From: an uncultured delta proteobacterium
GTDB lineage: Bacteria > Desulfobacterota > Binatia > JACPRU01
Length of the DNA stretch: 64,000 bases
Direction: 5' to 3'
Assembly: GCA_963745025.1 (NCBI GenBank)
Contig: CAVUWD010000013.1
Span: forward strand, 128,001-192,000
Shown here: one piece after another, positions 1 to 64,000 of the stretch
How positions within the stretch are numbered: position 1 is the stretch's first letter
Layout: every line of letters starts with the position of its first letter
Position numbers and translations under genes: made by a program
Notes under the pieces: model-generated
Databases searched by the model: none
Told to the model about the DNA's origin: nothing
What the model saw: only the letters and a program-made list of their open reading frames with translations

Positions 1-1811
1 GCGTCGCTCAACATGTTTTCCGAGGCGCGAGTGATCCCATCGCCTCCACTCAGGGTCCCGATGCCCTCGAGCATCGGAGTGTTGAACATCAGTGCTTGCC
101 ACGCCTCTTCGAAAAGGCTGCGCGCCGAGTCGCTCCTCCAGCCCAGCCGCGAAAGATTTACGAGGCCCCGGACGGGCTTTGGCTCCTGGCCGGGAAAGGC
201 GGCGGAGTCGGTCTGGTAGTGAAAAAGTCGCAGGCGGTCCCGGCGAAGCGCCGTGAGATCGACGAACACCGGCCGATCTTTCAATCTGGCCCAAGGGAGC
301 GCGAGATTGAGGTCGTAGTGGGCCGTGGCAAGGTCGGTGGCTACCAGGCCGGCCAGCAAGACGGAGATAGTCGACCGTGAGAGGAATCCCCGGCGCCGGA
401 AGAGTAGTAGAGCCGCGAAGGCCCCGAGGATGAGAAGCGCCCGCCACGCGCGGAAAGCGACGCTCTCCCCGAGCGATGCCAGCGCGTCGGCCCCGCGAAA
501 ACCGCCGCTCAGGAAAACGATCCCTTGCAGGTAGGCGGCCGGAAAAGCCTGCCGCGCTAACACGAAGACGGTGCTGATGGCCGCCAGCGTCGCCGCTGTG
601 ATCCACGCCAACCTCTCCGCGCGCGGCCGCTCTGCCAGCACCTCGTCTACGCCGAACGCGGCGAGCATGGCGACGCCGATGTGGGTGACGAAGAAGAACT
701 TCTCGGGGAACCGAAACCGACCGACGATCTGTGGCGCGATTTGAAGAAGGAACGGAAGCACCGGTAGATGCCTCCCTAGAGCGAGAAAGATCGCCGCACC
801 GGCAGCGGGTGTCCATAGCCAGCGCTCGCGAGCGAAGGCGGCCCCGACCACGGCCAGGCACAGCGGTACCAGGCCGAAATAGAGGCTCACGATCCACGGC
901 TGCGTACTTTCGAACATGGGGCAGAGATCTCCGGGACGGTCACCCGGCCCGAGCGCGCTGCCATGGGGGAACAGGAGCTGGAGGAGTGATACGGGCTCCA
1001 TGGACCAGCTCATCACCTCGACGTAGGGAAGTGCCTGGTTTCGCGCCGATTCGCGAATGTACTCAGCCGTGGGAAGGATCTGAACCGCGGTCAGGCACGC
1101 CGCGGTGAGCAGCGCAACGGCTAGAGAAAGAGTGGCGATGGGTAGCTCGCGCCATTTTCCGATGGATCTGTAGCCGGTCTCGGCTGCGGCCAAGCAGAGC
1201 GTCATCAGTAGGCTCTCGGGTGCGCCGGCGAGAATCTGCATCGCAACCAGAGCGGTGAACGCTAGCCAGCGGCCCACGGACGCCTTCTCGAGATGACGTT
1301 TCCAGGTGAGGAGAACCCATGGTGCCCACACGCCTGCCTGAAGATGATTCGTGACGTTCATCATCGACAGGAGATAGCCCCCGAGAGTGAACGTCAGGGC
1401 TCCGACGGCGGCTGCCGCAACGGAGCATCGGCGCGAGCGAATCAGGAACCACGCGCCGAGCAGCGCAACGAAGTAGTGGAATACGATGAAGACATCGAAG
1501 CCGAGGGGAAGGTCCAGAAGCAGAAGAATGCTCGGCGGATAAAACACTCCGGTCTGCAGACCGGCGAGAAATGGCGTGCCTAGAACGATCCACGGATTCC
1601 ACAACGGGATCATCCCCTGGCGCAGGCGACTCGCCAGAAACTCCTTGAAAGGAACCGCGAATACCAGCAGGTCGCGGAAGACGGGAATTTTTTGCCCGAG
1701 GAGCAGATCGAAGAAGAAGAGGGCCGTCCCGAGCAGGAGCGCTAAAATCGCGATCAGCGAGGATAACGGAAGACGCGGACGACTTGATGCAGGGAAGGGC
1801 TGGATGGGCAC
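1..1811 (-). CDS. YfhO-like (GT-C fold) polytopic membrane glycosyltransferase; 3' end runs off the left edge of the window
   Basis: Missing from the ORF track, consistent with its stop lying outside the window. Manual translation from GTG 1811: ...QKIPVFRDLLVFAVPFKEFLASRLRQGMIPLWNPWIVLGTPFLAGLQTGVFYPPS..., a clear paralog of 24219-26672. Start could be TTG 1838. Confidence 0.75.
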   Translation of the reverse strand, partial: MPIQPFPASSRPRLPLSSLIAILALLLGTALFFFDLLLGQKIPVFRDLLVFAVPFKEFLASRLRQGMIPLWNPWIVLGTPFLAGLQTGVFYPPSILLLLDLPLGFDVFIVFHYFVALLGAWFLIRSRRCSVAAAAVGALTFTLGGYLLSMMNVTNHLQAGVWAPWVLLTWKRHLEKASVGRWLAFTALVAMQILAGAPESLLMTLCLAAAETGYRSIGKWRELPIATLSLAVALLTAACLTAVQILPTAEYIRESARNQALPYVEVMSWSMEPVSLLQLLFPHGSALGPGDRPGDLCPMFESTQPWIVSLYFGLVPLCLAVVGAAFARERWLWTPAAGAAIFLALGRHLPVLPFLLQIAPQIVGRFRFPEKFFFVTHIGVAMLAAFGVDEVLAERPRAERLAWITAATLAAISTVFVLARQAFPAAYLQGIVFLSGGFRGADALASLGESVAFRAWRALLILGAFAALLLFRRRGFLSRSTISVLLAGLVATDLATAHYDLNLALPWARLKDRPVFVDLTALRRDRLRLFHYQTDSAAFPGQEPKPVRGLVNLSRLGWRSDSARSLFEEAWQALMFNTPMLEGIGTLSGGDGITRASENMLSD

Positions 1812-1836
1812 GGCCTGCGTCGCATTTCGCTTATCC

Positions 1837-1875
1837 AAAAAAGACGAGGGGGGCAACCGAAAGGCCGCCCCCCTC
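1837..1875 (-). terminator. Intrinsic terminator downstream of pilA
   Basis: Minus strand GAGGGGGGCGGCC-TTTC-GGTTGCCCCCCTC hairpin followed by GTCTTTTTT, about 30 nt after the pilA stop. Confidence 0.85.
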
Positions 1876-1908
1876 ATGCTTTGTTATGCTAGGCGAGATC
1901 CGAGTCAG

Positions 1909-2277
1909 TTACTGGGTGATGATCTGGCCGGTCGTGGACTGGAAAATCCAAGAATCCGTGCCGCCGGTCGGGTCCGCGGAGAGCGTATACGACGTCGCAC
2001 TCGAGGCGGAGACCGAATCGTTGACCGCGGTGCTCTGACGGAAGCCGAAGGTCTTGAGAGTGGCAACCGTGGCACCGCCGTAGCTGTTGCCGTTCGACCC
2101 GTAGTACGCCTCCATGGCGGTCGCCATGTTGTGGAGGTCCGACTTTGCCTTGGAGTCGGCCGCCTGCTGCTTGTACGTGGCGTACTGCGGGATCGCGATC
2201 GCAGCGAGAATGCCGATGATCGCCACCACGACGAGCAGCTCGATCAATGTGAAGCCCTGTTCGTTCCTCTTGTTCAT
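1909..2277 (-). CDS. pilA: Type IVa major pilin
   Basis: Class III signal MNKRNEQG|[24 protein letters not shown]; 114-aa mature protein; purine-rich RBS; last gene of the pil cluster. Confidence 0.95.
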
Positions 2278-2350
2278 TTTTTCCTCTCTCCTTTGTTGTG
2301 GCAGACCGTTCTGGTCGCTTGCCTCTCGCGATTTTGGTAGTCCGTCACTC

Positions 2351-2366
2351 TGCAAACAGAGGACCA
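2351..2366 (-). promoter_or_regulatory. Sigma-54 (-24/-12) promoter of pilA
   Basis: Minus strand TGGTCCTCTGTTTGCA = GG-N10-GC with TTGC at -12, about 75 nt upstream of the pilA ATG; the neighbouring gene is a sigma-54 activator. Confidence 0.75.
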
Positions 2367-2417
2367 ACGCCAGGCCGCCTTAGCATGGCTCTCGAACATC
2401 TGATTATTACTCTGTGA

Positions 2418-2430
2418 TTTCAATTTGTTA
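2418..2430 (+). promoter_or_regulatory. Putative IHF site between the pilA promoter and activator sites
   Basis: TTTCAATTTGTTA, one mismatch to WATCAANNNNTTR, inside an AT-rich island in GC-rich DNA. Confidence 0.5.
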
Positions 2431-2531
2431 TAGTGCATTCGGATTGCCTTGCACGTGTCTTCACAGCTCAGTGAGGTAGAGAGCAGAAAACGTCACCCGA
2501 CCATTTTTTGACAAAAATCGACGAGGCCCCG

Positions 2532-4607
2532 TCAATCTCGCACCTCCCGCAGATCGATATCGCCAAATCCGTACTTACTGAGCCGATGCCGGAGTGACCG
2601 ATAGTTGATGCCGAGGATCTCGGCAGCCCGCTTTCGGACGCCGCCAGCCCGTCGTAAAGCCTCTTCAAGAAGGCGTTTTTCGATGGCTTCGAGCTCCGCG
2701 TCGAGGTTCGATGATCCAGCCTCCATCCATTCGACTTCGGCCGTCGACGTCGCGCCCTCGCTGCCTGCCCCCGTCGCATTGTTGACAGTGGCCGGAGCCG
2801 CGCCGTTTTTTCGTAGGTCGGCCGGCAGGTCTTCTTCCGTGATTATCTCGCTCTCTGCCAGGGCGACGGCGTGTTCGATGATGTTCTCGAGCTCACGGAT
2901 GTTCCCCGGATAGGAGTGACTCAGAAGACGTCGCATCGCCGGTGCAGAAAGCTTACAGACGGGGTGGTGGAGGGATTCGGCGAACTGAGCGAGGAAGTGC
3001 TCGATCAGCATGGGAAGATCGTCGGTTCGCTCGCGTAGCGGGGGCACCTGTATGCGGATCACGTTCAGCCGGTAGAAGAGGTCCTCGCGGAAGGTTCCCC
3101 GGCTGACCTCGCCCTCGAGGTCCCGGTTGGTGGCAGCGATGACGCGGACGTCTACCGCGATCTGGGTCTGTGCGCCGACGGGCGTAAATGACCGCTCCTG
3201 CAGCACCCTCAGCAGCTTCACCTGCAGCGCGAGCGGCAGGTCGCCGACCTCGTCGAGGAAGATCGTGCCGCCGTCGGCTGCGCGGAATAGCCCTCGACGG
3301 TCCGCGACCGCGCCTGTGAACGCTCCACGCACGTGTCCGAATAGCTCGCTCTCGATCAGGTTGGCGGGAATGGCCGCACAGTTCACGACTACCATCGGCT
3401 TTTCGCGGCGAGGGCCGAGCGCGTGGATCGCGCGGGCCACCAGCTCCTTTCCAGTACCGCTCTCCCCAGTGATCAACACCGTCGATTCCGTCGGGGCCAC
3501 CTTGTGAATGAGCTCGACGATCTGCAGCATTCGCTGGCTGCGTCCGAGGAATCCGACGATCTCCGGTACGTTCGGACGCGGCCGCTGATCGTCGAGCGCC
3601 GCCGGCTCCTCGAGCGACTCTGACGAGAGCTTCCTGAGCTGTGTGACGTCCTGCAGGATGAAGAGCGATCCGATCAGGTTGTCATACGTGTCCGTGAGCG
3701 GGGCCCGGGTGAAGCGCAGGATTTGCTCCTCCGCGTCGGGCTGCGCCCGATGCGAGAGCTCGATCGGGATCGGGTCGATCACTCTCTTGGCTCCGACCGG
3801 AGGTCGAAGCGCCGGAAAGACGTCGGAGATTCGCCGGCCGATGAGCTCCGCCCCCGGTCGTCCGATGATCGTCTCGATGGCTTGATTGGCGGACTTGACG
3901 AAGCCCTCGGGGTCGGTGGTGAGAACACCGCTCTCGAGGTTCTGAACCAATACCTTCTGCAGATTTTCGATTCGCTGGAAGTCCTCCTGCGACTCGCGCA
4001 GCTCTCGCTGCGTGCTGGCGGCACGCTCGACGAGGATCGACGACAGGAAGGCGATCGAGAAGAAGGAGGCGATGTTGGCGGCGATGTAAACCACACCGAG
4101 GCCCGTCGCCGGCGCCGGCGGCGCGAATCCCAAGACGCTCGGCAACGCGTGGTAGTAGACGAGGTTCATCAGCGTGCCGTAGGTGAGCGACGACAGTGCC
4201 GCGGCGGTGTAGGCGCCATGGCGGAGCAGCAGGAAGGCCGCGCCGATGATGGCCAGGTTGTACCAGACGCCCATCGGGCTCTCGAGCGCGCCGGTCAGCA
4301 GCACCGCGATCGAGTTCAAGAGGATGTCGAAGACGACCTGTGCGAGCGCGAACACGCGCAGGTTGTCGATGCGCGCCACGCCGTAGGCCGACGCGGCGGA
4401 GAACGCGTAGGCCAGGACGATCAACCCGGTGACCCCGCGCAGCGGAAAATTCGGGTCCGAATCCGGAGCGACGTGGGTGCCGGCGACGGCGCCGAGGAAA
4501 ACCGTGACGATCAGCACGCGCGCGAAGAGCCAGCCGCGGAGACGCGCGCGAAGAGCCTCCGGGGCGAGGTCGGTGCTGTTAAGAGCGTGCGTCACAGATC
4601 GCGCCAC
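2532..4607 (-). CDS. Membrane-anchored sigma-54 activator: PilS-like TM + PAS fused to PilR-like AAA+ and Fis-type HTH (no kinase or receiver domain)
   Basis: N-terminal multi-TM region, PAS-like segment ending LQDVT, Walker A GESGTGKE, GAFTGA loop, Walker B IFLDE, FREDLFYRLNV, YPGNIRELEN, C-terminal HTH (RAAEILGINYRSLRHRL). Confidence 0.9.
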   Translation of the reverse strand: MARSVTHALNSTDLAPEALRARLRGWLFARVLIVTVFLGAVAGTHVAPDSDPNFPLRGVTGLIVLAYAFSAASAYGVARIDNLRVFALAQVVFDILLNSIAVLLTGALESPMGVWYNLAIIGAAFLLLRHGAYTAAALSSLTYGTLMNLVYYHALPSVLGFAPPAPATGLGVVYIAANIASFFSIAFLSSILVERAASTQRELRESQEDFQRIENLQKVLVQNLESGVLTTDPEGFVKSANQAIETIIGRPGAELIGRRISDVFPALRPPVGAKRVIDPIPIELSHRAQPDAEEQILRFTRAPLTDTYDNLIGSLFILQDVTQLRKLSSESLEEPAALDDQRPRPNVPEIVGFLGRSQRMLQIVELIHKVAPTESTVLITGESGTGKELVARAIHALGPRREKPMVVVNCAAIPANLIESELFGHVRGAFTGAVADRRGLFRAADGGTIFLDEVGDLPLALQVKLLRVLQERSFTPVGAQTQIAVDVRVIAATNRDLEGEVSRGTFREDLFYRLNVIRIQVPPLRERTDDLPMLIEHFLAQFAESLHHPVCKLSAPAMRRLLSHSYPGNIRELENIIEHAVALAESEIITEEDLPADLRKNGAAPATVNNATGAGSEGATSTAEVEWMEAGSSNLDAELEAIEKRLLEEALRRAGGVRKRAAEILGINYRSLRHRLSKYGFGDIDLREVRD

Positions 4608-4676
4608 ATGTCGCTCCCGTTGGTCGCGAGAGCTCTGCCGTGAGCGTTACCTCGGTAGCTCCCGTTGGTCGCGATC
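4588..4676. repeat. Composite REP-like repeat (two copies of CGCTCCCGNTGGTCGCGA); near-identical to 11853-11941
   Basis: Visual alignment of about 90 bp with 11853-11941. Confidence 0.85.
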
Positions 4677-4703
4677 AGGCCCGTGTCGATGCGCTCTACC
4701 GAG

Positions 4704-4889
4704 CTAACCCGCATTTCTCGCCGGGCCTTCTGCTGCACGCGCCGATTGCGCGCCGTCTCGGCCCGTGCTCGCCCCGCCCTCCTCGACGTACGGAGAGAGT
4801 ACGCCTCCGTCGGTCGGTTCTGCGCTCAGGCCGAGACGGCGCACACTCGGTGCGTTCGCGACGAACGCCGACGAGAAAAGCGGGCTGAG
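4704..4889. repeat. Long palindromic MITE-like element between pilC and the regulator
   Basis: Terminal IRs CTAACCCGCATTTCTCG / CGAGAAAAGCGGGCTGAG and inner IR GCGCCGTCTCGGCC / GGCCGAGACGGCGC. Confidence 0.7.
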
Positions 4890-4900
4890 TTGCATCCTCT

Positions 4901-6124
4901 CTACTGACTGATCACGGCGCCCAACTGGAAGATCGGCAGGTACATCGAAATCACCAAGCCGCCGATGACCACGCCGAGGAACACGATCACGATCGGCTCC
5001 ATCAACGCCGTCAAGTTTGAGATCGCGTTGTCGACTTCTTCCTCGTAGAAATCGGCGATCTTGGCGAGCATGGAATCGAGCGCGCCGGTGGTCTCGCCGA
5101 CGGCGATCATCTGGCAGACCATCGGCGGGAAGACCTTGCTCTGGATGAGCGGCTCCGCGATTGTCTTGCCTTCGGAGATCGACACGCGCGTGGCGAGCAC
5201 CGCCTTCTCCACGACGCGGTTGCCCGCGGTTCGCGCGGTGATGGCGAGCGCATCCAGAATGGGAACACCCGAGGCGATCAGCGTACCCAAAGTCCGGGTG
5301 AAGCGAGCGACCGAAGACTTACGGAAGAGGTCACCGAAGATCGGCAGACGGAGGAGAATCCCGTCGATCGCCAGCTTCCCTTGATCCGTGCGGTAGAGCC
5401 ACACGGTGGCCACCCCGATCAACACGAACACAACCGCGATGTACGGAGCATATCTGACGGTGAAGTTGCTCAAGTTGATCACGAACTGCGTCGGCGCGGG
5501 CAGCGCCTGTCCGAAGCTCGAGAACAGCTCGGCGAACACTGGGATCACGTAGATCAGCAGGATCGCCGTGACGGCCATCGCCACCGTCACGATGGACGCT
5601 GGATAGATCATGGCGCCCTTGATCTTCGCCCTGAGCCTGGCGGCCTTCTCCATGTAGATGGCCAGCCGGTTCATGATGTTGTCGAGAATACCGCCGACTT
5701 CGCCGGCCGCCACCATGTTGATGTAGAGCTCGTCGAAGAGCTTCGGGTGCTTGCGAAGGGCCTCGTTGAACGAGGCTCCCGCCTCGACGTCGTCCTTGAT
5801 CTGCTGGATCGCGCGTCGCAGCGGCTTGACCGTGGCCTGCGCCTGCAGGATGTCTAAGCACTGGACGATCGGCAGGCCGGCGTCGATCATCGTCGCGAAC
5901 TGCCGCGTGAAGACGACGATGTCGCGTGTCTTCACGGTTTCGCCGAGACCCGGAATGCTGATCTGCCGATCGAGCCCCTTGCCCTTTTCCTTGATCTTGG
6001 CCGGAAGCGGCTGAATGCGCTGTGTGCGCAGGCGCACGATCACTGCGTCGCGGGTCGTAGCCTCCATCTCGCCCCGCATCACCTCGCCCCTGGGCGAGAT
6101 CCCTTCCCATCGGAATACTGCCAT
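4901..6124 (-). CDS. pilC: Type IV pilus inner-membrane platform protein (GspF/PilC family)
   Basis: FTRQFATMIDAGLP, AGEVGGILD, GETTGALD, MYLPIF motifs; synteny. Confidence 0.95.
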   Translation of the reverse strand: MAVFRWEGISPRGEVMRGEMEATTRDAVIVRLRTQRIQPLPAKIKEKGKGLDRQISIPGLGETVKTRDIVVFTRQFATMIDAGLPIVQCLDILQAQATVKPLRRAIQQIKDDVEAGASFNEALRKHPKLFDELYINMVAAGEVGGILDNIMNRLAIYMEKAARLRAKIKGAMIYPASIVTVAMAVTAILLIYVIPVFAELFSSFGQALPAPTQFVINLSNFTVRYAPYIAVVFVLIGVATVWLYRTDQGKLAIDGILLRLPIFGDLFRKSSVARFTRTLGTLIASGVPILDALAITARTAGNRVVEKAVLATRVSISEGKTIAEPLIQSKVFPPMVCQMIAVGETTGALDSMLAKIADFYEEEVDNAISNLTALMEPIVIVFLGVVIGGLVISMYLPIFQLGAVISQ

Positions 6125-6162
6125 GACGTTCTGCCTCGTTTTTCGAAATTAGTGAGCTGGAC

Positions 6163-7254
6163 TCAGCGTCGCATCACCTTCGCGGCCGTTGGGGTCCCGG
6201 TCAGCATGGTATGCAGCTCGTCCGGCTCGGTCGCGTGACCCAGCGCCTCTTCGAAGGAGATCAGCCGCCGGCTGTGGAGATCCAACAAGGACTGGCTCAT
6301 CGTTTGCATGCCGTGCTTGGCCTGTCCGACCTGCATCTGCGAGTAGATCTGATGGATCTTCTGCTCGCGGATCAGGTTGCGGATCGCCGGGTTCGGGATC
6401 ATCACCTCGGCGGCGAGCACGCGGCCCTTGCCGTCCTGGCGCGGCAGCAGCTGCTGCGAGATCACCCCCTCCAGCACAACCGAGAGCTGCGCGCGGACCT
6501 GCGGCTGTTGGTACGGCGGAAAGACGTCGATCACGCGGTTGATCGTCTGCACCGCGGAATTGGTGTGCAGGGTCGAGAAGACGAGGTGACCGGTCTCGGC
6601 GACGACCAGCGCCGCCTCGATCGTCTCGAGGTCGCGCATTTCACCGATCAGCACGATGTCGGGGTCTTGCCGCAGCACGTGGCGGAGCGCGTGGTTGAAG
6701 CCCTTGGTGTCCGCGAATACTTCGCGCTGATTGACCAGGCAGCGCTTGCTCTCGTGCACGAACTCGATTGGATCCTCGACCGTGATCACGTGTTCGCGCC
6801 GCTCCATGTTGACCTTGTCGACCATCGAAGCGAGGCTAGTCGACTTGCCGCAGCCGGTCGGTCCGGTGACGAGCACGAGCCCGCGGGGCTGCTTGCAGAG
6901 CTCGTTCACGATCATCGGTAGGCCCAGCTCCTGGAACGACTGGATCTTGTAGGGAACGGCGCGGAAGGCGCCTCCGGTGGAGCCCTTCTGCAGGAAGACA
7001 TTGCCGCGAAACCGTGCAACACCGCGAACCGCGAAGGAGAAATCGAGCTCGAGGTCCTCCTCGAAGCGGTGCTTTTGCGCCTCGGTGAGCAGGCTGTAGC
7101 AGAGGTTCTTGGTATCCGTCGGCGTCAGCGGCGGATAAGGCAACGCCGTCAGGTCGCCGTTGATGCGAACCAGAGGCGGGCTGTCGACCGCGATGTGCAG
7201 GTCCGAAGCCCCTTTCTCGTTCATGATCTTCAGAAATTCTTGGATGTCTGCCAT
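6163..7254 (-). CDS. pilT: Type IV pilus retraction ATPase
   Basis: Walker A GPTGCGKST, EDPIEF, LRQDPD, His box TLHTN, AIRNLIRE motif. Confidence 0.95.
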   Translation of the reverse strand: MADIQEFLKIMNEKGASDLHIAVDSPPLVRINGDLTALPYPPLTPTDTKNLCYSLLTEAQKHRFEEDLELDFSFAVRGVARFRGNVFLQKGSTGGAFRAVPYKIQSFQELGLPMIVNELCKQPRGLVLVTGPTGCGKSTSLASMVDKVNMERREHVITVEDPIEFVHESKRCLVNQREVFADTKGFNHALRHVLRQDPDIVLIGEMRDLETIEAALVVAETGHLVFSTLHTNSAVQTINRVIDVFPPYQQPQVRAQLSVVLEGVISQQLLPRQDGKGRVLAAEVMIPNPAIRNLIREQKIHQIYSQMQVGQAKHGMQTMSQSLLDLHSRRLISFEEALGHATEPDELHTMLTGTPTAAKVMRR

Positions 7255-7305
7255 GGCGCTGCTCCCTCGCTACGAGTTCGCCCGCTAGTGTACATGACGC
7301 GCCCT

Positions 7306-8997
7306 TCAGTCCGAAACGGTGACGCGGACTACCTCGTCGACCGTAGTAATCCCCTCTCGCACCTTGCGAAGGCCGGCGGCCCGCAGTGTCTGCATGCCGA
7401 GCGACACGGATTTGCGCTTGATCTCCACCGCGGAGGCTCCTACCAGCACCGCTTCGCAGATCTCCTCCCGCATCGGCAGCACCTCGTAGAGCGCGATCCG
7501 GCCTTTGAATCCGGTCGCGCTGCACTCGTCGCAGCCCGTCCCGTGATAGAATTTCACCCCGTCGAGATCCGCGAGGCGGAAGCCGACCTGAAGTAGCGCC
7601 TCGCGGGGATATTCGGTCTCTGTCTTGCAGCGCGGGCAAATGACCCGAGCCAGGCGCTGCGCGAGAATGAGGTTGAGCGACGAGGAGACGAGGAATGGCT
7701 CGACGCCCATGTTGAGCAAGCGATTGATCGTCGAGGGAGCATCGTTGGTGTGGAGTGTCGAGAGCACGAGGTGGCCAGTGAGCGCGGCCTTGACGGCGAT
7801 CTCGGCGGTCTCGAAATCGCGAATCTCGCCGACCATGATCACGTCGGGGTCCTGACGCAGAAAGGAGCGAAGCGCCGCAGCGAAGCTGAAGCCGATGTCG
7901 TCGTGGATCTGCACTTGATTGATGCCGACGAGGTTGTATTCGACCGGGTCCTCGACGGTGGAGATGTTGTCGGTGATGCGGTTGAGCTCCGAGAGCGCCG
8001 AATAGAGGGTCGTCGTCTTGCCGCTGCCCGTGGGGCCGGTGACGAGCACCATGCCGTGCGGCCGCGAGATCGCCTCCTTGAAATCGCGAAGCGCCGCGTC
8101 CTCGAATCCGAGCTTCGTCATGTCGAGCTGTAGGCTCGACTTGTCGAGCAGTCGGAGCACGATCTTCTCGCCGAAGATCGTCGGGATGACCGAGACGCGG
8201 AAATCCATCTCCTTGGAGCCGGGCAGCCGGAGCTTGATGCGTCCGTCCTGCGGCAACCGGCGCTCGGCGATGTCGAGCGACGCCATGATCTTCAGCCGCG
8301 AGATCAGGGGATTCTTAAACTTGAGCGGCGGCTTCATGATCTCGTAGAGCACGCCGTCGATGCGAAAACGCACGCGCAGCATCCTCTCGAAGGGCTCGAT
8401 GTGGATGTCGCTCGCGCGCTTGCGGATCGCGTCGGTCAGCAAGGCGTTCACGAGCTTGACGACCGGAGCCTCTTCGGTTGCGCGCTCGAGCTCCTTCAGG
8501 TCGATCTCTTGTTCGTCGCGGACGAGCTCGAGGTCCTCGCTCTCGATCTTCTCGAGCACTTCCTGGATGGCGCTTCCGCCCTCGTAGAAATGGTCGATCG
8601 CTTTGCGGACCGAGGACAGCTTGGCGAGGACGACGCGGACGTCGTAGCCGGTGAGGAACTTGACCTCGTTGATCGCGACCAAGTTCGAGGGATCGGCCAT
8701 GGCGAGCGTCAGCGTGGATCCGGCGAGATTGAAGGGCAGCAGGTGATGTTTCCACGCGAGCGAGACCGGGATCAGCTGAAGGACTTCGGAGGCGATCTCG
8801 AGGCTCATCGGATCGACGATCGGCAGCCGGTATTCCCTCTCGAGATGGGATACGAGCTGCTCCTCGTTGACGACGCCGAGGCGCACGAGATGCGCAGCGA
8901 GGATCCCCCCCTGCTGCTCCTGGTCCGTGGTCGCCGAGACCAGCTGATCTTGGGTGATCAGCGACCGCTTGAGGAGGAGTTCGCCGAGGCGCGACAT
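7306..8997 (-). CDS. pilB: Type IV pilus extension ATPase with N-terminal MshEN-like domain
   Basis: MSRLGELLL start, ASDIHIEP, GPTGSGKTT, tetracysteine CPRC...CDEC. Start moved from the ORF-track position to ATG 8997. Confidence 0.95.
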   Translation of the reverse strand: MSRLGELLLKRSLITQDQLVSATTDQEQQGGILAAHLVRLGVVNEEQLVSHLEREYRLPIVDPMSLEIASEVLQLIPVSLAWKHHLLPFNLAGSTLTLAMADPSNLVAINEVKFLTGYDVRVVLAKLSSVRKAIDHFYEGGSAIQEVLEKIESEDLELVRDEQEIDLKELERATEEAPVVKLVNALLTDAIRKRASDIHIEPFERMLRVRFRIDGVLYEIMKPPLKFKNPLISRLKIMASLDIAERRLPQDGRIKLRLPGSKEMDFRVSVIPTIFGEKIVLRLLDKSSLQLDMTKLGFEDAALRDFKEAISRPHGMVLVTGPTGSGKTTTLYSALSELNRITDNISTVEDPVEYNLVGINQVQIHDDIGFSFAAALRSFLRQDPDVIMVGEIRDFETAEIAVKAALTGHLVLSTLHTNDAPSTINRLLNMGVEPFLVSSSLNLILAQRLARVICPRCKTETEYPREALLQVGFRLADLDGVKFYHGTGCDECSATGFKGRIALYEVLPMREEICEAVLVGASAVEIKRKSVSLGMQTLRAAGLRKVREGITTVDEVVRVTVSD

Positions 8998-9220
8998 TGC
9001 TACCGGTTCGTGAGGCGATCGATCCGTCCGAGGCGGTTGCGCGGACGACGTCTTCGATCGACGTGATCCCATGTCGGAGCGGTGTGCCGTCCTCTCATGG
9101 CGACTTCTTTCTCAGCGGTCTTCATCCGACGGTCACCAAGAAAAGGCTAACGTAGCGCCGACGCGGGAGTCAAATCGGGCGCCGACGACTCGTTCCCGGG
9201 CAGGAGCGCCGGCGCGATCG

Positions 9221-10867
9221 TCATGAGTTGCTCGAGGAGGGCACCCTGCGTGCCTCGAGCGCGTCGAGATTCAACGCCAGGAACATCCACGCGAGGAAGA
9301 GGCTCTTGTAGAGATAGAGCATCGGGTCGTGCTGCTCGAAGAGCTGGGTGACATACAGGAGGAGCTCGGCGGCAAATATCCATAGGAGCTCTCGCTGCTG
9401 ATTTCGATGGGCTACGACGAGCAGGACGAGGAACGTGTAGTAATACCCAGATAAATTGAGGCCGGTGAAGACCAAGAGCGTTCCCAGGCCGAGCAACGAG
9501 ACGAGGTCGTCTTGCTTTTGGCTGCGTAGCGCAGTCCATACGACCGTCGCGAGGAATACCGTCGCGAGCTGCACTCGATAGACGCTTCGCCGCCAATCGA
9601 TGGCTTCGGTGAGGGCGGAGGAGGATCCGGGCTCGAACGAGCGACCGTAGGCGAGCCAGTTGGTCAGTCCGATGACGTTTGCCGAGGCGCTCTCGCCGTG
9701 TCCCACGACGTTGCGGCCGAAGGCCAGCCAATGCTCGAGGCCGTGGGGTGCGAGCAGCGTCGCCCCGAGCAGCAACAGCGAGACGCTTGCAAAGCCGAGC
9801 AGGAAGCGTCTCAGAGAGGGAGAGACCTGCTCGCCGCGAACGAGTTGGCTGGCAGCTCGCAAGCCCGGTCCGACAATCAAGAATGCAGGGTAGACGCGCA
9901 GCAGGGCGGCGAGCGCGAGGCATCCCCCGGCGGCTGCACTCCACGAGCACGCGGCTAGAACCGCGCACAGCAAGATCGCCGAGAACGAAAGCTCGCGCAG
10001 GAATGCCCCTCCCGTCCAGGGGAACCCGGCGCCGTAGCAGATGCAGAAATAGACGATCGAGAGCAGCGCAGTCTCGGCGCCGAGCGTCGCGGCTACGGCA
10101 ACGAACGTCGCGCCGACCAACAACGGATCGAGAAGCGTGAGGAGAAACACGCCTCGCCGACTGCCTGCAGGCACGTGATTGGCGAAAGCCCCTCCGACCA
10201 GGGACCAGACGGGAGTAGGATTGTATCCGTGGTCCTTCAGGACCTCGCCCCAGGACTGGCCCATCGCGTCGCGAAAGAGCCTCACGTCGGTCCGAAAGTC
10301 CGTCCATCGCGCCGCTGAGAAGCGAGCTTTGACCGCATCGCTCCGGTCGAGCAGCCGATCGACCGGCAGGAGGTAGCTTCCCGATAGATCGCGAGCCTCG
10401 CCGGTCAGGAAGTAGCCGTACTCTTCTTGCTCCGCACGGAGCAGTCCGACGTAGAGGTCTCCGTAGCCGAGCTCGGCGAAATACTTGGATCCGAGGTAGT
10501 AATGCGCGACGTCGTGGAAGTGGATCCACGAGCCGCCGTGGAAATGTAAGAAGTTCGTGTAGGAAATGGCGGCCGCGAGCGCCGCCGCGGTGAGCGCACG
10601 GCGATAGCGGCTCGGCTCACACGCCCAGGCTGCCCCGAACCTCCGCATCCAGAGTATCAACACGACCGCGGCGGCGATCAGCAGGTCGATCCGGCCGAGT
10701 GAGATCGAATCGACGCCCGTCCGAGGGAAGCGCAGCACGATGAGCGCCAGCAGGAAGAGCGTGACGGCGAAACGGAGAACGGGCGTGGAGGTGAGGCCGA
10801 GGCGGGGAGCGAACCAGGCGAGAGGAAGAACTAGCGATAGGAGAAGGCAAACGAAAGGCTCGTCCAT
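9221..10867 (-). CDS. Polytopic membrane protein, probable GT-C (GT87/DUF2029-like) glycosyltransferase
   Basis: About 11-13 hydrophobic segments, large periplasmic loop (HFHDVAHYYLGSKYF...GYNPTPVW), LLRVYPA segment resembling GT87 KxYP. Family is inferred. Confidence 0.55.
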   Translation of the reverse strand: MDEPFVCLLLSLVLPLAWFAPRLGLTSTPVLRFAVTLFLLALIVLRFPRTGVDSISLGRIDLLIAAAVVLILWMRRFGAAWACEPSRYRRALTAAALAAAISYTNFLHFHGGSWIHFHDVAHYYLGSKYFAELGYGDLYVGLLRAEQEEYGYFLTGEARDLSGSYLLPVDRLLDRSDAVKARFSAARWTDFRTDVRLFRDAMGQSWGEVLKDHGYNPTPVWSLVGGAFANHVPAGSRRGVFLLTLLDPLLVGATFVAVAATLGAETALLSIVYFCICYGAGFPWTGGAFLRELSFSAILLCAVLAACSWSAAAGGCLALAALLRVYPAFLIVGPGLRAASQLVRGEQVSPSLRRFLLGFASVSLLLLGATLLAPHGLEHWLAFGRNVVGHGESASANVIGLTNWLAYGRSFEPGSSSALTEAIDWRRSVYRVQLATVFLATVVWTALRSQKQDDLVSLLGLGTLLVFTGLNLSGYYYTFLVLLVVAHRNQQRELLWIFAAELLLYVTQLFEQHDPMLYLYKSLFLAWMFLALNLDALEARRVPSSSNS

Positions 10868-10919
10868 GTGAGACCGGAGTCAGCGTATCGGGAAGCCGAT
10901 CGCGGCCACAAGGCGGCGG

Positions 10920-11792
10920 CTAGTCGAGTCGGCGGAGCGCTTCGGCCATCACGTCGGCCGGCGGCTCTCGCCCGGTCCATAGCCGGAAGCCGAGCCCCGC
11001 TTGCTCGAGCAGCATGCCGAGACCATCTGCAGCCTGCCGCCCATGCCGGCGGGCTGCGCGCACGAGCGGTGTAGGCTGAGCGCCGTAGACGAGGTCGTAG
11101 AAGAGACAGTCCTTCCGGGTCGTGGCGATCGCGATCGGAGGGACGCTCCTTCCGTCGAGTCCGAGCGAGGTGCAATTGACGATTAGATCGGCGGTGGCGA
11201 CGGCTTCGCTTCGTCTGGCCGCACTCAGCGCCCCCGTATCGATCGCGGGGCCTCCGTGCGCGCGGATCGCCCCCGCGAGCAGTTTGGCCCGGTCGACGGT
11301 CCGATTGAGGATCGTGAGCGCACCGATCCCTCCGTCCGCCAGTGCCCACGCCACGGCGCGCGCCGAGCCCCCTGCCCCGAGCAGCAGCGCGGACTTCCGC
11401 CGCGGGCGAAAGCCGAGCTTCTCGATTGCTCGACGAAAGCCTTCCGCATCGGTGTTGTGGCCCTCGAGCCGCTGGCCACGCCGGACGACCGTGTTGACCG
11501 CGCCGATTCCTCGCGCGGCGGGCGACAGGTGATCGAGAAGCGGCACGATCGTCTCCTTGTGAGGAACCGTGACGTTCAGCCCCGCGAAGCCGAGCGCCCG
11601 GGCGCCGAGGACCGCGCGGCGAAGATCGGGCGGCCGCACGCGCAGCGCGACATAGACGAAATCGAGCCCGAGCGCCGCGAACGCGGCGTTGTGCATCGCC
11701 GGCGATCGAGAGTGCCCGACCGGGTCGCCGAGGATCGCGACGACGCGCGTCGTGCCCCGTATTTCCCTCACTGGCCGAGGAGCCTGCGTCAC
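10920..11792 (-). CDS. aroE: Shikimate dehydrogenase
   Basis: GDPVGHSRSP, NVTVPHKE, GAVNT, GHNTD, GAGGSARA, DLVY, GLGML. Start is GTG 11792 or 11771. Confidence 0.93.
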   Translation of the reverse strand: MTQAPRPVREIRGTTRVVAILGDPVGHSRSPAMHNAAFAALGLDFVYVALRVRPPDLRRAVLGARALGFAGLNVTVPHKETIVPLLDHLSPAARGIGAVNTVVRRGQRLEGHNTDAEGFRRAIEKLGFRPRRKSALLLGAGGSARAVAWALADGGIGALTILNRTVDRAKLLAGAIRAHGGPAIDTGALSAARRSEAVATADLIVNCTSLGLDGRSVPPIAIATTRKDCLFYDLVYGAQPTPLVRAARRHGRQAADGLGMLLEQAGLGFRLWTGREPPADVMAEALRRLD

Positions 11793-11795
11793 GAG

Positions 11796-11941
11796 TCGCT
11801 CCCGATGGTCGCGATCCCGTCTCCGGTCGAGCATCCTACCGAGTCATGGGCGCGCGTCGCAGATCGCGTCAAATGTCGCTCCCGGTGGTCGCGAGAGCTC
11901 TGCCGTAAGCGCTGCCTCGATCGCTCCCGGTGGTCGCGATC
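11796..11941. repeat. Three REP-like copies (CGCTCCCGNTGGTCGCGA) between aroE and ppdK
   Basis: Copies at about 11796-11816, 11876-11894 and 11919-11941. Confidence 0.85.
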
Positions 11942-11959
11942 CATCTCCGGTCAAGCCTC

Positions 11960-14752
11960 CTACCCGGTGAGCGCCGCATGCGCAGCGGCGAGCCGAGCGA
12001 TGGGCACGCGGAACGGCGAGCAGGAGACGTAATCGAGGCCGCCCCGATGACAGAAGGCGACCGAGCGAGGATCACCGCCGTGCTCGCCGCAGATCCCGAT
12101 CTTCAGCTTCGGCTTGGTGCGACGGCCACGCTCGATGGCGATCTTCATGAGCTCGCCGACGCCGGACTCGTCGAGCGACGCGAACGGGTCCTCGGGGAGG
12201 ATCTTCTGCTGGAGGTACGTCGCCATGAAGCTCCCCGTATCGTCGCGCGAAAAACCGAACGTCATCTGCGTCAAGTCGTTGGTGCCGAACGAGAAGAACT
12301 CCGCGTGCTCGGCGATCTGATCGGCGAGCAGCGCCGCGCGCGGAACCTCGATCATCGTGCCGACCGAGTGAGGAATCCGCTTGAGCCCCGTCTTGTCGAG
12401 TGCCTGGCGATACGCCCGCTCGATGATCGCATATTGATGCGCGAGCTCGGCGGCGGCCGAAACGACCGGGATCATGATCTCCGGCTCGACCTTCTTTCCG
12501 GCGCGCAGAAGCTCGGCGGCGGCCTCGAAAATCGCCCGCGCCTGCATCTCGGTGATCTCGGGATGGCTGATGCCGAGCCGTACGCCGCGATGCCCCATCA
12601 TCGGGTTCGTCTCGTGCAGCGCCTCCGCACGCTTGCGGAGTACCTCGAGATCGATGCCGAGCTCGTCGGCCAGCTCCGCGAGCTTCTCTTCCTGCTTCGG
12701 CACGAACTCGTGAAGCGGCGGATCGAGGAGCCGGATCGTGACGGGCAGGCCGTTCATGACCTCGAGGGTTTTTCGGACGTCCTCCTTCACGTCGACGAAG
12801 AGGTCGTCGAGCGCCGCGCGGCGCTCCTGCTCGCTGCTGGCGACGATCATGCGCCGGAGCTTTTGCAGAGGCTCCTCCGCTCCCTCGCCGTAGAACATGT
12901 GCTCGGTGCGGAAGAGGCCGATGCCTTCCGCGCCGAAGGCTCGCGCCCGTCTTGCATCTTCGGCGGTATCGGCGTTGGCGCGGACGCGCAGGCGGCGCAG
13001 ATCATCGGCCCACCCCATGAGGGTCCGGTACTCGCGATTGCGCTCGAGGTCGGGTTCCACGAGCGGCAGCTTTCCCGCGTAGACCTTGCCCTCGGTTCCG
13101 TTCAGGCTGATCCAGTCCCCGCGCTTCAGCACCTGACCGTTGACGCGCACGGTTCCGGCGCCGACGTCGATGTCGAGGGCGTCGCAGCCGACGATGCAGC
13201 ACTTGCCCCAGCCGCGCGCCACCAGCGCCGCGTGACTCGTCAGGCCGCCTTTGGCGGTGAGGATCGCCTGCGCCGCATGCATGCCGTGCACGTCCTCGGG
13301 GCTCGTCTCGTTGCGGACGAGAATCACCTTGGCGTCCTCTCCGGAGGTTTGTTCGACGATCTGCGCAGCCTCGTCCGCGGTGAGCGCGATGCGCCCATGA
13401 GCGCCGCCCGGCCCGGCGGGGAGCCCTTTGGCCAGCGCGGAATTCGCCTGCTCGGCTTGCGGATCGAGCATCGGCAGCAGCACCTGGACGAGCGCCGCTG
13501 GGCTGACGCGCAGCACCGCGTCTTTCTTCGAGATCAGCTTCTCGCTCGCCATGTCGACGGCCATCTTCACGGCGGCGACGCCATTTCGCTTCCCGACCCG
13601 GCACTGAAGCATCCACAAGCGCTCTTCCTGGATCGTGAACTCGACGTCGAGCATGTCCTGGTAGTGCCGCTCGAGCTTCCGCTGGATCATCTCGAGCTCG
13701 CGGTAAGCCTTCGGCATCGCCGTTTCGAGGCTCGGCAGGTGGCGCGTGTGGTCGGTCTTGCCAGCCTCGTTGATCGGTAGCGGCGTGCGGATTCCCGCGA
13801 CCACGTCTTCGCCCTGGGCGTTCGACAGCCATTCGCCGTAGAAGATCTTCCGGCCGGTGGCGGGATCGCGCGTGAAGCCGACCCCCGTCGCCGAAGTGTC
13901 GCCCATGTTGCCGAAGACCATCGCCTGGACGTTGACGGCCGTGCCCCACTCGTCGGGAATCTTCTCGATGCGGCGATACTCGATCGCACGCCTGCCGTTC
14001 CACGACTGAAAGACCGCGCCGATGCCGCCCCAGAGCTGCTCCATCGCATCCTCGGGAAACGGCTTGCCGAGCACTTCGAGCACCTTCTGCTTGTAAGTCC
14101 CGATCAGCGCGCACAGATCGTCGGCGGAGAGCTCCGTGTCTTGCTTGACTCCGCGCGTCCGCTTCAGCGCCTCGAGCTCGTGCTCGAGCTGCTGCCGGAT
14201 CCCCTTGCCCTCGGCGGGCTCGACGCCCGCGGCCTTCTCCATCACCACGTCGGAGTACATCTGGATCAGGCGGCGCTGCGCGTCGTAGACGAACCGTGGG
14301 TTCTGCGTCTTGTCGATGAGCCCCTGGCGCGTCGTGTCGTTCAAGCCGACGTTCAGGATCGTCTCCATCATCCCCGGCATGGAGCTCCGCGCGCCGGAGC
14401 GGACCGAGACGAGCAGCGGGTTCTTAGGATCGCCGAAGCCGGCGCCGATGATCGATTCGACGCGGCTCAGGTTCCTCGCGACGTCGGCACGCAGCGTCGG
14501 CGGGTACTTCCGGCCGTGCTTGTCGAAATAGGTGCAGACCTCGGTGGTGATCGTGAAGCCCGGGGGCACGGGGAGCCCGAGTCCCGCCATCTCCGCGAGA
14601 TTCGCACCCTTGCCGCCGAGCAGTTCCTTCATCTTCGCGGTGCCTTCGGCCTTGCCGCCACCGAAGGAATAGACGTGCTTCGACGTGCTGCGCGCCCTGT
14701 TGGAAGACCTAACGTTCTTGCGAGAAGGCTTCTTCGCGGACTGGCGAGCCAT
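11960..14752 (-). CDS. ppdK: Pyruvate, phosphate dikinase
   Basis: LLGGKGANLAEM, VRSGARSSMPGMM, phospho-His GGLTSHAA, FSFGTNDLTQ, GICGEHGG. Confidence 0.97.
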   Translation of the reverse strand: MARQSAKKPSRKNVRSSNRARSTSKHVYSFGGGKAEGTAKMKELLGGKGANLAEMAGLGLPVPPGFTITTEVCTYFDKHGRKYPPTLRADVARNLSRVESIIGAGFGDPKNPLLVSVRSGARSSMPGMMETILNVGLNDTTRQGLIDKTQNPRFVYDAQRRLIQMYSDVVMEKAAGVEPAEGKGIRQQLEHELEALKRTRGVKQDTELSADDLCALIGTYKQKVLEVLGKPFPEDAMEQLWGGIGAVFQSWNGRRAIEYRRIEKIPDEWGTAVNVQAMVFGNMGDTSATGVGFTRDPATGRKIFYGEWLSNAQGEDVVAGIRTPLPINEAGKTDHTRHLPSLETAMPKAYRELEMIQRKLERHYQDMLDVEFTIQEERLWMLQCRVGKRNGVAAVKMAVDMASEKLISKKDAVLRVSPAALVQVLLPMLDPQAEQANSALAKGLPAGPGGAHGRIALTADEAAQIVEQTSGEDAKVILVRNETSPEDVHGMHAAQAILTAKGGLTSHAALVARGWGKCCIVGCDALDIDVGAGTVRVNGQVLKRGDWISLNGTEGKVYAGKLPLVEPDLERNREYRTLMGWADDLRRLRVRANADTAEDARRARAFGAEGIGLFRTEHMFYGEGAEEPLQKLRRMIVASSEQERRAALDDLFVDVKEDVRKTLEVMNGLPVTIRLLDPPLHEFVPKQEEKLAELADELGIDLEVLRKRAEALHETNPMMGHRGVRLGISHPEITEMQARAIFEAAAELLRAGKKVEPEIMIPVVSAAAELAHQYAIIERAYRQALDKTGLKRIPHSVGTMIEVPRAALLADQIAEHAEFFSFGTNDLTQMTFGFSRDDTGSFMATYLQQKILPEDPFASLDESGVGELMKIAIERGRRTKPKLKIGICGEHGGDPRSVAFCHRGGLDYVSCSPFRVPIARLAAAHAALTG

Positions 14753-14837
14753 GATGATCTCCGTTCGCTCCCGTAAAGTCGGGCTGAGTACCACGCGGGC
14801 TGGAACGCCGCAACGAAGCAACCGCCGTGTTGCGACG

Positions 14838-15590
14838 CTACATCCCCAAGATTTCCCGCAGCAGCGCCGGGGAGCGCAGTGGCCGCCTCACGTGATGCGC
14901 GATGAAGGTCTGCAGGAGCACGCGGATCTCGCCGGCGCTGGCAGCCGGAGAAATCTTGGCGGAGCCGTTGCGCAGCGCCGCAAGATACTGCACTGCCGCG
15001 CTCGAGACCGCCATCCCCGATCCATCGGCGCAGACCTGACAGAGCATCGTCCCGGTTCGCGGATTGAAGTGGAATCCGGAATCGTCCGTGGGCAATTGCT
15101 GGCAGCGCACGCAACGCTCGAGCTGCGGCTCGAGCCCGGCGAGCGTAAGCAGGCGCATCTCGAAATAGCGGAGCCACTCCGGTGCGGGCGCCTCAGGAGA
15201 CGAGTCGATGCGCTGGAGCATCTCCTCCGTGAGATCGAAGATCGCGGGCTCCGCCTCGCGGCCCTCGACCATCGAGTCGATGAGCTCGACGACGTAGGTC
15301 GAGTACGCATAGCGCTCGAGATCGAAGGCGAGCTTGCGCGCGGCCCGCACGATGTCGGCCGATTCGATGAAGCAAAGATCACTCTGCCCACGCGTGCGGA
15401 AGCCGAGTCGGACGTGGGTGAAGGGCTCGAGCGAGGCCACGAATCTTCGCTTCGAGCGCATCGCTCCCTTGGCGATCCCCGAAATCTTTCCGAAATCCCG
15501 CGAAAGGAAACCGACGATCTTGTCGCTCTCTCCGTAAGCGCGCGAACGCAGGACGATGGCAGGCGATGAATGGGAAACCGTGGTTCGGAT
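14838..15590 (-). CDS. recO: DNA repair protein RecO
   Basis: The frame continues upstream of the ORF-track ATG as SPAIVLRSRAYGESDKIVGFLSRDFGKISGIAKGA (RecO OB-fold N-terminus); Zn finger CVRC...CQVC. Start codon uncertain (ATC 15590). Confidence 0.88.
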   Translation of the reverse strand: MRTTVSHSSPAIVLRSRAYGESDKIVGFLSRDFGKISGIAKGAMRSKRRFVASLEPFTHVRLGFRTRGQSDLCFIESADIVRAARKLAFDLERYAYSTYVVELIDSMVEGREAEPAIFDLTEEMLQRIDSSPEAPAPEWLRYFEMRLLTLAGLEPQLERCVRCQQLPTDDSGFHFNPRTGTMLCQVCADGSGMAVSSAAVQYLAALRNGSAKISPAASAGEIRVLLQTFIAHHVRRPLRSPALLREILGM

Positions 15591-15706
15591 GGATATTCTC
15601 CCGTTACCGCACTGGCAAACGAATTTACCGTGATTAGGTTCGACAAGAAAGATCGGGCGTACGACGGTTGCGTTCGAAGCTCCGGCAGGGAGAAGGCGCG
15701 AAGCGA

Positions 15707-16315
15707 ATGACAGACCCTAAAGACGAACCTCGATTCCAGACCGAAGCGGAGAGCGCCCCGCAGCAGGAGGGCGTTTCGCCGACGGCGAAGGAGCGAATTG
15801 CCGAGCTCGAAGAGGAGCTCCGACTCAAGTCGGAGGAAGCCGCCGCGAACCGCGATCGCCATCTCCGAGCCATTGCGGAGGCAGAAAACTTCAAGAAGCG
15901 CCTGCAGAAGGACAAGGGCGACGCGATCCGCTTCGCCAATGAAACCCTGCTGCGCGACCTTCTGCACGTTGTTGATAACCTGGAGCTTGCGATCGAGCAT
16001 GCGGGATTGGAAGGCAACGGCAAATCCGTCGTGCAGGGAGTCGAGCTCACCTTGCGGCTCTTCCATGACGTTCTCGAGCGCCACGGCGTGAAAGAGCTCG
16101 GCGATCCGACCGGCGCAGCCTTCGATCCTTCTACCCAGGAGGCGGCAGAGGTCCAGACAAATCCGGAGTTCCGCCCAAACACCGTTATTAGGCAACAGAT
16201 CAAGGGCTATCGCTATAATGATCGCTTGCTCCGGCCGGCGAGAGTCGTCGTCGCGGGAGAGCCATCGTCGATCGACACGGAGCCCGGCGAGGACGAGAAG
16301 GAGCCCATCCACTAG
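15707..16315 (+). CDS. grpE: Nucleotide exchange factor GrpE
   Basis: AEAENFKKR, VDNLELA, FDP, KGYRYNDRLLRPARVVV; upstream of dnaK. Confidence 0.95.
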   Translation: MTDPKDEPRFQTEAESAPQQEGVSPTAKERIAELEEELRLKSEEAAANRDRHLRAIAEAENFKKRLQKDKGDAIRFANETLLRDLLHVVDNLELAIEHAGLEGNGKSVVQGVELTLRLFHDVLERHGVKELGDPTGAAFDPSTQEAAEVQTNPEFRPNTVIRQQIKGYRYNDRLLRPARVVVAGEPSSIDTEPGEDEKEPIH

Positions 16316-16402
16316 CTTAGCTCTGCGGGTTGCAAGTGGGCGCTCGATGGTTACTTAGCCGGTTACTGACGAGGAAATTCGTCGGAAGACGAGGGTGACT
16401 GT

Positions 16403-18325
16403 ATGGCAAAGCTAATCGGCATCGACCTCGGAACGACAAACTCCGTGGTCGCCATCATGGAAGGGGGAGACCCCAACGTTTTGACCAATTCGGAAGGCGC
16501 GCGGACGACCCCATCGGTCGTTGCCTTCACTGAGAGTGGGGAGCGCCTGACCGGGCAAGTCGCCAAGCGTCAAGCGATCACGAATCCACAGAACACGGTA
16601 TCGGCCATCAAGCGGCTGATCGGCCGTCGTTACGACGACCCATTGGTGCAGAAGGCGATGAAGGTTCTTCCGTACAAGGTCGTCAAGGGAGACAACGGTG
16701 ACGCATGGGTCGAGATCCGCGGCAAGAAGTACAGCCCCGCGGAGATTTCCGCCTTCGTGCTCCAGAAGATGAAGCAGACCGCCGAAGACTACCTTGGCGA
16801 AAAGGTCAGTGAGGCGGTGATCACCGTCCCCGCGTACTTCAACGATAGCCAGCGTCAGGCGACCAAGGATGCCGGTAAGATCGCGGGCCTGAGCGTCCTG
16901 CGCATCATCAACGAGCCGACCGCAGCGTCGCTGGCATACGGCCTCGACAAGAAGAAGGACGAGAAGATCGCCGTTTTCGATCTCGGCGGCGGCACGTTCG
17001 ACATCTCGATCCTCGAGCTCGGTGAAGGTGTCTTTGAAGTCAAGGCCACCAACGGCGACACGTTCCTCGGCGGCGAAGACTTCGACCAGAGGGTCATGGA
17101 CTATCTCGCCGACGAGTTCAAAAAGGACCAAGGCATCGATGTGCGCAAGGACCGCATGGCCCTGCAGCGCCTGAAGGAGGCTGCGGAGAAGGCCAAGTGC
17201 GAGCTGTCGACGGTCCCGGAGACGGAGATCAACCTCCCCTTCATCACCGCAGATCAGTCCGGACCGAAGCACCTCAACATGAAGCTCACGCGCGCCAAGC
17301 TCGAGGCGCTCTGCTCCGAGTTCCTCGAGCGCCTCGATGGCCCGTGCCTCACGGCGCTGAAAGACGCTGGGCTCACCGCGAGCGACATCGACGAGGTTGT
17401 GCTGGTGGGCGGCATGACGCGCATGCCGGCCGTGCAAGCTCGCGTGAAGAAGCTCTTCGGCAAGGAGCCGCACAAGGGCGTGAACCCCGACGAGGTGGTC
17501 GGCATCGGCGCGGCCATCCAGGCCGGGGTGCTGAAGGGTGAGGTGAAGGACGTCCTGCTTCTCGACGTCACCCCACTGTCGCTCGGCATCGAGACGCTCG
17601 GCGGCGTGTTCACCAAGTTGATCGAGAAGAACACGACGATCCCGACGAAGAAGAGCCAGACGTTCTCGACGGCGGCCGACAACCAGTCGGCGGTGACGAT
17701 TCGAGTGTTCCAGGGCGAGCGCGAGATGGCCGCGGACAACAAGCTGCTCGGCCAGTTCGACCTGGTCGGCATCCCGCCGGCACCGCGTGGCGTGCCGCAG
17801 GTCGAGGTGACGTTCGACATCGATGCCAACGGCATCGTGCACGTGAACGCCAAGGATCTCGGAACCGGCAAGGAGCAATCGATCAGGATCACGGCGTCGA
17901 GCGGCCTCAACAAGGAGGAGATCGAGCGCATGGTGAAGGAGGCCGAATCGCACGCGGAGGAGGACCGCAAGCGCCGCGAAACGGTCGACGCAAAGAACCA
18001 ACTCGACAGCTTGGTCTATCAGACGGAGAAGTCGCTCAAGGACTACAAAGGCGACCTCGACGACGCGACGAAGTCGGCCATCGAATCGGCGCTCGAGCAG
18101 GCCAAGAAGGCGATCGAGCAAGGCGAGATCGACGCGATTCGCTCCGCCACTGAAGCGCTGAGCCAAAGCTCCCACAAGCTCGCAGAGGTGATGTACAAGC
18201 GGACGGTGAAGGAGGGGCCGGCGGGTGCAGACGGTGGAGCCGCCTCGGGTGGAGAGAGCGCGCAGGGCGGCGGCGGCAAGAAAGGCGACGACGTCGTCGA
18301 CGCCGACTTCGAAGAAGTGAAGTAA
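16403..18325 (+). CDS. dnaK: Chaperone DnaK (Hsp70)
   Basis: [28 protein letters not shown]-terminal DADFEEV. Confidence 0.99.
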
Positions 18326-18332
18326 AGAAGAG

Positions 18333-18384
18333 AAGGGATCCGATCCATTTTTACCGCTGTGCTGGAAAATGGGACCTGGTCCCG
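18333..18384. repeat. Inverted doublet of short palindromes (REP-like; second family member at 49607-49659)
   Basis: AAGGGATCCGATCCATTTTT ... AAAATGGGACCTGGTCCCG in the dnaK-dnaJ spacer. Confidence 0.6.
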
Positions 18385-18400
18385 TCATACATAGATCTCG

Positions 18401-19516
18401 ATGCCTCCGCCCAAGCGGGACTACTACGAGGTGCTCGGCGTCGGTCGCGAGGCGTCGCAGGACGAAGTCAAAAAGGCCTATCGGCGCCTCGCGCTGAAGC
18501 TTCACCCGGACCGCAACCCGGGAGACAAAGAGGCCGAGGAGCGCTTCAAGGAAGCCTCGGCCGCGTATCAAATCCTCGGTGATACCGAGCGCCGCGCGCA
18601 GTACGATCGCTTCGGTCACGCGGCGTTCGATCAGCAGAGCGGGTTCAGCGGATTCGATTTCAGCGCGGGCTTCGAAGACCTCTTCAGCGACATCTTCGGA
18701 GACTTCTTCGGCGGTGGGCGCGGCCGCTCGCGCGGCCGCTCGCGGCGTGGCGAGGACCTCCGCTACGACCTCGAGATCCCGTTCGAGGAAGCGGTGTTCG
18801 GCTGCGAGAAACAGCTCTCGGTGCCGCGCTGGAAGACCTGCGATGGATGCGCCGGCAAGGGAACCAAGAGCGGCAGCGCGCCGCGCACCTGTCCCTCCTG
18901 TCGGGGGAGCGGGCAGATCCGCTTCCAGCAGGGATTCTTCTCGATCGCCAAGACCTGCAGCCAGTGCGGTGGAGAGGGCTCGATCATCGCCGACCCCTGC
19001 GCGAAGTGCGGAGGCGGCGGGCGGGTGCGCGTCACACAGAACCTCAGCCTCAAAGTGCCGGCCGGCGTCGATGACGGCTCGCGTCTCAAGCTTCGCGGCG
19101 AGGGTGAAGCCGGAATCGGTGGAGGGCCGCCGGGCGATCTCTACGTGGTGATCTCGGTCGCCGAGCACCCGCTCTTCACGCGACAGGGGAAAGACGTCAT
19201 CTGCGAGATCCCCGTTTCGTTCACCCAACTCGCGCTCGGCGCCGAGATCGAGGTGCCGACGCTCGAGGACAAGTCCAAGCTGAAGGTCCCCGCGGGGACG
19301 CAGACGGGCACGGTGTTTCGGCTCAAGGGGAAGGGCATCCCCGACCTGCAGGGGTACGGCAAGGGCGACGAGCTGGTGCGCGTGCACGTCGAAGTCCCTC
19401 ATAAGCTGACCGCGCGCCAGCGCGAGCTTCTCGAGGAATACGCACGCAACGGCGGCGAAGACGTGAGCCCGCTCAACAAGGGCTTCCTCGACCGCGTCAA
19501 AGAGATGTTCGGGTAA
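18401..19516 (+). CDS. dnaJ: Chaperone DnaJ
   Basis: J-domain HPD, G/F-rich region, four CxxCxGxG repeats. Confidence 0.98.
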
Positions 19517-19540
19517 GAAGAGCGTGGGTGGGATACCGGA

Positions 19541-20893
19541 GTGCAGCTCCTGGTTCGACACCTGCTCATGCTGCTCCTACTGCTGATCGCACCGTCCGCA
19601 GCCGCTGACGAGCACGGATCCGTAGCCATTACGCGTGGCGAGCCCGGCCCCGCACCGGCGCTGGGCGCGAGCTCGGCAGCGTCCGTTCCCAGCGCGCATT
19701 ACCAACCGCCAGCGGCCAACGTCGGCCTGCCCGCGATCGGCGTTCTTCTGCCTCTCTCCGGTCGCTACCAGCCCTTCGGCGAGTCTTGCCTGCGGGGAAT
19801 CCGCGTCGCCCTCGGCGCGCTCGAGGGCCGTACGCCGGTCCTGCGCGCCGTGATCCTCGATACACGAGGTGAGCCAAACCAGGCGGTCTCCGCCTATCAG
19901 AAGCTCGCCTCCGATCCGGGCGTCGTCGCCGTGCTCGGGCCGATGCTTTCCCCGGAAGTCGATGCCGTACAGTCGTACGTCCACGGCTATGAGCTGCCGA
20001 CGCTCAACTTCTCGCAGCGCCCCGTCGCTGAGGGGGGGCCGCTCTACCGCTTCAGCTTGACCAAGCAGGACCAGGCGAAGATCCTGGCTCAGTACGCGGT
20101 CGGCGAGCTCGGCGCGCGGCGCTGGGCGGCGTTCCATCCCGACGATGACTATGGACGCGAGATCTCCGCTTACTTTCGTCAGTGGGTCGAGAGCCTCGGC
20201 GGGCGCGTCGTCGCCGACGTCGGCTATGATCCGCGCAAGAACGATCTTCAGACGGAAGCGAAGCGCCTACAGGCCAAGCTCGGCATCGTCGAAAACCCGC
20301 CGCCGCCGGCGCACGCCAACGCCGCCCCGCCCGTCGATGGAGTCTTCCTGCCCGACGCGGCCGATCGGCTGAACCTGCTGATCTCGTACCTCACCTTCGT
20401 CGACATCCGCGGCGTGCTGTTGCTCGGCGCAAGTGGCTGGAATCGCCCGCAAGAGCTTCTCGCGGTGGGGCCGCCGGTGAACGGCGGGGTGTTTGTCGAC
20501 GGCTTCTTCCTCTACAGCTTTCGCCCCGAGGTACGAGCGTTCGTGGATGCCTACCGCGACGCGTATCACGGGGATCCGGGCGCGCTCGAGGCCTACGGGT
20601 ACGACGCTGCCGTGCTGGTGCGCGAATTCATCGCCGCGGGCGCCGTCACCCGCCAGATGATGCTCGCGGAGTTTCGCCGTCCGTTCTCGCGTCACGGCGC
20701 GACCGGAGAGACGCTCGTCACCGCGGACGGGCGCATCGAGAAAGGGCTCTTTCTTTTGAAGGTCGAAGACGGCGCCATTCACGAGATCGAGACGCCGGCG
20801 ACGGGCGATAGCGTGGCTCCATCGGCGCCGTCCGGGTCATCGCGTGGGCGCGAATGGGATTCGAGGTCTATGGAGAATCGAGTTGCCCACTAG
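19541..20893 (+). CDS. Periplasmic type 1 PBP-fold protein, LpoA/LppC C-terminal-domain-like
   Basis: Signal peptide; IGVLLPLSG, VLGPML, YGREI, AYGYDAA, GATG motifs. Confidence 0.7.
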   Translation: MQLLVRHLLMLLLLLIAPSAAADEHGSVAITRGEPGPAPALGASSAASVPSAHYQPPAANVGLPAIGVLLPLSGRYQPFGESCLRGIRVALGALEGRTPVLRAVILDTRGEPNQAVSAYQKLASDPGVVAVLGPMLSPEVDAVQSYVHGYELPTLNFSQRPVAEGGPLYRFSLTKQDQAKILAQYAVGELGARRWAAFHPDDDYGREISAYFRQWVESLGGRVVADVGYDPRKNDLQTEAKRLQAKLGIVENPPPPAHANAAPPVDGVFLPDAADRLNLLISYLTFVDIRGVLLLGASGWNRPQELLAVGPPVNGGVFVDGFFLYSFRPEVRAFVDAYRDAYHGDPGALEAYGYDAAVLVREFIAAGAVTRQMMLAEFRRPFSRHGATGETLVTADGRIEKGLFLLKVEDGAIHEIETPATGDSVAPSAPSGSSRGREWDSRSMENRVAH

Positions 20894-20904
20894 CCGGCGC
20901 CACA

Positions 20905-20927
20905 GATCGCTCCCGTTGGTCGCGATC
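20905..20927. repeat. REP-like palindrome GATCGCTCCCGTTGGTCGCGATC
   Basis: Same core as the copies near 4611, 11800-11940 and 51964-52052. Confidence 0.85.
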
Positions 20928-21922
20928 GGCTCCGGCCGAGCAGGCAGCCGAGCTAGCCTCTCCGAGATCGGGGAATTCGGATTTCTGGAGCGCCTTCGAA
21001 GGCTGCGTATCCCGCGCCGCGGCGTCGAGCTGGGCATCGGCGACGACTGCGCCGTCGTCCGCGCCGGTCGACGCCGGCTGCTGCTGACGACCGACGCGCT
21101 CGTCGAGAATGTACACTTCCGTTGGGCGTGGGACACGCCGGCAGGGCTTGGCCAGCGTGCCTTCGCGGTCAACGCCAGCGACATCGCCGCGATGGGCGGT
21201 GCACCGCGATTCGCACTGCTGTCGATCGTCGCGCCGAGGACCGCCCGCATTGCCCGTCTCGAAGGGATCGTGCAGGGCTTCGTCGCCGCCGCTCGGGAGA
21301 GCGGCTGCGCGCTGGTGGGCGGGAATCTCAGCGCCGGTTCCCATTGGATGATCTCGGTCACCCTTGTCGGCGAGCCGTTCGGCGCCCCACTGCGGCGCTC
21401 CGGAGCACGAGCGGGGGATCACGTTTACGTGAGCGGTGTTCTCGGAGCCGCGGCGTTCGGCCGGGAAATCCTGCTCCGCCGAAGGCGTGGATCGCCGCGC
21501 CAGACGCTCGCCTTCCGACGGCCTCGAGCGCGTCTCGACGTCGGCGAGATGCTCGCCCGCACGCGGAGCGCGAGCGCCGCCATCGACCTGAGCGACGGCC
21601 TCATTTCAGACCTCGGGCACGTCTGCCGCGCGAGCCGAGTCGGAGCGCTGATCGATCCAGAGAAGCTACCGTTCGCTCCCCCGCTTCTCCGGCTGGCAAA
21701 GGACGAGCGCCTGGCGCTCGCGCTCGGCGGCGGCGAGGACTACGAGCTGCTGTTCACGATTCCGCCCGGACGGGTTCGCCGTCTCGAGGAGTTGGCCCGC
21801 GGGCGATCGCTTGCCGTGACGAACATCGGCCGTGTCACACGCGGGCGAGGGGTCCGGCTCGCGGGCGCGTCGCGCCCTCGTCGGCCGTCTTCGCCGGCGG
21901 GTTCGATCACTTTCGGCGGTGA
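20916..21922 (+). CDS. thiL: Thiamine-monophosphate kinase (apparent 1-nt frameshift near 21863)
   Basis: GEFGFL, GIGDDCA, HF, NASDIAAMG, DLSDGL, GGEDYEL. The conserved C-terminal GFDHF lies in the -1 frame ending TGA 21922. Start uncertain. Confidence 0.88.
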
Positions 21923-21924
21923 AG

Positions 21925-22038
21925 TCGGGGACGTTCCAACCTTCGTAACCTTCGTAACCTTCGTCGCGTCGCTCTCCTTACAGGATTTCCTAGCGCGAGG
22001 AACGCGATGAAGGTTACGAAGGTTAGGAACGTCCCCGA
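21925..22038. mobile_element. Small non-autonomous palindromic element with 13-bp perfect terminal IRs and internal 9-mer tandem repeats
   Basis: TCGGGGACGTTCC...GGAACGTCCCCGA; AACCTTCGT x3 on the left arm, inverted x2 on the right; flanked by direct repeat CTTTCGGCGGTGA (21910-21922, 22045-22057). Confidence 0.7.
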
Positions 22039-22105
22039 GCAGCCCTTTCGGCGGTGACGCCGCCCACTTTTCGGGCCGAGCGCAACCTGCGATAACCGTT
22101 CGCGC

Positions 22106-22879
22106 TTGGACCCGACTCGTCTCAAAGGCATCCTCGAAGAGGTGCGCCGCGGCAAGCGCAGCGTGGGCGCGGCACTCGAGGCGCTGCGTCACCTGCCATA
22201 CGAAGATCTCGGCTTCGCCAAGATCGATCACCACCGTTCGCTCCGTCAAGGCATCCCGGAGGTGATCTTCGCGCAGGGCAAATCGCGATCGCAGATCGTC
22301 GAGATCGCCGAGCGGATCGCCGCCGGCGGCCACGACGTGGTCGTCACGCGCATCGACAAGTCGGATGCCGACGCGTTGCGCGAGCGCCTCGCGGGCTTCT
22401 CGTATTCGGAGCAAGGGCGGATCGCGTGGCGAAAGCAGGAACGTAAACCGACGCGGCTCGGGCGCGTTTTGGTTGTCTCCGCGGGGACCGCGGATCTACC
22501 CGTCGCCGAAGAGGCGGCCATCATCGCCGAGTGCGCGGGATGCGACGTCGAGAGGCTTTTCGACGTTGGCGTGTCGGGGCTGCATCGACTCTTCGATCAG
22601 GCGGAGCGGATCCGCGCGGCCGAGGTCGTGGTCGTGGTGGCCGGAATGGAAGGGGCGTTGCCGAGCGTGGTCGCGGGATGGATCGATCAGCCGGTCATCG
22701 CGGTGCCGACCAGCATCGGCTACGGGGCGAGCTTCGGGGGCTTGGCTGCGCTCCTCTCGATGCTCAACTCCTGTGCGGCGGGCACGACGGTCGTGAACAT
22801 CGACAACGGCTTCGGGGCGGCAATCGCCGCGGTGCGAATCCTGCGGGCACGCAAGGCGCCGAAAGCCGAACGCCGATGA
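22106..22879 (+). CDS. larB: Nickel-pincer cofactor biosynthesis protein LarB (PurE-like)
   Basis: DLGFAKIDHHRSLRQGIPEVIF, AGTADLPVAEEA, DVGVSGLHRL, AGMEGALPS, VPTSIGYG, VNIDNGFGA. Confidence 0.9.
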   Translation: MDPTRLKGILEEVRRGKRSVGAALEALRHLPYEDLGFAKIDHHRSLRQGIPEVIFAQGKSRSQIVEIAERIAAGGHDVVVTRIDKSDADALRERLAGFSYSEQGRIAWRKQERKPTRLGRVLVVSAGTADLPVAEEAAIIAECAGCDVERLFDVGVSGLHRLFDQAERIRAAEVVVVVAGMEGALPSVVAGWIDQPVIAVPTSIGYGASFGGLAALLSMLNSCAAGTTVVNIDNGFGAAIAAVRILRARKAPKAERR

Positions 22880-24222
22880 CCGCGCCGATCACGTCGGGCC
22901 GGACGCGGCGCATGCTGAAGGTGGGCGCGCTCACGGGGCACGTCGGCTCGAGCTATCTCTGGCAAACGCTTCTCAAGCCCTTCCGCTCGATCGATTCCCA
23001 CCAGCGTGAGCTGCTCGATACGCACGTCCGCAACGCGCTGCGCGTCGTGGAGAGCTCCGCGGAGCTCCGCGGAGCGTTCACCAAGCTGGTGCAGATGCTG
23101 TCGATGCGTGACGACCTGCTGCCGACCCAGGCGCTCGAGATCCTCGCTACCGCTCGCGCGAACGTTCCACCGATGCCGTATCGAGTGATTCGCGAGCGGA
23201 TCCGCGCGGAGCTCGGCAAGCCTCCGGAACGACTCTTCGGGAGCTTCGAGCGCGAGGCGTTCGCGGCCGCATCGCTCGGCCAGGTTCATCGGGCAGAGCT
23301 GCGGTCCGGCGAGACCGTGGTCGTCAAGATTCAGTATCCGGGCATCGAGGAGACCGTCGAGCAGGATCTGCAGAACGTGCACGGGCTGCTCCACGTGCTG
23401 ACGCGCATCGGTCGCGACGTCATGCGACGGCGGATCGACACCGCGGGCGTCCATCGGGAGCTCGAGGCGCGACTTCGGGAAGAGCTCGATTATCGCAAAG
23501 AGGCCGAGAACATCGCGCTCTTCCGGAGCCTCCTCGGCGAGGACGACGAGATCGAGATTCCGTCCGTCGTCGCGGAGTTGAGCACGCGCCGCGTGCTGAC
23601 GATGAGCTTCGTCGAGGGTTATCCGCTGGCCGACGTGCTCGTGCCCGGCGTCGATCAGGAGCTGAAGGATTGGGTGGCGATCAAGTACTTCCGGACGGTC
23701 TGCCGGCAGATCCTCCGCTTCGGCGTGCTCCACACCGATCCCCAGCCAGCCAATTATCTCGTCACCCATCATCCGAAGCTCGGCATCCTCGACTTCGGCT
23801 CGATCCGGGTCTTTCCCGAGCACCTCCGCCGCTCCTACCTGCGTCTGGCCCGTGCGCTGCTCGAAGACAGCCGACGTGAGATGATCGCGGCGTGCCGCGC
23901 GCTCGACTATCTCGGCGCGGACGATTCACCCGAGGCGATGATCGAGATCCTGCAGACGCTGCTCGAGCCCCTCCTGGAGGATCGCGAGCACGCGTTCGCG
24001 CACTATCGCTCGCTCGACAAGGCGATGCGCGTCGCGGCGGTCGCAATCGAGAAGGGGCTCTATCGTACGCCCGGCCACCGCGTATTCCTGGTGCGCGCGC
24101 TCGTCGGCCTCGAGGCCTACGTGAAGCAGCTCGGCACGGTCGCCAATTGGCGGAGGATCTTCGTCGAGGAGGTGGAGGCGGCATCCGCCGAGCGGGAGCA
24201 TTCGCAGCGCGCTTCGGAATGA
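22876..24222 (+). CDS. ABC1/UbiB/AarF-family atypical kinase
   Basis: AAASLGQVHRA, VVVKIQYPG, EELDY, HTDPQPANY, LDFG; ATGA overlap with the larB stop. Confidence 0.9.
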   Translation: MTAPITSGRTRRMLKVGALTGHVGSSYLWQTLLKPFRSIDSHQRELLDTHVRNALRVVESSAELRGAFTKLVQMLSMRDDLLPTQALEILATARANVPPMPYRVIRERIRAELGKPPERLFGSFEREAFAAASLGQVHRAELRSGETVVVKIQYPGIEETVEQDLQNVHGLLHVLTRIGRDVMRRRIDTAGVHRELEARLREELDYRKEAENIALFRSLLGEDDEIEIPSVVAELSTRRVLTMSFVEGYPLADVLVPGVDQELKDWVAIKYFRTVCRQILRFGVLHTDPQPANYLVTHHPKLGILDFGSIRVFPEHLRRSYLRLARALLEDSRREMIAACRALDYLGADDSPEAMIEILQTLLEPLLEDREHAFAHYRSLDKAMRVAAVAIEKGLYRTPGHRVFLVRALVGLEAYVKQLGTVANWRRIFVEEVEAASAEREHSQRASE

Positions 24223-26672
24223 CTCGCTTGAGCAAGCGAGCCACGCCGCTCTATCCGCTGCTCTTGGCGATTGCCGTCCTCGCTGCTTTCGAGGACTTCG
24301 CGAGTTCCGATCGGGTTCCTGCCTACCGCGATCTCTTGGTCTTCGCGATTCCGTTCAAGCATTTCCTCGCGAGCCGCCTGCAGCGCGGGGAGCTGCCGCT
24401 GTGGAATCCGTGGATCTACATGGGGACTCCGTTTCTCGCGAGCCTGCAGAGCGGCGTCTTCTATCCGCCGAGCGTGTTTTTCTTGCTTCCGTTCCCTCTC
24501 GGCTTCAACGTCTTTCTCTTCGCTCACCTTCTCATTGCCGTGAGCGGATTCTGGTTTCTGTCGCGCGAGAGAGGTCTCTCCGCGCCTGCCTGCGCCATCG
24601 GCAGCCTCACCTTTGGTCTCGGCGGTTACCTGGTTTCGATGATCAATTTGACGAGCCACCTGCAAGCCGCCGTCTGGCTCCCTTGGTGCCTGTTCTTTTG
24701 GATTCGCGGGATGCGGCCCTGGCGAGATGCCTACCTGGTCCTCTTCGGTCTTACACTGACGATCGCCATGCTCGCTGGTGCGCCCGAGATCCTTCTCATG
24801 ATCCTCGGTGTTCTCGCAGGCTGGACGGCGTTTGCGGCTCCGTGCTCCTGGACCGATCGTCTGCGCCTCGGAATGATGCTGGGGCTTGTCTTGCTCGCGG
24901 CTTTGGGCGTCGCAGCGTTCCAAATCGTTCCCACGCTCGAGTACATCGGACAATCCGATCGCAGCGGCGCGCTTCCGCTCGTGGAAGTCACCACGTGGTC
25001 GCTACAGCCCGTTTCATTTTTCCAGTTGCTGCTTCCTCATTCCGTGACACCCGGCGCCAGCCTCGACCCCTCGCATCAGATCCTGGAGGCCGGCAAACCT
25101 TGGATCCGGAGCATCTATCTAGGAATCGTTCCGCTCTCTCTGGCGATCGCGAGCGTCGCCGTGGGGCGGGAACGGCGCTTCTGGGGCACGGTGATCTTGG
25201 TCAGCGTCGTACTCGCATTCGGCTCGGCGACCCCCGTCTTTCCGATGCTCTATTCGGTCTTGCCGGGCGTCTTTGGAAGATTCCGCTATCCTGAAAAATT
25301 CTACTTTCTAACCCATTTCGCGACGGCACTGCTTGCAAGCGAGGGAGCCGAACAGTGCGTGCGCGGCGACCGACGGTCCACGAGGCTCGCTCACGTTGCG
25401 GCGTTCACGTTCTTCGCCGTGGCATTGCTGCTCGTCTTGGCCCGATGGCTGTGGCCGGCTCTCTATCTACTGTTCGTCGCCGGCCTGAGCGGTACGTTCG
25501 CGCCGATGACGCAGTACGTGCCGCTTGCCGAAGACCTCGCCAGCAAGTCCTTGCGGAGCGTGCTGCTGCTCGGATGCTTCCTCGGAACACTTTGGCTTCG
25601 GCGCGTCTTACTCCTATCGGAATCGATCTTCCGTGCGGCTTTGGTCGCGCTCGTCGCCGTGGATCTCGCCTCGATGGCGCATGGACTCAACCATACGGTC
25701 TCGTGGCGGGCACTCGAGGAGCAGCGCGCGGACCTCGACGTCGATGCGCTTCGAGCCGCGCATCAGCGCATGTTCCTCTACCAGACCCTATCCGCTCCGT
25801 TTGCCGGGCAAGAGCCGCAACCGATCCCGGGCCTAGAGCACTGGTTGCGCTTCGAGCAGCAAGCGAGGAGCTTCGAAGAGGCCGCGGGTGCGCTCTGGCG
25901 GACGATGCTCTTCGACATCCCCATGGTGCGAGAGGTCGGAACGTTGAGTGGAGGCGACGGCATCATGCGGAGCTCCGACAACGCGCTTCGCGCCGCCGTC
26001 TCGACCGCTTCCCGCGATCGCGCGGTGAAGTTGCTGCGCATCTTCGGCGTCGCGCAGTTCGCCGGTCCGGTGCCGCTCGAAGTTCCGGAGCTAGAGCCGG
26101 TCAAGCAGGTCGGCAATCCCCCCCTATTCATCTATCGGGTGACGAAACCGGTGCCCGCAGTATACCTCGCGTCGCGTCTCGTTCGCGCGGCCACGTCCAC
26201 GGAAGCGTTCCAGCGCATGGTCGAGCCTGACTTCATTCCGGGTGTCGATGCGACCGTAGAGGAGCTCCCGCGTGACTGGAGCCAGGCGTCGGACGTAGCG
26301 GGCGCCGGCGAGGTTCGAGTCGTCACGTGGACGGACGACCGCGTGGAGCTCGCCGTCGATGCCTTGCGGCAGAGCTTCCTCGTCCTGAACGATTCGTTCT
26401 TCCCCGGATGGTACGTTCGCGTCGACGGCCAGCCCGCACGAATCCATCGTGCGAACTCTCTCGCGCGAGGCGTTGCCATTGCCGCAGGCAACCACCGAGT
26501 GGAGTTTTTCTACGCGCCGCGGTCGTTCGCAGTCGGAGCGGCGATCTCGCTAGCGACCCTCCTCGCCGTTACCATCGTTGTCGCGATTCGACGAGGTCGC
26601 CGCGACCCGATGCCGATGCCGCCTAGGGCTTCGGAGGTGCCGAGGCCGCAAACGCCGCCCCAAACGACTTAG
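24219..26672 (+). CDS. YfhO-like (GT-C) membrane glycosyltransferase
   Basis: YRDLLVFAIPFKHF...PLWNPWIYMGTPFLASLQSGVFYPP; FRYPEKF; C-terminal DSFFPGWYVRVDG...HRVEFFYAP followed by a TM segment. Confidence 0.8.
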   Translation: MTRLSKRATPLYPLLLAIAVLAAFEDFASSDRVPAYRDLLVFAIPFKHFLASRLQRGELPLWNPWIYMGTPFLASLQSGVFYPPSVFFLLPFPLGFNVFLFAHLLIAVSGFWFLSRERGLSAPACAIGSLTFGLGGYLVSMINLTSHLQAAVWLPWCLFFWIRGMRPWRDAYLVLFGLTLTIAMLAGAPEILLMILGVLAGWTAFAAPCSWTDRLRLGMMLGLVLLAALGVAAFQIVPTLEYIGQSDRSGALPLVEVTTWSLQPVSFFQLLLPHSVTPGASLDPSHQILEAGKPWIRSIYLGIVPLSLAIASVAVGRERRFWGTVILVSVVLAFGSATPVFPMLYSVLPGVFGRFRYPEKFYFLTHFATALLASEGAEQCVRGDRRSTRLAHVAAFTFFAVALLLVLARWLWPALYLLFVAGLSGTFAPMTQYVPLAEDLASKSLRSVLLLGCFLGTLWLRRVLLLSESIFRAALVALVAVDLASMAHGLNHTVSWRALEEQRADLDVDALRAAHQRMFLYQTLSAPFAGQEPQPIPGLEHWLRFEQQARSFEEAAGALWRTMLFDIPMVREVGTLSGGDGIMRSSDNALRAAVSTASRDRAVKLLRIFGVAQFAGPVPLEVPELEPVKQVGNPPLFIYRVTKPVPAVYLASRLVRAATSTEAFQRMVEPDFIPGVDATVEELPRDWSQASDVAGAGEVRVVTWTDDRVELAVDALRQSFLVLNDSFFPGWYVRVDGQPARIHRANSLARGVAIAAGNHRVEFFYAPRSFAVGAAISLATLLAVTIVVAIRRGRRDPMPMPPRASEVPRPQTPPQTT

Positions 26673-27375
26673 GGTCGAAGACCCGTGCCGGTACGGCCGA
26701 TGCCGGGTGCCACTCGAGCGAGATCACGTCCTTGGTCCGGACCTTGAAGTCTTGCATGACGATTCGCTTCGGCCGCCACTTGGATTCGACCTGGATGAAA
26801 TCGTCGTTGCGCAGCATCTTCACGAGGTTCGTCATGGAGTCCTTGTAGAGCAGGGCTTGCAGCATCACGGATTTCTCGCGGTCGAACTTGTAGACCATCA
26901 GCCTGTACTGAGACGGCGGCGTTTTCGGCTCGCAGAGGACGGTGAACTGCTCCGCGTTGATGTCGACGATACGCATCGCCGCGCAGCGCGCTGCGGAGAA
27001 CGGCAGCCAGTCCTCGGTCGTGAAGCTCGTCGAATCGACGGCAGTCTCCGGTGTGGCCTGCCGACTCTTGCCGTCGGCTGAAATGTACAGCTCCGACGGT
27101 CCGAGAGCGAGGAGGTGGACCTTCGCCTTCTCGAGCTCGACGTAAACCTGCGCCGGGACCTTGGTGTCTGCGCCGGCACGCTCGACGAGGACGAGCCGAT
27201 CTTGCTTGTTACCCTCGAGGCTGTCGCTTTCGACGCTGCCGTCCGCGCGGAGCGGCGTAGACGGCCGGAGAGACTCGTTCACGCCTTGGAGCAGCGTCGC
27301 AAGCATGTCGGCAGACGCGGCTTCGCAATGGAAAACGACCGAGACCAGAAGAGCCGCCAGCGTTCGCGCGCGCAT
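26623..27375 (-). CDS. Exported LolA-like / outer-membrane lipoprotein-sorting family protein
   Basis: Signal peptide MRARTLAALLVSVVFHCEAASA; TSFTTEDW; beta-rich C-terminus ending VPARVFDP. Confidence 0.6.
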   Translation of the reverse strand: MRARTLAALLVSVVFHCEAASADMLATLLQGVNESLRPSTPLRADGSVESDSLEGNKQDRLVLVERAGADTKVPAQVYVELEKAKVHLLALGPSELYISADGKSRQATPETAVDSTSFTTEDWLPFSAARCAAMRIVDINAEQFTVLCEPKTPPSQYRLMVYKFDREKSVMLQALLYKDSMTNLVKMLRNDDFIQVESKWRPKRIVMQDFKVRTKDVISLEWHPASAVPARVFDPKSFGAAFAASAPPKP

Positions 27376-27524
27376 CGCGGCATCATTCGGTGCCGGCTGC
27401 CGCGAAGTCAAGGCGCCTTTCGAGAGCCTCGGACGTGGCGTTTCTCTCCCTGGCGAGCGCCGAACATGACGTCGCGACCGGGCAGGTGTTGATCGTGGAT
27501 GGCGAGCTGGCGATGATGGGCGCA

Positions 27525-28355
27525 ATGATCCGCTGGTTCGCCGTTTTCGCGCTCTGCGTGATTTTTTCGGCGGCGGCGCACGCGGCGCAGACGGAGCTGC
27601 GCTTCGTGCGCGACGGCGAGGTCGTCAAGCGAACCGATCTCGAGTCGCTGAAGAAGGCGTGTCCGCTCGCCGCGGTGGTGATCGAGGATCCCTACTACAA
27701 GAAGACGAAGTCGTTCCTCGCCTTTCCGCTGAAGCAGGTGCTCTCGTTCGGTTTCGGCCAGCCGGCCGCGGAGCTCGTCGAGGAGGATCTCTTCTTCCAG
27801 GCGCTCGATGGCTACGTGAAGCCCGCCTCGGGCGAGCGCGCCCTCGAGGACGGCGGGTATCTCGCCTTCGCCGACGCGGACCACACCCGCGGCTCGGATC
27901 CCGGATGGGAGCCGATCGATCGGCGGGGCGCCGATCCGGGCCCCTACTACGTCGTCTGGGCGAAGCCCGGTCAAACCGATGCCAAAGGGTACCCTTGGCC
28001 CTTCGAGCTCGCCGCCATCGAGGTCGTGCACTTCGACAAGAAGTATCCCGACACCCTGCCGCGCAGCGCTCCCGCGGACTCGGCGGCGTGGAAAGGATTC
28101 GCGACCTTCCGCATGCAGTGCATCTCCTGTCATTCGGTCAACGGACAGGGCGGCAAGATCGGGCCTGATCTCAACGTGCCGCGGAGCATCGTCGAGTACC
28201 GGCCGATCGATCAGGTCAAAGCCTACATCCGCGATCCCGAGACGTTTCGCCATTCGAACATGCCCGCGCACCGCGATCTCACGGAGGCGGAGCTCGACGA
28301 CCTGATTGCCTACTTCTCGACCATGAAGACGCTGAAGCACGACCCGGGCAAGTGA
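27525..28355 (+). CDS. Periplasmic monoheme c-type cytochrome with an N-terminal oxidoreductase-like domain
   Basis: Signal peptide; CISCH heme motif, GPDL, distal Met in SNMPAH; N-domain ALDGY...GPYYVVW...WPFEL. Confidence 0.8.
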   Translation: MIRWFAVFALCVIFSAAAHAAQTELRFVRDGEVVKRTDLESLKKACPLAAVVIEDPYYKKTKSFLAFPLKQVLSFGFGQPAAELVEEDLFFQALDGYVKPASGERALEDGGYLAFADADHTRGSDPGWEPIDRRGADPGPYYVVWAKPGQTDAKGYPWPFELAAIEVVHFDKKYPDTLPRSAPADSAAWKGFATFRMQCISCHSVNGQGGKIGPDLNVPRSIVEYRPIDQVKAYIRDPETFRHSNMPAHRDLTEAELDDLIAYFSTMKTLKHDPGK

Positions 28356-28440
28356 CCCGCCTCGACGCCCGGCGCTTTGGCGTCAACGCGACGTTTCACT
28401 GCTAGTTGCCGGGGTTCGGTTTGTATGGGAGAGAGCCGAT

Positions 28441-29133
28441 GTGGCGCCCTCGCCCGGCGATCATCCCTTCACTCCCGATCTCTTCGCGCGCGCCGACGAG
28501 AGCGACGACGCGCTTTTCTACGCCATGGCGCGAAAAGTCGTTCACCTCGACGAGCCGGCGATCGCAGCGGTGAGCGGTTTCTTTGCCGAGAATCTACCGC
28601 CGGACGGCGAGCTGCTCGACGTGATGGCGAGCTGGCGCTCGCACTTGCCGAAGCGACTCCAAGCAAAGCGCGTCGTGGGTCTCGGCATGAACGCCGAAGA
28701 GATGTCGGACAACCCGGACCTCGACGAATTCGTCGTCCACGACCTCAACCGAGATCCCGAATTGCCCTTCCGGGAAGGTGAGTTCGATGGCGCGATGCTC
28801 ACCGTCTCGGTCCAGTACCTGACTCGACCGATCGACGTCTTTCGCTCGGTTGCGCACTGCCTACGGCCCGCCGCTCCGTTCATCGTGGTCGTCTCGCATC
28901 GTTGCTTCCCCATCAAGGCGGTGAAGATCTGGCACCAGTGCCAGACGATGCGCGAGCGAATGGAGCTCGGCATGGCCTATTTCAGCTTTGCCGGTGGCTT
29001 CAGCGATGTCCTCGGCGTCGATCTGAGGCCGTCGGTTCCTGCCGGCGAAGACCCGGTTCGCGCGATCATCGGTCATCGCCAGGGCTCTGCAAACCCGAGC
29101 AAGCGCGCAAGCGTCACCTGGCGGCGCCGATGA
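28441..29133 (+). CDS. Class I SAM-dependent methyltransferase (type 11-like)
   Basis: DESDDALFY, LLDVMASWRSH, GLGMNAEEM, HDLN, VSVQYL, HRCFP. Confidence 0.85.
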   Translation: MAPSPGDHPFTPDLFARADESDDALFYAMARKVVHLDEPAIAAVSGFFAENLPPDGELLDVMASWRSHLPKRLQAKRVVGLGMNAEEMSDNPDLDEFVVHDLNRDPELPFREGEFDGAMLTVSVQYLTRPIDVFRSVAHCLRPAAPFIVVVSHRCFPIKAVKIWHQCQTMRERMELGMAYFSFAGGFSDVLGVDLRPSVPAGEDPVRAIIGHRQGSANPSKRASVTWRRR

Positions 29134-29423
29134 CGCCGGAGCCACGGTTTTGCCTATCGAAGATGCAACGTGTGCCGAGAAATGGATACATCCGTGAACC
29201 CGACGGTTTTCGAGGCCGGTCTCCTTACATAACCGGGAAATCCGTGCATGTCGTCGAAATGACAGAGCTATTTTTTTTGCGGAGTCCCGGGGTGAAGCCG
29301 CGTGTTAGAAGCACGTTAGTGAGGGAATGAACCTTGCAATTCAGCTCGAATATGAAGATGACGATCCCCGCGAGAAACCGAGGAATGGGTTTCGGGGGAG
29401 GTGCTGCAGAAGTGGGAGGCCGT

Positions 29424-29630
29424 ATGTTGAACGACCTGCGTGACATCTATTCCGATCCCGACACGATGTTCGTCATAAGCGTGATTTCCGACGCCATGCG
29501 GCGAGGGGTTCGTCACTTCAAGCTCGACGGCACGCCGCTCGGCCGGCTGAACGAGATCATCGATGCGTTGGCGGAGGACGGTGAAATCCTCATGGACGCC
29601 GACGGATCAAAGGACTGCCCACGACATTGA
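29424..29630 (+). CDS. Small hypothetical protein
   Basis: GGGAGG RBS before ATG 29424; codon usage typical of the region; 68 aa. Confidence 0.5.
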   Translation: MLNDLRDIYSDPDTMFVISVISDAMRRGVRHFKLDGTPLGRLNEIIDALAEDGEILMDADGSKDCPRH

Positions 29631-29792
29631 GGGGCGAGCGGATCGATCGAGGCGGCGGAGCGCACTCCACGAAATAGACCGAGCTGCCGGGTCGCGAAAT
29701 CGTGCGGCGCCTTCTTCGCGGCTCTGCAAGATCGCGTGCCACGAGCCGTCACGACTTGACAATCCCGCCGCTTTGCGAATCAAGCTCGGCTC

Positions 29793-30458
29793 GTGCCGCT
29801 GCTCTCGCTCGATGTGATCCGCTCGACGTGGAACGCAATGGGTTCGTGGACCTCGGCCGAGGCGGATCGCGAGGCGAAGCGCTTCGTCGATCGCCAGCCG
29901 ATCGTCAACGCCGCCGTGCTCGCGCTCACCGAAGACGCGGGCGAGGACGTCGCGTCGATCGCGCTCTATTGCGCGTGCGCGATCGCGGAATGTTACGAAG
30001 CGGCGCGAGGCCGCGCGCTGCCGCGCGTCCGCGAGCGCATCATGGACGAGGCGCTCGAAGGCATGGAGCGCTGGGGGCGCGACCTCGAGAGGATGGAGGA
30101 GCAATTGTTCGCGCGCCGCGCGCTCTATGGCCGGGACCATGACCAGCCCTATCTCGTCGCCGAGCTCATTCGTTACCTCATCGATGCCACCGACGAGGGC
30201 GAGTTCGATGGCGAGGACCTGGGCATCATCTTCTCGGTCCTGCTCGCCGTCATCCGCGCGTTCGATCGCGTGTCCGGCGTGCCGCGCCGCGTGCCGTCGA
30301 TGGAGCAGGTGCTGAAAGAGCTGACGGGTCGGCCGCTGCCCTGCCTGTATCGCTTGAGCCCCTGCCCGTGCGGCAGCGGGCGCCGCTATCGCGAGTGTTG
30401 CCTGCGGAAGCGGGGCCCCGCCAGCGCACGGAATCGCCTTCCCGCCCGCCTGCAGTGA
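29793..30458 (+). CDS. SEC-C motif protein
   Basis: C-terminal PCPCGSGRRYRECC; helical acidic N-domain. Confidence 0.8.
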   Translation: MPLLSLDVIRSTWNAMGSWTSAEADREAKRFVDRQPIVNAAVLALTEDAGEDVASIALYCACAIAECYEAARGRALPRVRERIMDEALEGMERWGRDLERMEEQLFARRALYGRDHDQPYLVAELIRYLIDATDEGEFDGEDLGIIFSVLLAVIRAFDRVSGVPRRVPSMEQVLKELTGRPLPCLYRLSPCPCGSGRRYRECCLRKRGPASARNRLPARLQ

Positions 30459-31222
30459 AGTTCGCCACCTGGAACGTCAACTCGATCCGTGCCCGTCTCG
30501 ATCGCGTGCTCGAATGGCTCGACCGTGTCGCACCGGACGTCCTCTGCATGCAAGAGACCAAGGTGACGGACGAGCTCTTTCCGCGCGAGCCCTTCGAGCG
30601 ACGCGGCTACCGCGTGATGGCCTTCGGTCAGAAGACCTACAACGGAGTGGCGATCGCCTCGCGTCGGCCGCTCGAGAGCACGGAGCGAGGCTTCGCCAAG
30701 CATTGCGCCGACCCCAGCTGTCGGCTGGTCGCTGCGACCACCGCGGACGTGCGCGTGGTCAACGTCTACGTGCCGAACGGGCGGGCCGTGGATTCTCCCC
30801 ACTTTGCGGCGAAGCTCGAGTGGCTGCGGTCGCTGCGGCGGTATCTCGATGACGTCGCGCGATCGACCGAAGCGATCCTCGTGTGCGGCGACTTCAACGT
30901 CGCGCCCGAAGACCGTGACGTCTACGCGCCCGAGCTCTTCCGCAATCAGGTCCACTGCCACCCTGAAGAGCGCAAGGCATTGGTCGAGATCGCGGAGTTC
31001 GGTTTGGTGGACGTGTTCCGACGCCATCACGCCGAGTCCGGTCTCTACTCGTGGTGGGACTACCGCCTCGGCGCGTTTCATCGCAACTGGGGCTTGCGGA
31101 TCGACCACATCTGGGCGAGCGAGTCGCTCGCCGCGCGCTGCACGTCGGCGTCGATCGATCGCGAGGCGCGAAAGGGCAAGCAGCCTTCGGATCACGCGCC
31201 GGTCGTCGTCGAGATCGCGTGA
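30455..31222 (+). CDS. xth: Exodeoxyribonuclease III
   Basis: KFATWNVNSIRAR, QETK, YNGVA, GDFN, SWWDYR, RIDH, SDHAPV. Confidence 0.95.
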   Translation: MKFATWNVNSIRARLDRVLEWLDRVAPDVLCMQETKVTDELFPREPFERRGYRVMAFGQKTYNGVAIASRRPLESTERGFAKHCADPSCRLVAATTADVRVVNVYVPNGRAVDSPHFAAKLEWLRSLRRYLDDVARSTEAILVCGDFNVAPEDRDVYAPELFRNQVHCHPEERKALVEIAEFGLVDVFRRHHAESGLYSWWDYRLGAFHRNWGLRIDHIWASESLAARCTSASIDREARKGKQPSDHAPVVVEIA

Positions 31223-31320
31223 CGCTTTCGTCGGAGCGGTGGTGGGTCATTTTGGGATTTGGAAGGATCGCGAAGGGGGCGGAGATCGCCAAAATGATCC
31301 ACTGCCGTCGGAGGACAACG

Positions 31321-32457
31321 ATGGTCAGTCGGCATGAATTTTATCTCTCCTTGGTCGCCGTCGGCCTGCTGGCCGGTTGGCTCGGAATGCGCTGGGAGCG
31401 ACAGCCGCCCGGCGGTATGTTCGTGCGCGCCGCAGAGGCGCAAATGCTCGCGTCGAAGCCGTTCAGCTTCGCCGCCGTGGCGCGGCGGGCGACCCCGTCG
31501 GTCGTCAACGTCTTCACCACGCATCACGTGCGGGTCCCTGCCTTCGGCTCGCCGCTCGGTGAGGGTGATCCCTTCGATCAGTTCTTCCGCCAGTTGCTTC
31601 CGGAGCTGCCCCGCGAGATGGAGCAGAAGAGCCTCGGCTCGGGTGTGATCGTCGATCGCGAAGGCTTGATCGTCACCAACCATCACGTGGTCGCCAACGC
31701 GGACGAGATCCAAGTGAAGCTGAGCGATACGCGGAGCTTCCCCGCGGAGCTGGTCGGCAGCGACGCACGCACCGACGTCGCCCTCGTGCGAATTCACGGC
31801 AACGGTCTGCCGCGGGCCGAGCTCGGCAATTCCGACGAACTCGGGGTCGGCGACTGGGTACTGGCGATCGGCAATCCATTCGGTCTCGAGGAGACCGTGA
31901 CGGCGGGAATCGTCAGCGCCAAGGAGCGCGTGATCGGCGCCGGGCCGTTCGACAACTTCATTCAGACCGATGCCTCGATCAACCCGGGCAACTCCGGCGG
32001 GCCGCTCATCGACGTCGACGGCAAGGTCGTCGGCGTGAACAGCGCGATCTACAGCCGCAGCGGCGGTTCGGTCGGCATCGGTTTCGCGATCCCGATCAAT
32101 CTGGTCATGCAGGTCGTCGGCGAGCTGCGAGCGCACCGCCGCATCGTGCGGGGCTGGCTCGGTGTGGCGATGCAGGACGTGACGCCGGAGCTCGCCCGTT
32201 CCTTCGGGCTCTCGAGCGACGAGGGCGCGCTGGTCTCGGACATCTATCGGGGCGGTCCAGCGCACCGCGCGGGTGTTCGCCGGGGAGACGTCATCGTCGC
32301 CTTCAACGGCCGGCCCGTGAAGAACTCGCGCGAACTCTCGCGCTGGGCCGCGGAGGTGCCGATCGGCACGTCGGTGAAGGTGGAGGTGGTGAGGGAGGGC
32401 GGGCGGCGGAGCTTCGAAGCGGTCATCGAGGAGGCACCGGTCGAGCGCGGCGCGTGA
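31321..32457 (+). CDS. HtrA/DegQ-family serine protease with one PDZ domain
   Basis: N-terminal TM; TNHHVV, DVAL, QTDASINPGNSGGPL; RGWLGV PDZ. Confidence 0.93.
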   Translation: MVSRHEFYLSLVAVGLLAGWLGMRWERQPPGGMFVRAAEAQMLASKPFSFAAVARRATPSVVNVFTTHHVRVPAFGSPLGEGDPFDQFFRQLLPELPREMEQKSLGSGVIVDREGLIVTNHHVVANADEIQVKLSDTRSFPAELVGSDARTDVALVRIHGNGLPRAELGNSDELGVGDWVLAIGNPFGLEETVTAGIVSAKERVIGAGPFDNFIQTDASINPGNSGGPLIDVDGKVVGVNSAIYSRSGGSVGIGFAIPINLVMQVVGELRAHRRIVRGWLGVAMQDVTPELARSFGLSSDEGALVSDIYRGGPAHRAGVRRGDVIVAFNGRPVKNSRELSRWAAEVPIGTSVKVEVVREGGRRSFEAVIEEAPVERGA

Positions 32458-32461
32458 AGAG

Positions 32462-32538
32462 CGGCTACCGGCTACCGGCTTCCGACTACCGGCAAAGACA
32501 TCGCGAAATCTTTTGCGGTAGCCGGTAGCCGGCAGCCG
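32462..32538. repeat. Inverted heptamer tandem array (CGGCTAC)n ... (GTAGCCG)n
   Basis: Four forward and three reverse units around a short spacer; second copy at 47605-47673. Confidence 0.85.
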
Positions 32539-32554
32539 TATTAGGATCGCCACC

Positions 32555-33418
32555 ATGGCCGAACACGACCTGAAGATTCTCGATTCGACGATCCACTACC
32601 GCGAGTCCGGCGCTGGCGATCCGATCGTCTTCCTGCACGGCAATCCCACCTCGTCGTACCTCTGGCGGAACGTCATTCCGCGTCTCGAGGGCGAAGGGCG
32701 CTGTCTGGCGCCCGATCTCATCGGCATGGGCCAGTCCGGGAAGCCGGACATCGCCTATCGCTTCGTCGATCATGCGCGCTATCTCGATGAATGGTTCGAC
32801 GCCCTGGCGCTCTCGCGGTTGACGCTCGTCGTTCACGACTGGGGCTCCGCGCTCGGCTTCCACTGGGCGAGTCGTCACGCCGAGCGGGTGGCCGCCATCG
32901 CCTTCATGGAAGCGATCGTCAAGCCGCTCACCTGGAGCGAGTGGCCGGAGAAGGCGCGCGAGGTGTTTCGCGGCTTTCGCACGCCGGGTGTCGGTGAGAC
33001 GCTCATCTTCGAGAGGAACGTGTTCATCGAGAACGTGCTGCCGGGATCGATCCTGCGAACGCTCACCGCCGAGGAGATGGACGCTTACCGTGCCCCGTTT
33101 CGCGACCCGAAGTCGCGGACTCCCGTGTGGCGCTGGCCGAACGAGATCCCGCTCGAAGGCGAGCCGAAGGACGTGGTCGAGAGCGTGACGACTTATGGCC
33201 GATGGCTCGCGGTGAGCGAGGTTCCGAAGCTCCTGCTGGCATTCGAACCAGGCGCGATCCTCGGGCCGGAGCTGGTCGACTATTGCCGGGTGCATTTCCG
33301 CAACCTCGAGATTCGCCATCTCGGCCGGGGCAGCCACTTCGTCCAGGAGGACCAGCCCGAGGCGATCGGCGACGCGATCCGCGAATGGCGTCGGCGCATT
33401 CTACCGCCGCGCTCGTGA
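32555..33418 (+). CDS. Haloalkane dehalogenase (DhaA/LinB-type alpha/beta hydrolase)
   Basis: HGNPTSSYLWRN, nucleophile HDWG, acid AFMEA, base HFVQED. Confidence 0.88.
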   Translation: MAEHDLKILDSTIHYRESGAGDPIVFLHGNPTSSYLWRNVIPRLEGEGRCLAPDLIGMGQSGKPDIAYRFVDHARYLDEWFDALALSRLTLVVHDWGSALGFHWASRHAERVAAIAFMEAIVKPLTWSEWPEKAREVFRGFRTPGVGETLIFERNVFIENVLPGSILRTLTAEEMDAYRAPFRDPKSRTPVWRWPNEIPLEGEPKDVVESVTTYGRWLAVSEVPKLLLAFEPGAILGPELVDYCRVHFRNLEIRHLGRGSHFVQEDQPEAIGDAIREWRRRILPPRS

Positions 33419-34939
33419 GCCATCCCCGTCTCGCTGGAATCTCCGTGCCGCTGTCCTCGCTCCGTTCCGAGAGCGACTGCGGCATCGGCGATTTCGAAGA
33501 CCTGACGATACTAATCGACTGGGCCGCGCGCTCGGGGCAGCGGATCATCGCGCTGCTTCCGCTCGGCGAGTCCGGGCCCGGCGAGGCGAGTCCCTACAAC
33601 GCGCTCTCGTCCTTCGCCCTCGATCCGATCTACCTGCGACCCTCGGCGATCGAGGAGATCGGACCGGATCGGAGCACGCCTCCGTCACCGCCACGCTCGG
33701 CGGTCGTCGACCACGCGCGCGTGCGCGCCTGGAAGAAGCCGCTCTTTCAAGAGGCGTTCCGGCGCTTTCACGCCCGCGGCGCCGTCGATCCACGGCGCGA
33801 GCGATTCGAGGAGTTCCGCCACGCAAGCGCGGCGTGGCTCTCCGACTACGCGATCTTCCGCGCCCTTTTCGAGGAGCAGCACGGGCGCTCGTGGAAGCAC
33901 TGGCCCGAGCCGCTTCGCCATCGCGACGCGGCTGCGCTCGCCAAGGCGCGCGTTCGGCTGCGCGAGCGGATTGCCTTCTTCGAGTTCCTGCAATTCGCGG
34001 CCGAGGAGACGTGGCTCGCCGTGCGCCGCGTCGCCGCCGGGCGCGGCGTGCTGCTCATGGGGGATCTGCCGTTCGCTCCGTCCGAGAACAGCGCCGACGT
34101 CTGGGCCAATCCCGAGATCTTCGACCTCTCGCGCTCGATCGGTGCGCCGCCCGATGCCTTCAGCGAGACGGGGCAGCGCTGGGGCCTGCCGATGTACCGC
34201 TGGCAGGCGATGCGCGCGGGCGGATGGCGCTGGTTTCGCGCCCGCGCGCGGCGAATGGCCGAGCTCTACGACCTCTTCCGAATCGACCACGTGGTCGGGC
34301 TCTTTCGCACGTTCAACTTCGTCGGCGAGTCGCCGAACGGCTTCGATCCACCCGAGGAGGCGGCCGAGATCGCTCAAGGGCGCGAGATCCTCGGCATCGT
34401 CGCCGAGGAAGCCCATCCGGCGAAGCTCGTCGCCGAGGATCTCGGCGTGATCCCGCCGTTCGTTACCGCGATACTCTCCGCGCTCGACGTTCCTGGATAC
34501 AAGGTGCTGCGCTGGCAGCGCGACGACGAGGGCTTCGAAGACACCGAGCGCTATCCGGAGTGCTCGATCGCAACTACCGGAACCCACGACACCGAGACGC
34601 TCGCCGCCTGGTGGGACGACCTGCCTCCGGCCGATCGCCGCTCGCTCGTGGACCTAGTCGGTGCGCCTCCCGAGGCCGCGCGCGGGACGCTCGCGCGTCC
34701 GCTTCGCCACGCGATCCTCGAACGACTCTACCGTTCGCCCTCGCGCTACGTGATTTTGCCGATTCAGGACCTCTTCGGCTGGCGCGAGCGGATCAACACG
34801 CCGGCCACCATGACGGAGGACAACTGGGTGTTTCGCTTGCCGCTGCCGCTCGAGCGCTTCGCGACCGACACGGGGGTCGCCACCGAGACGGCGGCTCTGC
34901 GAGCCTTGATTGACGCGTCGAGACGATTGCGGAAAATAG
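33415..34939 (+). CDS. malQ: 4-alpha-glucanotransferase (amylomaltase, GH77); reads in frame into the next gene in this sequence
   Basis: GIGDF, SPY, MGDLPF, GAPPDAFS..GQRWG, FRIDHVVG, AEDLG, TGTHDT, RINTP, NW. Confidence 0.88.
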
Positions 34940-35010
34940 ACCGGACGACCCCCCGCGAGCCGTCTCGTCGCGGAAGCCGCGTGAAGACGCGAGAAAGTCC
35001 CGAGGGCGCA

Positions 35011-35892
35011 ATGGGCGAATTCAAAGCCGCAAGCGTACGAGCCGGCGGGCTCACATTCCACTACCTCGAAGCCGGCACCGGCCCACTCGTGCTCTGTCTG
35101 CACGGCTTTCCCGATCATGCGCGCTCGTTCCGGTTTCAGTTGCCGGCGCTGGCCAAGGCGGGCTTCCGAGCGGTTGCCCCGTACTTGAGGGGGTACGCGC
35201 CGAGCGACGTGCCCGCCAATGGCCCCTACCAGTCGGCGGCGCTCGCCAAAGACGCGGTCGCGCTGATCGAGGCGCTCTCGCCGAAGGAGCCTGCATTCGT
35301 TTTCGGCCACGACTGGGGCGCGCTCGCGACGTATGGCGCGGCGCAGATCGCGCCGCAGCGCGTTCGCAAGATCGCGACAGCCGCCGTGCCTCACGGCCCG
35401 CAGCTCATGCAAGCGATCGTCGCGAACTATTCGCAGATGAAGCGGTCCTGGTACATGTTCATGTTCCAGATGCCGACCGCCGAAGCCGCCGTTTCCAACA
35501 ACGGGTTCGAGTTTCTCGACCGGATGTGGGCGGATTGGTCGCCCGGCTGGACGCTGCCGCGCGAAGAGATGGCGGCGCTCAAGGCGACGTTCGAAAAGCC
35601 CGGAGTCCTCGCCGCGGCGCTCGGCTATTACCGGCATGCCTTCAACCCTGCCCTCCAGGTCGCCGAGCTCGCCGATCTGCAGGCGAAGCTGATGACCGAT
35701 CCGATCCCGGTTCCCGCCCTGGTGTTCCACGGGCAGCGCGACGGGTGCATTGGCGCCGAAACGCTCGAGGGTATGGAGGCCCTGTTCCCGAAAGGCTTGA
35801 AGAAGGTGGTTCTTCAGGACGCCGGGCACTTCCTCCACCAGGAGAAGCCGGAGCGCGTCAACGAGGAGCTGATCGCGTTCCTGAAGGCATGA
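35011..35892 (+). CDS. Alpha/beta hydrolase, epoxide-hydrolase-like
   Basis: HGFPD, GHDWGA, SWYMFMFQ, GHFLHQE; own RBS-like GAGGG before ATG 35011. Confidence 0.85.
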   Translation: MGEFKAASVRAGGLTFHYLEAGTGPLVLCLHGFPDHARSFRFQLPALAKAGFRAVAPYLRGYAPSDVPANGPYQSAALAKDAVALIEALSPKEPAFVFGHDWGALATYGAAQIAPQRVRKIATAAVPHGPQLMQAIVANYSQMKRSWYMFMFQMPTAEAAVSNNGFEFLDRMWADWSPGWTLPREEMAALKATFEKPGVLAAALGYYRHAFNPALQVAELADLQAKLMTDPIPVPALVFHGQRDGCIGAETLEGMEALFPKGLKKVVLQDAGHFLHQEKPERVNEELIAFLKA

Positions 35893-38653
35893 ACGTCCTC
35901 GACTTCATCGCCCGCGCCAATCCGGAATACGTCGAAACGCTCTATCGGCAGTTCAAGGGCGATCCGAAGTCCGTAGACGAGCGCTGGGCGCTGGTCTTCG
36001 CCGGCTACGAGTTCGCCGAGCAGAACGGCGCGAGGACGACGGAGGCGGGTCCCGCGCTGCGCGTATCGGACCTCGTGGACGCGTATCGGCACTTCGCTCA
36101 CCTGATCGCCGACCTCGATCCGCTCGGTCACAGCGAGCGCTCGCACCCGTTCCTCGAGCTCGGGCGCTTCGGGTTTAGCGACGATGACCTCGGCCGCATC
36201 GTGTCGTCGTCGACGTTCTTGGTCTCGACGACGTGCCGCTCGGCGAGCTGATCGCTACGCTGCGCGAGACGTATTGCGGGACGCTCGGCGTCGAGCTCGT
36301 CGACATCCGCGAGCGCGAGCAGCGCGACTGGCTCGTCGAGCGCATGGAGTGCTGCCGCAACCGGCCGGATCTTCGCCCCGAAGAGCGCGTTCGGCTTCTC
36401 GAGCGGCTGATCGCGGCCGAGACCTTCGAGCAGTTCCTGCAGACCAAATACGTCGGCCAGAAGCGCTTCTCGCTCGAGGGCGGGGAGGCGCTGATCACGG
36501 TTCTCGACACGATCGTCGAGGACGCCGCGACCTCTGGTGTCGAAGAGATGGTCATAGGGATGCCGCACCGCGGGCGCCTCAACGTCCTCGCCCACATTCT
36601 CCACAAGCCCTACGAGATGATTCTCTCCGAGTTCGAGGGCGTGTTCCTGCCGGCGGGAATCCAGGGGGACGGAGACGTCAAGTACCATCTCGGCTACTCG
36701 CGCGACCACCAGGCGCGCGGTGGCCGAAAGATTCACCTCTCGCTCAGCTCGAACCCGAGCCACCTCGAGGCGATCGACCCGGTGGTCGAAGGCATCGTGC
36801 GCGCCAAGCAGTCATATCTTGGCGATCGCGAGCGGCGGCGCGTCGTTCCCGTGCTCATGCACGGCGACGCTGCGTTCACCGGGCAAGGGTTGGTGTACGA
36901 GACGCTCGCGCTCTCGGAGCTCCAGGCGTTCACCACGGGAGGGACGATCCATCTCATCGTCAACAACCAGATCGGTTTCACCACCTCGCCGCGCGAGTTC
37001 CGTTTCACGCGCTATCCCTCGGATCTCGCCTCGGTGATCCAGGTTCCGATCTTCCACGTCAACGCCGACGACCCCGAAGCCGCGCTGCAGGCGGCGCGGC
37101 TCGCCATGGCGTTCCACCGCCGGTTCGGTGTCGACGTGGTGATCGATCTCGTCTGCTACCGCCGCCATGGTCACAGCGAGCTCGACGATCCGACGTTCAC
37201 CCAACCGGTGATGTATCGCGAGATCCGCGAGCAGCCGACCGTGGTGGCGCGCTACGCGGAGCGGCTGGAGAGGGAAGGCGTCATCGACGGCGCGCGTGCG
37301 GGCGAGATCCGCGCCGAGATCAAGGGGACGCTCGAAGACGCGCTCAGCTACGCCCGCGACTTCATGCCGCGCCAGCAGGTGTTCGCGCTCGGCGGCGTCT
37401 GGAAGGGATTCGGCTGGGCGGGGGCGGATTGGAGCGCGGATACGCGCTTCGACGCGTCCCGGCTGCTCGAAGCCGCCGAGGCGCTGCGCCGGTTTCCAGA
37501 GGATTTCACGCCCCATCCGCGCCTCGTGAAGCTCCTCGAGCAACGATACGAGATGGTGAAGAAAGGCGAAGGGATCGACTGGGGTGCGGCGGAAACCCTG
37601 TGCTACGCGAGCTTGCTGCTCGAGGGCACGCCGATCCGGCTGACCGGTCAGGACACCGGTCGCGGCACGTTCAGTCACCGACACGCGATTCTCTACGATG
37701 CTCAGAGCGGCGCCGAGTACGTTCCGCTCAACCATCTCGCCTCCGGTCAGGCCGAGATCGAGGTCGTCAACAGCCTGCTCAGCGAGGCGGCCGTGCTCGG
37801 GTTCGAGTACGGGATGTCGAGCGCGGATCCGCGCCGGCTGGTGATCTGGGAGGCGCAGTTCGGCGATTTCGCCAACGAGGCGCAGGTCATCATCGACCAG
37901 TTCGTGTCGAGCGCGGAGTCGAAGTGGCAGCGCATGAGCGGACTGGTGATGCTGCTGCCGCACGGCTACGAAGGCCAAGGTCCGGAGCACTCGAGCGCCC
38001 GCCTGGAGCGCTTTCTGCAGCTGTCGGCCGACCAGAACATGCAGGTTGTCAACTTGACCACTCCGGCGCAGCTTTTCCATGCGCTGCGCCGCCAGATCCA
38101 TCGCCCGTTTCGGAAACCGCTCGTCGTGATGAGCCCGAAGAGCCTGCTGCGGCATCCGCGCGCGGTGTCGACGCTCGCAGACCTGGCCGAGCAGACGTTC
38201 CAGACGGTGTTCGCCGACCCGGCCGCGCCGAATCCTTCGGGGGTGCAGCGCGTGCTGATGTGCTCGGGGAAGATTTTCTACGCGCTCGACAACGAGCGCC
38301 ACGAGCGGGAGCGAAACGACGTGGCCATCGTGCGCGTCGAGCAGCTCTACCCTTTTCCGGCTACCGAGCTCGGCGCACTCGTTCGCGGCTACCCGAACGC
38401 GACCGAGGTTCGCTGGGTCCAGGACGAGCCCAAGAATCAGGGGAGCTGGCAGTTCGTTGCGCCGCTCTTGCGCGCCATGCTCGGCGGGGACGGCAATCTC
38501 GGCTACATCGGGCGAGACGAAGCCGCCAGCCCGGCGACGGGCAGCTACAAGATCCATCAAGGCGAAGAGTCGGCGATTCTCGACGAGGCGCTGAAGCGTC
38601 CACGTCCGTACGCCGCAGAGACGCCGCGGCGCGCGGATCGTGCCGCGGGGTGA
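35889..38653 (+). CDS. sucA: 2-oxoglutarate dehydrogenase E1 (apparent 1-nt frameshift at about 36220)
   Basis: N-terminal NPEYVETLYRQF..DPKSVDERW in one frame; GQKRFSLEG, GMPHRGRLN, GDVKYHLG, HGDAAF, WEAQFGDF, HGYEGQGPEHSSAR in the -1 frame. Confidence 0.92.
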
Positions 38654-38662
38654 GGTCTCAAC

Positions 38663-39907
38663 ATGACGGTGGAGGTACGGATTCCTTCGTTGGGCGAATC
38701 GGTGAGCCAGGGTGTCATCGCCCGCTGGCTGAAGGAGAACGGCGAGGCCATCGCGGTTGACGACGCGCTTTTCGAGCTAGAGACCGATAAGGCCACGATG
38801 GAGATTCCCGCCGAAGCGGCGGGGCGGCTCGAAATCTTGAAGGCCGCCGGCGAAACGGTCGCGGTTGGCACGATCGTCGCGCGCATCGCCGACGGCGCGG
38901 GCGCCGCGGCCGCGAAGCCGAAGCCCGCTGCGCCAGCGCCGGCCGCGGCGCCGAGCCCGCCCGCCGAGTCGGAGGAGAAGGAGGACGTGCAGCTGAGCCC
39001 CGCGGTGCGAAAGCTATTGGTCGAGAACGGCATCGACGCGGCCGAGGTTCGCGGAACGGGAAGGGGCGGACGGCTCACCAAAGAGGACGTGCTCAAGGCG
39101 ATCGAGGACGGCAAGAAGGCCGCGGCGGGGGAGCCGTCGGCGCCGAGGCCCCCCGAAGCGCCTGCCACGGCTCGTCCCTCCGCTCCGGCGCCGCCCGCGT
39201 CCGCCGGAGCCGACGTCGAGCGCGTCGCGATGACGCGTCTTCGCAAGCGCATCGCCGAGCGGCTGGTCGAGGCACAGCGTACGGCGGCCATCCTCACCAC
39301 CTTCAACGAAATCGACATGTCGGCGGTGATCGTGCTCCGCAAGCGCTACAAGGAGCGCTTCGAGAAGGCGCACGGCGTCGGGCTCGGCTTCATGTCGCTC
39401 TTCGGGCGAGCGTGCATTCAAGCCCTTCGCGAGCTGCCGATCGTCAACGCCTCGATCGAAGGTGACGACGTCGTCTATCACAAGCGCGTGCATCTCGGCA
39501 TTGCCGTCGGCACCCCGCGCGGCTTGGTCGTACCGGTGGTGCGGAGCGCCGATTCGCTCTCGGTTGCGGGTCTGGAGAAAGCGATCGGCGAGCTCGCCGC
39601 GCTGGCACGCGACGGGAAGCTGCTTCCCGATCATCTCGCCGGCGGCACTTTCACGATCTCGAACGGCGGCGTCTACGGCTCGCTGATGTCGACGCCGATC
39701 TTGACGCCGCCCCAGTCGGCGATCCTCGGCATGCACAAGATCGAGGAGCGGCCGGTGGCGATCGACGGGCAGGTGGTGATCCGGCCGATGATGTACGTCG
39801 CGCTCTCCTATGATCATCGTTTGGTCGATGGCGAGCAGGCGGTGACCTTCCTCATCCGCGTCAAGGAGCGGCTGGAGGATCCGTCGCGCATGGTGCTAGA
39901 GGTCTGA
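38663..39907 (+). CDS. sucB: Dihydrolipoamide succinyltransferase E2
   Basis: Lipoyl ETDKA, E3-binding [13 protein letters not shown], catalytic SYDHRLVDG. Confidence 0.95.
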
Positions 39908-39921
39908 AGGAGCAAGTCCTC

Positions 39922-40150
39922 GTGATCAACGCGGTCCAGACGAAGTGGCGCATCGCCAGTGAAGAGGCCGTGTCGTGCAACTGTGCGCGACGACGCTCGC
40001 CGGTCTGCGCTTCGCGCGGGTGATCTCCTGGCCGGACCGCATCGACCACGGCAACGGCACCGACTGCTGGTGATCGACGAGCAGGCTTCGCCGCAGCAGC
40101 GGAGGTGCTGGTGGGGCGGCTCCTACCTCGAGATCTTCGCGGCCATAGAA
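39922..40150 (+). pseudogene. Degraded remnant, DUF1326-like
   Basis: Fragments in shifting frames: TKWRIASEEAVSCNC / LAGLRFARVISWPDRIDHGNGT / LLVIDEQASPQQR / GGSYLEIFAA. Confidence 0.55.
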
Positions 40151-40180
40151 CTGGGTGGCCGCCCACGCTAGAAATCGTCC

Positions 40181-41581
40181 ATGGCGAAGAACGGTATCCA
40201 TGACCTCGTGGTGATCGGCGCGGGGCCGGGCGGCTACGTCGCCGCCATCCGCGCGGCGCAGCTCGGCATGAAGGTGGCCTGCGTCGAGAAGGAGCCCGCG
40301 CTCGGCGGCACGTGCCTGCGCATCGGCTGCATTCCATCGAAAGCGCTGCTCGATTCGAGCGAGCTCTACGAGCAAGCGCGCGAGCGGCTCGGAGCGCACG
40401 GCGTGAAGGTGTCCGGCGTCGAGCTCGATCTCGCGGCGATGATGCGCCGCAAGGACAAGGTCGTGAAGGGGCTGACGGCCGGCGTCGCGTCCTTGTTCAA
40501 GAAGAACGGCGTCGCGCACGTGCGCGGCAGCGCGAGGATCGCCGCTCCCGGCTCGGTGTCCGTGGACGGCGCCGACGCCGGCACGCTGCCGACCAAGGCG
40601 ATTCTGATCGCCACCGGCTCCGAGCCGACGCCTCTTCCCGGCGTCGACTTCGACGGCCGGATCATCGTCAGCTCCGAGCAGGCGCTGTCTTTCACGGACG
40701 TACCCGCGCGGCTTCTCGTCGTCGGTGCCGGCGCGATCGGCCTCGAGCTCGGCTCGGTCTGGGCGAGGCTTGGATCGAAGGTGAAGGTCGTCGAGTTCAT
40801 GGATCGGATTCTGCCGATCATGGACAAGGAGCTCGGCGCGACGCTGAAGAAGGTGCTCGAAAGGCAGGGTCTCTCCTTCCAGCTCTCGGCGAGCGCGAAG
40901 AGCGCGACGATCGAAGGCAAGGAAGCGCGCGTGACGATCGAAGGGGGCGACAAGAGCTCCACCGAGTCGTTCGACATGGTGCTGGTGGCGATCGGCAGGC
41001 GCCCGTATACGGCCGGCCTCGGTCTCGACGCGGTCGGCGTCACGCTGGACAAGAAGGGGCGCGTCGAGGTGGACGAGCATTTCCAGACCTCGGTCGCCGG
41101 CATCTACGCGGTCGGTGATGCGATCCGAGGTCCCATGCTCGCGCACAAAGCGGGGGACGAGGGCGTGGCGTGCGTCGAGATGCTCGCCGGCCAGGCAGGT
41201 CACGTGAACTACGAGGCGGTTCCGAGCGTCGTCTACACTTGGCCCGAGTTCGCCTCCGTCGGCAAGTCCGAAGAGGAGTGCGCCGAGCAAGGCCGCGAGG
41301 TGAAGATCGGCAAGTTTCCCTTCTTCGCCAACGGGCGGATGCGCGCCATGGAGGAGCGCGACGGCCTCGTCAAGGTGATCGCCGACGCCAAGACCGACAG
41401 GGTCCTCGGCGTCCACATCCTCGGGCCGCGCGCCTCTGACCTGATCGCCGAAGGGGCGCTGGCGATCGAGTTCGGCTCGAGCGCCGAGGACATCGCCCGC
41501 ACCTGTCACGCGCATCCAACCCTGCCCGAGGCCGTCAAGGAGGCGGCGCTCGGCGTGGCCGGGCGGAGCATCCACATTTGA
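40181..41581 (+). CDS. lpdA: Dihydrolipoamide dehydrogenase E3
   Basis: GAGPGGY, GGTCLRIGCIPSK, GAGAIGLE, HAHPTLPE. Confidence 0.97.
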   Translation: MAKNGIHDLVVIGAGPGGYVAAIRAAQLGMKVACVEKEPALGGTCLRIGCIPSKALLDSSELYEQARERLGAHGVKVSGVELDLAAMMRRKDKVVKGLTAGVASLFKKNGVAHVRGSARIAAPGSVSVDGADAGTLPTKAILIATGSEPTPLPGVDFDGRIIVSSEQALSFTDVPARLLVVGAGAIGLELGSVWARLGSKVKVVEFMDRILPIMDKELGATLKKVLERQGLSFQLSASAKSATIEGKEARVTIEGGDKSSTESFDMVLVAIGRRPYTAGLGLDAVGVTLDKKGRVEVDEHFQTSVAGIYAVGDAIRGPMLAHKAGDEGVACVEMLAGQAGHVNYEAVPSVVYTWPEFASVGKSEEECAEQGREVKIGKFPFFANGRMRAMEERDGLVKVIADAKTDRVLGVHILGPRASDLIAEGALAIEFGSSAEDIARTCHAHPTLPEAVKEAALGVAGRSIHI

Positions 41582-41590
41582 GGTACGGTC

Positions 41591-42562
41591 TCACCACGCG
41601 TACGCTTCCGGCGCTTCTCCGCCCGGGCCCGGCCAGATCTCGTCGAGCGTCGCGAGCGCTTCCTTCGAGAGCTTGACCTCGAGGCCACGCAGGCTCCCTT
41701 CGAGCTGCGCGACCGTGCGCGGTCCGATGATCGGCGCGGTGATCGCCGGATTGGCGAGCATCCAGGCGATCGCGACGTCCGCCGGCTCGGCGGCGAGCTC
41801 GGCGCAGAAGCGCTCCCAGCGCTCGAGCTGGGGGCGCTTCTCCGCGATCCGCTTCTGGATGCGCTCGGCCGAGCGCCTGCCCTCGCGAATCTTCCTGAGC
41901 GCGCCGCCGAGGAGGCCGCTCCCGAGCGGGCTCCAGGGAAGGATCGCGACGCCGTGCGCCCGGCAGGCCGGGATCACCTCGAGCTCGATCGTCCGCGCAT
42001 TGAGATTGTAGAGGCTCTGCTCCGAGACGATGCCGAGGAAGTTCCGCCGCGCGGCGGCGGCGTTCGCATCCACGATGTGCCACGCCGCGAAATTGCTGCT
42101 GCCGACGTACAGCACCTTCCCCTGCGCGACGAGCTGCTCCATCGCCTGCCAGATCTCGTCCCATGGCGTGTCGCGATCGACGTGATGCATCTGGTAGAGA
42201 TCGATGTGATCGGTCGCGAGCCGCCGCAGGCTCTGCTCGCAGGCGCGGCGGATGTGAGCGGCGGAGAGCCGCGAATCGTTTGGACCGCCACCCATCCGTC
42301 CGTACACCTTGGTCGCGAGCACGATCTTCTCGCGCCTGCCTCCGCCCTGCGCCAGCCAGCGGCCGAGGATCTGCTCGGTCACGCCCTCGCCCGTCTTCCA
42401 CCCGTAGACGTTGGCGGTGTCGAAGAAGTTGAAGCCGCAATCGAGCGCGCGATCCATGATCGCGAAGCTTTCCGGCTCGGACGTCTCCGGCCCGAAGTTC
42501 ATCGTGCCGAGGCAGAGCCGGCTCACCTTGAGTCCCGTGCGACCGAGTTTCACGTACTCCAT
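41591..42562 (-). CDS. Aldo/keto reductase
   Basis: LGRTGLKVSRLCLGTMNFG, FDTANVYG, LATK, DLYQMH, WSPLGSG. Confidence 0.93.
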   Translation of the reverse strand: MEYVKLGRTGLKVSRLCLGTMNFGPETSEPESFAIMDRALDCGFNFFDTANVYGWKTGEGVTEQILGRWLAQGGGRREKIVLATKVYGRMGGGPNDSRLSAAHIRRACEQSLRRLATDHIDLYQMHHVDRDTPWDEIWQAMEQLVAQGKVLYVGSSNFAAWHIVDANAAAARRNFLGIVSEQSLYNLNARTIELEVIPACRAHGVAILPWSPLGSGLLGGALRKIREGRRSAERIQKRIAEKRPQLERWERFCAELAAEPADVAIAWMLANPAITAPIIGPRTVAQLEGSLRGLEVKLSKEALATLDEIWPGPGGEAPEAYAW

Positions 42563-42578
42563 CGTCGTCACCCCCTGT

Positions 42579-43286
42579 TCACCACTCGAGCGGCTTTCGA
42601 TCCTGAAACAGCCGACCCGAGGGACCGTCGTCGGGCAGCATCGCGAGCCAAACCGCAGTATCGGCTCCTTCCTCCACGGAGCGAGGCGCGCCGGAGCCGC
42701 CCATGCGCGTGCGCACCCAGCCCGGGACCGCCGCATTGACGAGGATGTTCTCGCCGCGGAGCTCTGACGCGAGCAGGATCGTCAGCGCGTCGAGCGCCGC
42801 CTTCGACAGCCGGTAGGCGGGCGAGCCGCCGCCGCTTCGCTCGAGATCGTCGAGTGTCCCCATGGCGCTCGAGACGTTGACGATCCGGCCGTAGCCGCCT
42901 TGGCGCATCTGTGGGATGACGGCCTGGCTCAGGCGCCAGGCGCCGAGGAGATTGATCTCGAGCGTCTTTGCGACGACGTCGAGGCTCACCGTCGATGCTG
43001 TCTTGCCAGCGTCGATCAGGATTCCCGCGTTGTTGACCAAGACGTCGAGGCGGCCGAAGCGGTCGCCGATCGCCCGAAGCGCGCGCTCGACGCCGGCGGC
43101 ATCGGTCACGTCGAGGGGCTCCGCCGCGACTGTTCCGCCGAGCTCGGCCGCCGCCGCTTCGCCGCTCTTCGCGTCGCGCGCGCCGATCACGACCGTGAGG
43201 CCATGTCGGGCGAGCTGGCGCGCGATCTCCAAACCGATCCCGCGGTTGGCGCCGGTGACGAGCGCGACACGCGAAGAATTCTGCAT
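42579..43286 (-). CDS. Short-chain dehydrogenase/reductase (carbonyl reductase-like)
   Basis: TGANRGIG, NNAG, YRLSK, PGWVRTRMGG. Confidence 0.92.
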   Translation of the reverse strand: MQNSSRVALVTGANRGIGLEIARQLARHGLTVVIGARDAKSGEAAAAELGGTVAAEPLDVTDAAGVERALRAIGDRFGRLDVLVNNAGILIDAGKTASTVSLDVVAKTLEINLLGAWRLSQAVIPQMRQGGYGRIVNVSSAMGTLDDLERSGGGSPAYRLSKAALDALTILLASELRGENILVNAAVPGWVRTRMGGSGAPRSVEEGADTAVWLAMLPDDGPSGRLFQDRKPLEW

Positions 43287-43298
43287 CGTTCGACTCCC

Positions 43299-44030
43299 TC
43301 AGCTCATGTACATGCCGCCGTTGACGTTGATCGTCTGTCCGGTGATGTAACCGTTGACGGCGAGCAACGCGGCCACTTCGCCGACTTCTTCGCTGGTGCC
43401 GAACCGGCCGACTGGAATCATCTCCGGGCGCACCCGTGGATTGTCGCCGATCATGTCCGTTGCGACTAGCGCCGGAGCGATCGCGTTCACCGTGATCCCT
43501 TGTTGCGCGAGTCGTGCCGCATACCCGTGCGTGAGCCCGAGAATGCCCGCCTTGGACGCGGCATAGTGCGGCCCGACGACTCCGCCGAGCTGGGCCGCGG
43601 TCGACGACACGTTGATGATGCGTCCCCAGCGCCGCGCGCGCATCCCGGGAAGCACCGCCTGGGTCACGAGGAAGATCGACGTCAAGTTGACCGCGAGCGT
43701 CTCCTCCCAGTCGCGGAGGGAGATCTGTTCGATGGCGAGTGGGCGCGCAATCCCAGCGTTGTTGACGAGGATGTCGATAGCTCCGAGCCCCTGCTCGACC
43801 GCGGCGACGGCGCGAGTCACCTCCTCGGCGACCGATACGTCCGCGCCGACGACGATCGACCGCCGCCCGAGCGCCCGGATGGCGGCGGCGACTTCTTCCG
43901 CCTTTTCGAGCTGGCGGCGGGCGTTCACGGCCACGTCCGCGCCCTTTCGCGCGAGCGCCATGGCGATCGCCCGTCCGATGCCTCGGCTTGCGCCCGTCAC
44001 CAGCGCCACGCGTCCGTTCAAACCATCCAT
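43299..44030 (-). CDS. Short-chain dehydrogenase/reductase (FabG-like)
   Basis: The real gene is the C-terminal 243 aa of the 1555-aa ORF: TGASRGIG, NNAG, YAASK, ITGQTINVNGG. Confidence 0.9.
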   Translation of the reverse strand: MDGLNGRVALVTGASRGIGRAIAMALARKGADVAVNARRQLEKAEEVAAAIRALGRRSIVVGADVSVAEEVTRAVAAVEQGLGAIDILVNNAGIARPLAIEQISLRDWEETLAVNLTSIFLVTQAVLPGMRARRWGRIINVSSTAAQLGGVVGPHYAASKAGILGLTHGYAARLAQQGITVNAIAPALVATDMIGDNPRVRPEMIPVGRFGTSEEVGEVAALLAVNGYITGQTINVNGGMYMS

Positions 44031-44105
44031 GACGTTATTTCTTCTCCTGGCCTTTCGTAATAACTTTCTCGGATCGGCGAAGAAAGACGAAGGGGAGGAC
44101 TCCTC

Positions 44106-46802
44106 ATGACCGTTCGTTCGAAAGACAGCTTCCACGCCCGGCAAACGCTGACCGTCGGCGGGCGCCGCTACACGATCTACAGCCTCGAGCGGCTCGAGGC
44201 CGCCGGCCTCGCCGTTCAGCGACTGCCCTATTCGCTGAAGGTCCTGCTCGAGAACCTGCTCCGGCACGAGGACGGCAAGGCCGTCGATGCCGACGACGTG
44301 AAGGCGCTCGCCGGGTGGCAGCCGAAGAGCGTCTCGGAGCGAGAGATCTCCTTCCTGCCCGCGCGCGTGCTGTTGCAGGACTTCACCGGGGTTCCCTGCG
44401 TCGTCGACCTCGCCGCCATGCGCGACGCCATGAAGAGCATGGGCGGAGACCCCAGGAAGATCAACCCGCTGTTTCCCGCGGAGCTGGTGATCGATCACTC
44501 CGTGCAGGTGGATTTCTTCGGCTCGCCGGATGCGCTGCGCAAGAATGCGGAGATCGAATTCGAGCGCAATCAGGAGCGCTACGCGTTCTTGCGCTGGGGG
44601 CAATCGGCGTTTGCGAACTTCAAGGTCGTGCCTCCGGATACCGGCATCGTTCACCAGGTGAATCTCGAATATCTCGCGCGGGTCGTGTTCGAAGGCGTCG
44701 AGGACGGAGCACCCACCGCCTATCCTGATACGCTCGTCGGCACGGACAGTCACACGACGATGGTGAACGGTCTCGGCGTGCTCGGCTGGGGCGTCGGCGG
44801 CATCGAGGCGGAGGCGGCGATGCTCGGCCAGCCGATGCCGCTGCTGATCCCGGAGGTCGTCGGCTTCAAGCTCGCCGGCACGCTCGCCGAGGGCGCGACG
44901 GCGACCGACCTCGTGCTCACGGTCACGCAGATGCTGCGCAAGAAGGGTGTCGTCGGGAAGTTCGTCGAGTTCTACGGCGCCGGGTTGTCGAGCCTCTCGC
45001 TCGCCGACCGCGCCACGCTCGGCAACATGGCGCCCGAATACGGCGCGACGTGCGGCATCTTTCCGATCGACGAGGAGACGCTCGAGTATCTGCGCTTCAC
45101 GGGCCGGAGCCCGGAGCGGGTCGCACTGGTCGAGGCGTATGCCAAGGCGCAGGGGATGTTCCGAAGCACGGCCAGTGTGGATCCCGACTATTCCGATACC
45201 CTCGAGCTCGACCTCGCCACGGTGGAGCCGAGCCTCGCCGGCCCGCGCCGGCCGCACGACCGCGTGTCGCTGCGGCTCTCGAAGCGGGTCTGGCTCGATG
45301 CGCTCCCCGAGCTGAAGGCCGCCGCCGGCGCGAAGGGCGAGGTGAAGGACGGGGTGGGCACGCGGCTCGACGGGGAGGAGGTGGAGATCCGCAACGGGGC
45401 GGTCGTCGTCGCGGCGATCACGTCCTGTACGAACACGTCCAACCCCTCGGTGATGATCGGCGCGGGGCTGCTCGCCAAGAAGGCCGTCGAGCGCGGCCTC
45501 GCCGCCAAGCCCTGGGTGAAGACGAGCCTCGCACCCGGGTCGAAGGTCGTGACCGAGTATCTGCGCGAGTCGGGCCTTCTGCAATCGCTCGAGGCGCTGA
45601 AGTTTCACCTCGTCGGTTACGGCTGCACGACCTGCATCGGCAACAGCGGGCCGCTTCCGGAGCCGGTATCGAAGGCGATCGCCGACGGAAATCTCGTGGT
45701 CGCTTCCGTGCTCTCGGGGAACCGGAACTTCGAGGGACGCATCCAGCCGCAGGTGCGCGCGAACTATCTCGCCAGCCCGCCGCTGGTCGTTGCCTACGCG
45801 CTCGCCGGCCGCATGGACGTCGATCTCTACGGCGAGCCGCTCGGCCTCGATCGCAGCGGCAACCCGGTCTACCTGAAGGACATCTGGCCGTCTCCCGAGG
45901 AGATCCGTTCGACCGTTCGCAAGGTCGTGAAGACCGAGATGTTCCAGAAGCAGTACGGCGAGGTCTTCCGCGGCGACGAGCGCTGGCAGGCGATCCGCGT
46001 CCCGGAAGGGGATCGTTTCGCCTGGGATGGAGACTCGACCTACGTTCGCAAGCCCACGTTCTTCGAGGGCATCGCACCGATGCCGTCGCCGGTCACCGAC
46101 CTCGTCGGCGCGCGCGTGCTCGTCAAGCTCGGTGACTCCGTGACCACCGACCACATCTCTCCCGCGGGCTCGATCGCCAAGGAGTCGCCTGCGGGCCGCT
46201 ATCTGATCGAGCACGGCGTCGAGCTCAAAGACTTCAATTCCTACGGCGCGCGTCGCGGCAATCACGAGGTGATGATGCGCGGCACGTTCGCCAACATCCG
46301 CCTCCGGAACGAGCTCGTGCCGGGGATGGAAGGAGGCTGGACGCGGCACCTCCCCGATGGCGAGAAGATGACGATCTACGACGCCGCCGTGCGCTACGAG
46401 AAGGATCGCGTGCCGCTCTTGGTGATTGCCGGCAAGGAATACGGCTCCGGCTCGTCGCGCGACTGGGCCGCCAAGGGCACGATGATGCTCGGCGTCCGCG
46501 CCGTGATCGCCGAATCGTACGAGCGTATCCACCGCTCGAATCTGATCGGCATGGGGGTGCTGCCGCTCGAGTTCCGGGCCGGCGACCGCCGGGAGACGAT
46601 CGGGCTCAGCGGCGAAGAAACCTACGAGATCACGGGGATTGCGGACGGTCTTTCGCCGCGAACGCTCCTCACCGTCAACGCCGTCTCGGCGGACGGCAAA
46701 AAGAAGAGCTTTCAAGCGCTCTGCCGGATCGATACGCCGGTCGAGCTCGATTATTATCGCCACGGCGGCATCCTGCCGTTCGTGCTGCGACAGCTCCGTT
46801 AG
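44106..46802 (+). CDS. acnA: Aconitate hydratase A
   Basis: [59 protein letters not shown]. Confidence 0.98.
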
Positions 46803-46967
46803 CGCATTCGCGTTCTGGGACGCTCCTGCTTCGCAGGAGCCCCCTACGCAGCACGCCTCCCCCGTCCCTGGCCCCGCTTCGCGGAGCCTCTTGGCGGTTT
46901 CCGTGGCGTGATTGTCATTGCCGCCGGACCTGCGCGCGCGGATAGTTCCGGGCGAGGGACGTGAACC

Positions 46968-47600
46968 ATGGAACAGAACGACCGCCGGCGCACCCTCGGT
47001 GTCCTGCTGTTTCCGGGCTTCGAATTGCTCGACGTGTTCGGGCCGCTCGAAGCGTTCGGCATCCGTCTCGCGAAGGATCACTTCGACACGGTTCTCGTCG
47101 CCGAGCGTGTGGGGCCGGTCGAGAGCGCTCAGGGGCCGAAGGCTTTGGCCGAGGCGGCCCTCGACGACATCCGCCGACTCGATCTGATTCTCGTGCCTGG
47201 CGGCTTCGGCACGCGCAAAGCGGTCGACGATCGCGGGCTCCGTGACTGGATCGTACGGCGCGCGGCGGACGCGGAGCTGGTGATGTCGGTCTGCACGGGC
47301 GCGGCGATGCTCGCCCGCGCGGGAGTGCTCGACGGCCGGCGCGCGACCACCAACAAAGCCGCCTTCCAATGGGTGCTCGGGCAGGGCCCGCGCGTCGAGT
47401 GGGTGAAGGAGGCGCGCTGGGTCGAGGACGGGAAGTTCTACACGTCCTCCGGCGTATCGGCGGGAATCGACATGGCGCTCGCCGTCATCGGCAAACTCAC
47501 CAGCCGTGAGCTCGCCGAGCAGATCGCCGTCTTCATGGAATACGACTGGCACCGCGACGCGAGCTGGGACCCGTTCGCGAAGATCCACGGGTTGGTCTGA
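46968..47600 (+). CDS. DJ-1/PfpI family protein
   Basis: ELLDVFGP, VPGG, SVCTGA, TSSGVSAGID; GAGGG RBS. Confidence 0.9.
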   Translation: MEQNDRRRTLGVLLFPGFELLDVFGPLEAFGIRLAKDHFDTVLVAERVGPVESAQGPKALAEAALDDIRRLDLILVPGGFGTRKAVDDRGLRDWIVRRAADAELVMSVCTGAAMLARAGVLDGRRATTNKAAFQWVLGQGPRVEWVKEARWVEDGKFYTSSGVSAGIDMALAVIGKLTSRELAEQIAVFMEYDWHRDASWDPFAKIHGLV

Positions 47601-47604
47601 AAGA

Positions 47605-47673
47605 CGGCTACCGGCTACGGCTACCGAGAGAGACGCCGTGGCTTCTCTTGCGGAAGCCGGTAGCCGGTAGCCG
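47605..47673. repeat. Second inverted heptamer array (CGGCTAC)n ... (GTAGCCG)n
   Basis: Same unit and architecture as 32462-32538, again directly after a stop codon. Confidence 0.85.
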
Positions 47674-48037
47674 TTCCTCCACCGCGTCGAGTAGCGCCTC
47701 GAAGTGCGGGAAGAAAACGCGGTAGTCTTGCCCGATTCGATCGAGGCTTCACGACGGGAATCGGATGATCGCATCGATCGCGCTCCGATCTTCGGAACGG
47801 AGGCTCGGTAGTCGCTTCCGGGTCGGCTCGATGTGCTCGAAGGGATCGCCTTGCCGCGAGCGATCGCCTGCAGGAGCCCTTGTCGGAGAACGGCGAGAGC
47901 AGACCGACGATGAGTTGGTGATCGCCCATGCGGAGCGATGCTCGCGCATCGCTCCGCGCAGGTCAACGCATCCGGCGAGCGTGAAAGAGGATGGCGAGGG
48001 CAGCGCAGAATCGCTAGAAAAAGGCGGGGGGGTTGCG

Positions 48038-48208
48038 ATGAAGCGTTGCGGTGTGAAGGCGAAGGTGCTCGCGGTCGCCGCGGGCGCGGACATTCGCGAG
48101 ATCGCTTCCGCGGTTACGTCCGACATCCGCGGCGACGTGACGGGGCGGCCGCCATGCGCCGTCGTGCACTTCGACGTCGAAGCCGACTTCGACGTCTCGC
48201 TGCTCTGA
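48038..48208 (+). CDS. Small hypothetical protein (56 aa)
   Basis: G-rich RBS, ATG, stop abutting the MFS start; no recognisable motif. Confidence 0.35.
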   Translation: MKRCGVKAKVLAVAAGADIREIASAVTSDIRGDVTGRPPCAVVHFDVEADFDVSLL

Positions 48209-49426
48209 GTGTCCCCGCGGCGCCTCGACCGGAACGTCGTTGCGCTCGGCGTCGCGAGCCTTTTGAACGACGTCTCGAGCGAGATGATCTTTCCTCTGTT
48301 GCCGGCGTTCCTGACCTCGGTGCTCGGTGCGGGCCCGACGTTTCTCGGCGCAATCGAGGGTACGGCGGACAGCGTCTCGAGCCTGCTGCGCATCCCGTCG
48401 GGTTGGCTCGCCGACCGGCACCGCCGGAAACCGCTCGTCGTCGCGGGATACGCGGTAGCGAACCTCGTGCGGCCGGCCGTGGCGGTGGCGACGGCGCCGT
48501 GGCACGTGCTCGCGATCCGCCTGCTCGACCGCGTGGGCAAGGGAGTTCGGACGGCGCCTCGCGATGCGCTGCTCGCCGATTCGGCTCCGCCGGAAGATCG
48601 GGGTCGCGCCTTCGGCTTTCACCGTTCCATGGACCATATCGGGGCGGTCGTCGGTCCTCTGCTGGCGAGCGTGCTTTTCGCCGCCGTCGGCCGAAGCTAT
48701 CGTTGGCTCTTCTTGCTCGCGTCGTTGCCCGGGCTCGCGACCGTGCTCTTCACGATGACTCTCGTCCGCGAGCCGCGAACGGCTCTCGGCGATCGGTCCT
48801 CTGCGGTTGGCGAAGAGCCGGCGGCGCCTGTCGCCGTGGGCCGAAAACCGGCGGCCGCGAGCCGGCGCTTCTATGGGCTGCTGTTGGCGATTCTCTTCTT
48901 CGGGCTCGGCAACTCGACCGACGCCTTCCTGCTCCTCCGTCTCGAGCAGGCGGGTGTGGACGTCGTGCTGCTACCGTTCCTCTGGTCGGCGCTCCACGTC
49001 GTGAAGGTTGCGAGCGCCTACCCGCTCGGTCGCCTCTCCGATCGGGTGGGTCGGGTACCGATCATCGTCGCGGGCTGGAGCTACTACGCGATCATCTACG
49101 CGGGATTCGCCGCGGCCTCGAGCCCGCTCCTGCTGTCGGTCGTCTTCGTCGCCTACGGACTCTTCTATGGATTCACCGAAGGGGCCGAGCGGGCTCTGGT
49201 GAGCGACCTCGCCCCGGCCGAGCGCCGCGGCGCGGCCTTCGGGCTCTACAATGCGGCGGTCGGCATCGTGGCGCTGCCGGCGAGCCTCGCCATGGGGGCC
49301 ATCTGGCAGGCATACGGGCAGGCGGCGGCCTTCGGCTTCGGCGCGACGATGGCCGTGCTCGGAGCCGTCGTGCTGATCGCCGCTATTGGCCCGCGCCGTA
49401 GTCGAAGCAGGCGACCTGCCGAGTGA
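48209..49426 (+). CDS. MFS transporter
   Basis: About 12 TM segments; GWLADRHRRK and GRLSDRVGR motif A; DRVGKGVRTAPRDALLA. Confidence 0.92.
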   Translation: MSPRRLDRNVVALGVASLLNDVSSEMIFPLLPAFLTSVLGAGPTFLGAIEGTADSVSSLLRIPSGWLADRHRRKPLVVAGYAVANLVRPAVAVATAPWHVLAIRLLDRVGKGVRTAPRDALLADSAPPEDRGRAFGFHRSMDHIGAVVGPLLASVLFAAVGRSYRWLFLLASLPGLATVLFTMTLVREPRTALGDRSSAVGEEPAAPVAVGRKPAAASRRFYGLLLAILFFGLGNSTDAFLLLRLEQAGVDVVLLPFLWSALHVVKVASAYPLGRLSDRVGRVPIIVAGWSYYAIIYAGFAAASSPLLLSVVFVAYGLFYGFTEGAERALVSDLAPAERRGAAFGLYNAAVGIVALPASLAMGAIWQAYGQAAAFGFGATMAVLGAVVLIAAIGPRRSRSRRPAE

Positions 49427-49606
49427 AGAGTCGGCGACCGGAGCGCTTCGCGAGCTCGCTCTCGGAACGTCCGAGAGCGTCGGCCGTCCTCGGCGAACGT
49501 TTTGCACCCCTTCGTCGAATCGGGCGCTGCCGAAAAAGAAGCAATCGCGGGCGAGAGCTCGCGAATGACTTCTTTGTCCCTGAGCACGTCGGACATCGCA
49601 CCCCGG

Positions 49607-49659
49607 AAGAGGGACCCGGCCGCTCTTTTACGAGCCAGAAAAGGGACCGGATCCGTTTT
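49607..49659. repeat. Doublet of short palindromes, same family as 18333-18384; overlaps the 3' end of the M20 peptidase
   Basis: AAGAGGGACCCGGCCGCTCTTTT and AAAAGGGACCGGATCCGTTTT. Confidence 0.55.
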
Positions 49660-50809
49660 CTGCATTGAGCGTGATCGCTTCGAGCAAAACCTCCGCCGCG
49701 AGCACCATGTCGTTGACGTCGAGCCACTCCTTGACCGTGTGAATGTCACGCATGCCCGTGCCGAGATTGGCGACTTCGAAGCCGCGACGGTTGAGGATGT
49801 TGGCATCGCAGCCGCCCCCCATGCCGGTCACGGTCACCCGGGCATCGACACGCTCCCCCGCGGCGACGATCAGCCGCACGATGGCCGAGGCGTCGGGCAC
49901 GTTCATCGCCTCGTATTCGCGTATCGCGGTGAACTCGACGCGCGCTCTCTCGGTCTTGCCGCCGATCGTCACGCTGTGGCGGGCGGCGGCGTCCTCGAAG
50001 CATTTTCGCATGTGCGCGGTTTGAGCCTCGAGCTTGTCGTCTCGGTGACTGCGTGCCTCGCCGCGAATCTCGACGAGATTGGGCACGATGTTCACGGCCG
50101 CGCCGCCGCGGATGATGCCGAGATTCGCGGTGGTCTCGTCGTCGATGCGGCCGAGGCGCATGCTTGCCACCGCCTCGGCGGCGATCTGGATCGCGCTCAT
50201 GCCCTTTTCGGGCGCCATTCCCGCGTGCGCCTCTAGGCCATGCACGCGCACGCTGATCGCGTTCGCGCCCGGCGCGCGCGTGAACAGAAAGCCCGGCGAG
50301 TCGCTGTCGAGGACCACGCCGCGCTTCGCCCGCAGCGGGCGGACATCGAGATGCTTGGCGCCGGCGAGGCCCTTTTCCTCGCAGATCGTGAACACGACAT
50401 CGATCGGCCCGTGCGGGATCTCGCGCTCGTGAAGCACCCGGAGGACCTCGCAGACGATCGCCACTCCGGACTTGTCGTCGCCGCCGAGCACCGTCGTGCC
50501 GTCGCTTCTCACGATGTCTCCGTCGACGATCGGCTTGACCCCCTCCCCGGGCACCACGGTGTCCATGTGTGCGGACACGAGGAGGGCCGGGGCTGCGGGC
50601 ACGGTCCCCGGAAAGAGGGCGATTAGGTTGCCGGTGTTGCCGCCGACCTTTTCACCCGCGTCGTCGAAGAGGATGCGGTCCGCGCCGAGATCGCGCATCT
50701 CGCGCTCGAGCCGCAGCGCCACGTCGCGCTCCTTCCGCGAGTGGCTGTCGATCCGCACGAGATCGAGAAGAAGGTCGCGGATTCTGGTCTTGTCGATGCG
50801 CGAGGTCAT
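49628..50809 (-). CDS. M20 family metallopeptidase (peptidase T-like)
   Basis: SAHMDTV, LGGDDKSG, CEEKG, AHAG, GGGCDAN, IHTVKE. Confidence 0.9.
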   Translation of the reverse strand: MTSRIDKTRIRDLLLDLVRIDSHSRKERDVALRLEREMRDLGADRILFDDAGEKVGGNTGNLIALFPGTVPAAPALLVSAHMDTVVPGEGVKPIVDGDIVRSDGTTVLGGDDKSGVAIVCEVLRVLHEREIPHGPIDVVFTICEEKGLAGAKHLDVRPLRAKRGVVLDSDSPGFLFTRAPGANAISVRVHGLEAHAGMAPEKGMSAIQIAAEAVASMRLGRIDDETTANLGIIRGGAAVNIVPNLVEIRGEARSHRDDKLEAQTAHMRKCFEDAAARHSVTIGGKTERARVEFTAIREYEAMNVPDASAIVRLIVAAGERVDARVTVTGMGGGCDANILNRRGFEVANLGTGMRDIHTVKEWLDVNDMVLAAEVLLEAITLNAENGSGPFSGS

Positions 50810-51559
50810 TCAAGGCCCGGTTGGCGCGAGGCGCTTCGCCGGGCGCACGACGACGAGAAAGCTGTTGCGCGCCGTCGCCCATTCACCGTCGATCGGAATG
50901 TGCAGCTCGCGGCGATCTCCCGGCGCGAAGCCTTCGTCGACTCGCCTGCGGTAAATGCGCAGGGCCTTTGCCTTCTCGGGTCCGAGTACCGTCACCGTGG
51001 CCGAAACCGCCGGGATGTGGAACATCGAGCGGTTCTCGACGACGGCGACCACGCTCGGAGGATGGGCCGCGAAGTCGGTGGAGATCTTCACGACCTCCAG
51101 CGCGTTGGGGTCGAAGCGAAAGGTGTCATAGACCCATGCTTGTGGCCCCGGCGGGAGCGAGATGCTGCGCAGAACGAGGCGGACCTCGTCGACGAGACCC
51201 TCGTCGACCTCGGAGTAGACGGGCGTAATCGCCACGATCTTGCCGTCGAGGTTGACGCCGAGGCGGATCTGCAGACGCCCTTCGAGCACGGAGTAATGGG
51301 TGAGAGAGACGTCGCTTTGTCGGTACGTCTCGTAGGCGGTCAGCACGTCTGGCTCGGCGGCGCGCAAGCCCTCTTCGATCTCGCGAACACGGCTCTCGGG
51401 GAGGGCGTCTCCGTAGATACGGATCTTCCCCGGGACGGCATCGGGAGGCGGCGGCACCGCGAGTGACATCGGTGTTGGCGGTGGGGCCTCGGCGAATCGG
51501 GCGCATGCGCCGAAGAAGACGAGTCCGACCCACCAAGCCCTCCGCAGGGATCGCATCAT
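50810..51559 (-). CDS. Hypothetical lipoprotein (TonB-C/AgmX-like domain plus Ig-like domain)
   Basis: Lipobox FGAC, Pro-rich linker, LEGRLQIRLGVNLDGKIV..., beta-rich C-terminus. Confidence 0.6.
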   Translation of the reverse strand: MMRSLRRAWWVGLVFFGACARFAEAPPPTPMSLAVPPPPDAVPGKIRIYGDALPESRVREIEEGLRAAEPDVLTAYETYRQSDVSLTHYSVLEGRLQIRLGVNLDGKIVAITPVYSEVDEGLVDEVRLVLRSISLPPGPQAWVYDTFRFDPNALEVVKISTDFAAHPPSVVAVVENRSMFHIPAVSATVTVLGPEKAKALRIYRRRVDEGFAPGDRRELHIPIDGEWATARNSFLVVVRPAKRLAPTGP

Positions 51560-51592
51560 CGAGGGACGGGATAGTTCAGCGGGGCGCCGGGG

Positions 51593-51750
51593 TCAAATCG
51601 GCTTCCGTTCGCGATCGAACCAGTCGATGGCGAGCTTCGCCGACTCGTCGAGCCAGGGGGGTAGATCTCGTCGTGCGTGATCGGCAAGCCGACGAGCTTC
51701 TCCGGCTCGCGGGAGCGCTCGTAGAGCCCCCGGTAGCCCTCGAACTTGCA
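51593..51750 (-). pseudogene. C-terminal fragment of an alpha/beta hydrolase
   Basis: FEGYRGLYERSREPEKLVGLPITHDEIY, frameshift, then PWLDESAKLAIDWFDR; no N-terminal part. Confidence 0.5.
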
Positions 51751-51932
51751 GAGTGACCCTGTTCCCGTCCTCCCTAGCGCGACGTCCCCGCAACCCAAAA
51801 CGCGCCATGGTGACGATGCCTCCTATCTACACATGTTCGTCGAAAAACGAGAATTCCTACCGTGGTAGCTCGGATGCCTCCGCGCGCAGCATGCTTGACG
51901 CTACTCCCCGCCGCGACTACGGTCCGCACGCT

Positions 51933-52052
51933 AGCTCGGTAGGCTGCGTCGGTCGGAGATGGTTCGCGACCAACGGGAGCGATCCGTGGCGCAGTCTCCC
52001 AGCTCGGTAGGATACTGGAGCCGAAGGTGGTTCGCGACCGACGGGAGCGATC
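51933..52052. repeat. Two tandem REP-like units (AGCTCGGTAGG...TTCGCGACCNACGGGAGCGATC), reverse orientation
   Basis: Units 68 bp apart; the core is the reverse complement of the 20905 palindrome. Confidence 0.85.
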
Positions 52053-52071
52053 TCTGACAAACCTCATCGCC

Positions 52072-52440
52072 ATGTCGCGCTACCGCTCGCTCGCGATCCT
52101 CGTGCTCGCGCTGATGCTCTCGACGGGCTCCGCCGGCCTCACTTCGCTGGCGCTTCGCTGCGCGCGCTGCGGCCCGCACTGCCCGATGTCGGCGAAGCAC
52201 CTCGGATGCCACGATCGCGACAAGCCTGCGCACACCTGCCACGACCGAGGTGGAGCGCGGCTGACGTCCTGTGTGCACTCGGGCGAGACCGCGCCCGGTC
52301 TCGCCTGGCTGGCGATTCCGACGCCCGGCGCTGAGGCGCGGCCCCTCGTCGCGCTTCGCGAGCACCTGTCTCCGACCGATTCTCGCGGCGGCCGCGACGT
52401 TCCCGAGCCGCCGACCGAGCCACCGCGCCTTCTCGCGTAG
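52072..52440 (+). CDS. Exported Cys/His-rich leader protein with Pro-rich C-terminus (CutF/CruR/CopL-like)
   Basis: Signal peptide; CARCGPHCPM, HLGCH, HTCH, CVH; ends PEPPTEPPRLLA; first gene of the copper operon. Confidence 0.75.
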   Translation: MSRYRSLAILVLALMLSTGSAGLTSLALRCARCGPHCPMSAKHLGCHDRDKPAHTCHDRGGARLTSCVHSGETAPGLAWLAIPTPGAEARPLVALREHLSPTDSRGGRDVPEPPTEPPRLLA

Positions 52441-52495
52441 CCGCCCAATCCACCACTACGAACCCGGGCCGCGGAAGGAGCGGCCCGCGAGGAGG
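52428..52495 (+). promoter_or_regulatory. Predicted SD-sequestering RNA structure (translational attenuator)
   Basis: CCTTCTCGCG (52428-52437) pairs 10/10 (one G-U) with CGCGAGGAGG (52486-52495, containing the SD); nested hairpin GGGCCGC-GGAAGGA-GCGGCCC (52466-52486). Confidence 0.65.
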
Positions 52496-52500
52496 ATCTC

Positions 52501-53385
52501 ATGCGGAAGGCCGTTCTCGGCCCCGCCGCGGCGCTCGTCTTGGGGATTTACGCTCCCCGAGCGGATGCCCACGGCGTGGTCGGACAGAGGACGTTCATCG
52601 AGCCGTTCATCACCGAAGACGTGAACCCGAAGAACGAGTTCGTGATCGCGCGGCCCGAGTGGCACGACTCACGCGAGGGTCACGACCTGAGCGAAGGATT
52701 CAGCCTGGAAAAGAAGCTTGCCGACCGTCTCAGCCTGACGCTCGACTCGGCGTGGATCCACATCGCGCCCGAGGCCTCCGACGAGCCGAGCGAGAGCGGC
52801 TTCGACAACCTCGGGATCACGCTGAAGTATGCATTCTTCGAGAATCCCGATCACGAATCGATCGTGTCATTCGCCGTCGAATCCACGGCCCCGACCGGCG
52901 GCGCGGATGTGGGGGCCGAGGAGTACTGGGCGTTCAAGCCGTTCTTCCTCTATGGTAGAGGATTCGGCGACCTACCCGACTCCCTCCGGTATCTACGGCC
53001 GTTCGCCGTGCAGGGAGACTTCGGGCCCGAGGTGTCGACCGGGCCGGGAACGGCGACGACGTTCGCTCACAACATCTGTCTGGAATACAGCATCCCGTAC
53101 CTCCAAGCTGTGGTCCGGGATCTCGGCATCGGCTGGCCGTTCAACGACATCATCGCCGTCACGGAGTTCAACTTCGAGCACGGAGTCCACGGAGAAGAGG
53201 CCGGCAGGGACGTCATCAGCATGACGCCGGGCATCGTGTACATGGATCGCTACGTGGAGATCGGCTTCGGGGGGCGGGTTCCGCTTAGCGACGGCGCTCG
53301 CGACGACTTCGATTGGGGCCTCATCGGCATCGTCGATCTCTTCATCGACGACCTCTTTCCCTGGTCGCGATGGCAACCGTTTTGA
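52501..53385 (+). CDS. Putative outer-membrane beta-barrel, copper-operon associated
   Basis: Signal peptide ending ADA|HGVVG; amphipathic beta-strand pattern (GFDNLGITLKYAF); C-terminal Phe. Confidence 0.65.
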   Translation: MRKAVLGPAAALVLGIYAPRADAHGVVGQRTFIEPFITEDVNPKNEFVIARPEWHDSREGHDLSEGFSLEKKLADRLSLTLDSAWIHIAPEASDEPSESGFDNLGITLKYAFFENPDHESIVSFAVESTAPTGGADVGAEEYWAFKPFFLYGRGFGDLPDSLRYLRPFAVQGDFGPEVSTGPGTATTFAHNICLEYSIPYLQAVVRDLGIGWPFNDIIAVTEFNFEHGVHGEEAGRDVISMTPGIVYMDRYVEIGFGGRVPLSDGARDDFDWGLIGIVDLFIDDLFPWSRWQPF

Positions 53386-53395
53386 AGGAGTCGCG

Positions 53396-53764
53396 ATGAG
53401 GGCACACCCGCTTCTGATCGGCAGTCTTTACGTTGCGGCACTGCTGTCGCACCCCCGTCCCGGCAACGCTCACGCATTTCTCGATCATGCGGAGCCGAAG
53501 GTGGGCTCGACCGTCCGCTCGCCGCCTGCTTCGGTGATGCTCACGTTCACCGAAGATGTCGAGCCGGCCTTCTCCAAGATCGAAGTCGTCGACGGCCAGG
53601 GAAAGGGACTCGCCATCGGCACTCTCGAGCATCCCGAGGCGCCGACGCTACGGGTATCACTGCCCGCCCTGTCGAGCGGGAAGTACCAGGTGCGGTGGAA
53701 AGTCGTCTCGGAGGACACCCACGAGACGCAAGGGACCTTCGAATTCTCGGTGGAGGCCCCATGA
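53396..53764 (+). CDS. copC: Periplasmic copper-binding protein CopC
   Basis: Signal peptide AHA|HAFLDHAEP-type N-terminal His; YQVRWKVVSEDTHETQG (DxH site); no Met-rich Cu(I) loop. Confidence 0.92.
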   Translation: MRAHPLLIGSLYVAALLSHPRPGNAHAFLDHAEPKVGSTVRSPPASVMLTFTEDVEPAFSKIEVVDGQGKGLAIGTLEHPEAPTLRVSLPALSSGKYQVRWKVVSEDTHETQGTFEFSVEAP

Positions 53765-54585
53765 GCGTCGTCGAGGTCGCGATCGGCTGGGCCGACATCG
53801 CTGCGGCCACGGTTCTGGTGGGCGGATCGGCCTACGCGGCTCTGGTGGAAACGCCGCAAGCCTCGGGACGACGATGCCTCCGCTCAGCGGCGTCGGTTCT
53901 CGCTGCTGCGCTGGTGCTCGAGATCACCGTGAATTCGTTGCGCATGCACCGCCTCTTGGGGATGGGCGGCGCGACGCTCCTCGCGGACGTGCTCGAGATG
54001 AAGTGGACGCGTTGGTGGGCGCTGCGCAGCGTGGCGCTCGCCGCGCTCGCCATCGGCCTCCGTGCCGCTCGTCCGCGCTGGAGCTTGCTCGCGGGGATCG
54101 GCACCGTGTCGCTGCTGGCGCGTAGCCTCCAGGGCCACGCGGGCGCACACGGGATCCTTCCCGCCCTGATCGATTGGGCGCATCTCTCTGCGGCGACCGT
54201 CTGGGTCGGTGGCCTCGTCCAGCTCGCCCTCCTCCCGACCATCCCCCCGGCGGTCGCGTTGCGGGCGAGTAGGATGTTCACGCTGGCGCTTTGCCCGCTG
54301 GTCGCCGGCGGAGTCTATGGATCTCTTCTCCACGTCGCGGCGATAGAGCAGCTGGTCGCCACGCCCTACGGTCGAGTGCTGCTGGCGAAGATCACGCTTG
54401 CCGCCGTGGCGATCACGCTCGGGGCGATGAATCACTACCGCCACGTTCCGTGGTTGGTGCAAGGGAAGGCGGATGCGAGCGGGCTGCTGCGCGCCGTGAG
54501 GGCGGAAGTCGTCGTGCTCGCCGTCGTCTTGTTGCTGAGCGCTCTGCTCGGCAGCCTGCCGATGCCGCACGCGATGGCTCCGTGA
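53761..54585 (+). CDS. copD: Inner-membrane copper transport protein CopD
   Basis: Multi-TM; SLQGHA, WAHLSAATVWVGGL, TPYGRVLLAK, AE; ATGA overlap with copC. Confidence 0.88.
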   Translation: MSVVEVAIGWADIAAATVLVGGSAYAALVETPQASGRRCLRSAASVLAAALVLEITVNSLRMHRLLGMGGATLLADVLEMKWTRWWALRSVALAALAIGLRAARPRWSLLAGIGTVSLLARSLQGHAGAHGILPALIDWAHLSAATVWVGGLVQLALLPTIPPAVALRASRMFTLALCPLVAGGVYGSLLHVAAIEQLVATPYGRVLLAKITLAAVAITLGAMNHYRHVPWLVQGKADASGLLRAVRAEVVVLAVVLLLSALLGSLPMPHAMAP

Positions 54586-54597
54586 GCCGCCGCGCTC

Positions 54598-56478
54598 TCA
54601 ATTGCACAGAATCAGGTGGCAATTCTTGGGCAGCCGCCGCGCGAGCCCCTTGACGACCTGGCCGCGCAGCAGCCGATAGAGCGCGTTTCGCCGGCTGACG
54701 CCGACCATCACGCCGTCGACGGCGAGCGCGTGGGCCGCGCGCGCGATGGCCTCGGCGGCATTGTACGAGATCATCCAGATCGGGATCAGCTCCACGCCGA
54801 GCTTGTGCGCCTCCTCGAACGCGTGGTGCAGGCTCACCACGCCGTCGGGATTCGGCTCGAGCGGCTCGTTGCTGAGGAACAAGCCCGGCACCTCCTCGAC
54901 GTACACGCAGTAGAGAGCGAGCTCATCGCGCCCCTTGACACGAGTCACGGCCTCGCGGATGAGCGTCGGCGCCTTGCCGCGCACCGCGACCAGCGTGTGG
55001 CTCGGGAAGAGCGGCTTCAGTTCCTTGGCCTGGGCGAGACTGACGATCTCGACCGCGGCTTCTTCGGCCTGACGCTCCGCCTCGGCGGCGGCTCGGGCCG
55101 CGAGCCGGCCGACGAAGCCGACGCGATAGACCGCTTCGGTGAGCCAGCCTTCGCGCATGCCGAGGGCGATCGCCATGCCGATCAACGTGACGGTTCCGCC
55201 GAACAGGGTCGCCAACGGCTTGGCGAAGAGGTTTACCGTCCACGCGAGCGAGACCATCGCCGTGGTGAGGAGACCGAGGTAGAAGTTTGGCCCCCGTCGC
55301 CGCAGGCGCCAACGCATCACGTCGAGGCCGAAGGATGACAGCACGAAGGCGCCGAGCAGGCCGAAGGCGTACATGTCGCCGAGCAAGACCATCTGGCCTT
55401 GCGTGGCGATCACCACCGCTACCGGAACGGCGGTGGTGATGGCGATGGCGATGTGCGGCGTGCCGAACGTGCGGTTGCGCGCCAGGATCGGCTTCGGCAG
55501 GAACCCTTGATGCGCGAGCGCCAGAAACACGTGGTAACCGCCTATGATCGCCGTGTTGGCGGCGAAGATGAGCAGCGTGGTGGCGGTCAGCACGACCGCC
55601 GCTTTGGTGGTCGTCCCCCCTACGACCTGACCGAGCTCCGAGATGAATCGCTCGGTCGCCACGTTGCCGGGCGTCAGCAACCCGATCGAGAAGAGCGTCA
55701 AGACCGGCGCCGTGAGGATCACGGTGACGATCACCGCCAGCATCGCCGTGCCGACGTTGCGACGGAGCGGCTGGCGCATCGTCGGTGACAGCTGGGCGAT
55801 GCTCTCGAGACCGGAAAACGCGAGCCAGGCGCCGGCGAAGCCGATCAGCGCGCTCCGCGGCGTCAGCCCCTCGGTGTGGTGGAGCGTGGCCATGATGCGA
55901 TGGAATTCGGCTGGTCCGAGCCGGAAAAGGGTGCAGAGGATCACCCAAGCGTCGGCGGAGAGCGCCGCGACCGCCATGCACAGGGCCACGCCGGCGCTCT
56001 CGCGGATTCCCACGACGTTGAGCATCGCCAGAAGGACGATCCCGAGGCACGAAAACGCGACGACGTGCTCTTCGAACATCGGAAAGAGGCTTCCTGCGTA
56101 GTAGAACGCCGAAGTCGACGAGATCGACGAGGTGAGGAAATAGTCGACCGTGATGAGCATCCCGCCGAGAGCGCCCCAGCGCGGGCTGAACGCCTTGCTG
56201 GCGACGGTGACGACGCCTCCGCCCTCCGGGTTTCGCCAGCTGATCTCGACGTACTTCAGCGCCAGCAGCACGAAGCCGACCGTCACCATGGTGACGAAGA
56301 GCGGCGCGTATTGGCCCACTTGCTCGTAGAGGATGCCCGGAACGTAATAAACCGACGTGCCGATGTCGCAGAACACGACGGCCCAGGCGAGGACCCAGGT
56401 CAGCTGCTGGGCGTGAACCGTCGGACGGGGCGTGGCCGTGATGGCGACGGACGGCGCCGGCTGAGTCACCTGATCCAT
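54598..56478 (-). CDS. APC-superfamily transporter (KimA/YdaO-like) with C-terminal USP-like domain
   Basis: CDIGTSVYY, PEGGGV, VDYFLT, AFSGLESI, GTPH, MYAFG; soluble C-terminal domain (VMVGVSRR). Confidence 0.8.
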   Translation of the reverse strand: MDQVTQPAPSVAITATPRPTVHAQQLTWVLAWAVVFCDIGTSVYYVPGILYEQVGQYAPLFVTMVTVGFVLLALKYVEISWRNPEGGGVVTVASKAFSPRWGALGGMLITVDYFLTSSISSTSAFYYAGSLFPMFEEHVVAFSCLGIVLLAMLNVVGIRESAGVALCMAVAALSADAWVILCTLFRLGPAEFHRIMATLHHTEGLTPRSALIGFAGAWLAFSGLESIAQLSPTMRQPLRRNVGTAMLAVIVTVILTAPVLTLFSIGLLTPGNVATERFISELGQVVGGTTTKAAVVLTATTLLIFAANTAIIGGYHVFLALAHQGFLPKPILARNRTFGTPHIAIAITTAVPVAVVIATQGQMVLLGDMYAFGLLGAFVLSSFGLDVMRWRLRRRGPNFYLGLLTTAMVSLAWTVNLFAKPLATLFGGTVTLIGMAIALGMREGWLTEAVYRVGFVGRLAARAAAEAERQAEEAAVEIVSLAQAKELKPLFPSHTLVAVRGKAPTLIREAVTRVKGRDELALYCVYVEEVPGLFLSNEPLEPNPDGVVSLHHAFEEAHKLGVELIPIWMISYNAAEAIARAAHALAVDGVMVGVSRRNALYRLLRGQVVKGLARRLPKNCHLILCN

Positions 56479-56560
56479 TGCGACGAGATTGCGAGCGCGC
56501 CGGGCTGGCTTGCCGGCTCGGTCTGGCGCTGCTTATATGGCGGGAGCCGTTTTTGCCAGT

Positions 56561-56845
56561 ATGACTACAAGTGAGGGAAGCGTCGGTGTCGAAGAGAATG
56601 GCCCGGAAGGCTTCGAGCGCTTCCGCCGCCGTCTCTCCTGGGTCTGCATCGCCGTGTTCACCCTGTCCTTCGCCGGGCTTCTCGGCTTGAGCGCGACCGT
56701 TTACTGGACGTCGGACAACGCCTGTATCACCCTTCTCGACCGCGCGTGGAGGATCTCGGGCTTCACCGGTCTCTGTCTTTGGGCGGTTCCTTACGTCGTT
56801 CGCGGCGGCCGCTGGGTCGGAGAGGTCTTCTCCGGCAAGAGCTAG
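56561..56845 (+). CDS. Small two-TM hypothetical membrane protein
   Basis: Two hydrophobic segments; fills the gap between the two transporters. Confidence 0.5.
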   Translation: MTTSEGSVGVEENGPEGFERFRRRLSWVCIAVFTLSFAGLLGLSATVYWTSDNACITLLDRAWRISGFTGLCLWAVPYVVRGGRWVGEVFSGKS

Positions 56846-56855
56846 GCTTCCGCGG

Positions 56856-58877
56856 TCAAATCGCCGCTTGGATCGGCATCACCACCGTGTGCAGACCGAC
56901 GAGCTGCAGGCGCCGCTCGATCTTTCCGGCGGTCTGGTTGTGGAGGTAGCGCTCGAAGAAGGTCTCGCGTCCGAGGATCAGCTTGCCGGCAAAGAACGTG
57001 ACGCGCGGGAAGCGCGTCGCGGCTTCGAGGCAGAGCTGCTCGAGCTCCGCCACCGCGTCCGTGCCGAGCCGGTAGCTCGACTCCGCGTAAAAACCCATGT
57101 TGCGGGCGAACTTCTCGTACTCCTGGAGGTCGTCCTGCACCGCCTTTTCGAGCCGGCGCACCTCGTGGCGGCCCTTGAACCGGCTGGAGTCGATGATGCC
57201 GACCTCGAGGAGGACGATGTTCTTGAAGTAGTTTGGAAAACAGCGGTGGATGGAGAGCAGCGAATGGAGGCCGAGACCGTTGAAGCCGCCCACCATGAGC
57301 ACGGCGGTCGACGCCTTGCGATCGCAATCGCGCGCTGGCGGGATCACCTCCGGCGGAAAGGCCACGTTGATCAGCGTGTCGTCGAGCTTGCGAAACGCAC
57401 GGTGCACGCTCCTGTAGTGGCTCTTCACGAGCAGGCAAAGGGTGATCGTCGCTCCCGTCATCACCGACGTCACCCAGCCGCCCGCGCCGAACTTGAGGAC
57501 GAGCGTCACCACCAAGATGAGCGCGGTGAAGGAGAGCCCAAATCCGTTCAGGGCGAGCTTTCGCAGCCACGACCGCTCTTCTCCGCGTACCTGCCACCAG
57601 TGGATCACCATGCCGAGCTGAGAGAGCGAGAACGTGAGGAAGACGTTGATCGAATAAAGGACGACGAGCACGTGGACGTCGCCCTCGGTGAAGAAGAGAA
57701 CCGCGAGCGCCGAAGCGCCCATCACCAGCACGCCGTCCTGGGTCACTAGCCGATCGGAGAGATGGGCGAACCGCGTCGGCACCCAGAAGTCGACGGCCAT
57801 GTTCGCCAGCACGCGCGGGCCGTCGAGGAATCCGGCTTGCGCGGCGACGAAGAGGAGCGCCGACTCCGAGAGCAGCGTGAACATCACGAGGAAGTGCCCG
57901 GGGTGAAGGCTTCCGACCGCCCAGTTCTCGGTCAACCCGTAGAAGAGCGTCGCGTTCAGCGTGCGGCCCGTCTCCCCCCTTACGCCGATCAGCAGGAAGG
58001 AAATCAACAACCCCGCTGCGGTGAACGCCAACGAAGTCGCCATGTAACGCATCGTGCGCTTGCCGGTCTCGACCTTCGGCGCTCGTAGGATCTGCAGGCC
58101 GTTGCTCACCGCCTCGATCCCGGTGAAGGTGCCGCCGCCGAGGCTGAAGGCGCGGAGCAGGATGACGATCGTCGCGAACAAGCCGAGCTGTGAGACGCTG
58201 CGGTGCGTCTCGGCCGCCGTCGCCGTCACCACCTGCGGCAGGTTTCCCACGTTCACCACGAGCGAGTAGGCGATCATCAGCGCGTGAGTGATGACGAAGG
58301 CGACGAAGATCGGCACGAGCGTCAATACCGATTCGCGCACTCCGCGGAGATTGAGCACGATCAGGAACACGATCGCCGCCGTCGAAGTCCACAGCTTCGT
58401 GTGGTGCCACCCGACCGGCAGGAAGCTGAAGAGCGCGTCCGAGCCGCTGGCGATCGAGATCGTGATCGTCAGCACGTAATCGACGAGCAGGGCGCAGCCG
58501 GAGACCAGGCCGACGTGAGGGCCGAGAAGGTGCGAGGCGACGAGGTAACCGCCGCCGCCCGACGGAAAGAGCTCGATGATTTGCGAGTAGCTTGCCGAGA
58601 TGACGAACACCGTGACGGCGGTGAGGATCGCCAGGAACAGTGCCAAGTACTGATGCTGCCCGAGCGCGAGAAAAGCCTCTTCGGGACCGTAGCAGGAGGA
58701 CGAGAGGCCGTCGGCTCCGAGGCCGACCCAGGCGAGGAACGCGATTAGAGAGACGTGGTGAAAGACTCGGGGGTCGCGGATGTCCTTCGGCGGCCCGAAG
58801 AGCACCTTGCGGAGCCGGCCGAGCGCACTCGCTCCTCCCGGCGTCGCGGCCGCCCTCTGCGGCCTGGGCGAATCCAT
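56856..58877 (-). CDS. APC-superfamily transporter, KimA-like K+/H+ symporter candidate
   Basis: GADGLSSSCYGPEE, FPSGGGGY, LVDYVLT, TGIEAVSNG, LYSINVF; cytoplasmic C-terminal domain ending LHNQT. Confidence 0.82.
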   Translation of the reverse strand: MDSPRPQRAAATPGGASALGRLRKVLFGPPKDIRDPRVFHHVSLIAFLAWVGLGADGLSSSCYGPEEAFLALGQHQYLALFLAILTAVTVFVISASYSQIIELFPSGGGGYLVASHLLGPHVGLVSGCALLVDYVLTITISIASGSDALFSFLPVGWHHTKLWTSTAAIVFLIVLNLRGVRESVLTLVPIFVAFVITHALMIAYSLVVNVGNLPQVVTATAAETHRSVSQLGLFATIVILLRAFSLGGGTFTGIEAVSNGLQILRAPKVETGKRTMRYMATSLAFTAAGLLISFLLIGVRGETGRTLNATLFYGLTENWAVGSLHPGHFLVMFTLLSESALLFVAAQAGFLDGPRVLANMAVDFWVPTRFAHLSDRLVTQDGVLVMGASALAVLFFTEGDVHVLVVLYSINVFLTFSLSQLGMVIHWWQVRGEERSWLRKLALNGFGLSFTALILVVTLVLKFGAGGWVTSVMTGATITLCLLVKSHYRSVHRAFRKLDDTLINVAFPPEVIPPARDCDRKASTAVLMVGGFNGLGLHSLLSIHRCFPNYFKNIVLLEVGIIDSSRFKGRHEVRRLEKAVQDDLQEYEKFARNMGFYAESSYRLGTDAVAELEQLCLEAATRFPRVTFFAGKLILGRETFFERYLHNQTAGKIERRLQLVGLHTVVMPIQAAI

Positions 58878-59105
58878 CGGCGCGGGAGGTTAGCCCCTGC
58901 CGAGGCACGGGGCAATCGGTCTCCGCAAGGGGTTGTTGATGGGGAAGTTGAGGCACTAGCGGAATGATCATCCGTACTCACCCCTCCTCGGCGCGGTGGA
59001 TCTCTCGCCCCGGATCGCGCCCGAACGCGAGCGCCGCGCAGTCAAGCGCCAGCGGAACACCGCCGGGATGGAGAACGTAGACCCGAGACCCGCGGACGGA
59101 GAAGC

Positions 59106-59522
59106 TCAGCGTTCGACGCAGTCGAAGCCGAGGGCGCGTGCGGCGAGGGCCTGGCGGGCGTCGTGCGTCGCAAAGATGACGGAGGCACCCGCGCGCTCTT
59201 GGAAGAGAAGGGCACTCGCCAGATGAACCGCATCGAGCGTCTTCACCTGGGTGGCCATCGGCTGCGAGGCGCGCCGAAGCACCGGGCGGTTGACTGCGAT
59301 TCGTCGGATCGCGACCTCCACCATGCGAAGCTCCTGCTGCGCCTGTGCGACACCGTCGTCGTCGAGCGCGGCAGCCAGGCGGAGTCGATCGATCGACCGC
59401 CTCGCTTCGACTCCCATCAACTCGCTCGAGCAGGCTTCCTGCCAGTTTCCCCAGATGGAAAGCCGGCCCGCCTGACGCAGGATCACGCGCAGGACGATGC
59501 TCGTATCGAGGTAGAGGGTCAC
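59106..59522 (-). CDS. vapC: PIN-domain toxin (VapC family)
   Basis: YLDTS, VE, TLDAVHLASA, THD acidic tetrad; overlaps the antitoxin stop. Confidence 0.88.
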   Translation of the reverse strand: MTLYLDTSIVLRVILRQAGRLSIWGNWQEACSSELMGVEARRSIDRLRLAAALDDDGVAQAQQELRMVEVAIRRIAVNRPVLRRASQPMATQVKTLDAVHLASALLFQERAGASVIFATHDARQALAARALGFDCVER

Positions 59523-59776
59523 CGCTGATCGCGACTCTCTCGCAGCAGACGCACGACGTCCACCCGCTTTCGCAAGCGGACCCCGCGTACCCGCTTGAGG
59601 CTCGCCGTCGGAGCGGTGGGCTCTTCGATCGCCAGGGCGTCGCTTCCGGCGTCATAGGGAACGAGGACCGCGATCGGTGTCCTCCGGTCGGTGACGATTA
59701 CGCTCTCCCCCTGACGAACGGCCGCCAGGAACCCGCTGAGGTGAGCCTTCAGTTCCGAGACCTTCGCGCGTTTCAT
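59519..59776 (-). CDS. Phd/YefM-family antitoxin
   Basis: AKVSELKAHLSGFLAAVRQGESVIVTDRRTPIAVLVP. Confidence 0.88.
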   Translation of the reverse strand: MKRAKVSELKAHLSGFLAAVRQGESVIVTDRRTPIAVLVPYDAGSDALAIEEPTAPTASLKRVRGVRLRKRVDVVRLLRESRDQR

Positions 59777-59848
59777 GACCCTGTTATGTCCTGATCTAGT
59801 CTCAGCAGCAAGAGACGGTCCGGGCGGATGAGAATCAACATCCGGTCG

Positions 59849-60862
59849 TCACCTTTCCTCGACGGAACAGGAATCGAGAATTCGGATCCAGCGGTCACGC
59901 TGGTCGCGTCCGCGTTTTGCGGCTTTGTAGACCGACTCCGGCTTCAAGCCGAGGTCAAGTGCGAGCTCGCGTCCGCTCCGACCAAGGAATTCGACCCAGA
60001 GGTATGCAAGCCCTTCGCGGGCCTCCGAGATGACGCGAGTCCGGCCAGGCTCGCAGATAGCGCGAGGGCTCACGCCGCATGCGGCACAAACCACGTCCTT
60101 CACGGAGGAGAGGTCGGATGGGGTCAGGGCCGCTGAGCGGCTTCGCTTGGCGGCCTCGCCGCGGATCTTGTCGACGAATCGACTGCTTCCGAGCACGCGT
60201 TCATCTGAGGTAAAGTCTTCGCGTCGCCGTCTCGACTCCGACACGGCTGTCCAACCACCCGCGCTCCGGACGAGCCGGCCGCCGCTGAGTTCCGATCGCT
60301 TGCCGAGAAGCGCCCCTTCGCAAACGAACTTCCGGTATGCCGCACGCGCCCAACCAAGATACCTACCGAAGCGCGCGAGCACCTCTTGGGTGGACTGCCA
60401 GGCACGCGGAACCGTCGATAACAGAGCCGAATGGCCCGTGTAGGGATAGTCATCGAGCTCGTCGACGTGACCGACGATGCCCGCGCGTAGCGGATTCAGA
60501 TGGATGTAACGAACCAGCTCGAGGAAGTAGCGCTCGGCTTCGCAAGCAACCGATTTGTAGCGATTCTGAAAGAGGTGGCCGACTCGCTCGTGCCGTCGAT
60601 TGAACACACTCGCGAAGCCGGTGAGAAGCGAGCACATCGAGCGCTCGAGTGGGAGCTCGTCGATTCCGACGAGGAGATGGAAGTGGTTCGGCATCAGCAC
60701 CCAGGCGTAGACCCTCAGTTGGCGATCCTGGACGAGCTTGGAAACGCGTAGCAAAAGGTCCTCGCGATCCGCGTCGTCACGAAAGATCGTTTGTCGGTCG
60801 ATTCCGCGCGCCATGACGTGGTGGAGCACGCCGGGCGCGTCGAGTCGGGGTCCGCGAGGCAC
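59849..60862 (-). mobile_element. Y1 HUH transposase (IS200/RAYT-like) with C-terminal HTH-like domain
   Basis: HHVMARG, LMPNHFHLL (HUH), GHLFQNRY, YIHLNP, YPYTG; no adjacent tnpB. Confidence 0.85.
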
Positions 60863-60972
60863 GATTCCTCCACAACCCTAGCGGGGCCGTGGAGGGCAGC
60901 GAGTTACACGTTAGCAGTTCTCGTTCGTCGAGATCACGCGAAATCCGGCTGCGCAGGGCAGCAACGATTCCG

Positions 60973-62415
60973 TTAATGCCGCAACGTCCCCGTCGCTTCG
61001 GCGAAGCGCCGCGGCAGCCCCCCAAAGGACCCGTTAGACATAAAGACGACGACGTCGCCCGGGCGAACGGAGCGGCCTAGATGGTCGAGGATGGCGTCGT
61101 TGTCGGGAAGCGTCTCCGCCTCGCGTCCCGCCACGCGCAAGTCCTCGACGATACGACTGACCGAAAGGCGATCTGACTCCGGCAGCGGATCGGTTTCCTT
61201 GAAGAAGACGGATGCCACGACCCCCGCGTCCGCGCCGCGGAGAGCCTCGGCGAACTCCTTCTGAAAGGTGCGCCGGCGGCTCGTGTTCGAGCGGGGCTCG
61301 AACACCGCCCAAAGCTTCCTTCCTGGATAACGGCGGCGCACAGCTTCCAAGGTCCCGGCGATCGCCGTCGGATGGTGCGCGAAGTCGTCGATCACGATGA
61401 CCGGTTCCTCGCGGACCACTTCCTGGCGCCGACGCACGCCGCGGAACGACTCGAGCCCGGGTCGAATGTCAGTCGCGGACAAACCGAGCCTCCGGCAGAG
61501 CGCGAAGACGCCGAGCGCGTTCCGCACGTTCATCTCGCCCATCGGCGAGATCGCGAGCTCGGCCTCGGCCGCCCCGTCGAAGCGCACCGTGAAGCGGGTT
61601 CGCCCGCCCTCGTCGCGGACGTCGACGGCTCGCCAGCTTGCGCTCGGCGCGAGGCCGAAGCGCTCGACGCTGCGGCCGCTCTCGCGCACCGTTTCTTCGG
61701 TCTGGGGAAAGTCCGTGCAGGCGAGGACGGGCGCGCCGCGGGGCACGATCTTCAAGAGCTTCACGAACGCCGCCTTCACCTGCTCGAGATCGCGGTAGAT
61801 GTCGGCGTGGTCGAATTCGACCGCCGTCAGGATCAGGCCGTGCGGCTGGTAGTGCAGGAACTTGGGCCCCTTGTCGAAAAAGGCCGTGTCGTACTCGTCG
61901 CCCTCGATGACGAAGTCCTGCCCCTTGCCCAGGCGGAAGTTGCCACCGAAGTCGAGCGCTTCGCCGCCCACCATCAGGCCCGGATCACGCCCCGCCGAAA
62001 CCAGCACCCACGCGAGCATGGCGGTCGAGGTGGTCTTGCCGTGCGTGCCGGCGACGACCAGCGAGCGCTTGCCGGCGAGAAAGAAGCGGCGGATCGCGTC
62101 GGGCATGGAGATGTACGGCAGGCCCCGCTCGAGCATGGCGGCGACCTCGGGGTTGGTGCGCGAGACGGCGTTGCCGACCACGACGAGGTCGGGCGGGGGG
62201 TCGAGATTCTCGGCGCGATAGCCGATCCGCACGGGAACGCCGAGCCGTTCGAGCAGCGTGCTCGCCGGCGGGTAGATGTCTTGGTCCGAGCCGCGGACCT
62301 CGAGCCCTCGGCTCTTCAGCATGCCGGCGAGCGAGGTCATCGCTACGCCGGAGATCGCGATGAGGTGCACCCTGCGGATAGCGCTCAAATCGCCGACGAT
62401 CCCCGGCTCGTTCAC
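60973..62415 (-). CDS. mpl: Murein peptide ligase
   Basis: HLIAISGVAM, AGTHGKTT, EGDEYDTAFFDKGPKF, DDFAHHPTAI, EPRSNT, MSNGSFGG. Start uncertain. Confidence 0.9.
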   Translation of the reverse strand: MNEPGIVGDLSAIRRVHLIAISGVAMTSLAGMLKSRGLEVRGSDQDIYPPASTLLERLGVPVRIGYRAENLDPPPDLVVVGNAVSRTNPEVAAMLERGLPYISMPDAIRRFFLAGKRSLVVAGTHGKTTSTAMLAWVLVSAGRDPGLMVGGEALDFGGNFRLGKGQDFVIEGDEYDTAFFDKGPKFLHYQPHGLILTAVEFDHADIYRDLEQVKAAFVKLLKIVPRGAPVLACTDFPQTEETVRESGRSVERFGLAPSASWRAVDVRDEGGRTRFTVRFDGAAEAELAISPMGEMNVRNALGVFALCRRLGLSATDIRPGLESFRGVRRRQEVVREEPVIVIDDFAHHPTAIAGTLEAVRRRYPGRKLWAVFEPRSNTSRRRTFQKEFAEALRGADAGVVASVFFKETDPLPESDRLSVSRIVEDLRVAGREAETLPDNDAILDHLGRSVRPGDVVVFMSNGSFGGLPRRFAEATGTLRH

Positions 62416-62555
62416 CGGCGTCGTCGTAGCGTAACGACGCCCCTCGAACAACCGTCGTGCTCTGTGCCGACGACGGCTCCCATCACTACGAGCGGTCGTT
62501 CACCTAGCGGGCGGCGGAGTTTTTCCACCGGCAGTCGGCGCGTCGAGCCTTAACC

Positions 62556-63821
62556 TCAGTGCCGGACTTCGTGCCAGCTGACGAGCGCCGTGGTGGCCCC
62601 AGGCAAGCCCGCAAGAGCCTCGTCGTAGTGGAAGTTCGCGGCGCCCATCGAGATGGTTCCGCCGATCGCCGCGCCGTAGTAGTCCGTCACGCTGCCCTGG
62701 AAGTTGAGCGCCGCTTCGGGAGCATAGATTGCCGCGTAGACGGCGCTACCGCCCGCGAAGGTAATTCCCTGATTCCCGTTCGGGCCCGCGTTGTACGTGG
62801 AGAAGATCTGGAGGTTCGAGGGAATCGGATACGAGTTGCCCGGAGGCACGTAGTTGATGATGCCTCCACCCCCGAAGTTGCTTGGGCTCGTGAGATAGAT
62901 CTGTACCTGCCCTTGCAGTGACACCGTGGCCTGCCCGGTGATCGTGATGCTGCTGAAGCAGTAGGTCCCCCCGGTGAGTATGATGTTGTCGCTGCCGTTG
63001 CCTCTGAGCTGCCCATTGCCGCTGTTGAAGCTTCCGCCGCCGATGCTACCCCCATCGTACGCGCCGTAGCCGCTCTGCGGGCACGACGGCGCGGGTGGCA
63101 TCGCCACCTGCGGCGCACCGCTCGTCGTGTCTCCGGTCACCGTAGATTGCCCGATCGACATATTACCGCCGGCTGTCGCTTCGCCGTTGATCGTCGTCGG
63201 CGAGCCGTTGTTGGTGATGTTGCCGTTGCTGCCGACGTTGCCGTTGCTGCCGGGATTGCTCGGATCGTAGGGCCCGTTGTTGGAATTGTAGCTGTCGGTG
63301 TACGCGCCTCCGCCGAACGTATCGCCATATTTGCCGAAAAGACCGTTTCCGAACAGCGGGTACTGTTGCAGCCGGGCCTTCAATTCGCGCTGCGCGCTCG
63401 CGAGGGAGCCGGGAACGGAACCGATCGACGTGATCACGAGGCTCGTCCGGTTCGGGCCCGGGTCGTCGGAGCTGCCGTCGAGCCGAACGTAATAGCCGTT
63501 TCCCGATGCTCCGCCGAAGGAGACGAATCGATAATTGGTGCCGTTCAGTGACTGATCGCTGCCGGTGCCGAGGAAGCCCGTAGGGTTTGCCAGTGCTGTA
63601 TCGAGCGTGACGCCCGCCGTGAGCTGCGCCTCGATCTTCCGCCAGGCGTGATCGAGGCCGGCCTCGGCGACCTGCAGGGCCTGTTTTCGCAGGTAGTCGT
63701 TGCGCGCGATGCCGATCTCGACCCGCGTGCTCCGTGCGGCGAAGGCGGCGATCGCCAGCAGAATCGACGTCAGAAGGAGGATTTCTACGAGCGCGATGCC
63801 CTGTTGCCCGAACTTCTGCAC
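62556..63821 (-). CDS. PilX-family minor pilin with Gly/Asn-rich beta-solenoid-like C-terminal domain
   Basis: QQG|IALVEILLL, QALQVAEAGLD, ITSIG; C-terminal AIYAP...FHYDEAL...SWHEV. Confidence 0.75.
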   Translation of the reverse strand: MQKFGQQGIALVEILLLTSILLAIAAFAARSTRVEIGIARNDYLRKQALQVAEAGLDHAWRKIEAQLTAGVTLDTALANPTGFLGTGSDQSLNGTNYRFVSFGGASGNGYYVRLDGSSDDPGPNRTSLVITSIGSVPGSLASAQRELKARLQQYPLFGNGLFGKYGDTFGGGAYTDSYNSNNGPYDPSNPGSNGNVGSNGNITNNGSPTTINGEATAGGNMSIGQSTVTGDTTSGAPQVAMPPAPSCPQSGYGAYDGGSIGGGSFNSGNGQLRGNGSDNIILTGGTYCFSSITITGQATVSLQGQVQIYLTSPSNFGGGGIINYVPPGNSYPIPSNLQIFSTYNAGPNGNQGITFAGGSAVYAAIYAPEAALNFQGSVTDYYGAAIGGTISMGAANFHYDEALAGLPGATTALVSWHEVRH

Positions 63822-63823
63822 AT

Positions 63824-64000
63824 TCAGTTCCTGAGCGTGATCGTGCTTGCGAGCGACCGCTGCAGGGGAGCGCCGATCATCGGATCGTTTCCCTCGGAAC
63901 GGCCGCGGAGGGTCACCTGGTAGGTCTTGGGAGGCGTCAACGTAATCTGCAGGTCGTTGATCCCCTCCGCCGCTGGCTGCGCGCCGCCTCCTTGGTTCTC
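63824..64000 (-). CDS. C-terminus of a PilW-like minor pilin (5' part outside the window)
   Basis: Manual translation ENQGGGAQPAAEGINDLQITLTPPKTYQVTLRGRS...RSLASTITLRN*; stop 2 nt before the pilX-like start. Confidence 0.6.
   Translation of the reverse strand, partial: ENQGGGAQPAAEGINDLQITLTPPKTYQVTLRGRSEGNDPMIGAPLQRSLASTITLRN

Follow-up and report, generated by a model that had tools for sequence, protein, structure and literature searches.

A fused PilS-PilR protein of uncultured Binatia, probably a membrane-tethered sigma-54 activator of pilA

The fused gene and its domains

The window, which is the whole stretch of 64,000 nucleotides analyzed, carries a pil locus on its minus strand, in which a single gene stands between pilC and pilA. 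The initial annotation had described this gene as one uninterrupted ORF of 691 aa with pilC on one side and pilA on the other, and the ORF listing agreed. The genes of the locus and the hairpin that follows them are:

7306-9072, minus strand: pilB, upstream of the fused gene
6163-7254, minus strand: pilT, upstream of the fused gene
4901-6124, minus strand: pilC, directly upstream of the fused gene, with a T2SSF match
2532-4607, minus strand: fused pilS-pilR gene, one unbroken ORF of 691 aa with a GTG start and a TGA stop at 2534-2532
1909-2277, minus strand: pilA, encoding a 122-aa major pilin of type IVa, with its ATG at 2277, downstream of the fused gene
1844-1877, minus strand: terminator-like hairpin with a 15-bp stem, 10 G-C pairs and a T-run, about 30 nt past the pilA stop

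The three upstream genes pilB, pilT and pilC also yielded T2SSE and MshEN matches. PilA starts with the leader MNKRNEQG, followed by [23 protein letters not shown], and matched N_methyl (PF07963) and TIGR02532, both above cut-off. Pilin residues 8-31 were invariant among the 14 Binatia pilins encoded beside the fused gene. One RNA run (X18) gave a contig of 259 nt that covers 3954-4212 and shows 3 differences, which is too little for a claim about expression.

The domains of the fused protein were located as follows:

4008-4550, minus strand: membrane module of the sensor, 6TM_PilS, residues 20-200 (PF25323; 31.1 bits, above the cut-off of 27)
3633-3941, minus strand: cytoplasmic PAS domain, residues 223-325 (PAS_4, PAS_9 and PAS matches in Pfam)
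3549-3632, minus strand: PAS-to-AAA+ linker of 28 aa, residues 326-353, containing the fusion junction
3048-3548, minus strand: sigma-54 AAA+ core (Sigma54_activat), residues 354-520 (PF00158; 245 bits)
2793-3035, minus strand: AAA+ lid (AAA_lid_14), residues 525-605 (PF25601; 89.6 bits)
2571-2693, minus strand: Fis-type HTH_8 DNA-binding domain, residues 639-679 (PF02954; 49.4 bits)

The multi-TM N terminus seen in the initial annotation was recovered as the 6TM_PilS match, as hydropathy peaks at residues 25-43, 59-80, 85-103, 110-128 and 175-197 plus a lower peak at 131-155, and as a membrane bundle in the AF2 model (helices at 16-44, 56-79, 83-104, 111-151 and 171-223). TM6 was modeled as one helix (171-223) that runs on into the PAS domain, and it corresponds to what had been annotated as a coiled coil. 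The hydropathy scan detected no hydrophobic segment past residue 215. The PAS-like domain of the annotation was identified as PAS_4 at residues 223-325, and in the AF2 model this region contained strands across 227-320 and a helix at 322-332. The linker, which had been estimated at ~25 aa (nt ~3550-3630), was found to be 28 aa long (nt 3549-3632). It had no secondary structure at residues 333-357 in the model, with pLDDT below 50 at 332-344, and its length and sequence varied among the aligned family members.

The AAA+ core and the HTH were intact, as had been annotated, with Walker A (GESGTGKE), the GAFTGA loop, Walker B (FLDE) and HTH_8 all present, the latter preceded in the AF2 model by a disordered stretch (602-633). 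The solved structures nearest to residues 340-682 were those of ZraR, FleQ, NifA and NtrC1. The AF2 model is that of a monomer (pTM 0.41), which makes it uninformative on domain coupling or oligomers.

No Pfam match to HisKA (PF00512), HATPase_c (PF02518) or Response_reg (PF00072) was obtained in the fused protein at E<=0.1, in agreement with the annotated lack of an H-box, an HATPase and a receiver. A cryptic REC or HisKA domain was absent both from the Pfam matches and from the AF2 fold, and the architecture TM-PAS-Sigma54_activat-HTH_8 without HisKA/HATPase_c/Response_reg was borne out. NCBIfam returned no equivalog above cut-off, and all the matches listed began at residue 202 or beyond.

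Fusion of PilS and PilR and its conservation in Binatia

Separate pilS and pilR genes were found outside Binatia at syntenic loci (pilB-pilT-pilC-pilS-pilR), an order present at Methylomirabilota and Limnocylindrales loci and at one Bacteriovoracaceae locus. The unfused PilS-PilR examples are L064, L060, L023, L022 and L025; the canonical pilS/pilR pairs and the outgroups were taken from a sample of the bEBP loci among the matches listed, which is not a census. In pairwise alignment, residues 18-329 of the fused protein matched residues 20-335 of the L064 PilS with 28% identity (E=5e-21), and this alignment stopped just short of the PilS HisKA domain, which starts at 346. Residues 340-681 matched residues 127-458 of the L064 PilR with 48% identity, and here the alignment began just past the PilR REC domain (5-114). 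The short stretch between them, at about residues 330-339, was similar to neither PilS nor PilR.

Phylogenetic analysis placed all 19 fused AAA+ halves in one clade (SH-aLRT 100), which nested in a 36-row clade (SH-aLRT 99) together with seven of the eight PilS-adjacent PilRs in the tree. The tree also included 19 further bEBPs of this genome, all of which fell outside the 36-row PilR clade. At the level of sequence, the junction mapping, the unfused syntenic loci and the PilR-clade placement show that sensor and output have been fused and that both phosphotransfer modules have been lost, as the initial annotation had proposed. Since it contains no HisKA/HATPase_c and its PilS homology ends before HisKA, the fused protein is, by its domain content, not a histidine kinase; likewise, it is not a response regulator, because there is no PF00072 match and the PilR alignment starts after REC. 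The gene would descend from neighbouring pilS and pilR genes that lost everything from the end of the PilS PAS domain to the inter-domain linker of PilR, namely PilS DHp/HisKA and HATPase_c and the PilR receiver domain.

The same architecture was found in relatives, as expected of a genuine gene family. There were 34 clusters with Sigma54_activat (33 besides this gene), none of which had HisKA, HATPase_c or REC, and full-length matches to the sensor were detected in 26 of the 61 Binatia genomes searched, representing 9 of 17 families. The gene order pilB-(pilT)-pilC-fused gene was conserved in 18 of the 20 Binatia loci retrieved, and the remaining two reach a contig edge. Three of the 18 loci (L098, L107 and L108) had no pilin gene within 3.5 kb downstream, and pilA adjacency is therefore not universal. 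The PAS domain was kept in all members. Within the AAA+ core, G381-E388, G428, T431-A433 and D452-E453 were invariant in a 45-sequence family alignment, and GAFTGA was present in 14 of the 15 sequences of alignment A1, with GASTGA in the other.

All known family members come from MAGs, and we considered whether a MAG deletion had joined two genes, or whether the gene is a decaying pseudogene, with a non-functional product in either case. An in-frame stop was indeed present in two of the 26 Binatia copies (TAA in G021 and TAG in G040). The chance that this explains the gene is negligible: the same frame and architecture recur in the 34 clusters and in 26 genomes of 9 families, the catalytic motifs are invariant, and metagenome contigs from three runs in three independent studies bridge the junction (nt 3442-4045), which disposes of the assembly deletion that the initial annotation had asked about. 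The cluster, genome, synteny, motif and bridging-contig evidence together ruled out an artefact or pseudogene.

The frames of L106 (1464 aa) and G042 (1493 aa) stay open upstream, and the actual gene in each is ~676 aa, like its neighbours. Several members are labelled 'response regulator PilR' by JGI, and databases also use the name 'PAS domain S-box protein' for the family.

Fusion may have happened repeatedly, as hinted by divergent fused proteins that lie outside the Binatia clade. A careful 48-row tree needed four label changes, and a single fused clade appeared in 0 of 200 bootstrap trees; the AU test on this tree gave p=0.21 for a single fused clade, and one origin was not rejected. Independent fusions had also appeared in quick trees and were discarded, as the AU test rejected a single clade in none of them (p=0.55, 0.83 and 0.77). 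The higher likelihood of the constrained trees shows that these quick tree searches were poor.

The pilA promoter and the proposed mechanism

We examined the region between the fused gene and pilA, in which two elements were found:

2492-2513, minus strand: candidate enhancer (UAS), TGTCA-N13-TGAC, a conserved block in the f1-family alignment
2351-2366, minus strand: predicted sigma-54-type promoter, TGGTCC-N5-TTGCA, located 73 nt before the ATG of pilA

The genome contains one rpoN match (208.5 bits). Within the intergenic region, the top-scoring -24/-12 match was TGGTCC-N5-TTGCA (12.5 of 15, a score reached by 7 of 500 shuffles). A motif search found a -24/-12 element at the equivalent position in all 14 Binatia loci with a pilin gene found downstream, most commonly in the form TGGCAC-N5-TTGCW, and one lies upstream of pilA in L117 too. 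The -24 is weaker (TGGTCC) in the window's own family, and its score was reached by 7 to 45 of 500 shuffles in the four f1 loci. The candidate UAS is situated 18 nt past the stop codon of the regulator and 147 nt upstream of the predicted promoter. Of 15 loci, 7 had TGTC-N9-19-GAC upstream of the promoter, whereas shuffled sequences averaged 1.9 and none of 300 shuffles gave as many as 7; the motif was chosen with the data already in view, and the candidate UAS is therefore a lead only.

Sequence analysis established the architecture, the PilS/PilR ancestry, the conserved intact catalytic motifs, the presence of rpoN and a conserved predicted sigma-54 promoter at pilA. The features of a bEBP are in place, namely an AAA+ core with Walker A/B and GAFTGA, HTH_8, rpoN in the genome and a -24/-12 element at pilA. 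From PilS the protein retains 6TM_PilS and PAS and lacks HisKA/DHp and HATPase_c, and from PilR it retains a PilR-lineage AAA+-HTH encoded beside pilC/pilA and lacks the receiver. It is probably an integral-membrane, one-component sigma-54 activator acting on pilA, tethered and derived from PilS-PilR, in which the membrane module would gate the ring and would likely sense pilin.

The six helices would anchor the protein in the inner membrane, leaving PAS, AAA+ and HTH in the cytoplasm. The protein would bind upstream of the neighbouring pilA, and ATP hydrolysis and the GAFTGA loop would open the pilA sigma-54 promoter. Two linkers, at about residues 333-357 and 602-633, would be flexible enough for the tethered protomers to assemble into a ring and to reach DNA, and the adjacent promoter should lie near the membrane because regulator and pilin are membrane-inserted during translation. 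The feasibility of a membrane-tethered hexameric ring is assumed, as no precedent was found in the literature searched. Through the membrane and PAS module, ring assembly by the AAA+ domains may be gated with no phosphotransfer involved. We infer pilin sensing by the membrane module from Pseudomonas, in which PilS membrane segments are reported to contact PilA; by this analogy, the signal is most likely the membrane pilin pool, the sensing of which would feed back directly on pilin synthesis. A complex prediction with the sensor (residues 1-225) and PilA (residues 9-62) returned no answer (score 0.00) and speaks neither for nor against it.

The same protein could act on the same target in response to another signal, such as one perceived at the PAS domain (a ligand or the redox state) or a membrane property (tension or lipid state), with no feedback on pilA. 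The retention of PAS in every member fits this reading, as do the three loci of 18 in which pilA is not adjacent. P0188, which combines this sensor module with a beta-lactamase-fold domain, suggests that the sensor is a general-purpose input module. We consider a non-pilin signal unlikely, as the 6TM module is conserved across the family and corresponds by homology to the part of PilS that reportedly touches PilA, and the N-terminal helix of the pilin shows no variation among the 14 adjacent pilins, so that a conserved partner is available.

A protease might instead cut the disordered PAS-to-AAA+ linker, freeing a constitutively active AAA+-HTH fragment that had been sequestered at the membrane. 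The linker is disordered and variable, and a bEBP held off at the membrane is known in trans, RedR2 being held by BtdS (PMC10084136). This release mechanism is highly improbable: neither a protease gene nor a conserved cleavage motif in the linker was seen, the linker of P0064 is very short (a gap of ~3 residues), and irreversible activation is a poor fit to a homeostatic pilin loop.

Returning to pilin sensing by the intact membrane protein, a broader proposal would be that pilin occupancy of the six-helix bundle is turned into sigma-54 open complexes without phosphoryl transfer, and that this shortcut evolved repeatedly (Binatia; P0064/P0206; P0117; P0307). As a whole, this proposal is tentative and somewhat doubtful.

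Relation to known regulators

[quoted passage not shown] It shares with the fused gene the position after pilC, 6TM_PilS and PAS, the PilR-clade AAA+ and HTH_8, and a sigma-54-dependent pilin promoter, which is here predicted. In contrast to PilS-PilR, the fused protein is a single polypeptide with its output tethered to the membrane. Because it is without DHp/H-box and HATPase_c, it could not autophosphorylate, and because it is without a receiver domain, no kinase could phosphorylate it.

ToxR, CadC and TcpP have one TM helix and an OmpR-type winged helix, and act at sigma-70 promoters with no ATPase. They are alike in principle, with sensor and DNA-binding output in one membrane protein that reaches DNA, but they are not homologous, and the fused protein has to assemble into an AAA+ ring that acts on sigma-54. 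NifA, NorR and DmpR/XylR resemble the fused protein in being phosphorylation-free with an N-terminal sensory domain directly before the AAA+ core; they are soluble, whereas the fused protein, whose sensor comes from a histidine kinase, is predicted to be integral to the membrane through six helices. PAS is the proximal input in the fused protein, as in cytoplasmic one-component bEBPs, of which 15 with PAS, GAF or V4R input are counted in Desulfovibrio vulgaris (PMC4641369). In RedR2-BtdS and PspF-PspA, the bEBP is soluble and is bound by a second protein located in, or associated with, the membrane (PMC10084136); these systems tie the sigma-54 activator to the membrane in trans, whereas in the fused protein the membrane domain is in the same chain.

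The initial annotation knew of no described example, and our search concurred: no description of a fused PilS-PilR or of an integral-membrane bEBP was found in the literature covered, mostly that outside subscription journals. The portion seen of a review of bEBP regulatory domains (PMC7175178) names no membrane-integral type.

bEBPs are treated as soluble proteins with a receiver, PAS, GAF or V4R regulatory module. As judged from domain matches and alignments, the joining of a membrane PilS sensor half to a PilR sigma-54 half is conserved across uncultured Binatia, and the current database names 'response regulator PilR' and 'PAS domain S-box protein' are misleading. A compact switch from membrane sensor to sigma-54 could serve engineering. 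A family of six-helix membrane activators raises the question of how an AAA+ ring operates, and how DNA looping is achieved, when the activator is tethered. Such a family would also provide a natural experiment, in which a histidine-kinase sensor signals without its kinase and which could separate PilS sensing from phosphorylation.

Domain anatomy of the fused activator

The pilus genes around the fused gene are arranged as follows.

7306..9072, minus strand: pilB, upstream of the fused gene
6163..7254, minus strand: pilT, upstream of the fused gene
4901..6124, minus strand: pilC, upstream of the fused gene
2532..4607, minus strand: fused gene, a single unbroken ORF of 691 aa with a GTG start
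ATG at 2277, stop at 1909, minus strand: pilA (pilin gene), downstream of the fused gene

Pfam assigned five domains to the fused protein, and no match to HisKA, HATPase_c or Response_reg was found at E<=0.1.

Residues 20-200: 6TM_PilS (PF25323), 31.1 bits (cut-off 27)
Residues 223-325: PAS
Residues 354-520: Sigma54_activat, 245 bits
Residues 525-605: AAA_lid_14
Residues 639-679: HTH_8

Having neither HisKA nor HATPase_c, the protein is not a histidine kinase, and without a receiver it is not a response regulator; it is a member of the bacterial enhancer-binding protein (bEBP) family. NCBIfam returned many sigma-54 activators, with all 25 listed matches beginning at residue 202 or later and no equivalog above cut-off, and the solved structures that matched (35 of 35) cover only residues ~340-682. 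In the hydropathy profile, six hydrophobic segments precede residue 200, five of them clear and one weaker, and none lies beyond residue 215; the N-terminus is positively charged, consistent with a six-helix topology in which both termini are cytoplasmic. AlphaFold2, run on a 45-sequence alignment (mean pLDDT 78.7, pTM 0.41), predicted a helical bundle in which TM6 runs as a single helix (171-223) into a PAS fold (strands 227-320, helix 322-332). Residues 333-357, modeled without secondary structure (pLDDT below 50 at 332-344), lead to the AAA+ core, and a second disordered stretch (602-633) lies between the core and the HTH. The model leaves no space in which an undetected DHp or receiver domain could lie. 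The initial annotation had described one ORF combining transmembrane, PAS, AAA+ and HTH parts without phosphotransfer domains, and the ORF listing, Pfam, hydropathy and AlphaFold2 bore out every detail.

Across 45 sequences, no variation was seen at Walker A (G381-E388), at the GAFTGA-loop positions G428 and T431-A433, at the Walker B pair D452-E453 or at many arginines. A single rpoN is present in the genome.

Ancestry, conservation and origin of the fusion

We found the order pilB-pilT-pilC-pilS-pilR in syntenic loci of Methylomirabilota (L064) and Limnocylindrales (L060), in a Bacteriovoracaceae locus (L022) and, with fragmented ORFs, in L025; a Myxococcota locus (L023) has pilS-pilR as an adjacent pair. 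The unfused PilS contains 6TM_PilS (23-203), PAS (224-332), HisKA (346-406) and HATPase_c (452-560), and the unfused PilR contains REC (5-114), Sigma54_activat (143-310), the lid and HTH_8. Residues 18-329 of the fused protein align to residues 20-335 of the L064 PilS (E=5e-21), and residues 340-681 align to residues 127-458 of its PilR (48% identity, E=5e-105). These alignments indicate that the protein consists of PilS through the end of PAS and PilR from the inter-domain linker on, with ~10 residues between them assigned to neither. Compared with the separate pair, ~230 residues of PilS and ~126 of PilR are absent.

A quick IQ-TREE analysis of the AAA+-HTH segment (110 rows) placed all 19 fused proteins in one clade (SH-aLRT 100), nested within a 36-row clade (SH-aLRT 99) that contains seven of the eight PilRs adjoining a PilS gene. 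A phmmer scan of the genome found 22 further sigma-54 activator ORFs (PF00158 gave 27 matches), and the tree took in 19 of this genome's other bEBPs, all of which fell outside the PilR-containing clade.

A protein search with residues 1-345 retrieved 40 proteins, of which 34, the query's own included, carried Sigma54_activat and lacked HisKA, HATPase_c and REC (32-100% identity to the query); the next four matches were canonical PilS kinases. Full-length sensor matches occurred in 26 of 61 same-class genomes, representing 9 of 17 families. In 18 of the 20 Binatia loci fetched, a fused gene of 673-771 aa comes after pilB-(pilT)-pilC; the remaining two reach a contig edge just past pilC. Exact-sequence matching assigned the loci to Candidatus Binatia or, under older records, to 'Deltaproteobacteria bacterium'. 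Pfam recovered the fused architecture in all five full-length relatives tested.

A fusion created by misassembly is refuted, both by this architecture in relatives and by contigs from three public DNA runs of three studies that cross the PAS-AAA+ junction uninterrupted. These contigs provide the read-level check on the junction that the initial annotation had called for.

Window 3210-4602: X1 contig, spans the PAS-AAA+ junction
Window 3442-4087: X2 contig, spans the PAS-AAA+ junction
Window 3250-4045: X3 contig, spans the PAS-AAA+ junction

The fused gene is a real and conserved feature. One in-frame stop was found in the fused gene of two of the 26 genomes (G021:C17:1596-2531, TAA; G040:C104:957-1913, TAG), which could reflect sequencing error, decay or a split form. 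In locus L013, the stop parts the membrane portion from a 505-aa PAS-AAA+-HTH ORF. A 259-nt contig from a soil metatranscriptome run (X18), matching window 3954-4212 within the sensor-coding part with 3 differences, weakly suggests that the gene is transcribed in nature.

An exhaustive profile search based on the sensor half detected 797 proteins at E<1e-30, and the best 150 of these were mostly PilS kinases of 530-600 aa. Among the same best 150, nine of the 14 matches of at least 610 aa with an N-terminal sensor are fused; fused representatives number ten, including P0032, which was fused in the search with residues 1-345. Quick trees built from each half grouped 27 fused proteins in a Binatia clade; P0064 and P0117 fell outside it in both trees, and P0129 in the AAA+ tree only. 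P0064 is encoded on a 49% GC metagenome contig in the order pilB-pilB-pilT-pilC-fused gene-pilA, with a near-consensus sigma-54 promoter. Among the 120 matches listed for its sensor, the nearest was a fused sibling, P0206 (86%), followed by PilS kinases (40-49% identity); these 120 included one further fused protein, P0307, and no Binatia member. A careful 48-row tree required four label changes and united the fused proteins in 0 of 200 bootstrap trees. No AU test rejected a single fused clade, either for the quick trees, in which the free search was poor (p=0.55, 0.83 and 0.77), or against the careful tree (p=0.21, likelihood cost 20.3). Repeated fusion is favored but not established.

The sensor search also returned P0188 (751 aa, on a 308-kb ENA contig), in which 6TM_PilS and PAS precede a Beta-lactamase-fold domain (PF00144, residues 355-625). 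In P0188 the PilS sensor module carries yet another output, in place of the kinase or AAA+ activator.

The sigma-54 promoter and the surroundings of pilA

BLAST identified a pilin gene after the fused gene in 14 of the 18 loci; one contig (L105) stops 115 nt past the fused gene, and no pilin was found within 3.5 kb downstream in L098, L107 or L108. Other ORFs follow the fused gene in L098 (family f5), and in L107 and L108 (f13) a ~327-aa protein and an ABC-transporter ATPase stand in place of pilA. In L117, the P0064 locus, pilA is followed by a similar set of a 304-aa protein, an ABC ATPase and a permease, an arrangement that resembles pilGHI of Myxococcus. Upstream of pilT, L117 (1049-4492) and a same-genus relative (L111, 10715-14355) have two pilB-like ATPase genes in tandem.

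In all 14 Binatia loci in which a motif search located the pilin gene directly downstream of the fused gene, the highest-scoring -24/-12 element is 53-178 nt before the pilin start. Ten loci have TGGCAC-like-N5-TTGCW, at a score reached by 0-2 of 500 shuffles, and the four loci from the family to which the window belongs (f1) have TGGTCC- or TGGTCT-N5-TTGC, at a score reached by 7-45 of 500. Three blocks are conserved among the intergenic regions of these four f1 loci.

2513-2492: TTGTCA...GTGAC block, just past the regulator stop codon, common to the four f1 loci
2366-2351, minus strand: predicted sigma-54-type promoter, 73 nt before the pilA ATG
2299-2307, minus strand: GGTCTGCCA block in the pilA 5'UTR, downstream of the sigma-54 promoter and ahead of the ribosome-binding site, kept in 4/4 f1 loci

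Upstream of the promoter, 7 of 15 loci contain TGTC-N9-19-GAC, against a mean of 1.9 after shuffling and with none of 300 shuffles as high as 7, and in five loci of three families (f1, f4 and f10) it lies 17-22 nt past the stop codon. Since this motif was chosen post hoc, with the data already seen, it is a candidate enhancer only.

A strong terminator-like hairpin lies 3' of pilA. Directly downstream of pilA, a large polytopic membrane protein of at least 625 aa (window 3-1877, minus strand) runs off the window; Pfam gave no match to it at E<=0.1. Its listed ATG lies inside the hairpin, and translation may therefore begin further downstream. L109 has an 838-aa membrane-like ORF after the pilin.

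Proposed regulation of pilA from the membrane

The fused protein would work like the PilS-PilR pair collapsed into one chain. We infer that it activates pilA from the membrane, where the membrane and PAS module would gate AAA+ assembly without phosphotransfer. The PilS six transmembrane segments are described as permitting direct PilA interaction and pilin autoregulation, credited to Kilmury and Burrows 2016 (PMC6058289), and the pilin N-terminal helix is invariant in 14 adjacent Binatia pilins. By analogy, the signal would most likely be the pilin pool in the inner membrane, the rival reading being that the PAS or membrane module reads another signal. By the same analogy, high pilin would turn the activator off, a sign not readable from sequence. 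Two flexible linkers may let tethered protomers assemble a ring and reach DNA, and the locus should stay at the membrane because the regulator, PilC and pilin would be inserted there while being translated. A less likely alternative to such tethered action is that proteolysis frees a soluble fragment.

The same genome encodes a second 6TM_PilS protein, a 491-aa kinase with 6TM_PilS and HATPase_c (G000:C6:385110-387962; L003 5110-7962, minus strand) and no PAS match. It is followed by a second HATPase_c protein of 444 aa, and neither a bEBP nor pil genes adjoin it; other Binatia genomes contain comparable frames of 450-600 aa. Since the fused protein has no receiver domain, this kinase cannot act on it.

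ToxR and CadC are membrane-bound one-component activators, analogous only to the fused protein. Among bEBPs, cytoplasmic one-component proteins with a PAS or GAF input form a common class, to which 15 of the 37 counted for D. vulgaris belong (PMC4641369). Control of bEBPs at the membrane is described in trans, for example in RedR2-BtdS and PspF-PspA (PMC10084136), and the domain account in a bEBP review gives regulatory, AAA+ and DNA-binding domains and does not mention a membrane-integral type (PMC7175178). The full-text literature searched, which lay mostly outside subscription journals, yielded no account of a PilS-PilR fusion or of a bEBP integral to the membrane. Fusion of PilS and PilR domains has produced an integral-membrane, phosphorylation-independent sigma-54 activator that adjoins its sigma-54-dependent pilin gene and probably activates it, which bears on the field of specialists in sigma-54 and pilus regulation.

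Follow-up and report, generated by a model that had tools for sequence, protein, structure and literature searches.

The 64,000-nucleotide stretch of DNA analysed here (the window) contains at positions 52072..52440 a small open reading frame (ORF) of 122 aa, directly ahead of genes for an outer-membrane β-barrel, CopC and CopD, which raises the question whether it encodes a copper-binding protein that acts as such, or a leader whose translation controls the genes behind it. To our knowledge, work on copper-sensing leaders in which export, metal binding and ribosome pausing are coupled has been confined to two Proteobacteria. An earlier, sequence-only reading of this DNA had proposed a ribosome-stalling leader resembling CutF and CruR, with an anti-Shine-Dalgarno strand in its last codons. 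Its summary of the literature on these two systems is essentially correct (PMC9973294; PMC9426467), and the elements that it listed, i.e., the 122-aa ORF, the CARCGPHC motif, further CH pairs, the proline tail and a signal-peptide-like N-terminus, are all present in the sequence.

The ORF, which like all features described below lies on the forward strand, runs from ATG 52072 to the stop codon at 52438-52440. It is a genuine gene and a member of a CutF-like family outside Pfam, with 12 homologues among 5.8 billion clusters and, at E≤1e-3, 51 cluster representatives among 1.84 billion. The majority of these representatives align end to end with the leader, and they derive mostly from Binatia-type MAGs of soil and sediment; homologues in the same genus and family show 71% and 47% identity. 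No Pfam family matches the leader at E≤0.1, no relevant NCBIfam family is found for 44 leader-family sequences, and a phylum-wide search of 401 genomes with the leader-family profile matches the own genome alone. Four weak candidate relatives (E 0.005-0.01) contain stop codons and were discarded as noise. A Shine-Dalgarno sequence (SD) of the leader itself is not recognisable upstream, and the 20 sequencing runs listed for the locus include no RNA run; all are DNA metagenomes, with at most 0.31 of the sampled words.

Residues 1-22 (52072..52137) form a predicted Sec signal peptide. The N-terminus, MSRYRSLAILVLALMLSTGSAG, is signal-peptide-like on inspection, with a basic n-region (R3, R5), the hydrophobic core LAILVLALML and the c-region SAG of small residues. 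In the AlphaFold model of the leader, residues 3-19 form a helix with pLDDT 85-91, and a similar N-terminal hydrophobic segment is found in the displayed rows of the 44-sequence family alignment. The model, based on these 44 sequences, shows no globular fold (pTM 0.26); its confident part comprises the signal helix only, and residues 54-71 have a pLDDT below 50.

The signal peptide is followed by a Cys/His cluster (C30xxC33xxHC37PM, C46H47, C56H57 and C67xH69; 52159..52278) and by the tail E112-P-P-T-E-P117-P118-R119 (52405..52428), a candidate pause or arrest motif; the leader tail sequence reads PEPPTEPPRLLA. The cluster would, by analogy, be expected to bind metal. The Cys motif and the tail are the best-conserved parts of a fast-evolving family, in which mean column identity over 44 sequences is 31%. 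The invariant set consists of C33, C37, M39, C67, P117 and P118 only, and C30, P38, C46, H47 and P113 are at least 90% conserved, so that the conservation of the tail, which the sequence-only reading had named as a check, is borne out. In the family the tail takes the form [D/E]PPR plus 3-7 residues: among 57 family proteins the residue before PP is Asp in 21, Glu in 16 and Arg in 3, an Arg directly follows the last PP in 44, and 52 have 4-7 residues after the last PP. C37 and the last PP lie 77-89 residues apart (median 81) in 51 of the 52 proteins with the Cys motif. In the 52nd, a truncated or fused oddity, the distance is -3. The linker between Cys motif and tail is hypervariable in sequence and fixed in length. 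Across 17 loci, all four synonymous proline codons are in use in the tail (four at P117 and three at P118), and R119 is encoded by CGC in 10 loci, AGA in 6 and AGG in 1. This synonymous variety at P117, P118 and R119 indicates selection on the tail peptide. As judged from the aligned sequences, the conservation pattern of the family appears typical of arrest leaders. A PEP-CTERM or other C-terminal sorting signal was considered and ruled out, as the PEP-like tail is followed by only 3-7 residues and no transmembrane segment.

The leader is separated by an intergenic region of 60 nt (46-65 nt over 16 loci) from the gene of a 294-aa, 12-stranded outer-membrane β-barrel (52501..53385) resembling FapF and COG4313 (Phenol_MetA_deg) proteins. 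The AlphaFold model of the barrel is all-beta (pLDDT 75.7, pTM 0.71), with FapF (E 3e-8) and the COG4313 channel 4RL8 (E 1e-6) as best Foldseek matches and a mature N-terminus predicted at His24. PF13557 is matched weakly, under its cut-off, by 6 of 13 members of the barrel family, and a sequence search of the PDB with the barrel profile yields no matches. Next follow CopC (53396..53764; PF04234, E 1.6e-23) and CopD (53761..54585; PF05425, E 4.8e-15). The probable start of CopD is ATG 53761, in an ATGA overlap with the copC stop, the longest ORF beginning at GTG 53695; the same 4-nt overlap occurs in locus L029, with the copD ORF from 4677 and the copC end at 4680. The order leader-barrel-CopC, with CopD where the contig reaches, is found in G000 (the locus described here), L002, L003, L023 and L026-L029, and a family leader also lies 5' of the barrel in L031, L033 (frameshifted), L035, L036 and L037. 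[quoted passage not shown] Only that of L044 is detectably related to the leader family (hhalign 84.6%, versus 0.4% for L040 and 2.1% for L043).

These observations bear on a protein-level explanation, in which the ORF product binds copper as a stable subunit or chaperone in the periplasm, working with the barrel, CopC and CopD, the proline tail a protein contact or stability element, and the RNA structures described below ordinary for a GC-rich intergenic region. The conserved C30, C33, C37, M39, C46, H47 and C67, exceeding the single CxxC of CruR or CxxxC of CutF, would suit such a role, as would the constant position of the gene beside transport genes; a proline-rich interaction region was, moreover, weighed in the first CutF paper (PMC8456105), and the RNA pairing can be explained by codon content. 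We nevertheless regard such a subunit or chaperone as unlikely. The model shows no fold beyond the signal helix, the proline motif always lies 3-7 residues from the stop, and a hypervariable linker of fixed length is hard to reconcile with a folded domain and is what is expected of a ruler for ribosomal tunnel or translocon. In addition, the replacement of the family by non-homologous PP(P)-tail leaders upstream of homologous barrels argues for a positional role in cis.

Upstream of the leader, a promoter-like block with TTGACG, 17 nt and TACGGT (51895..51923) is conserved in close relatives: the pattern GCTTGACGCT.CT.CC..CCGCGACTACGGT.CGCA is near-invariant in four of four, with diverged flanks. 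The block may function as a promoter, as its sequence suggests; a scan with a strict sigma-70 rule found no promoter, since the -10 hexamer of the block matches at three of six positions only. Between the block and the start codon lie two tandem copies of a dispersed, REP/MITE-like repeat of ~68 nt (51933..52071). Genome BLAST lists 40 matches to this repeat (40 scored out of 124 first-look candidates), its pattern has 4 matches in the 64-kb window versus 0 expected, and the copy number at the leader site is 0 in L002, 1 in L021, 1 in L022 and 2 here. The repeat has no specificity for the copper locus. Its genome-wide dispersal, variable copy number and ordinary fold (z = +0.71) led us to reject it as a tandem riboswitch or operator; a known riboswitch or leader RNA in 51000-53000 was likewise dismissed, Rfam giving a chance snoRNA match only (E 0.32). 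A terminator scan of the leader-barrel intergenic region found none.

A first close precedent in design is CutF of Rhodobacter capsulatus. [quoted passage not shown] The leader has 122 aa, a predicted signal peptide with classical n-, h- and c-regions and the modelled helix 3-19, P117-P118 (and also P113-P114) within its last 15 residues, and the same-strand barrel gene after 60 nt. The lack of a RAPP tail, seen in the sequence-only reading as a departure, does not set the leader apart, since the 118-aa CutF itself ends P109EPEGPPPRL118 (bioRxiv 10.1101/2025.02.05.636593). Without the CutF proline motif, CutO is not produced in response to copper (bioRxiv 10.1101/2025.02.05.636593; PMC8456105). 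On its own the motif did not arrest a LepB reporter (PMC9973294), which implies that a PP tail is no guarantee of stalling. According to PMC8456105, the 2021 search dropped any sequence matching Pfam, and DUF2946 was named only as the closest HMM.

CutF and the leader are alike in size (118 versus 122 aa), in the Sec signal peptide (predicted here) and in being the first gene of a copper operon. In both, ~45-50 residues separate a Cys motif from a proline motif near the C-terminus that is followed by R-L (PPPRL and PPRLLA), and a short intergenic region has RNA structure hiding the SD of the next gene (again a prediction for the leader); both also lack a Pfam match and are predicted to be unstructured or unstable. 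They differ in the metal motif, which is a single CxxxC in CutF versus CxxCxxxCPMH and three further C/H pairs in the leader, in the tail (PPP versus PP-x-x-PP-R) and in the downstream genes, which encode a multicopper oxidase for CutF and the outer-membrane barrel, CopC and CopD here. Furthermore, the SD is hidden in a purely intergenic stem-loop in CutF, whereas here it is predicted to pair with the final codons of the leader itself, so as to close a junction. The leader family belongs to Binatia-type MAGs, and its comparison with CutF draws on published descriptions.

In the export-arrest peptides SecM, VemP and MifM, force acting on the nascent chain influences release from arrest. Unlike what is proposed for the leader, they monitor the export machinery rather than a metal; they also lack a Cys/His cluster and have unrelated arrest motifs. 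They resemble the proposed leader in that C-terminal arrest of an exported nascent chain unmasks the SD of the next gene (bioRxiv 10.1101/2025.02.05.636593).

The second precedent, CruR (Bp2923) of Bordetella pertussis, belongs to the DUF2946 family (PF11162, cut-off 23.7 bits). PF11162 matches none of 15 family members (E≤10), of 43 distant relatives (E≤0.01) or of 7 further leaders (E≤1). A six-frame scan of the own genome yields nothing over the cut-off, and two unrelated matches below it; no match over the cut-off occurs in 5 related genomes or in 301 genomes of the phylum. The likeness to CutF and CruR therefore stands as one of design. Protein-language-model neighbours of the leader include DUF2946 and CzcI clusters (scores of 0.93-0.94, with 99-112 of 256 features shared), which is a lead only. 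The CxxC of DUF2946 is present in the leader as C30xxC33, with C33 invariant and C30 at least 90% conserved; the C-terminal RAPP is lacking in the leader family, which has [D/E]PPR at a similar position. A conserved Cys-to-Pro spacing, a DUF2946 trait, is also found within the leader family.

PMC9426467 describes CruR as unstructured, with RAPP three residues from the C-terminus, a conserved CxxC-RAPP spacing, relief of the arrest by copper, Rho-dependent termination as output and an intergenic region of 162 nt between cruR and bfrG. CruR and the leader are both small exported ORFs (export being predicted here) with CxxC and, three residues before the end, a proline motif; they also share conserved motif spacing, predicted poor structure and a C-rich region after the ORF. 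Both head copper operons, that of CruR for acquisition, and have CopC among their neighbours; CopC and CopD are reported as neighbours of CutF-like and DUF2946 genes in general (PMC8456105 and PMC9426467). The differences from CruR are the tail, RAPP versus [D/E]PPR, the intergenic region of 162 versus 60 nt, and the absence of a PF11162 match in the leader. Taken together, the conservation of tail and Cys motif, their fixed spacing and the position upstream of barrel-CopC-CopD strongly back the CutF/CruR-type anatomy that had been read from the sequence. Most likely the leader is a lineage-specific relative in design of these copper-sensing, ribosome-pausing leaders, and we consider it fairly probable that ORF 52072-52440 is a regulatory leader of the pause type.

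A pause might be passed on to the barrel gene through the RNA between the tail and the next start codon. The last codons had been described as complementary over 10 nt to the SD region. CCTTCTCGCG (52428-52437) does pair with CGCGAGGAGG (52486-52495) over ten positions, although as an imperfect complement with one G·U wobble. The SD core (52490-52495) lies 5 nt 5' of ATG 52501. In the fold of 52400-52520 the ten pairs have probabilities of 0.94-1.0 and, with no ribosome present, the whole SD is paired, at a whole-segment energy that is ordinary (z = -1.39, equalled by 20 of 200 shuffles). The nested GC hairpin noted earlier between tail and SD is also present: GGGCCGC-GGAAGGA-GCGGCCC at 52466-52486, or eight base pairs, CGGGCCGC-GGAAGGA-GCGGCCCG, if read at 52465..52487, just 5' of the SD, base 52486 being common to helix and hairpin.

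Pairing with the SD region as good as that of the tail is found in 1 of 164 other 21-nt windows of the downstream gene and by this measure exceeds chance. It does not do so by the measure of synonymous recodings of the tail, which pair as well in 48 of 500 cases for G000 and in 21-400 of 500 in the ten other loci. When the segment between the R119 codon and the AUG is folded, at least five pairs between tail and ribosome-binding site (RBS) close a two-hairpin junction in 13 of 16 loci (they are absent in L029, L035 and L036), against 10.8 ± 1.6 expected from synonymous recoding. The pairing thus mostly follows from the codons of the peptide and provides no independent evidence of selection at the RNA level. 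Cognate tail/RBS pairs are stabler than swapped ones, a difference that is equalled in 948 of 20000 permutations at the level of clades. Ensemble folds that include 60 nt of the ORF upstream show essentially no tail-SD pairing in 5 of 11 loci, and with 90 nt L002 and L021 shift to other C/U-rich partners inside the ORF. RNAalifold drops the tail:SD pairing and retains as sole consensus element the conserved pre-SD hairpin, with compensatory changes in 2 of 6 pairs, or 2 of 4 in a second run. A hairpin is drawn at the pre-SD position in the folds of 16 loci, and folding of the intergenic region alone gives a pre-SD GC stem of 5-10 bp in 11 of 11. The anti-SD helix proposed in the sequence-only reading dominates the predicted folds of the close clade G000, L002, L021 and L022, but does not stand out from expectation family-wide.

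The notion that a ribosome on the tail frees the SD is borne out in silico in part only. Masking 52415-52445 in the 52400-52520 fold lowers SD pairing from 1.0 to 0.27-0.76, so that pairing drops but the SD stays partly paired. The cost of opening the RBS of G000 falls by 3-5 kcal/mol, from 16.8 to 13.7 kcal/mol with the pause mask or 12.1 with a ribosome at the stop. Across 11 loci the pause mask lowers this cost by 0.2-6.4 kcal/mol in nine and raises it in L002 and L028, a small and uneven effect, in constrained ensemble folds that depend too strongly on the choice of segment to decide the matter. A ribosome at the stop is at least as effective as one at the pause in G000 and L022 (6.6 versus 10.7 kcal/mol in the latter), which would suit a small gene without any sensing role, where each ribosome finishing the leader opens the tail:RBS helix for constitutive translational coupling and the hairpins serve mRNA stability; the helix, too, is what the codons predict. 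Such coupling leaves the invariant PP, the following Arg, the fixed Cys spacing and the conserved Cys/His residues unexplained, and appears very unlikely.

Directly after the stop lies a C-rich, G-poor tract (52441..52465), a candidate Rho-loading site or unstructured spacer; of its 25 nt, 14 are C and 2 are G. Among all 25-nt windows in the 64 kb, 0.02% have C≥13 and G≤2. Over the 60 nt that surround the stop, there is more C than G in 16 of 16 loci, and in 10 of 16 this excess ranks within the top 5% of local windows. A leader of this kind could act on transcription as in CruR: the paused ribosome would shield a C-rich Rho-loading tract extending from the tail codons into the intergenic region, the GC hairpin would be a pause site of RNA polymerase, release would let Rho terminate before the barrel, and the tail:SD pairing would be incidental. 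The action of CruR through Rho (PMC9426467), the survival of the pre-SD hairpin alone in RNAalifold and the recoding controls, which reveal no selection for the anti-SD helix, agree with such an output. Nevertheless, the intergenic regions of 46-65 nt fall short of the 162 nt between cruR and bfrG, a rut site would be longer than this tract, the C excess is partly due to proline codons, and the SD is strongly sequestered in the predicted fold of the close clade; we judge control through Rho improbable.

Returning to the favoured reading, a CutF/CruR-like pause leader, export, copper binding and pausing may, by analogy, be coupled as follows. The operon mRNA would start near the conserved TTGACG-17-TACGGT block. 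As the leader is translated, its signal peptide would send the nascent chain to Sec. At the invariant [D/E]-P117-P118-R119, three residues from the stop here, peptide-bond formation would slow down, and the Cys/His cluster, which spans residues 30-69 at a constant distance of ~80 residues from the motif, would then already be on the periplasmic side, where bound copper would alter the duration of the pause. A ribosome paused on PP would cover ~15 nt downstream, i.e., codons R119-A122 with the anti-SD strand CCUUCUCGCG (52428..52437), which otherwise would pair with the barrel SD region and close a three-way junction containing two hairpins. The pause would thereby expose the RBS of the barrel-CopC-CopD operon, and upon release the helix would re-form. 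That the output is this unmasking of the SD by a ribosome on the tail codons is proposed tentatively, as a possibility with considerable doubt attached. As to the sign of the response, a CruR-like one, with copper shortening the pause and lowering expression, is slightly favoured, because the make-up of the operon (channel, CopC and CopD) suggests uptake.

A further reading, which we think unlikely, is an independent, convergent copper-sensing arrest leader, specific to Binatia and neighbours, that gates a hitherto unrecognised copper import route by a three-element pause. The elements may be the [D/E]PPR peptide, an mRNA hairpin at the ribosome entry channel, since 1-17 nt separate the Arg codon from the beginning of the hairpin's 5' arm, and the rare AGA/AGG Arg codon in half of the clades. 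The gated import may span three compartments, through the FapF/COG4313-type channel (mature N-terminus His), CopC and CopD. If convergence is true, the repeated swaps of leaders for non-homologous PP-tail ORFs would show how easily such leaders originate de novo.

In GC-rich genomes, codon content leads one to expect that proline-tail codons pair with a GGAGG Shine-Dalgarno sequence; such pairing is in itself no ground for calling an evolved switch, which is a warning for the analysis of similar loci. For the biology of copper-sensing leaders, the locus contributes a family that is compact and clearly bounded and comes from a soil lineage not in culture, with another metal motif and another tail, tied to a defined three-gene copper-transport unit. 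Its sharp conservation, with few Cys and His residues, a variable linker of fixed length and the PPR motif, offers a clean test of the spacing between sensor and arrest motif.

The leader is encoded on the forward strand from the ATG at 52072 to the TAG at 52438-52440. Its 122-residue product, read from the window sequence, starts with two arginines, the hydrophobic stretch LAILVLALML and three small residues, SAG, followed by the cysteine motif C30-A-R-C33-G-P-H-C37-P-M, additional Cys/His residues (C46H47, C56H57 and C67xH69) and the C-terminus PEPPTEPPRLLA. The anatomy claimed by the sequence-only reading (122 residues, a signal-like N-terminus, CARCGPHC, CH motifs and a proline tail) is present in the window. 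A search of 5.8 billion protein clusters yielded 12 homologues. Homologues are also encoded in a congeneric genome and in one from the same family, at 71% and 47% identity. In a profile search of 1.84 billion representatives 51 proteins were matched at E≤1e-3, eight of them at ≤1e-10, mostly 115-140 residues long and aligned end to end. Genomic copies are titled, for example, Candidatus Binatia or "Deltaproteobacteria bacterium" MAG, and among 401 sampled genomes of the phylum the family profile matched the own genome alone. On this sequence evidence the ORF is a true gene belonging to a family of its own.

In a broad alignment of 44 family sequences (mean column identity 31%; numbering of the window ORF) residues C33, C37, M39, C67, P117 and P118 are invariant, and C30, P38, C46, H47 and P113 are conserved in at least 90%. 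The consensus order comprises a signal peptide, CxxCxPxCPMHA, LGCH, CH, CxH, AVLP, a variable linker, EPPT[D/E]PPR and a few final residues. Among the 57 family proteins having a PP, the last PP is directly followed by R in 44, preceded by D or E in 37, and has 4-7 residues beyond it in 52. Of the 52 that also have the Cys motif, 51 place the last PP 77-89 residues after C37; the exception is a truncated or fused oddity. Over 17 loci all four Pro codons are used for P117, three for P118, and CGC (10), AGA (6) or AGG (1) for R119; this synonymous variety indicates that the peptide is conserved and not the RNA. The seven loci with AGA or AGG after the last PP are L026, L027, L029, L033, L035, L036 and L037 (L numbers denote loci of relatives). 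Their barrel genes use AGR for only 7 of 96 Arg codons. Since these loci are related, AGA or AGG after the PP may go back to one inherited change. The rare codon could add to pausing; it could instead serve an AGAGCGC/GCGCUC pairing beside the start codon, which is seen in L026 and L033 and, in a G.U-containing version, in L037. At L033 (2029-2436) the leader is split across two reading frames, by either a MAG assembly error or a genuine frameshift.

Downstream on the same strand lie the genes of a 294-residue barrel protein (52501-53385), CopC (53396-53764; PF04234, E 1.6e-23) and CopD (probable start 53761, overlapping the copC stop; PF05425, E 4.8e-15), and the unit is ended by a convergent permease gene. 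The structural model of the 294-residue protein (pLDDT 75.7, pTM 0.71) is an all-beta barrel whose best structural matches are FapF (E 3e-8) and 4RL8, a COG4313 outer-membrane channel (E 1e-6). Phenol_MetA_deg matches, weak and sub-threshold, in 6 of 13 barrel homologues agree with these; a solved relative, sought by sequence, was not found. The predicted mature barrel starts at a histidine, with ADA/HG in the window and AHA/HG or A/HAHG in relatives (HAHG in most; the slash marks the predicted mature start), in the window protein and in L003, L023, L027, L029 and L031-L037. A very conserved 30-residue segment follows, including the near-invariant HGVVGQRSFIEPF[VI]TEDVNPKNEF, and this His-start segment may be a copper-binding plug of a FapF/COG4313-type channel. 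In the same-genus genome (G001; L002, 1925-2825) the barrel gene is split over three frames, again through an assembly error or a genuine frameshift.

Wherever the neighbourhood is readable, the barrel gene is the next gene after the leader, 46-65 nt away, and is itself followed by copC and, where the contig reaches, by copD. Plain translational coupling of leader and barrel genes is a reading that we consider very unlikely. A search started from the barrel retrieved 16 loci; the 11 examined from that side include L030, which duplicates the G006 locus. A family leader precedes the barrel gene in five of these (L031, L033, frameshifted, L035, L036 and L037), and in three others a different small ORF is found, N-terminally hydrophobic, with Cys/His residues and with a PP(P) tail near the stop: L040 (1949-2350; Methylomirabilota MAG; tail FRPPPLFRV before the stop), L043 (1986-2336; MAG; LLPPPVPIG before the stop) and L044 (1933-2373; MAG; EPPLVPPPKR...). 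L041 begins too near the contig end for an upstream ORF to be judged, and the L045 barrel (30% identical) is preceded by an ammonium-transporter-like gene and not by a leader. The L044 ORF is related to the leader family (hhalign probability 84.6%), whereas L040 (0.4%) and L043 (2.1%) have no homology to it detectable by hhalign. As far as these sequences tell, the position and design of the leader persist while its sequence is replaced. The PPP codons of L040, CCCCCUCCUCUC, are complementary to the downstream GAGGAGGA.

Upstream of the leader a promoter-like block, TTGACG-17 nt-TACGGT (51895-51923), is near-invariant in all four close relatives; a strict promoter scan did not call it. Between this block and the ATG, the 5' UTR contains two tandem copies (51933-52071) of a ~68-nt repeat with the core GGTTCGCGACC.ACGGGAGCGATC, for which no Rfam match and no unusual fold were found. 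Further matches occur on the minus strand of the window at 11919-11942 and 20905-20928, at least 40 copies are present in the genome (40 BLAST matches listed), and the leader site carries none in L002 and one in L021 and L022. A tandem RNA motif at 51933-52071 was therefore dropped as a reading, the repeat being dispersed genome-wide and varying from 0 to 2 copies among relatives; it looks like a REP/MITE-type element altering the UTR length of the copper operon.

Known copper-sensing leaders provide the closest comparison. In PMC8456105, PMC9973294 and bioRxiv 10.1101/2025.02.05.636593, CutF is described as a 118-residue exported protein with C69xxxC73 and the tail P109EPEGPPPRL118, and copper-induced CutO synthesis as requiring both CutF motifs, the signal peptide and also a stem-loop in the intergenic region, by which the SD of cutO is hidden. 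CruR (DUF2946), according to PMC9426467, has a CxxC, RAPP three residues from its end and a conserved spacing, and acts via Rho. [quoted passage not shown] CopC and CopD are among the neighbours that PMC8456105 and PMC9426467 report for CutF-like and DUF2946 genes. The "non-RAPP" tail, put forward from the sequence as a departure, is not one, since EPPRLLA resembles the PPPRL of CutF itself. AlphaFold with the 44 sequences gives the leader (pTM 0.26) no predicted fold apart from the signal helix, in line with what PMC9426467 reports for CruR. The alternative that the leader is a stable copper-binding subunit is improbable. The PF11162 profile matched neither the window leader nor the tested family members, and neither five related genomes nor 301 genomes from the phylum yielded DUF2946. 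Protein-atlas neighbours (DUF6769, DUF6660, a cluster with 25% DUF2946 members, and CzcI; scores 0.93-0.94, few shared features) are only a lead. Literature searches found nothing on this leader family; the supplementary cluster lists of PMC9973294, outside these searches, may contain members.

At the RNA level, the last leader codons (R119-A122) contain the anti-SD strand CCTTCTCGCG (52428-52437), and the SD strand CGCGAGGAGG (52486-52495) has its core 5 nt before the ATG at 52501. The 10-nt complementarity noted earlier holds in that all ten positions pair, one of them as G.U; the nested GC hairpin is likewise found, at 52465-52487, with base 52486 common to hairpin and helix. Folding 52400-52520 gives the ten helix pairs probabilities of 0.94-1.0 and leaves no SD base unpaired; the segment as a whole has an ordinary folding energy (z = -1.39; 20 of 200 shuffles as good). 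The helix is kept, with wobble-compatible changes, in the close clade (the window locus, L002, L021 and L022). When the RNA is folded from the R119 codon to the AUG, the tail codons of 13 of 16 loci form at least five pairs with the 20 nt preceding the start, and these pairs close a junction with two hairpins. One is the GC hairpin directly 5' of the SD. The other, at equivalent positions in at least 12 of 16 loci, consists of a 5' arm located in, or shortly after, the final codons or the stop codon and a 3' arm built around a conserved ACGA motif (CGCUUCGU/ACGAAGCG, CCUUCGU/ACGAAGG, CGUCGGU/ACCGACG, GGCUGUC/GACAGCC, CGUAGU/ACUACG and UGAUCGU/ACGAUCA), while flanking pairs vary between clades; in the window it has only 5 bp (52436-52440 with 52456-52460) and competes with the anti-SD helix.

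Beyond the close clade, conservation of the anti-SD helix among homologues is not upheld: RNAalifold drops it, keeping only the pre-SD hairpin (compensatory changes in 2/6 and 2/4 pairs), and synonymous recoding of the tails with local codon usage predicts the closing helix in 10.8 ± 1.6 of 16 loci against the 13 observed. Depending on the locus, 21 to 400 of 500 recodings equal the duplex energy of the real tail (48/500 in the window). Ordinary coding windows do far worse, with 0-11 of ~163 as good in 9 of 11 loci. When tails and ribosome-binding regions were swapped among ten clades, 948 of 20000 permutations gave a mean duplex as stable as the cognate one. If more upstream sequence is included in the fold, the SD is also contested by other C/U-rich segments of the ORF. 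Complementarity to GGAGG is inherent in a Pro/Arg/Leu/Ala tail encoded by a GC-rich genome. The pairing is likely on physical grounds and may be used by the organism; it does not count as independent evidence for a switch, nor is its exact form conserved.

The footprint of a ribosome paused at P117-P118 would be roughly 52408-52435 and would include the anti-SD strand, which makes SD unmasking geometrically coherent at the window locus. Masking a ribosome with P117 in the P site, modelled at 11 loci, lowers the opening cost of the ribosome-binding region by 3.1 kcal/mol in the window and by 0.2-6.4 kcal/mol in eight other loci, and raises it in L002 and L028. SD unmasking as the output of the pause is a possibility that we put forward tentatively. 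With 14 C and 2 G, the 25 nt after the leader stop have a skew shared by 0.02% of windows, and C exceeds G around the stop codon in 16 of 16 loci. This C-rich, G-poor stretch keeps in play a Rho-type output as in CruR, which is nevertheless unlikely. By analogy with CutF and CruR, the leader is probably a cis-acting, exported, metal-sensing pause leader that would gate the production of an outer-membrane channel, CopC and CopD. Because the operon looks like an uptake route, it is slightly favoured that copper shortens the pause.
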